Shown: positions 1 to 36,651 of the stretch, piece by piece
Layout of the letters: every line of letters starts with the position of its first letter
How positions within the stretch are numbered: position 1 is the stretch's first letter
Source: a virus
Taxonomy: Duplodnaviria; Caudoviricetes
Length of the DNA stretch: 36,651 bases
Reading direction: 5' to 3' (one strand)
Virus record (IMG/VR): IMGVR_UViG_3300037511_000250
Span: 1-36,651 of that record
Translations under genes and position numbers: made by a program
Notes under the pieces: model-generated
Told to the model about the DNA's origin: nothing
Databases searched by the model: none
Seen by the model: only the letters and a program-made list of their open reading frames with translations

Positions 1-134
1 CAAGGTGGTTAAAAAGCTACCGAAAAAGTACGCAGAGGTTTTTGCATAGGCTACGCCTCCGGCGATGGATAAGTATTAATTTATCAGGCCGCAGTGCACC
101 GTCGGTTTAATAACGGGCTCAATGGCCGCAAATT
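1..134. repeat. Terminal direct repeat, left copy (circular overlap)
   Basis: 1-134 matches 36518-36651 except C127 vs T36644. Confidence 0.97.
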
Positions 135-235
135 CCTTGCCCTATTTCCCAAATTAATAGGGGTTACTATTTGCATTAAAGCTACCCGTCTTTGCCATGA
201 TACGGGATATTAAACTTAACACAGGAGATTATTAG

Positions 236-595
236 ATGAGATACAAAGTTTACAGAGAAGAGATGCCAATAAAAGATGGTGACGTTTTGATTAGACTGAT
301 TGAAATTGGTGGCGATATATATTTGGCAGTAGTCGATAGCTTCGGAAAACCAATTGAGTCGTTAATTAGGTTTGATAACGAGTATCAAGAAAATGTTTTA
401 TGCTCGCCTATCGACCAAAATTACGTTTTTGATTTGGACAATAAAAGACAAATTAAAATGATTAACGGTGAAGATTGCAAGCATTACAAAAAAAAGAAAG
501 AAGAAATGAAGTCTCACCCATTATTTAAAATGATGGAAGCTGCGGCAGAAATGGCTAAAGAAGAAAAGGCTGAAGAAACGCCTGTAGTTCATTAG
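236..595 (+). CDS. Hypothetical early protein
   Basis: 119 aa ORF with AGGAG RBS at 223-227. Confidence 0.75.
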   Translation: MRYKVYREEMPIKDGDVLIRLIEIGGDIYLAVVDSFGKPIESLIRFDNEYQENVLCSPIDQNYVFDLDNKRQIKMINGEDCKHYKKKKEEMKSHPLFKMMEAAAEMAKEEKAEETPVVH

Positions 596-632
596 TTTTT
601 AGGGATATAACTTTACATTACGGAGGTGGGAT

Positions 633-848
633 ATGCTTATTTTAACGCGAAGGATTGGTGAAACTTTAATGGTCGGTAACGATATCAGCATTACGGCTTT
701 GATGGTAAAAGGAAATCAGGTAAGGCTTGGCATAGTCGCACCTAAAGAAGTTGAAGTTCATAGAGAGGAAATTTTCAAGAGAATTCAGGCGGAGAATAAT
801 AAAAGGAATGACAATTTGATAGATGTGCTTAAGAGTATATTGAAATGA
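633..848 (+). CDS. csrA: Carbon storage regulator CsrA/RsmA RNA-binding protein
   Basis: [12 protein letters not shown]...[21 protein letters not shown] signature; GGAGGT RBS. Confidence 0.97.
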
Positions 849-1012
849 CCATCACCGACACTGACAGGATAGAATTTATTGCAAATAAATGCCATGTGAT
901 TGAGCTTGTAGGGGAAGGATTTTGTTATTTCAAAGATGATGATGTCTCTTTAAAAGAAGCCATCGACAACGCAATTCTAAAGGAGCGAGAAAATGAAGCG
1001 GATAAAAAATAA
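845..1012 (+). CDS. Small hypothetical protein (ITD..R.EF...EAID.AI paralog 1)
   Basis: Hand-translated 55 aa [12 protein letters not shown]...[12 protein letters not shown]; ATGA overlap with csrA stop. Confidence 0.75.
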
Positions 1013-1352
1013 ACTTTCAATCGAAGATATAGAAAAGTGGCTAAACAGGCCATCAGTGCATCTTTCTCAAGATACGGGACTTAAAATCCCCACAGGAAGA
1101 AATTACATTAAATTGCTTTTATTGACCCTATGGGAAGAAAAAGAATCTTTTAGCGGAAAAAGACCTTTTGGCAACAGTGGTTGGGATTATTATATTGCCG
1201 CAAGTCTAATAGAGATATTTCCAAATTTAGGAAAGCTTAATGAAGATGGATATGTCGATGAGGTTGATGACGACTTGGTTAACGATTATGTAGCTCAAAT
1301 AATTGAATATATATTTAAGGAGCACGAAGGTGAAGGATGTAGCAACAGTTAA
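993..1352 (+). CDS. Hypothetical phage protein
   Basis: 119 aa with LLLTLWEEKESFSGKRPFGNSGW motif; AAGGAG RBS. Confidence 0.75.
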   Translation: MKRIKNKLSIEDIEKWLNRPSVHLSQDTGLKIPTGRNYIKLLLLTLWEEKESFSGKRPFGNSGWDYYIAASLIEIFPNLGKLNEDGYVDEVDDDLVNDYVAQIIEYIFKEHEGEGCSNS

Positions 1353-1548
1353 TTTTTCAGTTGATCGTGATTTTTACATTAGTCTTAAACCAAAAGAAAT
1401 GCTTGAGTTTGACGATGAAATAAAAGAAAAATTATTTAATGAACTTAAATTATTCGTTGGTTATAAATATATAAGATATCTTTCTAATCCAAGCGGTTCT
1501 GAATATATACATATTGAGCGCATGTATTTAGAAGTTGGAAAAAAATGA
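1330..1548 (+). CDS. Hypothetical protein
   Basis: ORF 1303-1548; likelier GTG start at 1330 after AAGGAG. Confidence 0.6.
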   Translation: MKDVATVNFSVDRDFYISLKPKEMLEFDDEIKEKLFNELKLFVGYKYIRYLSNPSGSEYIHIERMYLEVGKK

Positions 1549-1695
1549 TATTCGTAAGCCATGAATTAAAGTTTATTTTTTATATGTTATCGCAAAAAAA
1601 GTCTTCACAAAATATATTTGAATATGGACTGTCCTCTAGTGTTAGGAGATATTTTTTGAGAAGAGATAGAGTCCTTGAGAAATGGAAGAAAAGAC

Positions 1696-1893
1696 ATGAA
1701 CATCACTAACAAACAACGCTGGAAGTTTTTAAATAAAAACAAAAACATTTCTTTGCGATTCAACGGCAGAAGAAAAAAATTTGAATTACGGACGTCAAGC
1801 TATCGTGATAGCGATCATTTCTGGGGAGATTCATACGAGGAAGCCATAGATTCAGCAATTATGAAGGAGAAGGAAAGTGGAAATAACGGATAA
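1696..1893 (+). CDS. Small hypothetical protein (paralog 2)
   Basis: MNITNKQRWKFL...EEAIDSAIMKE. Confidence 0.75.
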   Translation: MNITNKQRWKFLNKNKNISLRFNGRRKKFELRTSSYRDSDHFWGDSYEEAIDSAIMKEKESGNNG

Positions 1894-2092
1894 GCAGCGG
1901 TGGGAGTTTTTAAAAAATAATAAACTCGGAATTAGAATAAATCCACTTGGTACAAAATGGAGTGTATATGCTCCTATTGTTCCAACTAGACCATGGCATA
2001 AAACAAGAGACTTAAAAACATTAGAAGAATACGATAGCCCACTTGAAGCTATAGACGCCGCTATTGAGGCGATGGGTGAAAAAGATGAATAG
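1877..2092 (+). CDS. Small hypothetical protein (paralog 3)
   Basis: MEITDKQRWEFL...LEAIDAAIEAM; GTG start with AGGAG/AAGGA RBS. Confidence 0.75.
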   Translation: MEITDKQRWEFLKNNKLGIRINPLGTKWSVYAPIVPTRPWHKTRDLKTLEEYDSPLEAIDAAIEAMGEKDE

Positions 2093-2240
2093 ATGCGCAA
2101 CATGTGGCTTGTTTAAAAGCTGGGAAGCTTTAATACATAGATTTAGCCCGGATACACATTATTCATCAGAAGATAATTATTTTGAATGCGTATCCTGTAT
2201 TGAAATAGAAAACCGTAAGGCGATGGAGGGGAAGGAATGA
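2085..2240 (+). CDS. Small zinc-finger-like protein
   Basis: Hand-translated 51 aa with CATC and CVSC; overlaps both neighbours. Confidence 0.6.
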   Translation: MNRCATCGLFKSWEALIHRFSPDTHYSSEDNYFECVSCIEIENRKAMEGKE

Positions 2241-2647
2241 GAGAGATTAAGTTTAGGGTTTGGGATAAAAGACTAAAGATAATGAGCTTAGTAGCTCAAT
2301 TAGATTTCAACAATCAAGTGTTAGATCACTATGGTAAATGCGAACCAGTTTACGGAGTTTCATTTGACGATGCTGAATTAATGCAATTTACTGGCCTAAA
2401 AGATAAAAATGGCGTAGAGATTTATGAGGGGGATATATTAGAAATTCAACCAATGATTATTGCGGATTTAGGCTTGGGCGCAGAATATGTTTTAGCTGAA
2501 AATTATGAGTATTTCATAACTGAAACTGTAAAATGGATTTCAGATGAAGCAAGATTTAATATTATTTCTGATTATAATTATGGTTCAATTTTTAGGATAA
2601 TTGGAAACATTTTCCAAAACCCAGAGTTATTAGAGGATAAATCATGA
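2237..2647 (+). CDS. YopX family phage protein
   Basis: MREIKFRVWD, LMQFTGLKDKNGVEIYEGDI, IIGNIFQNPELL motifs. Confidence 0.95.
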   Translation: MREIKFRVWDKRLKIMSLVAQLDFNNQVLDHYGKCEPVYGVSFDDAELMQFTGLKDKNGVEIYEGDILEIQPMIIADLGLGAEYVLAENYEYFITETVKWISDEARFNIISDYNYGSIFRIIGNIFQNPELLEDKS

Positions 2648-2886
2648 TCGCTAAATCCGGCCTTATCAAATACCTGGAGCGTGAATTTATTGAGCCTTAT
2701 GAGCAGGAAAGCAGAGAAATAACTAAAAATATCGCACTGGCTAAACTAAACGAAGATGAAGGTAGATTCATTGAGTTAACCAAGAAAAGGCTAATGATGA
2801 TTGGCTCAATAACAACAGTCAAAGAAATGATAGAAGACATCAAAGCCGGAAAGCTAGACGGCTACACTGGCGAGTTTAAGGGATAG
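2644..2886 (+). CDS. Hypothetical protein (I..G.[FL]D paralog group)
   Basis: 80 aa, ATGA coupling, ends IEDIKAGKLD. Confidence 0.7.
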   Translation: MIAKSGLIKYLEREFIEPYEQESREITKNIALAKLNEDEGRFIELTKKRLMMIGSITTVKEMIEDIKAGKLDGYTGEFKG

Positions 2887-3033
2887 TAATGCTGAAAATA
2901 TTTTATATGGTTATCGCTATATTGCTTCTATCCTTAATAAATAGCATTGATGCGAATCTTAACGATATATCAAGGTCTTTGAGTTCGATAGATGCTGACC
3001 TTTACTTGATACATCTTGATGGGAAGATCAGTC

Positions 3034-3210
3034 ATGCTTGATAAAAAACAGATTGAAAGAGCGCTTAACGCAATAATTTATGAGCATGGCACCAGAAGTG
3101 TACATGTAAGAAACGATGATTTTTATGACCTTCTTGAGTCATTAGCAGCATTTTCTCGATCTATTGAGCATGGGCATTTTGATGTCAAGGGTAGAAACAA
3201 TGCTGGATAA
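3034..3210 (+). CDS. Hypothetical protein (MLDKK...G.FDVK paralog)
   Basis: MLDKKQIERAL...IEHGHFDVKG. Confidence 0.7.
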   Translation: MLDKKQIERALNAIIYEHGTRSVHVRNDDFYDLLESLAAFSRSIEHGHFDVKGRNNAG

Positions 3211-3358
3211 AAAAGAAATGATAGATTTTTTAAACTTTCAAATAGAATATCTTGAAGGATACGATGAAGAACAAAGCATATATAAATGCTTAAAATATGA
3301 TGCAGAAGTGGGTAAATTCGACGTAAAGAAAACTAAAAAGGAGCCGAAAGATGCTTAA
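3200..3358 (+). CDS. Hypothetical protein (MLDKK...G.FDVK paralog)
   Basis: MLDKKEMIDFL...AEVGKFDVKK. Confidence 0.7.
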   Translation: MLDKKEMIDFLNFQIEYLEGYDEEQSIYKCLKYDAEVGKFDVKKTKKEPKDA

Positions 3359-3566
3359 GTACGAGATAGGGCAAGAGGTTTGGTTTATTAAAAATCGAAA
3401 AATATCATGCGGATCAGTAAAAGGTAGAGAATACCGTCAACATTTTGAGGGGGAATATACGCGCTACACAACATCAAAAACAGGAATTGATTTTATGTAT
3501 GAAGAAGATATTTTCGAGTCAAAGCAAGCCCTACTCGACCATCTAGCACAAACTGCGGAGGAGTGA
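3351..3566 (+). CDS. Hypothetical phage protein, SH3-like fold likely
   Basis: KYEIGQEVWF...EEDIFESKQALL pattern; AAGGAG RBS. Confidence 0.75.
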   Translation: MLKYEIGQEVWFIKNRKISCGSVKGREYRQHFEGEYTRYTTSKTGIDFMYEEDIFESKQALLDHLAQTAEE

Positions 3567-3568
3567 AG

Positions 3569-3736
3569 ATGAATGACAGGAAGATTGTGGATTATAAAAT
3601 TGCTAATATTTACTATGGTGGAGAAGAAATCGTAAAAAAGCTTATAGATGATGGGTATCAGCCTTACGGAGCATTAGTTATTTACAATAAAGATATTTTT
3701 CAAGTAATGGTCAAGTACGAGGAGGTTGAGGGATGA
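3569..3736 (+). CDS. DUF1737-like small protein
   Basis: Hand-translated 55 aa with VKKLIDDGYQPYG...FQVMVKYE; GGAGGAG RBS. Confidence 0.7.
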   Translation: MNDRKIVDYKIANIYYGGEEIVKKLIDDGYQPYGALVIYNKDIFQVMVKYEEVEG

Positions 3737-3915
3737 AATACGTGTTATGTAATATCTTATCTTTTATTGTTGGGGCTTTGATAAGTCAAGGCATTTGCGA
3801 TACTTACAGTATAAAAGAAATTGGACTTCATCTTTGGATTTTGTTTTTCGCCACGTCAGTTTTTTCATTGTTCTTTGGTAAAGTTATAGAGTGCTCACAT
3901 GAGGATCTTTTTTAA
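3733..3915 (+). CDS. Small two-TM membrane protein
   Basis: Two hydrophobic stretches; GGAGGT RBS. Confidence 0.65.
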   Translation: MKYVLCNILSFIVGALISQGICDTYSIKEIGLHLWILFFATSVFSLFFGKVIECSHEDLF

Positions 3916-4220
3916 TGAGCGATAAAAGTTTTATTGAGTTTTTAAAAGAAAATAAATACAGGGACATAAGGTTTATCAATGATTTTGAGTGGGTAGCAAT
4001 TACGCCTTTTCTTTTTACTCACGCCATCGTGAAAGGAAAAATAAATGATTTTTGGGGTTATGACGACAGGTGGTGCTATCACTCTTACAATTCCGCAAAA
4101 GAAGCCTTAGATAAGTGGAGTTTCGATGGTGAGCCAGAGGGGTGGCATAGACATCCCGCTTCAGGTAGGCGAAGAACAACAAAAGAAGACGGTGAGATAA
4201 TTGAGGAAATTCGAAGATAA
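3915..4220 (+). CDS. Conserved-looking hypothetical phage protein
   Basis: GYDDRWCYH...GEPEGWHRHPASGRRR motif. Confidence 0.75.
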   Translation: MSDKSFIEFLKENKYRDIRFINDFEWVAITPFLFTHAIVKGKINDFWGYDDRWCYHSYNSAKEALDKWSFDGEPEGWHRHPASGRRRTTKEDGEIIEEIRR

Positions 4221-4248
4221 TTTTTTTTTAAACTATGGGGAAATACAA

Positions 4249-4713
4249 ATGAGTAATTTAACTGAACTACAAAATGAGATAATGAAGTCAATTAATGTTG
4301 CAGCAATAAACGGCACGCTTACAAATGAGGCCGTAAGTCATTTCAAAAAAATTGTCGATGAAAGTCAAGATATGAAAGGAAGGATTGATTATCTTGAGGA
4401 AGAACTCAAAAATAAAAAAATGGAAGCAAATAAATACAAGCTAGAAAACGAAGAATTTATGCTTAGAAAACAAAGTATTGAAAAAAGAGAGGCCGATGTT
4501 TCTATACGAGAAAAGGAAATAACAAAGCTTGAATGCAGTTTAACAGGCGCCATGGACAGGGTTAAAGATCATAAAGAAATGTTTTCTGTTGTATTTAGAA
4601 ATACTGAGGTAAGACGCGATATGTTTACCGCCGTTAATGGTGGAGATAACTATGATGGGAAACGAAATGCTGGGTGGGTTAGCAGAGACGAACAGAAAGA
4701 AACAATAGAATAA
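4249..4713 (+). CDS. Coiled-coil hypothetical protein
   Basis: ATG at 4249 inside ORF 4201-4713; E/K-rich heptads. Confidence 0.75.
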   Translation: MSNLTELQNEIMKSINVAAINGTLTNEAVSHFKKIVDESQDMKGRIDYLEEELKNKKMEANKYKLENEEFMLRKQSIEKREADVSIREKEITKLECSLTGAMDRVKDHKEMFSVVFRNTEVRRDMFTAVNGGDNYDGKRNAGWVSRDEQKETIE

Positions 4714-4720
4714 AAACACC

Positions 4721-4814
4721 TCCCCCGCTTCCTAGGGGTGGCTGTGATGGGCAGCACACACTAGCGGGGGATATGCTTACTTTTAACACGGAGATGTGCG
4801 TGTGAGATGAGCAT
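4721..4814 (+). ncRNA. Two-hairpin structured intergenic RNA or leader
   Basis: TCCCCCGCT/AGCGGGGGA stem; ATGCTTA/TGAGCAT stem with inner ACACG/CGTGT and GGAGA entering the loop. Confidence 0.45.
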
Positions 4815-4862
4815 TTTAATACGTAAAATAGACAATGTAAATGACTAACAGAAGGAAATAAA

Positions 4863-5195
4863 ATGACAACCGAACTACCTTTAGTATCACCAAAAGAGGA
4901 CGATGAAAGCGATGAGTTTGTAAGCAAACTTTACTGGATAATGCTCGCCTCTGGCCTAGCGTCATGCGTCATAGGGACTTCGGCAACGATTACTATTCCC
5001 CTCATGCAAGACGACGATCATGCAAACAATAAAGCTTTCAAGATGGTATTCTCTTTGCTTCTGGTGACCGTAGGCGTTGCGCTATGTGTTCTTCCCATGG
5101 CATATGAACGTTTTGGGATATTCGGAAGCAATAAAACATCAGGGAAAGATGTAAACAAAAACGACGATGTTGTTGCTATTGAAAATAAGATGTAA
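4863..5195 (+). CDS. Two-TM membrane protein with acidic N-terminus
   Basis: 110 aa, two hydrophobic helices, AAGGA RBS. Confidence 0.7.
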   Translation: MTTELPLVSPKEDDESDEFVSKLYWIMLASGLASCVIGTSATITIPLMQDDDHANNKAFKMVFSLLLVTVGVALCVLPMAYERFGIFGSNKTSGKDVNKNDDVVAIENKM

Positions 5196-5203
5196 ACGAT
5201 TAT

Positions 5204-5254
5204 GCAGCCCGTCGAATTACCTAGCGTGATTACAAACCACGGTGGGCTGCGCCA
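5204..5254 (+). ncRNA. Mini tRNA-like RNA (acceptor-type stem, T-arm-like hairpin, GCCA)
   Basis: GCAGCCC/GGGCTGC then GCCA; CGTG-ATTACAAAC-CACG hairpin. Confidence 0.45.
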
Positions 5255-5279
5255 GCTTTAAACGAAGAGGAGAGTATTT

Positions 5280-5684
5280 ATGATTAGCCCGTGGTTGGTT
5301 TATTTTGTTAGCATCTTGGATGGGGTAAGCATTCTTTTTACTGTTTTAGGGATTATTGGCTTAATATTATCGGCAGCATTCTTCATTATTGCGGCTTACA
5401 ACAAGAGTGAGGCTGATGATTCATTTTCTGATAATCGTATTGAAAAATACGAATCTTTGTTTAGTTTTTATCATAAAATGTTTAATAGATTTTTTTATGC
5501 CTCTTTATCATTTTTAGTTATCGGAGCTATAACACCAAGCACAAATCAAATGGCCGCCGTGATTATTATTCCTGAGATAGCTAATTCTCAAGCTTCACAA
5601 GAGCTTCAGAAGTTACCAGCTGATTTAGTAAAATTAGCCGAAAAGTACGTAGAAAAACAGTTAGGATCAGAGGAAAAGAAGTAA
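5280..5684 (+). CDS. Phage membrane protein
   Basis: MISPWLVYFVSILD...TPSTNQMAAVIIIP; TM helices; GAGGAG RBS. Confidence 0.8.
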   Translation: MISPWLVYFVSILDGVSILFTVLGIIGLILSAAFFIIAAYNKSEADDSFSDNRIEKYESLFSFYHKMFNRFFYASLSFLVIGAITPSTNQMAAVIIIPEIANSQASQELQKLPADLVKLAEKYVEKQLGSEEKK

Positions 5685-5737
5685 TTACGAACCCGTGACG
5701 TAGTGTCACGGTTTGAGTTAGTAGAAATGTAGGATAT

Positions 5738-5968
5738 ATGATTGATTCCATAGAGAAACTTTTGGCATTTAAATGCTCATGCGGGTGTATTCACTTTAGT
5801 GAATTTCATGAAATTTACCCTGAACAGCTTCGACATATTAAGTGCATGAACTGCTGGAAAAAGCATGCAGTTCGGACAGAAATAAAGAATGATAAAAGAG
5901 ATGAAAGGATCCTTTCGGAATCAGCTGCTAGAATTCTTAAGGAATTTGAAAAAAATGGAATAATATAG
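5738..5968 (+). CDS. Zinc-ribbon hypothetical protein
   Basis: CSCGC and CMNC motifs. Confidence 0.65.
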   Translation: MIDSIEKLLAFKCSCGCIHFSEFHEIYPEQLRHIKCMNCWKKHAVRTEIKNDKRDERILSESAARILKEFEKNGII

Positions 5969-5979
5969 AAAAAGTTAAT

Positions 5980-6130
5980 GACATACGCGGCGACGATGAA
6001 GTCGATTATCTGGCTTAACTAGTCAGCTCTAAAGTGGATGTGCGCCTATAGAAATATAGGTTTCCTGTTGGTCAGGATGAAAAAAACTATAATTCCACCT
6101 TAAGGTAACCAATCCTTACGTATGCCGCCA
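5980..6130 (+). ncRNA. tRNA-like-ended multi-hairpin RNA
   Basis: GACATACG/CGTATGCC+GCCA closing stem (one mismatch), TAAGG/CCTTA T-arm-like hairpin, several internal stems. Confidence 0.55.
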
Positions 6131-6272
6131 TAGTGCGACACCTGCAATGCTTATGCAACGCAGAAATAGGGTTCCGAGTTATTAGGAAATTCCGAAGAGC
6201 TTGAAAAAGCGTGGTTTCTGGCGACTTAAGTTAAACGGTGTGACTTTTCCGGTTTCAGAGTAAACCGGTTTT

Positions 6273-6382
6273 GGGATTATCTTCGAGTGTTCGAGTGTAA
6301 CGCTAAGCACAAGGGAAATTTGAATCTTTAGCGCAATTGGCCGAAAGGTATCGCAAGCGTATCGCCCTTAGATATCCCACCA
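6273..6382 (+). ncRNA. Structured RNA ending in ACCA
   Basis: GGGAT(T)ATCT/AGATATCCC+ACCA; CGCTAA/TTAGCG stem; GCC-GAAA-GGT tetraloop. Confidence 0.45.
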
Positions 6383-6459
6383 TCTTGTTGACGCCAACAA
6401 AATGATAAGTAATAAATTGAGGTGCTGTTATTTTTAAATTTTAGCAGGAGAAAAGCTAC

Positions 6460-6690
6460 ATGAATAAAGGTTATGAGCTTAAAGAAAATGAAATAGAAAA
6501 TTCCATGAGAGAAGTTCTATATTTTGCTGTCGGTCAAGCAAAGCTTATGCCTAATTATGAAAACCATAACGCAATGGCTTTCGCTTTGCTTACAGGCTCA
6601 ATCGTTGTATTAATTGATAATTTTGTTAAGAATGGGGCGAATGAAGATGAATTAATGCAAACGATTGTTCGCGCAATTAGGGGCAGATAA
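6460..6690 (+). CDS. Hypothetical protein, last of the plus-strand arm
   Basis: 76 aa; AGGAG RBS. Confidence 0.7.
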   Translation: MNKGYELKENEIENSMREVLYFAVGQAKLMPNYENHNAMAFALLTGSIVVLIDNFVKNGANEDELMQTIVRAIRGR

Positions 6691-6698
6691 CTCAACAG

Positions 6699-6715
6699 GG
6701 GTACAGTTTGTACCC
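6699..6715. terminator. Hairpin between convergent arms
   Basis: GGGTACA-GTT-TGTACCC between stops at 6690 (+) and 6715 (-); no clear U tract. Confidence 0.4.
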
Positions 6716-7314
6716 TAGCTCAAAATAATGCCGCAAATAGGGTCTATCTGTGGGCATTTTGAGAAATCTCCTGGCGTTACATATCCGCAACTAGTAGGCA
6801 TGTAAATACCAACAGATTTAAAACATTCGTAAACATATTCTGAGCATATGTAATCATCGTCAGGCTCAGGAAGATTGCAGTAATTCCTTCTAACGCCTGT
6901 CGCTATTCGATAACCAATCCTAAATATCTCGCTCTTATCATAGCTGTGCCCCAAAAGATCAAAAGCTTTTTTTGAGAGTTCTTTTATCTTTTCTTTTCTA
7001 AAATCACGGTGCCTGGCTATAAGCAGTTTTCCGTCATATGGCTTTCTTGAGCCGTTGTAATTTGATACGTATGACGAAAGCGTTATCATCCTAACCCCGA
7101 TGTCTTCTACGCTTTCCATTACCATAATTCTGTCTACATCATCATGCCTTAATACAAAAGCAACATGCGACCAAATACTATCCGTAGCTTTTTGAATTGC
7201 TCTTGAGAAATCCCCATTTCCTGAGCACAGCAAAATGTCACCGGACTTTATTTCATTGCGCGCCTGGTCATAGGTGAGGTCTATGATGTCTGGGTATTCG
7301 CTCATGACGGACAT
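6715..7314 (-). CDS. Permuted papain-like amidase (YiiX/YebB, C92, permuted NlpC/P60)
   Basis: IKSGDILL, WSHVA (His), G.SYD, YICSEYV (Cys), VTPGDF in permuted order. Confidence 0.9.
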   Translation of the reverse strand: MSVMSEYPDIIDLTYDQARNEIKSGDILLCSGNGDFSRAIQKATDSIWSHVAFVLRHDDVDRIMVMESVEDIGVRMITLSSYVSNYNGSRKPYDGKLLIARHRDFRKEKIKELSKKAFDLLGHSYDKSEIFRIGYRIATGVRRNYCNLPEPDDDYICSEYVYECFKSVGIYMPTSCGYVTPGDFSKCPQIDPICGIILS

Positions 7315-7739
7315 TAAGCACCCATCAATTCAAAGTGAACAAAGTCCCAGCCGTCTTCAGGATTAAGGTCGCCATCCCAATCGCCGCCCCATCTTACCTT
7401 ATGGGATATCTCCCCGCTCTCATAAAGCATATCAGCGACAGCCATAACGTAACCGCCAAAGTAAATATGCCGAGGGATATCGTTTAAATCCACGGGTTTT
7501 TCTCTAAGAAATGGCGTAACATCAATTGCCATTGATGGCATTTTGTTATGCTTACCATTAGGGAAATTTACTTTACTTTTCCCCTCTGCTACTGCCCTAT
7601 CTTGATCTTCCTTTCCGCGATAACCTACAAGTATTTTGCAGTCTCTGTCTTTTATGACTTCATTAAATATTTTTTGAAGGTCTGGATGACAAGATGATAA
7701 CAAAGATTTTGATTTTTGACTGAAAAAATATTTATCCAT
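7314..7739 (-). CDS. Endolysin, M15 family L-Ala-D-Glu peptidase
   Basis: CHPDLQ, GYR...Q, KHN..PS.AIDV, RWGGDW, D.VHFEL. Confidence 0.93.
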   Translation of the reverse strand: MDKYFFSQKSKSLLSSCHPDLQKIFNEVIKDRDCKILVGYRGKEDQDRAVAEGKSKVNFPNGKHNKMPSMAIDVTPFLREKPVDLNDIPRHIYFGGYVMAVADMLYESGEISHKVRWGGDWDGDLNPEDGWDFVHFELMGA

Positions 7740-7749
7740 TGAATTCCCC

Positions 7750-8193
7750 TCAAAATGTTAGTCCTCTTAACCAGGAAATTATATTATCTGCATAATGAGC
7801 AAACGATATTTTATCCGATATATACAGCACTGCAACTACAAATAAAACAAACTTGTTTGATAAAATAAACTTTTTTATTCTACCAAGCTTTTCCGAATTT
7901 TCCTTTATTTCATCCTCAAGCTCTTTTCTTTGCTGATGAACAATATCGTCATTCAATCTATCAAGCCTGGAATTTATTTTCTCTTTGACAGAAACAAGGT
8001 CATCTATCTTCTTTATAATCCAATTCATGTTGGCTTGTATTTCAGTAGTAATAACAAGATTATTTGCAATGCTATTTTCTGAGGAGTGCGTCCTATTCCT
8101 AAGCAAAAGAATTTCGTTTCTGATAGAAATAGAATCGTCTTCCATTCGGGATAATCTAGCATCCATTTTTTCGCACTCTTTACAGTCTTTCAT
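7750..8193 (-). CDS. Coiled-coil protein with C-terminal TM, putative holin/antiholin
   Basis: Directly upstream of endolysin; FVLFVVAVLYI segment. Confidence 0.5.
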   Translation of the reverse strand: MKDCKECEKMDARLSRMEDDSISIRNEILLLRNRTHSSENSIANNLVITTEIQANMNWIIKKIDDLVSVKEKINSRLDRLNDDIVHQQRKELEDEIKENSEKLGRIKKFILSNKFVLFVVAVLYISDKISFAHYADNIISWLRGLTF

Positions 8194-8213
8194 GGGCTAA
8201 AAGTGTTTTTCTC

Positions 8214-9803
8214 CTATGATGTAATATAGTTCATATATACGTTTCCAAACCCAGCATTTCCGCTATTCGTAAAATTAGTGCTCGTATTTAATTTGTAAAT
8301 CTGTATAGTCCCATCTGATAATGCGATAGCTCTTCCTGGAGTGGTTTGCCAGGCGCTATTGTCCATCACCCAGCATTGGCCATCATAATCTAAACCAGTA
8401 GCTGGCCTTAGTCTTGACGGTATTGCGCCGGAGCCGGTATTGAAAAATGAAGCAGCCGCAGCAGCGGGTTGGCTTCCAGAAAAGAATAATCTCACCTCTT
8501 TTCCATTTCTTATAAAATTAACGGTCTTATTTGAGATTGTTGCCACTCCAGAAAAGTTTACCGTAAATGTTCCTACTTCATAATAATTTAAAGCAGCCGG
8601 AGTTCCTCCCGTCGTTTGCAATTTAATGCCGCCAGCAGAATTTGTTATATCTGTACCATCAAATGTTAAATTTGCGCTAGAAGTTAACCCACTAGAACCG
8701 TTACCATAGGGTATACGATTTGCTGTAATGTTAAGGGAAAGCTCAGATAAAACAGTTGTTATGCTTGCGTCTGAAGGCGCAGCAGAACTAGCCGTGCTGT
8801 TCATTTTAAATGTATGAGCAGCCATATTATCCAACTTGGCATTTGTTACCGCACTATTTGCAATGGTTGCTGCAACACTACCTGGCCCTGTAGCCGTTAC
8901 ATCTCCGGTGAGCGCAGTAATGTAGTTACCTGTTGCCTGCTTACCTGCAAGGTCAGAAACAAGATTTGTAACCTGGGACTCTCCTATTTGTATTGAAGTA
9001 TTGCTCGCTGCTGTTATTAATCCTTTGGCATTTACTGTTAAAGAAGAAACAGAAGAAGCAGAACCAAACGAACCAACATTTGAATTTACCGTTGAAAGGG
9101 TAAGGGCAGCGCTTCCTGCCCCTGATGCGGTTCCGTCTCCAGTCAATGCGGTAATATAATTACCTGCTGGTTGTTTATTATTGAATGCAATCCAATCATT
9201 GTTGTCTAAATAACCATCATTTGAGGCATCCGCTTTAGGCATTGATACAACGCCATTTGTTACATTTACCGGGGGCGTTGATGAATATATAAATGAAAGG
9301 TCTATCCATGCCCATTGCCCAGATGGAAGATTATTGGTATTGCTTATGGGTATGAATTCATACGTTTTGCCAGGAGGAATAGTCAATAAAAAATCACCAG
9401 AATAGTCTTGTATTGTATAATTTCCTGACGCAATATTATTAAATATAATCCTGCTATTTTGTTGTGATGATAAAGAATTTGTTTCATCCATTCTTGGAAG
9501 TTTTATTGTTCCGGTATTATTTACAAGGTAGAAAAAATTACTACATGGATTTGTTAAATCAACGTTATCACTTAATGCACCACCATAGCCTTTCCCCAAT
9601 AGAGACGTATTTATTTTTGATAAATCAATATTTGATGAACCTGATACATCAGCATTGACAATAAGACTCGTTGAAATGTTTCCACTTGAATCTGTATGAG
9701 CTACGCCAGCACTGTTTAATGAAGTAATTTTCGCCGTTGCGCTAGTGACTTTACCGGCTGCGGTTACATTTCCTGAAGTATCAGCTGTATATACTGTTCC
9801 CAT
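8214..9803 (-). CDS. Tail fibre / receptor-binding protein
   Basis: S/T/G/N-rich; repeated KQ..GNYITALTGD; NSAVTNAKL; C-terminal YEVGTFT...IPSRLRP tip domain. Confidence 0.8.
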   Translation of the reverse strand: MGTVYTADTSGNVTAAGKVTSATAKITSLNSAGVAHTDSSGNISTSLIVNADVSGSSNIDLSKINTSLLGKGYGGALSDNVDLTNPCSNFFYLVNNTGTIKLPRMDETNSLSSQQNSRIIFNNIASGNYTIQDYSGDFLLTIPPGKTYEFIPISNTNNLPSGQWAWIDLSFIYSSTPPVNVTNGVVSMPKADASNDGYLDNNDWIAFNNKQPAGNYITALTGDGTASGAGSAALTLSTVNSNVGSFGSASSVSSLTVNAKGLITAASNTSIQIGESQVTNLVSDLAGKQATGNYITALTGDVTATGPGSVAATIANSAVTNAKLDNMAAHTFKMNSTASSAAPSDASITTVLSELSLNITANRIPYGNGSSGLTSSANLTFDGTDITNSAGGIKLQTTGGTPAALNYYEVGTFTVNFSGVATISNKTVNFIRNGKEVRLFFSGSQPAAAAASFFNTGSGAIPSRLRPATGLDYDGQCWVMDNSAWQTTPGRAIALSDGTIQIYKLNTSTNFTNSGNAGFGNVYMNYITS

Positions 9804-9814
9804 GCCTTAACTCC

Positions 9815-10813
9815 TTAACCCAAAAGTACCCAAGCTGTGCCGTTATAGTATTCGCATTGATGTGTTGTGGAATTTGCTATGACGTCTCCTTCCTCTGGTG
9901 TAAGAGCATTTCTTTGAGTGGTTGTAAGCACTGGTAACTTTAATCTTCCGGTTGTTGTTGTCATAATTACTGAACCAGTAAATGTCTTATCTCCACCTAT
10001 TGTCTGAGCAATTGCCGTTAAAGCTCCTGGATTTGAACCATCAGCTGCCGCTAAAGCAATATTTTGAGGGGTAACACTGTTTCCATTTGTTAGAGAGAAC
10101 CCCGTAGAATTTGAAAAAGCGGTAACCGCGCTTGTTGTAAAATCACCGTGATTAGTTCCACTCAAATTATTGGCTGTAATGTCCCCTGTAAACTCTTTAT
10201 TTCCATCAAAAGATTGTGCGTTTCCTGTCATGACTCCTGGAAATGAACCTTGCGCCTCGCATAAGCGTAGCTCCTGAGGGTCACTAAGGCTTCCATTCAT
10301 CATGAACATCCCCGTGGAGTTTGGATTAATCGTTGAAACATCCGCAGTTACTAGATCACCGCGATTAAATCCAGACAAATTAGCACCCGATACTCCACCT
10401 GAAAATACTTTTGCTCCCCCAAAAGTCTGCGCTCCTGAAGTCACTACCCCAGGATTTGTCGCATCCGCTGGCGTTAGCTGCAATTTCTGAGGGTCAGAGA
10501 GACTTCCCGCGGTTAATGACATGCCTGTTGCGTTTGGCACGTTAATAACGTTATCGGTTACTAGGTCACCGTGATTAATCCCTGTTAAGTTTGAAGCGAC
10601 AATGTTTCCGTCTGAATCACGCTGAACAACGTCAAGAGGCACATTAGTTTGTGTTGCATCTAAAAATGCAGCACTTCCTAAATCCGCTTGTATAAAAGAC
10701 TTTAATTGAGCTTCAGTTATTTTTTGTGTCGCAATGCCTGGCACTTCTTGAGCCAAAACATTTACATCCGCTGGACTTCCAGCAGGCAATCCTGAGATAG
10801 GTAAATTCGCCAT
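9815..10813 (-). CDS. Tail fibre-like protein with three ~70 aa repeats
   Basis: NL.G.N.GD...PG..T..AQ...G.K.F.G x3; C-terminal LPVLTTTQRNALTP motif. Confidence 0.8.
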   Translation of the reverse strand: MANLPISGLPAGSPADVNVLAQEVPGIATQKITEAQLKSFIQADLGSAAFLDATQTNVPLDVVQRDSDGNIVASNLTGINHGDLVTDNVINVPNATGMSLTAGSLSDPQKLQLTPADATNPGVVTSGAQTFGGAKVFSGGVSGANLSGFNRGDLVTADVSTINPNSTGMFMMNGSLSDPQELRLCEAQGSFPGVMTGNAQSFDGNKEFTGDITANNLSGTNHGDFTTSAVTAFSNSTGFSLTNGNSVTPQNIALAAADGSNPGALTAIAQTIGGDKTFTGSVIMTTTTGRLKLPVLTTTQRNALTPEEGDVIANSTTHQCEYYNGTAWVLLG

Positions 10814-10816
10814 TAT

Positions 10817-10963
10817 TCACTCCAATATCAAAATAAGAGACCCATCTGTCTGCGTAATAAAATCACCATCATTTTGAATAAGCGCGTTTTGCTCTGGAGG
10901 TGTAGGCCCTTCATTTTGTTCATCTACGACACTCCAAATTGTGAAAAATCTTTCATCTAACAT
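10817..10963 (-). CDS. Small tail-associated protein
   Basis: Hand-translated 48 aa ending LIQNDGDFITQTDGSLILILE; fills the gap, TAATG coupling upstream. Confidence 0.7.
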   Translation of the reverse strand: MLDERFFTIWSVVDEQNEGPTPPEQNALIQNDGDFITQTDGSLILILE

Positions 10964-11295
10964 TATTCACCGCCGTATACTGTTACCAGGGTCGCAGTAG
11001 TCGTTACTGCAACACCATTTATGGTTGCACCTGTTAATATCCTTCTGCCTAAAACTGGTCTCCATGCGCCCGCTGGTAATGCAGGGATATAAATAGGATT
11101 TCCATCAACCCCCTCTACAACAACATGGCCGCCACCTGTTCCTACACCAACCCATTTAAAAGTTTGTATAGTTCCATCAGCCATAAGCGTATAAGCATCA
11201 AGTGTTGAGATTCCTCCGCTTTTTACGAAACCGCCTAATTGGCTTGCTTTTGTTTCTGGCGATACGGTTAATACAGGTGTTTTTTCTAATGGCAT
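10963..11295 (-). CDS. Putative virion structural protein
   Basis: 110 aa beta-rich ORF in the tail module; AGGAG RBS. Confidence 0.7.
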   Translation of the reverse strand: MPLEKTPVLTVSPETKASQLGGFVKSGGISTLDAYTLMADGTIQTFKWVGVGTGGGHVVVEGVDGNPIYIPALPAGAWRPVLGRRILTGATINGVAVTTTATLVTVYGGE

Positions 11296-11304
11296 AAAAT
11301 TCTC

Positions 11305-12816
11305 CTAAAGCTTAATTAATACATTCATAAATGTTGTTGGCTGCATGTTGTTGTGAGGCTGATTGCTTCCGTTAAGCCCTGTAGTTTGTCCATTTGTAAA
11401 CAAAGGAAAATCAGAGCCATTCCCAACGGGAGCATTAGCAGTTTGAGCGCCCGATGGTACGCTATGGTTATGAGATGGCATTTCACCAACACTCAACACG
11501 TGAGATTCTTCCCCGAGAGACTGACCCAGTACACGAGCAGTTAAACCTGAACCAGAACCAAATCCTGCAATCGTTCTTCCAAGTGCTTTTGGAAGCGTCA
11601 TCGTTTTTCCTGCGGCAAAATCAGCGTCGGGATCACCTGATCTTCCACCTGAAACTGGTGCCCACGCATCAATGACATTTCTATACAGAAGAACAAACAG
11701 CATGAAGCAATCTGCATTAGCTCTTGTTGTTGCGCCAGAAGAAGCATTTCCTATGCTTCCATCATTCATCGGAACCCAGCCAAGTTCAGTATTTGTATTC
11801 GTTAAATTAAAGCTAAGCCTTACATCTCCCGTTTTTGGTTTAAATAATCTTTGGGCGATCATGTCTGGAGTTTCATAAATATAAGGAGAAGGTTTATTCC
11901 CTGCGATCATTTGCATATTTGTAAATGAAATATCGCATATGGCATTTAATGGATATTGTAAAGATATCATTAAGAAATCATTTCCATTTGTACCCAAAAC
12001 CTTTCCGCCGATACTTGGTATTGTTACTAAAAAATCATATCTAGTTTTAACATTTGTAAGGACTTGAGAAGCAAGACTAGTTAAAACTTGCGTGCTTGGA
12101 GACCCTCCAGTTCCAAAATTTTGTACACATATTATTTCCACAGTAGAAAGAGATGGGCTATGCGCACTAAATGAAATAACAACAGGAGAACCTTCTAAGC
12201 TTCTAACATTTTTTGTATAAAACTCAACTCCCTTAAATACTTCTGCGCCTGAATTTACAGCTGTACATGTATAATTTAATTCTTGCAAAGGAGTAGCTTC
12301 ATATCCAGAATCACCTGGGGATAACGTGTTAAATGTCAATTTATCCGTGACAGCAGTATTGCTTTTTGAAAAATAAATATCAGAATCCAAAAGCTGATCA
12401 CTTGCACCCTTTGCGATAAGAAGTCTTATAACGCCAATAGGCTCGGCCGACTCGCCGATGTTATAAAAAAATTGACCGTTGTTTATTAGGTTCCTTGTCA
12501 TATTAAAAACATTTACAGTGCTTCCTCCTGACGCCTCAGGAACATAGTGCTCAACAGTAAATTGAGGAATACCATTCCTATCTCTAACATCTAAATAATA
12601 CGGCTCATCTTCTAACCAATAAAATGGCCCCATCATCCCATTGTTATCAAAAATCACTGGGTTTGCGTAAGGTATGGTTTGCCCTGGGTCGGCATAAACA
12701 GGTTTATTTTCGCTTCTGTTAATATCCCTTTTCGTATACATTTTTCCACCAGCTAATGGGTCACCGTTCTTATCCGTAAATAACCATTTTGGTGTAGCGC
12801 CCTGACTAACTGCCAT
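11305..12816 (-). CDS. Tail adaptor/fibre with virion-attachment N-domain and tail-collar-like C-domain
   Basis: FTDKNGDPLAGGK.Y...NPVIFD; TGDVR...GWVPMNDG; GEESHVLSVGEMPSHNH; PHNNMQPT...LIKL. Confidence 0.85.
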   Translation of the reverse strand: MAVSQGATPKWLFTDKNGDPLAGGKMYTKRDINRSENKPVYADPGQTIPYANPVIFDNNGMMGPFYWLEDEPYYLDVRDRNGIPQFTVEHYVPEASGGSTVNVFNMTRNLINNGQFFYNIGESAEPIGVIRLLIAKGASDQLLDSDIYFSKSNTAVTDKLTFNTLSPGDSGYEATPLQELNYTCTAVNSGAEVFKGVEFYTKNVRSLEGSPVVISFSAHSPSLSTVEIICVQNFGTGGSPSTQVLTSLASQVLTNVKTRYDFLVTIPSIGGKVLGTNGNDFLMISLQYPLNAICDISFTNMQMIAGNKPSPYIYETPDMIAQRLFKPKTGDVRLSFNLTNTNTELGWVPMNDGSIGNASSGATTRANADCFMLFVLLYRNVIDAWAPVSGGRSGDPDADFAAGKTMTLPKALGRTIAGFGSGSGLTARVLGQSLGEESHVLSVGEMPSHNHSVPSGAQTANAPVGNGSDFPLFTNGQTTGLNGSNQPHNNMQPTTFMNVLIKL

Positions 12817-14876
12817 TATTGGCCTCCTGTTTGTGCAATAGAACCAAGATAAAGCGCGTTCAGTGCGTTTCTAGCTTCTGGATTTCGGGTGATTTCTTTT
12901 CTGAGAAGTGCATCTCTAAAAGCGGGACTTGTAACTGCTTTTCTGCCGAGATAACCAAGCGCAGGTGGTAAGGCGACGGAGGCAATAGCAGCGGGGACAT
13001 TTCCATACAGCAAATTCGTGGCAGCACCTACGCCCATTCCACCGAGCCCCATACTCTTTCCTACTTGATGCCCCGTTTTTGGATTGTAATCAATTGAGAA
13101 TAGTTCTGGGTATGCTTTAGATATTGTCTCTAATTTATCTAATTTATTTTTTACGCCTGGAAAAAGTATTTCTTTTTGCTTATCACCTAATTTTTGGTAA
13201 TTTCTCATCAATAAGCCAACGTTTACTTTTCCATCATTACCTACAGCATCTTTCAAATAATTTGCAGCAATAAGATTTTTAGAGGCTTCATCAGGAAGAA
13301 GGTTGGTAAGATTTTGAAGTGTGTCTGCATAATCTTTGTTTTTACCTGTTTTTAAGTAAGAAGAAAGAAAATTATCAAGGTTTAATGGTTTTCCTGATTT
13401 TTCACCAATTAATTGCCTATAAAATCCTGTAGGATTAATTGCGCCACTTGATGTAAGCTCCTCCTCAAATGGAATTGTCTTTTTGTATGCAGTATCAGCT
13501 TCAGAGAGAAGTGATTTTAATTGTGGATTAGCTGAAGCGCTTTCCTGCAAGCTATCATTAAAGGATTTCTTTATATCTTTTAACGTTCTGTAAGTATTAA
13601 AGTCTTCTCTTTCTAAAGCGTCTGATGTCCTCTTATTTATTAATCTTCTAAATTCCTCAGCTTCCTTGAAATTAGATATTTTCGTTTTAGAAAAATTACT
13701 GAGCATACTCATGGCTTTCCCATAATCTTCTTTTAATTCTGGGCTTATATCTACCTCTTTTTGAAGTTCTGAAAGTTTTTTGTTTGCAGATTCATTTATC
13801 TTTGATGGATTGAATGGCGTGCCAGAATTTTCAGCAGCATCTCTGAATTTTGTATAAGCTGCATTAGTTTCTTTTGATAAATTTTCATAGTTTTTCTTTA
13901 CCGCTCCGTAAACTTCTTGAGGAATATTTTTTGCGTCCCTTCCACCCAACAATCCTTCATATATCTGCTTTCCTTCATTTCCAATATGTTGATTAAGCAT
14001 TTCGTAGGGCTTAGACATTCCGCTCAGGGGGGTATTCCCTAATACATTTGTTTGAAAGCTACGCAATGGACTAGAATTTACTAATTCACCAATAGGCACT
14101 TCATCTCTTAAGTTGGCAGGCAATGCGTTTAAAACATTCTGCGCTTCTTGCTGTGTGGCACGAGGTCTTGCAAAATGATTTAAAATTGCTCGTCCAGCCA
14201 TGGGTATAGCGTCAAACGCAAGAGAACCGCCGGCACCTAAAGTACCGCCTAAAAGTCTATTATCTGGGGATTGAGCTGCACCAAATAACCCGCCACCTAT
14301 TGCATTTTGACCTATAGGAGAACCTATGGCTGCCGCAGCTTTTTGATAACCAGGAATAGCAGATAACGCATTACCCGCAGAAGCCATACCCTCAGCTATT
14401 TTGGGGGAAGCGGAAATTGCAGCATCAACCCCTGCGCCAATTTTCCCTACATTTGGAAGAACTTTTGCAACAGCACCAGGAAATAAGTAGTTTGCGCCAG
14501 CACCTACTATATCCCCCATTCCAGCCGCCGTCCCATGACGACCATAATCTGCCTTCGGAAATCGTATAGGATTACCCTGGAAATCTTTATTGCCTGTTAC
14601 CTGCGAAATAAAATTAAGTGTATTGGCTAGCGCATTTTGACCGCCCTGGAAAAATCCTGTGGCAAAATCCGGTATGCCTGTGCGTTCAACAGCGCGATTA
14701 AATTTATCTACTCCACCCATGAAACCACCTTGAGCGGGTTGCATAGCAGCTTGAGTCGGAGGCTGATTAGACATCGCCTGCGCATTCTCAATTGGCTTAA
14801 AATCTAAACCAGATAAATCAAAAGATTTATTTTGCTTTATCGGTTTAAAATCTAGGCCAGATAGGTCGTAAGTCAT
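12816..14876 (-). CDS. DNA ejection protein (P22 gp16 position)
   Basis: 686 aa, G/A-rich hydrophobic N-part and helical C-part; synteny. Confidence 0.7.
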   Translation of the reverse strand: MTYDLSGLDFKPIKQNKSFDLSGLDFKPIENAQAMSNQPPTQAAMQPAQGGFMGGVDKFNRAVERTGIPDFATGFFQGGQNALANTLNFISQVTGNKDFQGNPIRFPKADYGRHGTAAGMGDIVGAGANYLFPGAVAKVLPNVGKIGAGVDAAISASPKIAEGMASAGNALSAIPGYQKAAAAIGSPIGQNAIGGGLFGAAQSPDNRLLGGTLGAGGSLAFDAIPMAGRAILNHFARPRATQQEAQNVLNALPANLRDEVPIGELVNSSPLRSFQTNVLGNTPLSGMSKPYEMLNQHIGNEGKQIYEGLLGGRDAKNIPQEVYGAVKKNYENLSKETNAAYTKFRDAAENSGTPFNPSKINESANKKLSELQKEVDISPELKEDYGKAMSMLSNFSKTKISNFKEAEEFRRLINKRTSDALEREDFNTYRTLKDIKKSFNDSLQESASANPQLKSLLSEADTAYKKTIPFEEELTSSGAINPTGFYRQLIGEKSGKPLNLDNFLSSYLKTGKNKDYADTLQNLTNLLPDEASKNLIAANYLKDAVGNDGKVNVGLLMRNYQKLGDKQKEILFPGVKNKLDKLETISKAYPELFSIDYNPKTGHQVGKSMGLGGMGVGAATNLLYGNVPAAIASVALPPALGYLGRKAVTSPAFRDALLRKEITRNPEARNALNALYLGSIAQTGGQ

Positions 14877-16141
14877 TATTGAACCACCTTATAGCCGCGC
14901 TTCACGGCTTCATTGGCTTGGCTTGAAGGTATCGTTCCTCTTGACCCATCCGGAAGCTCAATCGTCACAGTACCAGAAGATTTCCCGTGGCCTTGTCCTT
15001 CACTTTTATATACGTTTGGCGTCTTAAGGGCATCACGGTATGTGTCCATTTCAGCTTCTAGAATTTTCTCGAATGATTTGAATTGCGATAGTGCGACATC
15101 TGGATTAGTTAACCAGAAATCAGGTCTACCAAACTGCTCTAACTTTTCTATCATTGATGGCTGAATGGATGCGCCATAAAACTGTCTAACCTGCTCACTA
15201 AGCAATGGAATTGTTGTGTGAATCATATTGTTGTACTCCATGTACTCAGGAGATACTTCACCCATTGTTGCGTTTAATCTGTCTTTCTCAAACTTAAGCT
15301 TTCCTTTTACCCCAGAATAAGAGGCTAATATTTCAGGCTTTATAAACCCGATTGTTTTTTCAATATTTGTAGCGAAAAGGTTTCTTTCTCTTGCCTTCGT
15401 GTCAGTAGTTTCTTTTAATGTTTTCAAAGAATACTGGTTTGAAATATCTTGCGGAGACTTACCGCCAGGAGGTGCGAGAGTTGGAGCTTGATATGGTTGC
15501 TGGTTATAAGGTGCCTGCGCTAAAGAATTAAAATTTGTTGGAGTATTTGCTAATCCAGGCGTCCCAATTTGTGAAAGAAGGTTCTGCGCATTCGGCGCCT
15601 GCATTTGTTGTGGTGCATTCAGTGAATTTATAGGTTGTTGGTCAGTTGCAGGATTGTATAAAACATTTTGTTGCCCTACACCCCATGGCAAGCCTGTTGG
15701 GGATAAGCCACCTTCTACATTCTTTTGCTCCATTAATTCTTTTCCCATGTTCGTCGTATAACGTAAGGGCATAGAATTTGTGAGCGCCATTTGATAATTC
15801 ATTTGAGCTATCTTGGCTCTTTTTGAAAGCTCGATCATTTCTGGGCTATATTCAGCCATTTGCGCTTTTGTTAAATTTGCCTGAGCTGCATTTAGCATAT
15901 TCAAAAAAGGATAATGAGCCGCTTGAGCTTTGTTTAATTGAATCTTTGAAGGAAATTCACTCGCTTGCGCATTCTTTAAACCAATCTCAGCTTGATATTG
16001 TTGTGGCGCATATTGCACGTCTATTTGTGATAATGCGTTTTTAAGGTCAGCAGCGGTTAACTGCTTTGGCAGCATTGCAGCTTGCGAAAACACATCTAGG
16101 AAAGGTCTATTTTGAGGCGCTTGCGGTAATGGTATTTGCAT
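14876..16141 (-). CDS. DNA ejection protein (P22 gp20 position)
   Basis: Q/A/P-rich 421 aa; synteny. Confidence 0.65.
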   Translation of the reverse strand: MQIPLPQAPQNRPFLDVFSQAAMLPKQLTAADLKNALSQIDVQYAPQQYQAEIGLKNAQASEFPSKIQLNKAQAAHYPFLNMLNAAQANLTKAQMAEYSPEMIELSKRAKIAQMNYQMALTNSMPLRYTTNMGKELMEQKNVEGGLSPTGLPWGVGQQNVLYNPATDQQPINSLNAPQQMQAPNAQNLLSQIGTPGLANTPTNFNSLAQAPYNQQPYQAPTLAPPGGKSPQDISNQYSLKTLKETTDTKARERNLFATNIEKTIGFIKPEILASYSGVKGKLKFEKDRLNATMGEVSPEYMEYNNMIHTTIPLLSEQVRQFYGASIQPSMIEKLEQFGRPDFWLTNPDVALSQFKSFEKILEAEMDTYRDALKTPNVYKSEGQGHGKSSGTVTIELPDGSRGTIPSSQANEAVKRGYKVVQ

Positions 16142-16144
16142 AGG

Positions 16145-16780
16145 TTAAAGCCACCCTAGTCCTTTGGCGATATCAAGACCGCCACCAATTACCCCTCCAA
16201 GCATATCTGTTGTGCCTTGGTTTTGTGCTTGTCCTGCGCCATAGGCCATCCCTGCTTGCGCTTGTCCAAGCTGACCTAGAAGCTGAGCAAGCGATTGAGC
16301 ACCGCCAAAACCCATGTGAGATATGTCTTGTTGACCAGATAAATACCTATCATTAACACCTAAATTATTTTGCAACCACTGCTGCATGTCCCTCGATGAA
16401 ATACCCTGGGAATAATCTGCTGCCGCTTTCCACTGCGCACCACTTCCTTGCATTCCTCCAGCTGATGCAGCATTTTGCATCGCCTTCATTCCATACTGTT
16501 GTTGAAATTTAGCCCATGGCGATTCTTGGTATTGATTAAGAATGTTATTGATAAATTGTGGTGAATTAGACATTGGAGATAATGCGTTTTGATAATTACC
16601 CAACGCATTTTGCCCAGCATTCATATAAGGGCTTAAAGCATCCTGCGCTTGCCCGTAATATTTGTCTAATTGCGCTGAGGCATCTTGATATGGTTTTGAC
16701 GGGTCACTCATAAAATAATTAAGTGCGCTACCAATTCCTTGCGCGCCACCGCTTGCGATTTTACCGAAATCATAAGCCAT
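16145..16780 (-). CDS. DNA ejection protein (P22 gp7-like)
   Basis: LSPYMNAGQNAL, ESP..KFQ, NAASAGG..GSG motifs. Confidence 0.8.
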   Translation of the reverse strand: MAYDFGKIASGGAQGIGSALNYFMSDPSKPYQDASAQLDKYYGQAQDALSPYMNAGQNALGNYQNALSPMSNSPQFINNILNQYQESPWAKFQQQYGMKAMQNAASAGGMQGSGAQWKAAADYSQGISSRDMQQWLQNNLGVNDRYLSGQQDISHMGFGGAQSLAQLLGQLGQAQAGMAYGAGQAQNQGTTDMLGGVIGGGLDIAKGLGWL

Positions 16781-16789
16781 AAATTAACC

Positions 16790-17056
16790 TCACGTATGCT
16801 GTATTTCTTTCCAGGAACCCAAATAAATATCAGGTTCACCGGTCGTTATGTTCTGAATCATTGACCCATTCTGAGGCGTAATAATCTTGTCTCTTTGTGC
16901 CGTTGTATTTGGCGGCAAAATCACACCAGACGGCGTTAAATAAGTAATTAATGTTTGATATTGAGTGGCAAACCAATCTCTCCATAAAGGCGTTAAATAG
17001 CCGTCTTTATCTACAAATTGATCATTAACAGGTGGAGAATCGAATGCGCGCGCCAT
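16790..17056 (-). CDS. Small tail protein (gp26 position)
   Basis: G.LTP.W..WF and TTAQRD motifs; follows the gp10-like gene. Confidence 0.65.
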   Translation of the reverse strand: MARAFDSPPVNDQFVDKDGYLTPLWRDWFATQYQTLITYLTPSGVILPPNTTAQRDKIITPQNGSMIQNITTGEPDIYLGSWKEIQHT

Positions 17057-18492
17057 TATTGCTCCAATACCGTAAAATCAATTTCACCACCTAAAATTAC
17101 AAATTTCACTTTGCTATAAAATTCAAATCTAAAGATAAAGTTTTTAGCTCTTCCTAGTTTTCTCCAGATAGTTCTTTTTAGAAATTCACCGATTTTTCCC
17201 ATAGATGCAGTTAACCCGTTCCCATACGAGATGCCATCATTTCTTGAAATAAACATGAATACATCAGGATGAGAATCTGGCTCATTAGGATTAACAAAGC
17301 CTTGCTGTAAATCCAATTGGATTCTATCCACTTGCTTGAAGTTGTAAGTATCCTCAAGAAATGGAGCCGTTATCCTTAATCTTTTTATCGCTTCTCCAGC
17401 GTTATCAAGAAAAGCATCACTTACTTCATAAAGAATGCCTTCTGAATAACTGCCAAAGTAATTTCTTTCATTGAAATAACCATGAACTTGCGCGACATGC
17501 CGAGAACCATCAAGCATCTGCTCTTCGTGCCACATAGGATATTGAGGGGAACTCTGTGTGGCGTTATAAACCCAGGTAACATCATCTTCGGTAAAATTTA
17601 AACGATAAAAAATCAATCCATTATCTTTGTACAAAATCCCTCTGCAGTCAGAAGGGTTATTGTAGGTTTGCAATTGATAATCAAGTGCCTGGTTGCTGAC
17701 GGGAATAGGCTGCGTGCCTCGAACCATCATGATACTCCCGAGGCCATCTCTTGCTTGCGACAAAAAAAACATTAGATCGAAGTTAACGTTAATGCTTCCT
17801 ACCGCAGGCGTCCCTACTTCCATTAATAAGCTGTTATTTCTTCTCAGTGGGAAATCAGCTTGACCTGCATTTTCCCAAACCTCAGTAAAAAACTGACTGA
17901 AAATAAATAATCTACGATGAAGCGTCCTTAATCCTACAATTGTTCCAGGATGGGTATTAATTAAGGCAAAATCTAATGCATCCCATGTCATACCATCATT
18001 AGGCGCAGAAATATTGAATTGATTTGATTCTCCTTGACCTACTATAAAAAAACCATCAAGGAAAGTGACATCTACAGGGTTTGTCGGAAATCCAGGCGCC
18101 GTAATTGGGGCAAATGTTGTCGTATTGCTATTCCAAATATACCCTTTGTCTCCATCAGCCCACATAACCTCAAATTCATTTGCATCAACGCCAATATAAC
18201 CTTCATCTGTATCTATCGTGCCAAGGGTAGAGGTAACAAAAAGGGAATCCATTTGATATACAGTATTTTTGACGACAAAATAAAAAATGCCTTTAAATAT
18301 AAATGCGCTTCTAAATCCACCATCTGGTATATCAAGGTCTACTTTTAAATTAAGCCCTGAAGTTGGCAGTAACATTTTCTTTTTCTTTCCCTGCGGCACT
18401 AAAAATTCAAATAGATTAATAGTGCGCTCTGGATTTATGTTTGTAATCCTTTCTGCGCCGAAACTTCCAACAATATTAAAGTCCCTTCTCAT
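17056..18492 (-). CDS. Packaged DNA stabilization protein (P22 gp10-like tail hub)
   Basis: VTFLDGFFI, TEVWEN.G..FP, TWVY, S.NDG.SY, G..GE...R..WR.LG. Confidence 0.9.
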   Translation of the reverse strand: MRRDFNIVGSFGAERITNINPERTINLFEFLVPQGKKKKMLLPTSGLNLKVDLDIPDGGFRSAFIFKGIFYFVVKNTVYQMDSLFVTSTLGTIDTDEGYIGVDANEFEVMWADGDKGYIWNSNTTTFAPITAPGFPTNPVDVTFLDGFFIVGQGESNQFNISAPNDGMTWDALDFALINTHPGTIVGLRTLHRRLFIFSQFFTEVWENAGQADFPLRRNNSLLMEVGTPAVGSINVNFDLMFFLSQARDGLGSIMMVRGTQPIPVSNQALDYQLQTYNNPSDCRGILYKDNGLIFYRLNFTEDDVTWVYNATQSSPQYPMWHEEQMLDGSRHVAQVHGYFNERNYFGSYSEGILYEVSDAFLDNAGEAIKRLRITAPFLEDTYNFKQVDRIQLDLQQGFVNPNEPDSHPDVFMFISRNDGISYGNGLTASMGKIGEFLKRTIWRKLGRAKNFIFRFEFYSKVKFVILGGEIDFTVLEQ

Positions 18493-19214
18493 GTCGAGCT
18501 CAATATGGCAGGGTAAATTAAAGGTGCATTTTTCTCTAATATAGTAGATGGCTCTAATGTCATATTGACATCAACGCCAATGATTAAGCTTCTTGCATCC
18601 TTATAATCATCCTCCATCTTCTGCGTCCATTTGACAGAAGGATAAAAATCTACAAATTCCCTCACGAGGTGCATTCTGAAGAAACGATGGAAAGAAATAG
18701 GCACTTGAGTAATTATGTTGAATAGCCCCAATTTATTTAAAAAGCTCTTCGTTATTAATGTGATTGGATAAGCCTGGTCTGGCTTAGGATAAAAAATAAT
18801 TCGACTTTCCAAGGGATTGTTATCAAGAAAAACATAGGCAGGCATGGTTGCCATGCTATTTAATCTTAAATCATTAAAATAACTGGCATCATCAATGACC
18901 CTTATCGGCGTAGGCATTTGTCCTGATAATAAGAATGAAGCATACGTAATTTCAGATAGCCTATCCCTGTTTATATCCGAATCGGTAATGTCAGAGATAG
19001 TGTAAATATCCTGGTTTATTACCATGTTAAAATCAATTTGAGTACTAAAAGGAATATAAACACCTGCCGCAGAAAAAGAATCAATCAATTGGTTTAATAT
19101 CTCAAGCCCTGTTTGTTGTGCATAGCTATCAATATCTTCACCCACAGCAAATACATTGGCTTGATATAAAGCCATTGTGATTAGCTCGTTGACTGTTCTC
19201 TCTTCCTGCGGCAT
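18489..19214 (-). CDS. Head completion / adaptor protein (P22 gp4-like)
   Basis: TVNELI..AL...GE......GL..LN..IDS N-terminus; YPKPD; synteny. Confidence 0.8.
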   Translation of the reverse strand: MPQEERTVNELITMALYQANVFAVGEDIDSYAQQTGLEILNQLIDSFSAAGVYIPFSTQIDFNMVINQDIYTISDITDSDINRDRLSEITYASFLLSGQMPTPIRVIDDASYFNDLRLNSMATMPAYVFLDNNPLESRIIFYPKPDQAYPITLITKSFLNKLGLFNIITQVPISFHRFFRMHLVREFVDFYPSVKWTQKMEDDYKDARSLIIGVDVNMTLEPSTILEKNAPLIYPAILSST

Positions 19215-19220
19215 TTGCTA

Positions 19221-19391
19221 TTAGTCCGCTTTAAAAACAGGGTCTGCACCTTTAACTAGCTTTTTTGCTAGCGAGCTTACGAACTCTTCGGTGTTCGACT
19301 GGTTTGCATTCCATTTCATCTCCTCCGCTGATGGCTTCGGATTTGATGTTTTCCCCAGATTCACATTTGTCTTGCCTTGTGCTTGCTTCAT
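19221..19391 (-). CDS. Small hypothetical protein
   Basis: ATG at 19391 preceded by GAGG; stop 7 nt before the gp4-like start. Confidence 0.5.
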   Translation of the reverse strand: MKQAQGKTNVNLGKTSNPKPSAEEMKWNANQSNTEEFVSSLAKKLVKGADPVFKAD

Positions 19392-19518
19392 TTTTTGCCC
19401 TCGCTTCATTCGCTTCACGAGGAGTGGCAAACCACTCCCCGCTATTTAACATTTGCTCGTATGTGTCGTTATCGACAACACGAACCTCTAACACTGGGTG
19501 ATAAATGCAATTGATCAT
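19252..19518 (-). CDS. Small post-capsid protein
   Basis: ATGA overlap with coat stop; IYHP...GEWFATP motif. Confidence 0.7.
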   Translation of the reverse strand: MINCIYHPVLEVRVVDNDTYEQMLNSGEWFATPREANEARAKNEASTRQDKCESGENIKSEAISGGDEMECKPVEHRRVRKLASKKAS

Positions 19519-20735
19519 GCACCACCAATTCTCGATAAAACACGCGTTGCATACTGCGGATGCCACTTAGCACCAATCAACGTATCTAAACGAATAATGT
19601 TTTTGTCATTGATAATGTCACCAAGCATCGCTATACGAATAGAAAGCCCAGTTTTTTCATCAGTAACAACCTCACAGTAAGGGACTTGCAGCTTTTTAAT
19701 TGGAGGACAAATCACATCTAACGAACGACGATTAAATGCTACGTTCACGTTATGGGATTTATTAACAGTAACAGCTGCACCGTTAGGGATTGCGCCAGAA
19801 ACGTTCCTTGAGGAACCAGTCACAATAATATCTGGAGCTACAGTAATTGTTACCGCTCCACCGGCACTGGAGTTAGCGTCAGCCAAAATTACAAACTGCG
19901 CATTTCTACCAGTAGATTGCTTGTTAACAGGATTGAGGTTGTAAACGTTCGCTATACTGATAACGTCTCCCGCCTTAAAGTAACCAGTTTGAGATGCTGT
20001 TGCTCCTGCTAAAACAATCGTATTCCCAGATGAAACCGCACCGTTTACAGTTAATGTATCGCTGGGATAAGTTGTGGGGCCAACACCTGCCGTTTGCTGC
20101 GCAATAGATTGCGACCAAAACATGTCAAAATAAGATATGTGCCCAACTGCAGCAGTCTTATAAATTTGGTCGTTTATAACAGGTGTAAATTGTGCAAGTG
20201 CCGCAGCCTTTACAGCATCAGCATCTTTAACAGTCGATGCAAAATAAGCATTGTCTGTTAAATTAACACCCTGCTCCAACAACCTAACGCCTGCTTGGCT
20301 AACGCTTGAGTATGAATTTAAATCGGCTGTTGCTGAACCGCAGTGAAAATACAAATCAGTTTTTGCTTTGTTTGATATGTAAGTTTCACAATCAGAAACA
20401 ATCTTTTGAATAGCAGGCTTAAGAACTTCTTGACCAAAATCCTCAAGATTTAAAGTTAACTCTCTTGAAGTAACAGAAACAGCTTGCCAGAATTGTTTTT
20501 CAATTGTTAATTGTTCTACAGTTTCCGTGATATCTTCAGGGGTAATAGTTGCACCTTCACCACCATCAAAGAAATTCTGTCGACGAATCGTGACTGTATC
20601 ACCCTTTTGGTAGGGGCCTTGTAAAAACTCTCCTTGATACCCTCGATTAGAAAGCATTGCGTAAGGAAAGTTATTTTCGAACATCGCCAATGCTGTTTTA
20701 GCAACTAGCGTGGTATTTTGAAAGACGTTTGCCAT
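19515..20735 (-). CDS. Major capsid protein, P22 gp5 family
   Basis: MANVF, KGDTVTIRR, S.ELTL.LEDF, AGDVISIA.V, RLDTL.G.K. Confidence 0.93.
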   Translation of the reverse strand: MANVFQNTTLVAKTALAMFENNFPYAMLSNRGYQGEFLQGPYQKGDTVTIRRQNFFDGGEGATITPEDITETVEQLTIEKQFWQAVSVTSRELTLNLEDFGQEVLKPAIQKIVSDCETYISNKAKTDLYFHCGSATADLNSYSSVSQAGVRLLEQGVNLTDNAYFASTVKDADAVKAAALAQFTPVINDQIYKTAAVGHISYFDMFWSQSIAQQTAGVGPTTYPSDTLTVNGAVSSGNTIVLAGATASQTGYFKAGDVISIANVYNLNPVNKQSTGRNAQFVILADANSSAGGAVTITVAPDIIVTGSSRNVSGAIPNGAAVTVNKSHNVNVAFNRRSLDVICPPIKKLQVPYCEVVTDEKTGLSIRIAMLGDIINDKNIIRLDTLIGAKWHPQYATRVLSRIGGA

Positions 20736-20791
20736 TTAATACTCCGATGCAATAAGGTTTATTTTTTGCAACGGAGCTTTAAATTAAGCTC

Positions 20792-21592
20792 TTACTTATC
20801 TCGTAAAAGCTTCCTCAAGTCGTCTACCGTTGCATTAGGGTTAATGCGCGACGGACTACCAGCGGGATTTGTATTTAATGGCGACAAAGGAGGTGGTGCT
20901 GATGTTTCTTTTTTCGCAGCTCTCTTGTTTGCCATAATTTCCGCTGAAATCTTCGCAATTTCTCCTGCTTGAAAGTCGGGATGAGTCATTGCAATTTGAT
21001 TTAAGCGGCTACGGTCTTTAGCTAACATGTATAAAACATCTGCGGGATTTACAGAGTCTGGGACAGACAAAGAAATCTTTCTAAGAAGATCATTCGTAAA
21101 AGGTAAAGTAGTATCTGCCCTTACGACTTCGTCAAAATCAGGATAAATATCGTCGGCTTCTTTGACCTTCTGCATCATGTCTGAATATTTCTTTTGAACT
21201 TCAGCTTCTTTGTTCTGCTCCTTCACTTGATGAAGCATCGAATAAAGCTTTTGTTCAACAATCTTATCGACATCCTGCGAAGAACCTTCTTGAGGCGCTG
21301 GTTGAGAAGCAGGTTGCGACGGAGTTTGTCCTTGAGCTTGCATCATCTGCATCATCTGAAGCATTTGATCGTTTTGCCGCTTAAGGTCAGCTATCTCTCT
21401 ATCGTGACGCTTTTTCTCTCTTGCCAGTCGACCCTTAAAGTCATCCGGTAATTCACCTTCTTTTGGTTGGGGACTAATCCCATCCTCTTTTTGCTCTCCG
21501 GCGTTACCTTCTTCAGGCAAAACACCATCGACCGCATCTGTTTTTACAGTCTCTTCTGACTGCGTAACAACTGCATCATCTTGCATAAACAC
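20792..21592 (-). CDS. Scaffolding protein
   Basis: Acidic N-terminus, coiled coil, YPDFDEVV, SAPPPLSP; between portal and coat. Confidence 0.88.
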   Translation of the reverse strand: MFMQDDAVVTQSEETVKTDAVDGVLPEEGNAGEQKEDGISPQPKEGELPDDFKGRLAREKKRHDREIADLKRQNDQMLQMMQMMQAQGQTPSQPASQPAPQEGSSQDVDKIVEQKLYSMLHQVKEQNKEAEVQKKYSDMMQKVKEADDIYPDFDEVVRADTTLPFTNDLLRKISLSVPDSVNPADVLYMLAKDRSRLNQIAMTHPDFQAGEIAKISAEIMANKRAAKKETSAPPPLSPLNTNPAGSPSRINPNATVDDLRKLLRDK

Positions 21593-21607
21593 CTCGGCTT
21601 TCTGAAC

Positions 21608-21630
21608 AAAAAAAAGGACTGTTCTAATCC
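21608..21630 (-). terminator. Possible intrinsic terminator in the scaffold leader
   Basis: Minus strand GGATT-AGAAC-AGTCC followed by T8. Confidence 0.45.
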
Positions 21631-21730
21631 CCGTAAATTATGGCGGTACGTTCGCCCCGCATTTGTACTAAGGCTGCGTTATACCTTCCAGAATACCCAT
21701 TAAGCCAATGAATTTTCTGTAACCACTTGA

Positions 21731-21759
21731 AATATATATAAACAAAGCAATTATGTCAA
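21731..21759 (-). promoter_or_regulatory. Sigma70-type promoter for scaffold/coat
   Basis: Minus strand TTGACA-17 bp-TATATT. Confidence 0.7.
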
Positions 21760-21761
21760 CA

Positions 21762-21779
21762 TAACTTATTGATTTATAT
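21762..21779 (-). promoter_or_regulatory. IHF-consensus box
   Basis: ATATAAATCAATAAGTTA on minus strand; fits WATCAANNNNTTR. Confidence 0.65.
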
Positions 21780-21790
21780 GAATAAATGTT

Positions 21791-23926
21791 CTACGTAGAA
21801 CTTGATGGTTTAGCGTATGTCTTCTCGATATCAGCTAACAGCTTCATGAGCTGTATAGAAAAATCATTTGCAGATTTGACTTGCTCCGCTTGACTGCGTT
21901 GAGACATATTCATCGCTTCCTGTCTAAGCTCCTCGACCTTAAGCATCAATTCACCGCGCTTAATGTCGTTTTGCTCTTGCTTGATGGCAAATTCCTGTGA
22001 TTTCTCAGCCATCTGCATTTGGAGTTGCTTTTCTTGTGCTGCCATCATTTGCTGCATCATCTGAGCTTGAGGGTCTGGCTGTGGTGGCGGGGGAGGCAAT
22101 CCTTTTTCTTTAGCAATAATCTGAGGAGGAACAAGCGTTTCAAGACGCTCAACTAATTGTGGCGTGTACTGAAGGTCAATATTCTTAGCGATGATATCAA
22201 TGACAAGAGGGAACACAGGAGATTGAGGCGGTATCTGCAATACTTTAATGAGCAGATCGACCGCTTCTGCTTTCTGCATCGCAAAACTTGGGCCACTGTT
22301 CACTTCAATATCCATATCAGATGTATCAATCCTGTTAAATACATCCCCATTTGGAAGTTTCTTATTTATTTTTAAATACTTGTCTTTACCGTCTTGTGTA
22401 CGTACCGTAATGTCTCGCTCTGTGTCCATAATAGTTGGCAACAAATCTAGAGCAATTCGTCCACCTTGCTCTATTGCCCGGCCTAGATTGTCGTTATAAA
22501 TGGCTGGACTTGCATTTCCTTGCATAGCACTGGCTCTAATAGCTCTACCGGATGCATCACTTCCTCCAACCCCAAGATTAGCGTCATAAAAACCAACGAT
22601 ACGCTTTAAGTCTTCAACACTATTTTGTCGGTGCAATAGTAGTGATTGTGGTATTTCATAAGGAGGCTGACGCTGAGGTAATTCCCCTTTTCTGTCTCTT
22701 TTTGCCAGCAGAATGCCTTGCTGCGTCTCCGGGTTCATCCACATTCGACGGATATCATCTCCTTCCATGTTTTCAGGTGTACCCATCCATACTTCACGTC
22801 GGGCATTTTTTATTTGTGAAGCCGTTTCACTGCCAAGATAATTAACAAACTTCTGCGCGTCTTTTGCGTGATAGATAAATGGCTTTGTCATTTGCTTGCC
22901 ATCAATAAACCAAGAATCCCCATCAACAAAAACACCACTGATATACTTAGAAGGCCAGTCGCAAACTTCTAAAACTTTAGAGGCATTCATCCGGTAATTC
23001 TTTATTTTGTATCCATAGCTATCTCTTTCTGCGTGTATTTCCGGTAAACCAGGCTGAGGCATATAAGAAGGCCAATTACGCATTTTTTCTTTGTACCTTT
23101 TGACTAGATAATTCCACTCATCTTTTGTAATATCTTCCCCACTACTTAAACGATAAAGTTTTATCGGGAAATATTCTTTACGCTGAAATTCACACACCAC
23201 TATCGTATCTTTGCGGCTTATCTGAAGTCCCGTGTAATCAGGGATATTAAAAGACATGGGATTGGGGTCATTAGGGTACCGCTGCGCATACTCTCTTTTA
23301 GACATCGTGTAATATCGGCCATAAAAATTGCCGTCAAACTTTGTTGGCTCTTTTGCCGATGAGTCAAAGAAACACATGGTTGGACTTTCTACCGCGCGAT
23401 AAATAACTTTCTGATTAAAGCTATACGGGTCTTCGTAATCTGTAACAACTTCAAATACTCCATATCCAAACCCCATTGATTGCGCAAAAGCTTGCTGATA
23501 AACAAGCTCTGTACGAGAGTTATAGGCTATGGACTGAAGAATATCTGTATGAAGATTAATTGATTTTTGATCTGCTTTTCCGCTTTTGCTTCTTACAACA
23601 AGGCTTGGCGTATTTTGACGCTGCTCACCCATGATCTTACGAACCATGTCATAAAGCATGTTGAACGTTAAGCCAGGTTTCTTTGTTCTGCTAAATTCTT
23701 GCTTGTCCGTTGGGTTCCATTGTTCTCTCACCAAGAACTCAAGATATTCTCGGCCTATGTTGTTGTTCTCGCTAAAATAGCCATCCCATCTTGCCCCGCA
23801 CTCCGCGGCTTCACGAATAATATCGCCCTCATCCTGCGAGATATCTTCAAGCATTTCTAATCGCTGTTTTTCAATGCTCTTGATTGTTGACTCAGCTGGC
23901 ATTTCATCGGCATAGGGTTCAAGCAT
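21791..23926 (-). CDS. Portal protein, P22-like
   Basis: QW......P.LTFN, GEQRQN, AKDAQK..NY, ASGRAI, GPSF..QK.EA motifs; 711 aa after TerL. Confidence 0.93.
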   Translation of the reverse strand: MLEPYADEMPAESTIKSIEKQRLEMLEDISQDEGDIIREAAECGARWDGYFSENNNIGREYLEFLVREQWNPTDKQEFSRTKKPGLTFNMLYDMVRKIMGEQRQNTPSLVVRSKSGKADQKSINLHTDILQSIAYNSRTELVYQQAFAQSMGFGYGVFEVVTDYEDPYSFNQKVIYRAVESPTMCFFDSSAKEPTKFDGNFYGRYYTMSKREYAQRYPNDPNPMSFNIPDYTGLQISRKDTIVVCEFQRKEYFPIKLYRLSSGEDITKDEWNYLVKRYKEKMRNWPSYMPQPGLPEIHAERDSYGYKIKNYRMNASKVLEVCDWPSKYISGVFVDGDSWFIDGKQMTKPFIYHAKDAQKFVNYLGSETASQIKNARREVWMGTPENMEGDDIRRMWMNPETQQGILLAKRDRKGELPQRQPPYEIPQSLLLHRQNSVEDLKRIVGFYDANLGVGGSDASGRAIRASAMQGNASPAIYNDNLGRAIEQGGRIALDLLPTIMDTERDITVRTQDGKDKYLKINKKLPNGDVFNRIDTSDMDIEVNSGPSFAMQKAEAVDLLIKVLQIPPQSPVFPLVIDIIAKNIDLQYTPQLVERLETLVPPQIIAKEKGLPPPPPQPDPQAQMMQQMMAAQEKQLQMQMAEKSQEFAIKQEQNDIKRGELMLKVEELRQEAMNMSQRSQAEQVKSANDFSIQLMKLLADIEKTYAKPSSST

Positions 23927-23951
23927 AATGGCTCCTTACTGTCAAGGAGGC

Positions 23952-23984
23952 ATTATACAAAACTCTATATAAATCAACAACTTA
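23952..23984 (-). promoter_or_regulatory. Putative portal promoter overlapping an IHF-consensus box
   Basis: Minus strand TTGTTG-17 bp-TATAAT; plus strand AATCAACAACTTA at 23972-23984. Confidence 0.55.
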
Positions 23985-23985
23985 T

Positions 23986-25527
23986 CTATAATACACTTAT
24001 CGTTGGCGAGTAAAAAGCGGAAAGATCGGCTTGTTTTTTGGCTGTAAGCAAAGGAAGGACTAAATAGACCGCAATATATTGAACCGCATCCTGCGGATGA
24101 CTTGCGCTATTTTTATCTGGTTTATCTTGATACCTTTCTTCTCCTAGTACACGCATGCGACGATATTTGTAATCACCCAACCATCCCTTACGAAGCAACG
24201 GACATCCTCGCCTAGAAACAAGAATTGCAGGCTCACCGCTCACCATTTTGTTAAGAAAATAGCGAACAGATTCAAGTCGAGGAATTAAATCATTGGTTAC
24301 CTCGACTGTTTTAAATCCGTTCGCTTCTAATATCTCAAAGCATGTCTCTTTGTCAGTGTCTACACCCTTCTTGCCGGATGGGTCAGGAATGGCTATTTCT
24401 ATCTCATAACCAAAGAAATGCTCATTAAGGCCAGGAATTACAGTAGAGGATAGAAATTCTCGAAGCCCAATATCAAAACCGCAGAACTCATGTAATATTC
24501 TCAATTGTCCTGAGGGTAAATGTTGGGCAACCACACACGCAGGCGTTAAACCAAAGTCAAATCCTAACAATAATGGCAGACCCTCCACTGGATTAACCAC
24601 ATCTCTTGAGTGAATGTCATCGTTATATTCTGGATAAACTTTTTTACCGTGGATTACTGACCCGTATTGCCCTAGACAAAATACCTTAATGAACTCCTGT
24701 GTTTGCCCTACCGCGAGCTTAGGATAGTAGTCATGGCCGACATGATCGATGTTTTCAGCTTCAGGATTATTTACCCATTTCTCATTTTCATCTTTTATCA
24801 ACCCAGGAGGTTGAGAAAATATCGCATATTCTTCTGGCCTATTCACTTCGAAAGCTTTGTAAAGCCAATGATCAGTATCTGGAGGATTTGCGTCAGCAAT
24901 AATACCTGACCAATACTTACAAATATCTTTGGCCGGATAACGATTAATTCTTCCCTGAAGATTTCCTAAGATACCACTTGGCGTTTCTGAAATTTCATTT
25001 ATATATACTCCAGTTACCTCAAGAGACCTTACTTTTCTTAAATCTTTTTCATTATCTAAAGCAAGAAACAATAACTTGATGTCGACAATGCCATTTCCAT
25101 CATTAAATGAATGCTCTATTGTTAAAACAGGTTTTGATCTTCTGTTTACTGAACCAAGTACACCAAACCAATTCATCCACGTCTCTAGCGTTGTCGTTTC
25201 TAACTCACCGCTCGTATTTCGAATAATCGCCCATTTGCTACGCCTGCGACCCTGGAACCACGCGGGCATTAAGCAAGCCCTTCTGACAATCTCAGCGGCA
25301 CACATGGTTGATTTACCGGAACCAAAAGGCCCACGAATAACACGAACTAAAGAATCGTCGCTATGGAAATCTAATGCTGTTTGAGAGGGGACATATGTCT
25401 TCTTCTTCTTTTCATCTGCGGGGTCATCAACTTCGAAGGAATATCCATCGAATTGGATATTTTGAACTGTTTTTCTTTCTACCGTTCTTTTGAGTGCACT
25501 TACTTCTTTCAGTAATTGTGCGTGCAC
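23986..25527 (-). CDS. terL: Terminase large subunit
   Basis: Walker A GPFGSGKS, Walker B-like VYINEISE, DANPP, nuclease GFDFGLTPA and SHPQDA. Confidence 0.96.
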   Translation of the reverse strand: MHAQLLKEVSALKRTVERKTVQNIQFDGYSFEVDDPADEKKKKTYVPSQTALDFHSDDSLVRVIRGPFGSGKSTMCAAEIVRRACLMPAWFQGRRRSKWAIIRNTSGELETTTLETWMNWFGVLGSVNRRSKPVLTIEHSFNDGNGIVDIKLLFLALDNEKDLRKVRSLEVTGVYINEISETPSGILGNLQGRINRYPAKDICKYWSGIIADANPPDTDHWLYKAFEVNRPEEYAIFSQPPGLIKDENEKWVNNPEAENIDHVGHDYYPKLAVGQTQEFIKVFCLGQYGSVIHGKKVYPEYNDDIHSRDVVNPVEGLPLLLGFDFGLTPACVVAQHLPSGQLRILHEFCGFDIGLREFLSSTVIPGLNEHFFGYEIEIAIPDPSGKKGVDTDKETCFEILEANGFKTVEVTNDLIPRLESVRYFLNKMVSGEPAILVSRRGCPLLRKGWLGDYKYRRMRVLGEERYQDKPDKNSASHPQDAVQYIAVYLVLPLLTAKKQADLSAFYSPTISVL

Positions 25528-25760
25528 TATTTTTTCTTATATGATTTTGCTTTTGCAGGCTTAACAGTGCTTCCTTGGCCGAACGACATACTTGCACTGT
25601 AATTTGGGTTTTCCTTTTTCTTTACCTTTACATTCTTTCCTTTACTTGATCGCTGGCTTTTATATGCCTCATAGCCCGCTGGTGATTGAGTATCTGAATA
25701 AACAGGCGAGTAATTTGCTTTAGAAGCAATACCCTCTGTCACTGACTTAGTCCGCCGCAT
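25527..25760 (-). CDS. Small basic protein
   Basis: K/S-rich 77 aa coupled to the terL start. Confidence 0.6.
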   Translation of the reverse strand: MRRTKSVTEGIASKANYSPVYSDTQSPAGYEAYKSQRSSKGKNVKVKKKENPNYSASMSFGQGSTVKPAKAKSYKKK

Positions 25761-26061
25761 CTATCTTCACCTTGTCTATCGTTGTTTTAAATGACTTTGC
25801 CACCCATAACTTGAAAGGCTCAATACCAATAACCATCAAAAGGCTATCAAGATCGTATTTACCCTCTTTGAATAAGAAAGATACCTCGTTCTTTGAGGTT
25901 TCCTTGAGTCCATAAGCTATGTATGCATCATTGCCATACTTCTTCATTATTTCTTTGGTTCTTTCTGCGTTTTCCAATGATAAAGCTGTATTGATTTGCT
26001 TTCTGTTGCCCTTGATGATGAAGACAAAGTACAGCCATTCGGATAGAAAAGACTCTGTCAT
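25747..26061 (-). CDS. Hypothetical protein
   Basis: 104 aa, ATGA overlap with terS. Confidence 0.65.
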   Translation of the reverse strand: MTESFLSEWLYFVFIIKGNRKQINTALSLENAERTKEIMKKYGNDAYIAYGLKETSKNEVSFLFKEGKYDLDSLLMVIGIEPFKLWVAKSFKTTIDKVKIDAAD

Positions 26062-26483
26062 CCTTTATTCTCCCCATATACAGCTTTCTTCAGCGCTTCT
26101 ATCTGCTCGATCAATACGCTTGATTCAAGAATCTTAATGCGAGCCGCTAGAGAATTAATAAGCTTCTCTCCCTGAGTGGGATTTATCTCCCCATCTGCAA
26201 CTGCTTTCATGATCACCGACGCCTTATCATCTAGCGTAATCGCCTCATTAAAGCCAGGTATCACAATTGGCTCTTCCTTAGCCCTTGGCACTACTCTATC
26301 CATGATAAGCTCAGCAGCGCGGATATCTCCCTTCTCTGCCATCGCCTTCAGTGCTTTCCCAAACTTCTTGATAGCGTCATCTCCAATAGCTTCTCTGAAA
26401 ATGATACTCGCAGGCTTCCTGCCTGTAGGATTTCCAGACTGGCCTGGCTTAAACTGAGTTTTTTCTGAACCTTTTCCCGCCAT
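26058..26483 (-). CDS. terS: Terminase small subunit (DUF5681-type)
   Basis: FKPGQSGNPTGR motif, A.KGD.RAA, position upstream of terL. Confidence 0.85.
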   Translation of the reverse strand: MAGKGSEKTQFKPGQSGNPTGRKPASIIFREAIGDDAIKKFGKALKAMAEKGDIRAAELIMDRVVPRAKEEPIVIPGFNEAITLDDKASVIMKAVADGEINPTQGEKLINSLAARIKILESSVLIEQIEALKKAVYGENKG

Positions 26484-26543
26484 TTTTTAAGAAATCTCTT
26501 GACAATTTATAAAATCCTGCCGTACAGGAAGTTAAAATTTATC

Positions 26544-26561
26544 ATATAAATCAATAACTTA
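26544..26561 (+). promoter_or_regulatory. IHF-consensus box upstream of terS
   Basis: ATATAAATCAATAACTTA. Confidence 0.65.
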
Positions 26562-26605
26562 CAACATTATTAGGTGTGTTTGTTTTGTTTTGATAAGATA
26601 ATCAC

Positions 26606-26734
26606 ATGAAAATTGCATTGATTATGTTTGCTTTTTGGCTTGGCGCGTGTTTCATAGGTGACAATATGAAAGCGTTTGCGGGTTACTGCGTTGGCGTATT
26701 TGCCGTCCTTTTTTTAATTCATCTTGGATTTTAG
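26606..26734 (+). CDS. Possible 42 aa two-TM peptide on the opposite strand
   Basis: MKIALIMFAFWLGACFIGDNMKAFAGYCVGVFAVLFLIHLGF; no clear RBS. Confidence 0.4.
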   Translation: MKIALIMFAFWLGACFIGDNMKAFAGYCVGVFAVLFLIHLGF

Positions 26735-26773
26735 CGAAAGAAAACCCCCTAGAGTTGTGCTTCAGTGAGAGGC

Positions 26774-26995
26774 TTAGGGGGTGTTGTTAACAGTAGTCGA
26801 TCTGAGAATCTTTCCCCAGTTTTTCCCAAACTTTGATTTCATAAAGTCGTTCAAATCTCCGGCTAAATTCTTACCAACTTTTTTGCCATTCTTTATACCC
26901 CACGCGCCCGCAAAATTCTTAATAAATCTAATTTCTTCCATCCTCAGAAGAAAGTTCATTTTTATGCTGGCATAGGCATTTAAGTCAAGCATCAC
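26774..26995 (-). CDS. Hypothetical protein
   Basis: 73 aa, GTGA coupling. Confidence 0.55.
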   Translation of the reverse strand: MMLDLNAYASIKMNFLLRMEEIRFIKNFAGAWGIKNGKKVGKNLAGDLNDFMKSKFGKNWGKILRSTTVNNTP

Positions 26996-27360
26996 TTCCC
27001 CTTCGCGATAGATTTCATAACTTTAGCAAAAGCAGCTCTCTTGCGTGTCTTTGGATTGCTTGACTTAAGCTCTTTCTCGATGAAACTTGTCTTTATGCCC
27101 CCTCCTTTTTTAAGGCCACCATCCTTCTTGGCCTGAGCTGTGAACGCGCCTTTCGTGCCTTTCTCTTCCATATTTTTTACAGCTTTCTGTATAAACTTCT
27201 TTGACATAGCTTCTTCCTTCAAATATAAATCAACCAAACTTTTGCCCATGATTTTAACAGTTTCTGTAAGATCACCATTATAAACTTCACCTCGACAAGC
27301 ATAGCTTTTTATGGATAAACCATCAGTAAAACTAAGCTCTAAATTAACAATCATCTTCAT
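26992..27360 (-). CDS. Protein with a highly basic C-terminal domain
   Basis: GAGGAG RBS; KKFIQKAV...GAFTAQAKK...RKRAAFAK. Confidence 0.7.
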   Translation of the reverse strand: MKMIVNLELSFTDGLSIKSYACRGEVYNGDLTETVKIMGKSLVDLYLKEEAMSKKFIQKAVKNMEEKGTKGAFTAQAKKDGGLKKGGGIKTSFIEKELKSSNPKTRKRAAFAKVMKSIAKGK

Positions 27361-27371
27361 GTATCATCTCC

Positions 27372-27530
27372 TCAATCAAAAACCTTTCCGCATTTTGTGC
27401 ACATAATAATTTTTTCATAAAGGCTAACCTTTATTCCATGTCCTCTCAAAATAGAACCACCATCAATGGTAAACCTACTGTGAGGATATTTTTTATGCCT
27501 ACAAAACAACTGCCTTAGCCACTTCATCAT
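27372..27530 (-). CDS. Small Cys/His protein (DUF1660-like)
   Basis: Hand-translated 52 aa, LFCRH...CTKCGK; ATGA coupling. Confidence 0.65.
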   Translation of the reverse strand: MMKWLRQLFCRHKKYPHSRFTIDGGSILRGHGIKVSLYEKIIMCTKCGKVFD

Positions 27531-27733
27531 TTCCTCACCACCACCTTTCGCCCAATATGAAAACTTTCTTTGCTACTCTTCCTTTCCATTATACTCATAG
27601 CCTCTAAGAACTCATCATAAAACTTGGCAGGTACTTCAACTTTTGTAGCTTTTGTTTGTAGGATTTTCAAAGCGAGATCGTACCACTCGCGAGCTTCTCT
27701 CTTTAATTTATGCGCGTTAACCGGACTATACAT
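27527..27733 (-). CDS. Hypothetical protein
   Basis: 68 aa ORF in operon. Confidence 0.65.
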   Translation of the reverse strand: MYSPVNAHKLKREAREWYDLALKILQTKATKVEVPAKFYDEFLEAMSIMERKSSKESFHIGRKVVVRK

Positions 27734-27738
27734 TTACT

Positions 27739-28080
27739 TCAAATACTCCTCTTTATAAAATCAATCGCCCTGCCGTCTCTCACCATAGTAGACGTAACCC
27801 TTATAACCTTCCATCCCATCAATGCAGCCTCGTTATACTTCACGCAGTCACTCTCGTAGCCCGCTCCCCTGACGTGTCTTCCGTTCGACCATGTGCCACC
27901 TTCCACCTCTATGGCGACCATTTTCCTGACGTCGGCAAAATCGAATCGCCATCGTCTTTTTGGGTGAAACCTGTGCTCACGCGAAAACCCCTTTATACCT
28001 TCCCCCATGATCTGATAATGCAGCTCTTCTGCTGGGGGCAATCTAACCACCAATATGCCAGCCAATGTTATAATATCCAC
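27739..28080 (-). CDS. Vsr/DUF559-like PD-(D/E)xK endonuclease
   Basis: REHRFHPKRRWRFDFA, AIEVEGG, GRH.RG.GY..D..KYN.A...GW.V.R; start uncertain. Confidence 0.9.
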   Translation of the reverse strand: MDIITLAGILVVRLPPAEELHYQIMGEGIKGFSREHRFHPKRRWRFDFADVRKMVAIEVEGGTWSNGRHVRGAGYESDCVKYNEAALMGWKVIRVTSTMVRDGRAIDFIKRSI

Positions 28081-28420
28081 AAGCTCCGCATCTACCTGTC
28101 CAGGCTGCCGCTAGCAAAGAAGTTTGAGAGGAATCACAACGTGAACAGATAAGTCGATTTTCCTTTTTTTCAAATACTTTTTTTTCAACCTGTTTTCTCA
28201 ACTCATTCGCATCACCTGCCCATCTATAAAATCCGTTCTTTGTTTTCCACTCCTCGATCTTCGCGAGGATTTCTTGTGGAGTTTCTTTGACAGTATAATG
28301 ATATCCGCTATACATCCAGATATATGTCAATCCATCATTCCATGGCCGAATGCTTTCTATTCTATCTGGCCTCAGCATAACCAGATCATCATCGTAATTC
28401 AGTTCAATAAAATCATTCAT
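28043..28420 (-). CDS. FlbD-like N-domain fused to a zinc ribbon
   Basis: FIEL...PD.IESI...VKETP.EI; CSRC and CGAC. Confidence 0.65.
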   Translation of the reverse strand: MNDFIELNYDDDLVMLRPDRIESIRPWNDGLTYIWMYSGYHYTVKETPQEILAKIEEWKTKNGFYRWAGDANELRKQVEKKVFEKKENRLICSRCDSSQTSLLAAAWTGRCGACGYYNIGWHIGG

Positions 28421-28436
28421 CTAACTTCTCCTAATC

Positions 28437-28661
28437 CTAATCTTGAATTGAGAAATAAGCTCGATAAAGCACTTCAATCATCACCATAAGTTGTTTTTTA
28501 TCTAAAAGAACAACAGACTTATGTAATGTCGATGATTCATCGCTTTTTATCGTTATCTCAACATTCCAGTCTACGTTTTTCGCAACTATATATTCGTTTT
28601 CAGAGAACCATCCAGTTATTTCATCGTCATTTAAATCAATAGAATAAGACCTATCTTTCAC
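28437..28661 (-). CDS. Hypothetical protein
   Basis: 74 aa, overlapping start, AAGGAG RBS. Confidence 0.6.
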   Translation of the reverse strand: MKDRSYSIDLNDDEITGWFSENEYIVAKNVDWNVEITIKSDESSTLHKSVVLLDKKQLMVMIEVLYRAYFSIQD

Positions 28662-28944
28662 CTTCTTTCTCCTTCCACCATACCGTTAAAGAAAAAAGAA
28701 AATTTCCAGGACTAAAAAGTTTTTCAGAAAAAGTATTTACATAAACGCATCCATCATATTCACTTAATTTAGATGGAAAAGGATCGCAAATAGGTGGCGA
28801 TAAAAAAGAATCAAATTTATCTGATTTTTTTATTTCTTCAATCTTTTTAATAAATAAATCAAAAGCCTCTACAGATTCTTTCATAAGATGAAACGAAATA
28901 GAAAATTTGAAAACTCCATCGTCTTTAAATTCATATATATCCAT
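28651..28944 (-). CDS. Hypothetical protein
   Basis: 97 aa, TAATG coupling. Confidence 0.6.
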   Translation of the reverse strand: MDIYEFKDDGVFKFSISFHLMKESVEAFDLFIKKIEEIKKSDKFDSFLSPPICDPFPSKLSEYDGCVYVNTFSEKLFSPGNFLFSLTVWWKEKEGER

Positions 28945-29153
28945 TACTTTTTATCCTTCGGCTCAAAGTACTTTGCTTCTGTACCGCACTGAAACTTTTT
29001 ATCAATCCAATTATTTTGTCTAGCAGATAAGCAAAGAGTATCTAATTTCCCAGTTACTTTACTTCTATAAATCGGGTAACCACAATAAGAACCTTCGGAT
29101 ATAAATTCTCCAGCAGAATACTTACAATCCTTGCAAAACTTAATTTCGCTCAC
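28944..29153 (-). CDS. Cys-rich small phage protein
   Basis: KFCKDCKY...C..AR...CG.EAKYFEPK; GAGGAG RBS. Confidence 0.75.
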   Translation of the reverse strand: MSEIKFCKDCKYSAGEFISEGSYCGYPIYRSKVTGKLDTLCLSARQNNWIDKKFQCGTEAKYFEPKDKK

Positions 29154-29154
29154 G

Positions 29155-30036
29155 CTAAATCTCCTCTACTATGCAATACTTAATTGAATCTGTTAAATGT
29201 ATAATTTTTTCAGAATCAATATTAATGCGGATTATTTTTTTGATTTCATGCTTATAAAAATACATATAACCGTTTTGCAGAGAAGCTTTATAGTTAGCTC
29301 CTACTATCGTTAATTTATCTTGCCCATGAAAAAATAAAGAATGCAATTCTTTGCTGTCACAATAAGTGATCATTATAAAATCCCCCTCCCTCAGCTTACT
29401 GAAGTCTGGCCTGCGTTCTTCTGGTTTAGGATTTTGAAAACCTTCTGTACATTTGTCACAGTACATGCTTTTGCTGATAAGACCCATTGCGCCAATTGGA
29501 TTTCTATAAAATGGTTTATGACACTCTGGGCAAATAGGGGAATTTACAAGCTTCTCCTCCCTCCGCGGCCGCCATGCGATGACGTCTTCTACTACCTTGT
29601 CCTCGCTCCCTTCTTCAACAAAAAGCTCACCCTCAAAAATTGCTTTAAAATTTCTATTGAAGCCTAATCTTTTAACCTCAACCTTCTGCTTCACATCCGG
29701 CAACTGCCTCATCGGCCAAATCCAGCCTTCAGAATCTTCTTTATTACTCTTAAACGGATGTTCCCAGCATTTTTGGCAAATCTGATTAGATTCTCCATTT
29801 CCAAAAAGGATAATGCCAACAGTATAATTAGAACCACACTTAAAGCACTGGTAACCTTTCATTTCTTCAGCCTCCTTTTTTAATGCAGTTTTATACATTA
29901 TCTTACAAGCATATCTTGCTTTTTCGTAACACTCCGGCTTTCCGCAAAATATAAATTCTTTTTTTCGCGAATTACTTTTAGCCCATGACTTTACTTTATC
30001 TGCATTTCTTAACTCACAAAAATCACATTTATTCAT
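29155..30036 (-). CDS. Mosaic multi-zinc-finger protein with a DUF551-like segment
   Basis: CDFC/CGKPEC, CFKC/CQKC, WI....LP...VIAWRP, CPEC/CDKC; ATG at 30036 after GAGG. Confidence 0.75.
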   Translation of the reverse strand: MNKCDFCELRNADKVKSWAKSNSRKKEFIFCGKPECYEKARYACKIMYKTALKKEAEEMKGYQCFKCGSNYTVGIILFGNGESNQICQKCWEHPFKSNKEDSEGWIWPMRQLPDVKQKVEVKRLGFNRNFKAIFEGELFVEEGSEDKVVEDVIAWRPRREEKLVNSPICPECHKPFYRNPIGAMGLISKSMYCDKCTEGFQNPKPEERRPDFSKLREGDFIMITYCDSKELHSLFFHGQDKLTIVGANYKASLQNGYMYFYKHEIKKIIRINIDSEKIIHLTDSIKYCIVEEI

Positions 30037-30155
30037 TTCCTCGCCTCGCATACGCAGTTTTTTGTTTTTTCATGAGTAGCGATGGGTGAATCATGCAGCA
30101 CCATTCCAATAAAAACCAACCCTAAAAAAATCCAAAAACCTGCCAATGCGTTCAT
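30033..30155 (-). CDS. 40 aa single-TM peptide
   Basis: MNALAGFWIFLGLVFIGMVL...; ATGA overlaps at both ends, GGAG RBS. Confidence 0.6.
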   Translation of the reverse strand: MNALAGFWIFLGLVFIGMVLHDSPIATHEKTKNCVCEARK

Positions 30156-30277
30156 TTATTTGTCTCCACCTTTTCCAGATTCTCAACCTTACTTCCATGC
30201 GAAAGACTTCCCGCGAAAAGAATAAGCACAACCACAATCACAGGCACCATGATGCACCAGAACTTTTTCTCGCTCAT
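30152..30277 (-). CDS. 41 aa single-TM peptide
   Basis: MSEKKFWCIMVPVIVVVLILFAG...; ATGA overlaps at both ends, GAGG RBS. Confidence 0.6.
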   Translation of the reverse strand: MSEKKFWCIMVPVIVVVLILFAGSLSHGSKVENLEKVETNK

Positions 30278-30552
30278 TTTTTAATCCTCGTATATTTTTT
30301 CCCATCTTTTTTAATTAATCCTCTTGCAGATAGGCTGTATAACGTACTCGCTAACCAGCTTCTTGATTTCTCCATTTTATATAATCTGTATAGCCCAACG
30401 ATAATCTCATCGAGTGACAATGTTTCCTTTATATCAAAAAGATTAAGAATATTTGAGCATCCAGAATGTAAACGATGTTTATTCAAATATTTTCTAGTCG
30501 TTGAGCTTAAATCGCTTATATCGTTTAAGTTGAAAATATCTTTATTTTTCAC
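30274..30552 (-). CDS. Winged-helix DNA-binding protein
   Basis: LSLDEII..LY...ASTLYSL..RGLIKK.GKKY. Confidence 0.65.
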   Translation of the reverse strand: MKNKDIFNLNDISDLSSTTRKYLNKHRLHSGCSNILNLFDIKETLSLDEIIVGLYRLYKMEKSRSWLASTLYSLSARGLIKKDGKKYTRIKK

Positions 30553-30797
30553 GTCTTATTCCCCTTCAGCTCCTTTATTTCATCTACAGCATCCACCAGA
30601 ATGGTAAAATTACCCCCTGCGGTTTTTTTATTTTCTTCTCCTTCTTTTCCAAATCCTTCCAAGATTATTTTTTTAAGCCATTCCCCACAAAATTCAGCGG
30701 CAGATTCTTTACTTCTGCAATCTGCAATAAGCGTGCTTTTCTGGCTATAAAAATCTGGAATGCTGACTACGTACCTATAATTTATATTCTCGCTCAT
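30549..30797 (-). CDS. Hypothetical protein
   Basis: 82 aa, ATGA coupling. Confidence 0.6.
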   Translation of the reverse strand: MSENINYRYVVSIPDFYSQKSTLIADCRSKESAAEFCGEWLKKIILEGFGKEGEENKKTAGGNFTILVDAVDEIKELKGNKT

Positions 30798-30982
30798 TTC
30801 CTAAACTCCAAAACAATCAAAAAAATACAAGCGATTATCGCTAAAGCTGCGCATCCCCAAAGTGGAGCGGTAACCCACCACCATGACCAGGCTATAACTC
30901 CGGTCAACTTCAGAACCAGGAAAATCAAAAATAAACAACCCAAAAACCCGATACCGCTGTTACTGTTACTTGCTGAACTCAT
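30794..30982 (-). CDS. Conserved phage transmembrane protein
   Basis: GIGF.G.L...FLVLKLTGVIAWSWWWVTAPLW signature. Confidence 0.85.
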   Translation of the reverse strand: MSSASNSNSGIGFLGCLFLIFLVLKLTGVIAWSWWWVTAPLWGCAALAIIACIFLIVLEFRK

Positions 30983-31003
30983 GCACTTCTCCTCTGTTAG
31001 AAA

Positions 31004-31534
31004 TCATTTACTTTTATGCTTTTTATCCGCTGCTTGCCGAATAGCTTCAAAGCTTTTTACAAATCCGGTTGCTTCGGCATACTCTCTGTTTGTCATTCCC
31101 GCCATTTTTGCCTGTTTCGACATCTCTTTCGCTCGCCTAAGCATCTCAAGCTCAATATCACTTTTCTCCCTTACCTCTTCGTAATGCTGCTCACAAAGAT
31201 AAGAATAACTCCCGTCTTTCCGCTGGAACCCAAAGTCATATTTTCTTCCGCATGGTATGCCTGCCATCTTAAAACCACAGGCGTATGTCCCCTCACTTTT
31301 TTGCTTTTCACTACCCCCTATCTCACTAGCGATGTTTTGAGGGTTAGGCATAAAATCCTTTTTCTTCGGGTTCAAGATATGCTTCTCAAAGGCTTTCTTG
31401 ACCTCCGAAAGTTCATAGTCTCTGAGCTTTTTCTGAAAAGCCGATACCTGCCAGTTTTCGATATCTCGAAAGTAATTTTCCTTCACGAACCTTTCGATGA
31501 AAATCGCAAGTTCCGCTAGCTCCTCTCTCTGCAT
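31004..31534 (-). CDS. Putative helicase loader (lambda P position)
   Basis: L.DY.L.EV..AF..H......FMP.P..I motif, directly after the initiator. Confidence 0.6.
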   Translation of the reverse strand: MQREELAELAIFIERFVKENYFRDIENWQVSAFQKKLRDYELSEVKKAFEKHILNPKKKDFMPNPQNIASEIGGSEKQKSEGTYACGFKMAGIPCGRKYDFGFQRKDGSYSYLCEQHYEEVREKSDIELEMLRRAKEMSKQAKMAGMTNREYAEATGFVKSFEAIRQAADKKHKSK

Positions 31535-32376
31535 CTTTCCCTCTCCTCCTCTCTCTCCATATCTGCAATGGCCTTTAAAGTCGCCTCTGTGGCCTCCTGT
31601 GCCTTTATCTTTATCCTGGCCTCATATTGTTCGGGGGTCTCCTCAACTCGCCTCCTAGGTGCCTTAATGGGCGTTTTACCGTGATTCAAGATTTGGAGCC
31701 GATAATACGCAGGGCTGTTTAACGGCTGCCCTGTCGCCAGCCAGTCATCAAGAACAGAGGTAACAGCCTTTTCGGGGACGTCCGCCTCCACCCACGCTGT
31801 CAGCATCGACTGCCCTGTGGCTGACCTCAGCATCGAAATGATCTGATCAGAAGAAAAATACTTCTCCAACAAATCAACAAAAAACTTTCGCTTACCCACT
31901 ACAGTGGTAGTTGTTGGTTTGTTATCTATAACCTCTTGTTTATATGTATATGTATCTGTATAGCTATCGTTAGGCATTGCTTGGGCATTGCTTGGGCATT
32001 GCTTGGGCATTAGCCCAGGCATAGCTGTGGCATCCTTTTTTGACCACCTTTTATTTGCCCCGTTTTTCCCCTTTTCCCGCGCTACATCTAGCGCGCGGCG
32101 ATATTCGGCAAGTTCTTTTTCTATCCTTTTATGATGCAAAAATTTTTCATCTTTTTTGTAAAAAAAACTCTCAGCTTTTTGAAAAAATTTTTTAAATTTG
32201 TGGATAGAAGTTTTACAAATTTGCGAAAGCTGACGAGCATCGTTAGGCAACGGTTTTTCGGATTGCCAGTAGGCCATGATCATCAATAGGTAGTACCCGT
32301 GGTCTTCTCCACTTAAATGTGAGGTATCAGCCATATAATCTGAAATGTAAAAAGGCATGTAGGGCTTATGAGCCAT
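31516..32376 (-). CDS. Replication initiator, DUF1376/YdaU family
   Basis: PYMPFYISDYMADT.HLS..DHG.YLL.I..YW...PLP.D; HKRIE.EL; internal iterons. Confidence 0.9.
   Translation of the reverse strand: MAHKPYMPFYISDYMADTSHLSGEDHGYYLLMIMAYWQSEKPLPNDARQLSQICKTSIHKFKKFFQKAESFFYKKDEKFLHHKRIEKELAEYRRALDVAREKGKNGANKRWSKKDATAMPGLMPKQCPSNAQAMPNDSYTDTYTYKQEVIDNKPTTTTVVGKRKFFVDLLEKYFSSDQIISMLRSATGQSMLTAWVEADVPEKAVTSVLDDWLATGQPLNSPAYYRLQILNHGKTPIKAPRRRVEETPEQYEARIKIKAQEATEATLKAIADMEREEERERCRERS
31941..32033. repeat. Replication origin iterons with adjacent AT-rich tract
   Basis: GGCATTGCTTG x3 at 31973-32005; further GGCAT at 32006, 32018, 32029; TATATGTATATGTAT at 31941. Confidence 0.8.
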
Positions 32377-32617
32377 TTATTTTATCCCTTTTCCCTGTAG
32401 GGCATATCTGGCGCCCCTTGTACTTAAGAATACCGTTAGGTGTAATGGCCTTAGAGGCGTCCTGGGTAGGGTTTTTCTTGAAAAATTTATGGTGCCACCA
32501 GAAAAAAACATTCCAATCCGGCCAAAGCATGGGGATTAACCTCTTATCGGGGTTTGCTTCGATGAAGTCGTCTAGGTATTTTAAAACTATCTTTTCTTTC
32601 TCTTCCGTTTTGTTCAT
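32366..32617 (-). CDS. Hypothetical protein (cII position)
   Basis: 83 aa between cro and initiator; GGAG RBS. Confidence 0.6.
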   Translation of the reverse strand: MNKTEEKEKIVLKYLDDFIEANPDKRLIPMLWPDWNVFFWWHHKFFKKNPTQDASKAITPNGILKYKGRQICPTGKRDKINGS

Positions 32618-32681
32618 TTACTGCTCCAAATTTAGCGCGAAAAATTACACCCTTCACGAGGGAACTGTTTTTTCTATAAAA

Positions 32682-32906
32682 CTAGGCTTTACGAGGCTTT
32701 TTACCGAAAATATCCGGACGTAACTGGTAACGCGTAACCCTTCCCCGCGTCGCCGCTTCTATGACCTGGCAATCCTCTGGCCTTGCGGGCTTTCCTTTCG
32801 AAAGCATTCTGCTGATGGTGGGTTGTGAGCGGCCGATTATCTTTGATGCCTGGTTTTGACCCTTAAGTAGCTTTATAGCTTTTTTGAAAGCTTCGGATGG
32901 GCTCAT
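32682..32906 (-). CDS. cro: Cro/YdaS-like HTH regulator
   Basis: GQNQAS..IG.SQPTIS HTH; IEAAT.G.VTR..LRPDIF; divergent from the repressor. Confidence 0.9.
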   Translation of the reverse strand: MSPSEAFKKAIKLLKGQNQASKIIGRSQPTISRMLSKGKPARPEDCQVIEAATRGRVTRYQLRPDIFGKKPRKA

Positions 32907-32912
32907 CCGAAA

Positions 32913-32941
32913 ATAATATTCTTAAAAGATACCATTGTCAA
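32913..32941 (-). promoter_or_regulatory. PR-like promoter
   Basis: Minus strand TTGACA-17 bp-TATTAT. Confidence 0.75.
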
Positions 32942-33053
32942 TTCAAATATGAATTGAGCTTAAATTGCTATTTTATTCAAAAACGCATAACATTGCGGAA
33001 ATTGTCAATTATTAATTGATGGGTTAAAAATGAGGAGGATTTTCAAAAATGAC
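32938..33053. promoter_or_regulatory. OR-like operator set
   Basis: TCAATTCA-AATA-TGAATTGA (32938-57), TTATTCAAAAACGCATAA (32973-90), ATTTTCAAAAATGAC (33039-53). Confidence 0.7.
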
Positions 33054-33690
33054 AACACCAGGTGAAAGAATACGCGAGGCAAGATTTGTTCAAAGAATGA
33101 GCCAAGCGCAACTTGCAAAAAATATTCCAATGCCCGGCGCTATTTTATCAAAGATTGAAAGAAATGTTATAAAAGAATCAAAATATCATAGACTTATCTC
33201 TAATTTTTTAAAAATAGATTTTAACTGGATGATGACGGGAGAAGGCTTTAAGCGGGAAGACGATATTTACGGAGAAAATGATAAGAATTTTCCGATTCTT
33301 GAAGGTTCGGAGGTCGTCCTGTGGTGCTTGAACAAATTATCTTCAAAAGAAATTTTTGTTCAAGAAAGAAAGTTTTGCTCTAACCCATATGGAAAATCAG
33401 AAAGAAAAAGAAAATTTGCCTTTAGGATTTCAGACGATTTTATGATGACAGACAGGGGAATAAGTTTTCATCCTGGAACGGTTGTTATTTTTGACCCAGA
33501 TAGAAAATTCAATAACAATGACTTTGTTCTGGTCATGACGTCCACTGGTTTGCCTGTACTTTATCAGTATGTGATAGCTGGGGACATTCCGCTTTTAAAG
33601 CATCTCAATCCCAACTATCCGATTCAAGAACTTACGATTAGGCAATCAATTATAGGCGTTGCTGTTGCAAGACTTGATGTATTTTACTAA
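33049..33690 (+). CDS. cI: CI-like repressor (XRE HTH plus degenerate S24 domain)
   Basis: GERIREAR...MSQAQLA...LSKIE; FA.RI..D.M...F.PG...FDPD; LNPNYP; IIGV. Confidence 0.88.
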   Translation: MTTPGERIREARFVQRMSQAQLAKNIPMPGAILSKIERNVIKESKYHRLISNFLKIDFNWMMTGEGFKREDDIYGENDKNFPILEGSEVVLWCLNKLSSKEIFVQERKFCSNPYGKSERKRKFAFRISDDFMMTDRGISFHPGTVVIFDPDRKFNNNDFVLVMTSTGLPVLYQYVIAGDIPLLKHLNPNYPIQELTIRQSIIGVAVARLDVFY

Positions 33691-33954
33691 CTCTGCTCTA
33701 TGTTTAAGTGGAATTAAAACCTTAACAATATGTAAAAAACCTTCATGAGATATTAAAAACGTATCAATTCCCCCGCATGATTGAGGGATAAATTTATTAT
33801 CGTTTTTTTTATACTTCATTATTATTTCAATAAGCTTATCGTGTGATATTCTTATCACTTTGTAAACAATTCCAGACCAATAATAAAATGTGTTATTAAA
33901 AGAGTAGACCGGAAGACCTTGGAGTAAAGAACTAAAAGACACTGGATTAAACAT
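33646..33954 (-). CDS. Hypothetical protein convergent with the repressor
   Basis: ATG at 33954 after GGGAG; AT-rich; overlaps the cI 3' end. Confidence 0.5.
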   Translation of the reverse strand: MFNPVSFSSLLQGLPVYSFNNTFYYWSGIVYKVIRISHDKLIEIIMKYKKNDNKFIPQSCGGIDTFLISHEGFLHIVKVLIPLKHRAELVKYIKSCNSNAYN

Positions 33955-34041
33955 ATTTTCTCCCTGAAATAGTTGAAGTTTTTGCGAGCCGTTAAGATAC
34001 ATAAACTATTTGAATTTTTAAATAGGGGATAAAAAATAAAT

Positions 34042-34086
34042 ATTTTCAAAAATGACTTGACAGCCTTATTCAATATGACATAACAT
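34042..34086 (+). promoter_or_regulatory. PL-like promoter with OL-like operators
   Basis: TTGACA(34057)-18 bp-TAACAT; ATTTTCAAAAATGAC at 34042 and TTATTCAATATGACATAA at 34066 match the OR boxes. Confidence 0.7.
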
Positions 34087-34245
34087 ATCTTCCATACGGT
34101 CACAGAACAAAAGAAACTAACTACTAAACAAGCTTATAAGATACCAACAATTGCCGTACCTAATTAAAGACTTGGGCAGCCCTTCATACGGCTAATATCC
34201 CAAGTATTCACCCCGCCGGAGGTGAGCCCAGAGTCCGGCATTATA

Positions 34246-34471
34246 GACCTAATCGTGGCGATACAGAGTAAATCGCAACATCCAAGTAGTTTTAGCGCTT
34301 GGAGAAACACTGAAATGTGTTTTTTATTTAAAAAAATAAATATTACAAGAAAATAATTGTTCCCCCTTTTTTGAGGGGGTTACAGGAGATGTAGTCGGCG
34401 AAAGTTTTCTTGTGGCTACCAAGATAATTTAGTGCTTTCGTACGTGGTGCAATTCCACTATTAGGTCATCA
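34246..34471 (+). ncRNA. Large tRNA-like-ended structured RNA in the PL leader
   Basis: GACCTAAT/ATTAGGTC+ATCA; GTGG-TGCAATT-CCAC T-arm; multiple internal hairpins; followed by T7. Confidence 0.55.
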
Positions 34472-34493
34472 GTTTTTTTATTTTAAAGGAGAT

Positions 34494-34748
34494 ATGGATA
34501 TGCGAGTGGCAAATATAGGTGAACCCCTTCCAAACAACATCATCATGATGGATTTAGCCCCAAGGTATAGAGACGAATCTCAAGAAGAAATAAATTACAA
34601 CGAACATAAAGAGGACTTTTCTCAAAAAGTATACAGAATAAATGAGCTTAGATTTAAAAGTATAGGAAAAGCAATAAGTGCTATTGAAAAAAATAGAAAG
34701 GTTATCGAGGAGTACATGTCGCTTGTTAAACAGATTTACGGGGAGTAA
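34494..34748 (+). CDS. Hypothetical protein, first gene of the PL arm
   Basis: 84 aa; AAGGAG RBS (start 34494 or 34500). Confidence 0.7.
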   Translation: MDMRVANIGEPLPNNIIMMDLAPRYRDESQEEINYNEHKEDFSQKVYRINELRFKSIGKAISAIEKNRKVIEEYMSLVKQIYGE

Positions 34749-34751
34749 CTC

Positions 34752-34916
34752 ATGAGCACTGTAGAAAGTTTAACTATTGAAGTTAATGCGCTAAAGGTAA
34801 TGTACGCAAGTTTTTTTGATAAATTCGAAAATATGGTTGTTGCTAATAGAGAACTAGCGCAGACTATCGCCGCAATTCCTTTGTTGATTAAAGATATTAG
34901 AGAAATTAATGGGTAA
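34752..34916 (+). CDS. Small hypothetical protein
   Basis: Hand-translated 54 aa; GGGGAG RBS. Confidence 0.55.
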   Translation: MSTVESLTIEVNALKVMYASFFDKFENMVVANRELAQTIAAIPLLIKDIREING

Positions 34917-35035
34917 TGAAGAAGAAGATAACGCACTGCAAGCTTTGGCTTATCAGTGCGAGCTTGAGCAGAGAAGGTATGAGGAAGAGCTTAAGCATTT
35001 AGAAGAGATGATTTTAAATTATACGGAGGTAGGTT

Positions 35036-35809
35036 ATGACTCAAGAAGTAATTTCGCAGACGAATACAGTTCCTTCAGTTCCCTATGAATTACAGGAAAA
35101 GGTGTTTGTTGGCGGCGATCTTAGTAAGTTAGACGTTAAGGAAAGGCTGTCTTTCTATAATGCATTATGCAAAAGCTTAAACCTAAACCCTCTTACAAGG
35201 CCATTTGAATATATTACGCTTCAGGGAAAAATGACTTTGTACGCAAGAAAAGACGCCACGGAGCAATTAAGAAAAATTAATGTAATAAGCATAGAGAAAA
35301 TGGAAGAAAAGGTGTCTAGCGATATATACCGGATTCAAGTAACTGTTGTTGATTCGAGTGGTAGAAAGGATATAGCTACCGGAGCAGTTAATATATCTGG
35401 ATTAAAGGGTGATGCGCTTGCTAATGCCTACATGAAAGCGGAAACAAAAGCAAAAAGAAGGGCTACATTGTCTATATGTGGACTTGGGTTTCTTGATGAA
35501 ACAGAACTGGAAACCATACCAGAGATTAAAACAGTTAAGGGTTCCTCCCCTAAAGTCATACAAAAAGATAATAAAAAATCAGGATCTTATTTTGAGGTGA
35601 ACTGGGTTTCTGCTATAGACGGCTGTAAATCACTGGAGGAGTTAGAGCATACATTTAAGGCCGCATATAAGGACGTTATGAACAAAAAAGACAAGGATTT
35701 ATTGAGCCAAATAATATCCATAAAGGATTTAAGGAAAAAAGAGCTGGAAGCCGACAAAAAGTATTGTGAGGATTATTTGGCATCAGGAGAAGCAAGTGAA
35801 CCTGTATAA
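35036..35809 (+). CDS. Putative single-strand annealing / recombination protein (RecT/Bet-like)
   Basis: GDLSKL...RL..Y...C.SL.LNPLT.PF.YI.L.GK.TLYA.KD; NA.MKAETKAKRRATLSICGLG; next to Gp157. Confidence 0.7.
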   Translation: MTQEVISQTNTVPSVPYELQEKVFVGGDLSKLDVKERLSFYNALCKSLNLNPLTRPFEYITLQGKMTLYARKDATEQLRKINVISIEKMEEKVSSDIYRIQVTVVDSSGRKDIATGAVNISGLKGDALANAYMKAETKAKRRATLSICGLGFLDETELETIPEIKTVKGSSPKVIQKDNKKSGSYFEVNWVSAIDGCKSLEELEHTFKAAYKDVMNKKDKDLLSQIISIKDLRKKELEADKKYCEDYLASGEASEPV

Positions 35810-36287
35810 AATTACCGATGAATATGTAAAGGCTTTTGAGGAACTTAATAGTATTGAAGGGGTTGATCAAGAAACGATTAACAATACTTTAGAGGCTTTT
35901 AATTCTGAGATCACAGATAAAGTTATAAACATAGCTTCTTATATAAAGAATCTTGAAGCAGAATCAAATGCGATGGATGACTACATAAAATCAATGACGG
36001 AGAAAAAGAACTCTCGAAAGAAGAAAATAGAATGGCTTAAGTCTTACCTTAGAGAAAATCTTATAAGGGTTGGAAAGGATAAGGTTAACGGAGATGAACT
36101 ATCGATAATTTTGGGGGGAGAAGATATAAGTACAGATGTTTTTGATATCAACATTGTTCCCATAAATTTCTGCGTAAAGATTGAGGAGATTAGGCCTGAT
36201 AAGGAGAGGATAAAAGAAGCGCTTCTAAATGGTCAAGATGTGGATGGCGCGCGATTAGTTAAAACCAGAAGGTTAACGATTAAGTAA
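35796..36287 (+). CDS. Siphovirus Gp157 family protein
   Basis: NLY.IT..Y, K..NIA.YIKNLEAE, LKSYL, PDK..IKEAL..G..V.GA.L; GTG start after AGGAG. Confidence 0.9.
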   Translation: MNLYKITDEYVKAFEELNSIEGVDQETINNTLEAFNSEITDKVINIASYIKNLEAESNAMDDYIKSMTEKKNSRKKKIEWLKSYLRENLIRVGKDKVNGDELSIILGGEDISTDVFDINIVPINFCVKIEEIRPDKERIKEALLNGQDVDGARLVKTRRLTIK

Positions 36288-36305
36288 TTTTTAACAGGAG
36301 GATAT

Positions 36306-36566
36306 ATGAAGTCAAGTAAAAGTAAAAAGAGTAGTTTTTTATCGGATAGTACTTTTAAGATTATTGAATACACCAGGGGAAAAGATTTAATCAGGACAAA
36401 AGAAATTACTGATTTCATAAATAAAATATATAAAAATCATGATTCAACAATAGTTGGAACTAAGTTAGCTTATTTAGCAAAAATAGGTGTTCTTAAAAAG
36501 AAGGAAAGGGGTATTTACAAGGTGGTTAAAAAGCTACCGAAAAAGTACGCAGAGGTTTTTGCATAG
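36306..36566 (+). CDS. Winged-helix DNA-binding protein
   Basis: KL.YL.K.G.LKK..RGIY wing motif; AGGAGG RBS. Confidence 0.7.
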   Translation: MKSSKSKKSSFLSDSTFKIIEYTRGKDLIRTKEITDFINKIYKNHDSTIVGTKLAYLAKIGVLKKKERGIYKVVKKLPKKYAEVFA

Positions 36567-36651
36567 GCTACGCCTCCGGCGATGGATAAGTATTAATTTA
36601 TCAGGCCGCAGTGCACCGTCGGTTTAATAACGGGCTCAATGGCTGCAAATT
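36518..36651. repeat. Terminal direct repeat, right copy
   Basis: Matches 1-134 with one mismatch. Confidence 0.97.

Follow-up and report, generated by a model that had tools for sequence, protein, structure and literature searches.

Candidate anticodon-less, tRNA-framed RNAs with an acceptor branch of 13 bp, encoded in the early operon of a P22-like phage

Phage T5 encodes RNA1 and RNA2, each annotated as 'tRNA-like stable RNA with unknown functions', and the same record annotates RNA I, RNA III and RNA IV as stable RNAs. RNA2 (rna2, T5s06; NC_005859 32959-33083) has an 8-bp acceptor stem, a 2-nt linker, a 5-bp D stem with an 8-nt GG D loop, a 5-bp T stem, discriminator A and an incompletely encoded CCA, and it has no anticodon arm. 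Phage T4 species 1 RNA (RnaC), which has been detected on Northern blots, combines a long interior with a canonical T arm that is followed by 13 nt, A and an incomplete CCA; extracts of two papers call its role unknown (PMC9697503, PMC3014915). Among tRNAs, a 13-bp acceptor branch is described only for tRNA-Sec in the available part of PMC5389517, and the bacterial form is 8/5. The same excerpt describes allo-tRNAs with irregular acceptor stems from soil metagenomes and phages, some of which are thought to be non-translating and lie near toxin-antitoxin genes (PMC5389517). YrlA Y RNAs (excerpt of PMC4201824) and tmRNA are also non-decoding tRNA mimics with a T arm. According to a section of PMC10731613, RNase P prefers U at -1, G at +1, a 12-bp helix, a T loop and RCCA, and it also cuts extended stems such as that of C4. 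Here we compare with these systems a set of RNA gene candidates from a putatively temperate soil phage.

The window, that is the whole stretch of DNA analysed, is a complete virus record of 36,651 bases (about 36.6 kb, rated complete). PHROGs and Pfam identify it as a P22-like podophage whose minus strand carries genes for the portal, coat, DNA ejection and tail, and further give a CI-like repressor, a Cro-like gene, a Gam/Gp157-like protein and a CsrA protein. The 68 proteins scanned with PHROGs and the 26 scanned with Pfam included no integrase, and neither a partition gene, despite the repressor and Cro-like genes, nor an N-like antiterminator was identified in the window by these two databases. 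ARAGORN found no tRNA genes in it. BLASTN of its regions against cultured phages returned short chance matches only, and contigs from two DNA sequencing runs, whose cover of the window is patchy, contained no variants. A neighbouring protein has its nearest genome matches (50-54% identity) in records labelled Coxiellaceae or Gammaproteobacteria, and a phage contig that carries an element has been binned with a genome of the same order as the Coxiellaceae-labelled matches, a weak hint at the order of the host.

The record is permuted, such that a plus-strand early operon runs from a promoter match at 34057-34086 across the record end to about 6690. The CI-like repressor gene (33049-33690, plus strand) defines the pL side, a CsrA-family gene (633-848, plus strand) lies within the operon, and the Peptidase_C92 gene (6715-7314, minus strand), the last late gene, converges on it. 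The plus-strand promoter match is of the sigma-70 type (10/12) and occupies the pL position downstream of the repressor gene. Since the search for such promoters gave four matches against 3.7 expected, it is position and conservation that carry weight for this one; the arrangement is repeated in two related phages (G003 and G083 below), and the match is likely to be the start of the early transcript. A leader motif just past it (34093-34104, plus strand) was matched in two of 647 loci, one of them G003. Between this motif and the first of the elements described below, the plus-strand leader (34105-34245) contains three further hairpins, and the G003 leader likewise closes a stem using the shared motif. 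Because no N-like gene was identified, this leader could be an antitermination element.

A sequence-only reading of this DNA had proposed that four intergenic plus-strand segments form one family of RNAs with tRNA-like ends and non-tRNA interiors. We confirmed the positions, strand, intergenic setting and tails of all four, namely A (5204-5254, GCCA), B (5980-6130, GCCA), C (6273-6382, ACCA) and D (34246-34471, ATCA), with D at the head of the early operon and A, B and C near its end. The single family did not hold, as D and, loosely, B fit a tRNA frame whereas A and C have no T arm. Likewise, a T-arm-like hairpin abutting the 3' strand had been seen in three segments and is present in D and B alone, and of the four tails read as tRNA-like ends, NCCA occurs in A, B and C and not in D. 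The proposed 7-9 bp terminal stems describe D (8/8 pairs) and C (bulged, about 9 bp) and, with a mismatch, B (7/8), whereas A has 11 contiguous pairs. Folding energies were compared with 200 dinucleotide shuffles of the plus strand, giving z scores of -3.1 for A, -2.6 for B, -0.8 for C and -5.1 for D. All four have G at +1, U precedes A, B and C, and RCCA is confined to these same three.

Element D, 226 nt in length, is a well-supported tRNA-framed RNA gene candidate. It is made up of a fully paired 8-bp acceptor, a D arm (34258-34276, plus strand; 5 bp with a 9-nt loop, and AG where tRNAs have GG), about 170 nt of hairpins, a T arm (34443-34459, plus strand; 4/5 pairs), discriminator A and the tail TCA. 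The T loop, TGCAATT, is identical in four relatives. No arm of 5 bp with a 7-nt loop follows the D arm, which bears out the earlier view that canonical anticodon arms are missing. The interior of D folds better than its shuffles (z -2.9) and its reading frames are interrupted by stops. The tRNA-like fold lies 1.5 kcal/mol above the free minimum; in an alternative fold a continuous helix replaces the T arm. D starts about 160 nt past the pL-like promoter.

Element B (151 nt) joins the acceptor, the abutting T arm and the discriminator in the same way as D, and A and C do not. It has an acceptor with 7/8 pairs and one A-C mismatch, a shortened D loop (5991-6004) and a T arm (6101-6118) with 5/5 pairs and a non-canonical 8-nt loop. 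Its start resembles that of a 144-nt member in a related phage (G002), relative to which the D loop is shortened and the T loop has drifted, and the elbow signature described below appears to be lost. In the isolated RNA a rival closing stem is 1.5 kcal/mol better, and the pair probability of the closing stem is 0.08 alone and 0.24 with flanks; the interior folds better than shuffles (z -2.6). B is a degenerate, eroded member of the 8/5 family.

A bare descriptor of a 7-bp stem followed by NCCA performs at chance level, with 11 matches per strand of the window, most of them inside genes. When the acceptor, an abutting T arm and the tail were combined, B and D were the two matches in the window, whereas 150 shuffles averaged 0.07 and never reached two; this descriptor and its cut-off were written after B and D had been seen, and as it was shaped on them the relatives are the fair test.

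Relatives were collected with the Peptidase_C92 protein as bait. Its alignment yielded 10 viral, 80 metagenome and 46 genome loci, and six related phage records reached through it were read almost whole. Five of these six records carry one or two 8/5 (13-bp) elements, which measure 215 and 159 nt in G001, 157 and 144 nt in G002, 150 and 178 nt in G003, 138 nt in G004 and 113 nt in G014; none was found in G005, which is 59% complete. All the elements that were placed (G014 is not among them) are intergenic in the early operon. The G003 pair sits in tandem after the promoter and leader motif common to the window, and phage contig G083 has the same layout, a promoter followed by elements of 125 and 220 nt. 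Further members were found in G011, G012 and G013, which were reached through element patterns and hence stand outside the census. In G001 to G005 the descriptor gave seven matches, one of them an ordinary tRNA-Pro, against 0-1 in 20 shuffles. With a descriptor allowing both 8/5 and 7/5, six of the eight elements longer than 100 nt in the window and G001 to G003 are 8/5. The 46 bacterial loci around the C92 gene (684 kb) contained no element longer than 80 nt with 8/8 acceptor pairs, and partial loci of the more distant C92 phages L010, L011 and L013 contained no element. A repressor search in the relatives gave no match.

Several further features were noted. In G003 a tRNA-Pro body has an anticodon loop swollen to 44 nt (L220:10755-10868, plus strand) and is missed by ARAGORN and Rfam, and G002 contains an intact tRNA-Pro for comparison (L218:12251-12327, plus strand); the swollen gene is a possible snapshot of how such mimics arise. 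In G012 a 128-nt member, a 106-nt member and a 73-nt tRNA-like gene lie in a row (L653:16764-17127, minus strand), the acceptors of the two members being near-identical; their elbow bases are AG/GC and GG/UC, respectively, which suggests tandem duplication with an elbow switch. One false positive of the descriptor (L068:5282-5417, plus strand) is the 3' fragment of a tRNA that closely follows an integrase-like gene and is probably an attachment site. Short hairpin motifs, which we take to resemble the ends of IS200/IS605-family elements, occur just upstream of the tRNA-like elements in G001 (L012:11063-10994, minus strand) and of the A-type hairpin in G004 (L008:3709-3742, plus strand).

Because MAFFT cannot align the interiors, pairing was counted by script from the anchored ends and not with a covariance model. 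In 11 anchored members, D and T5 RNA2 included, the acceptor, D stem and T stem are paired in 195 of 198 cells. The stem sequences differ among members, with three to five pair types at most acceptor positions, and pairing is kept. Most members were chosen for acceptor and T-stem pairing and those counts are partly circular; the D stem, on which the descriptor places no demand, pairs in 54 of 55 cells. Furthermore, L352, L440 and G083 were found with a D-arm pattern alone and also have the acceptor and the T arm. In tRNA, D-loop positions 18-19 contact T-loop positions 55-56 and so make the elbow. Among the 11 anchored members, eight have D-loop GG with T-loop UC and three, D included, have AG with GC; two members found afterwards are also AG/GC, bringing this variant to five. 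The switch may have been one inherited event. B, the 150-nt element of G003 and the 125-nt element of G083 lack a standard D loop. Across 13 members, the energy needed to impose the tRNA-like fold is 0-4.3 kcal/mol. The idea of tRNA mimicry around non-tRNA interiors is upheld, in that homologues show compensatory changes; no Rfam family covers these elements, and their ends suit RNase P.

The remaining parts of these RNAs are far more variable. Across 17 elements the interiors span 49-169 nt, show no mutual BLAST match, are mostly no more stable than their shuffles (median z about -0.9) and in 15 cases have no anticodon-arm-like structure after the D arm. Tails include A-CCA, A-TCA, A-CTT, A-AAT and others, such that CCA is encoded in only part of the family, and the discriminator is A in 14 of the 17; A73 together with an elbow belongs to the leucine identity elements of tRNA. 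In 11 members, pair 3 of the acceptor is C-G, A-U or U-A. The gap between the element and the next start codon is 13-28 nt in many members, with a U-rich trailer.

Two scans of IMG/VR with a fixed T loop, register (13 nt) and tail and with unconstrained stems listed 120 of about 200 and 121 of about 240 matches; with the register fixed, the relative frequency of 8/5 and 7/5 is not readable from them. Among the matches listed for the ACCA tail (95 distinct), 33 have a perfect T stem against 1.9 expected and 30 the acceptor against 11.7 expected, and 19 have both stems. For the ATCA tail (99 distinct among the matches listed) the T stem is enriched, at 10 against 2.0 expected, and the acceptor is not (14 against 12.5); four have both. 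Two marks that had not been selected for were also seen in 22 such elements among the matches listed, namely U at -1 in 15 (background 0.28) and GG in the D-loop zone in 20 against 8.8 expected. Several elements from these scans sit in tRNA clusters of large phages. The D-arm pattern gave 38 distinct contexts in IMG/VR, five of them full elements, of which three had served to seed it. Run over 86 + 206 bacterial genomes, it gave 12 matches against 18 in a reversed control, and the one full element among the 12 is that of the phage contig G083. Among the viral contigs, several carry GC-rich 8/5 elements of 243-270 nt (L297:106-375 and L259:133-375, element strand), which share interior blocks and form a separate subfamily.

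Elements A and C are of a simpler build. A (51 nt) is a hairpin with an 11-bp closing helix and GCCA, and the early operon of G004 contains a hairpin of equal length with which it aligns without gaps, 47 of 96 positions being identical with flanks included; since the next best alignment scores 44, sequence alone is not decisive. A strict descriptor of the hairpin plus NCCA gave three matches in 386 kb against 0.27 in shuffles, and two of them are A and the G004 hairpin. Four of the 11 A-type pairs change on both sides over three sequences, the third of which (L469) is only a candidate picked by the A-type pattern scan. The G004 hairpin is a likely counterpart of A. A wider family did not emerge, as the 107 distinct matches of the A-type pattern in IMG/VR showed no enrichment of the free pairs. 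The M3 RNA of phi80 was considered as a model for A and rejected, being annotated as an oop homologue and folding with a terminator end, unlike A. For the protein encoded between A and B, a search of viral contigs yielded no relative.

C (110 nt) has a bulged closing stem and ACCA and lacks a T loop. G001 has at the equivalent site a 142-nt 7/5 tRNA-like element with a proper T arm; the first 20 bases of the two are loosely alike and they share an internal 9-mer, and by this sequence comparison C is likely to be a shortened counterpart of it. No third copy appeared, in that 13 matches to a C-type pattern were found and G001's own copy alone fits. The 142-nt non-coding spacer between B and C (6131-6272, plus strand) ends in a 7-bp hairpin (6249-6268) and has no significant structure (z -0.7). 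A and C, with one counterpart each, are plausible as simpler candidate RNase P substrates.

Placed beside the described RNAs, D shows the features looked for in the class of T5 RNA1/RNA2 and T4 RnaC, namely the acceptor, T arm and discriminator, a D arm capable of forming an elbow, and a long interior that replaces the anticodon arm, and RNA2 agrees with the 8/5 family in its stem lengths, linker, D loop, discriminator and incomplete CCA. D differs from RNA2 in its AG/GC elbow and in being 100 nt longer, and the interiors gave no BLAST match to RNA2. RNA I, a stem and GCCA without a T arm, is like C and A, and the run of RNA1, RNA I and RNA III resembles B, spacer and C. T5 is however a lytic phage whose RNAs lie in a large tRNA cluster, whereas here they lie in the early operon of a small repressor phage without tRNA genes. 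T4 RnaC keeps the 13-nt register of the family and differs in that its acceptor is paired at only 5/8 positions, it has no such 5-bp D arm, and it is expressed late from a tRNA cluster. The tRNA-framed elements are real and of the same kind as these catalogued RNAs, and the earlier suggestion of an undescribed system falls. What is new is the 13-bp subfamily, the elbow covariation and the early-operon site in small phages without a tRNA cluster. Outside the original T4/T5 work, full-text searches of largely open-access literature turned up no account of a phage RNA class that is 8/5 and lacks an anticodon.

The other tRNA-related classes are more distant. The family has the 13-bp branch of bacterial tRNA-Sec (RF01852) but lacks its UCA anticodon arm, has discriminator A and a 5-bp D stem, and stays below the Rfam gathering score; some short members receive weak tRNA or tRNA-Sec scores (23-34 bits against a tRNA-Sec cut-off of 47) and long members none. 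The 7/5 branch and 7-nt anticodon loop of canonical tRNA (RF00005) are not found in the window elements. Allo-tRNAs, by the excerpt of PMC5389517, are 8/4 or 9/3 (12 bp) with an anticodon arm, whereas the family is 8/5 (13 bp) without one. In contrast to YrlA, the family has true 5' and 3' acceptor ends, with no Rfam YrlA match, and no Ro/TROVE match indicating a Ro60 gene was found among the 68 (PHROGs) or 26 (Pfam) proteins of the window. Compared with tmRNA there is no G3-U70 and no tag frame, and ARAGORN and Rfam are negative. As the earlier reading had proposed to check, we ran both programs over the window, where ARAGORN gave no gene and the five Rfam matches at E<=5 all fall outside the segments.

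In our preferred model, to which we give a probability of about 0.45, D and, loosely, B would specify the upper half of a tRNA without an anticodon, processed from the early transcript by host tRNA-processing enzymes and acting in trans, as a stable RNA, as a decoy for host proteins that read the elbow or the acceptor end. Both encode an acceptor, D arm and T arm, with a 13-bp acceptor branch predicted and no anticodon. They would very probably be transcribed from the pL-like promoter. As the elements fit most RNase P preferences, their release from this transcript is likely on sequence grounds, and the 5' end would probably be cut by RNase P at G+1, the 3' end trimmed in the U-rich trailer and CCA added where it is not encoded. 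A part in decoding is very unlikely. The added pair in the acceptor branch would prevent use by EF-Tu and the ribosome, much as happens with tRNA-Sec, which is rejected by EF-Tu (excerpt of PMC9976931). The function would lie somewhat more probably in the tRNA-like half than in the interior. Because the acceptor branch and the elbow are under selection, unlike the interior, a partner that recognises the shape of a tRNA is indicated, and a decoy would be the most likely function when set against a cargo scaffold or a cleavage signal in cis. Defence enzymes that target tRNA exist and would be the likeliest partner, although we put this step well below even odds and the observations single out no particular protein. 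For A and C the model foresees simpler substrates of RNase P with an extended stem, comparable to T5 RNA I or P1 C4. Several observations speak against the main reading, namely the A at -1 of D, its competing continuous helix and the ambiguous closing stem of B. Furthermore, RNase P measures 12 bp, so a 13-bp branch is a non-optimal substrate, and as an encoded CCA is confined to some members, recognition of RCCA by RNase P and decoy activity at the 3' end would both be weaker, unless CCA is added later.

The large interiors, of which those of D and B beat shuffles, raise the question of whether the tRNA frame is a natural scaffold that releases and stabilises a cargo, the variable hairpins being the working part that binds a host or phage protein as an aptamer or sponge. 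The contrast between the swollen tRNA-Pro of G003 and the normal gene of G002 indicates that cargo can be grafted onto such a body, and part of PMC4201824 suggests that the YrlA tRNA module may protect its RNA. However, no interior sequence is common to the 17 elements, even to those in the same pL-leader position, most of them are no more stable than shuffles, and a plain 7/5 frame would suffice for processing, yet 8/5 recurs; we consider a scaffold rather unlikely. Slightly less probable is that the elements punctuate a long early mRNA in cis, as RNase P/RNase E cut sites or antitermination elements, with the released RNA a by-product. The place of D shortly after the pL-like promoter, the similar place of the tandem elements in G003 and G083, the U-rich trailers just before start codons and the lack of an identified N-like antiterminator would all suit such a role, but a compact operon predicts short gaps to the next gene anyway, the tandem pair of G001 closes its operon with no downstream gene, and T5 RNA2 and T4 RnaC, both annotated as stable RNAs, have their genes within tRNA clusters.

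If the segments were decaying tRNA genes or attP remnants that no longer serve a function, this would account for the eroded look of B and C beside their counterparts, and the L068 fragment by an integrase-like gene did score in the same descriptor. The retention of both acceptor strands and a full D arm with compensatory changes largely refutes this for D, the 13-bp register is unlike that of normal tRNA and the window has no detected integrase, which together make decay very improbable as a general account; it may apply to B or C alone. Least probable of all is an antisense immunity RNA of the C4/CI type or a CsrB-type sponge for phage or host CsrA, both of which had been suggested from the sequence. 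The operon does encode CsrA, in G002 one element directly precedes csrA, and C4 is, in the consulted part of PMC10731613, an RNase P substrate whose extended stem is like that of A. Against the sponge, GGA counts are at background (observed/expected 2/2.5 in D, 2/1.7 in B, 2/1.2 in C and 0/0.6 in A), and G012 and G013 carry elements and gave no csrA match. Against antisense action of the P1/P7 type, no complementary target is repeated: complementary 11-mers are single and scattered (one for A, two for B, two for C, and for D mostly A/T runs), these being raw counts without a null. Rfam gave no C4, CsrB or Rsm match. A spliced intron was also considered and rejected, since no anticodon halves flank the interior, the interiors share nothing and the 13-bp branch would persist; intron models were covered by Rfam only.

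The family separates selected parts (the 13-bp branch, the D/T elbow and discriminator A) from free ones (the interior and the encoded CCA), and small phages without a tRNA cluster keep such RNAs at the head of the early operon. Standard annotation with ARAGORN and Rfam misses the long members entirely. A bolder reading, which we hold to be possible but doubtful, is that a 13-bp branch and an elbow without an anticodon mark an uncatalogued, widespread class of phage RNA that serves as a counter-defence sponge for tRNA-attacking enzymes. If so, the RNA would be among the first made after infection or induction and kept from the ribosome by its extra pair, and the same reading would also explain T5 RNA2 and T4 RnaC, which have gone unexplained for about 50 years.

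Two further structures were noted in the window. At 26744-26781 on the minus strand an Rfam abiF match lies slightly under the cut-off (34.9 against 37 bits); this is a GC-rich hairpin followed by a T run, and it is probably a terminator ahead of the late genes. The intergenic plus-strand region 4714-4862, upstream of the gene that precedes A, contains a GC-rich hairpin (4724-4770; z -2.0) that is terminator-like on the minus strand.
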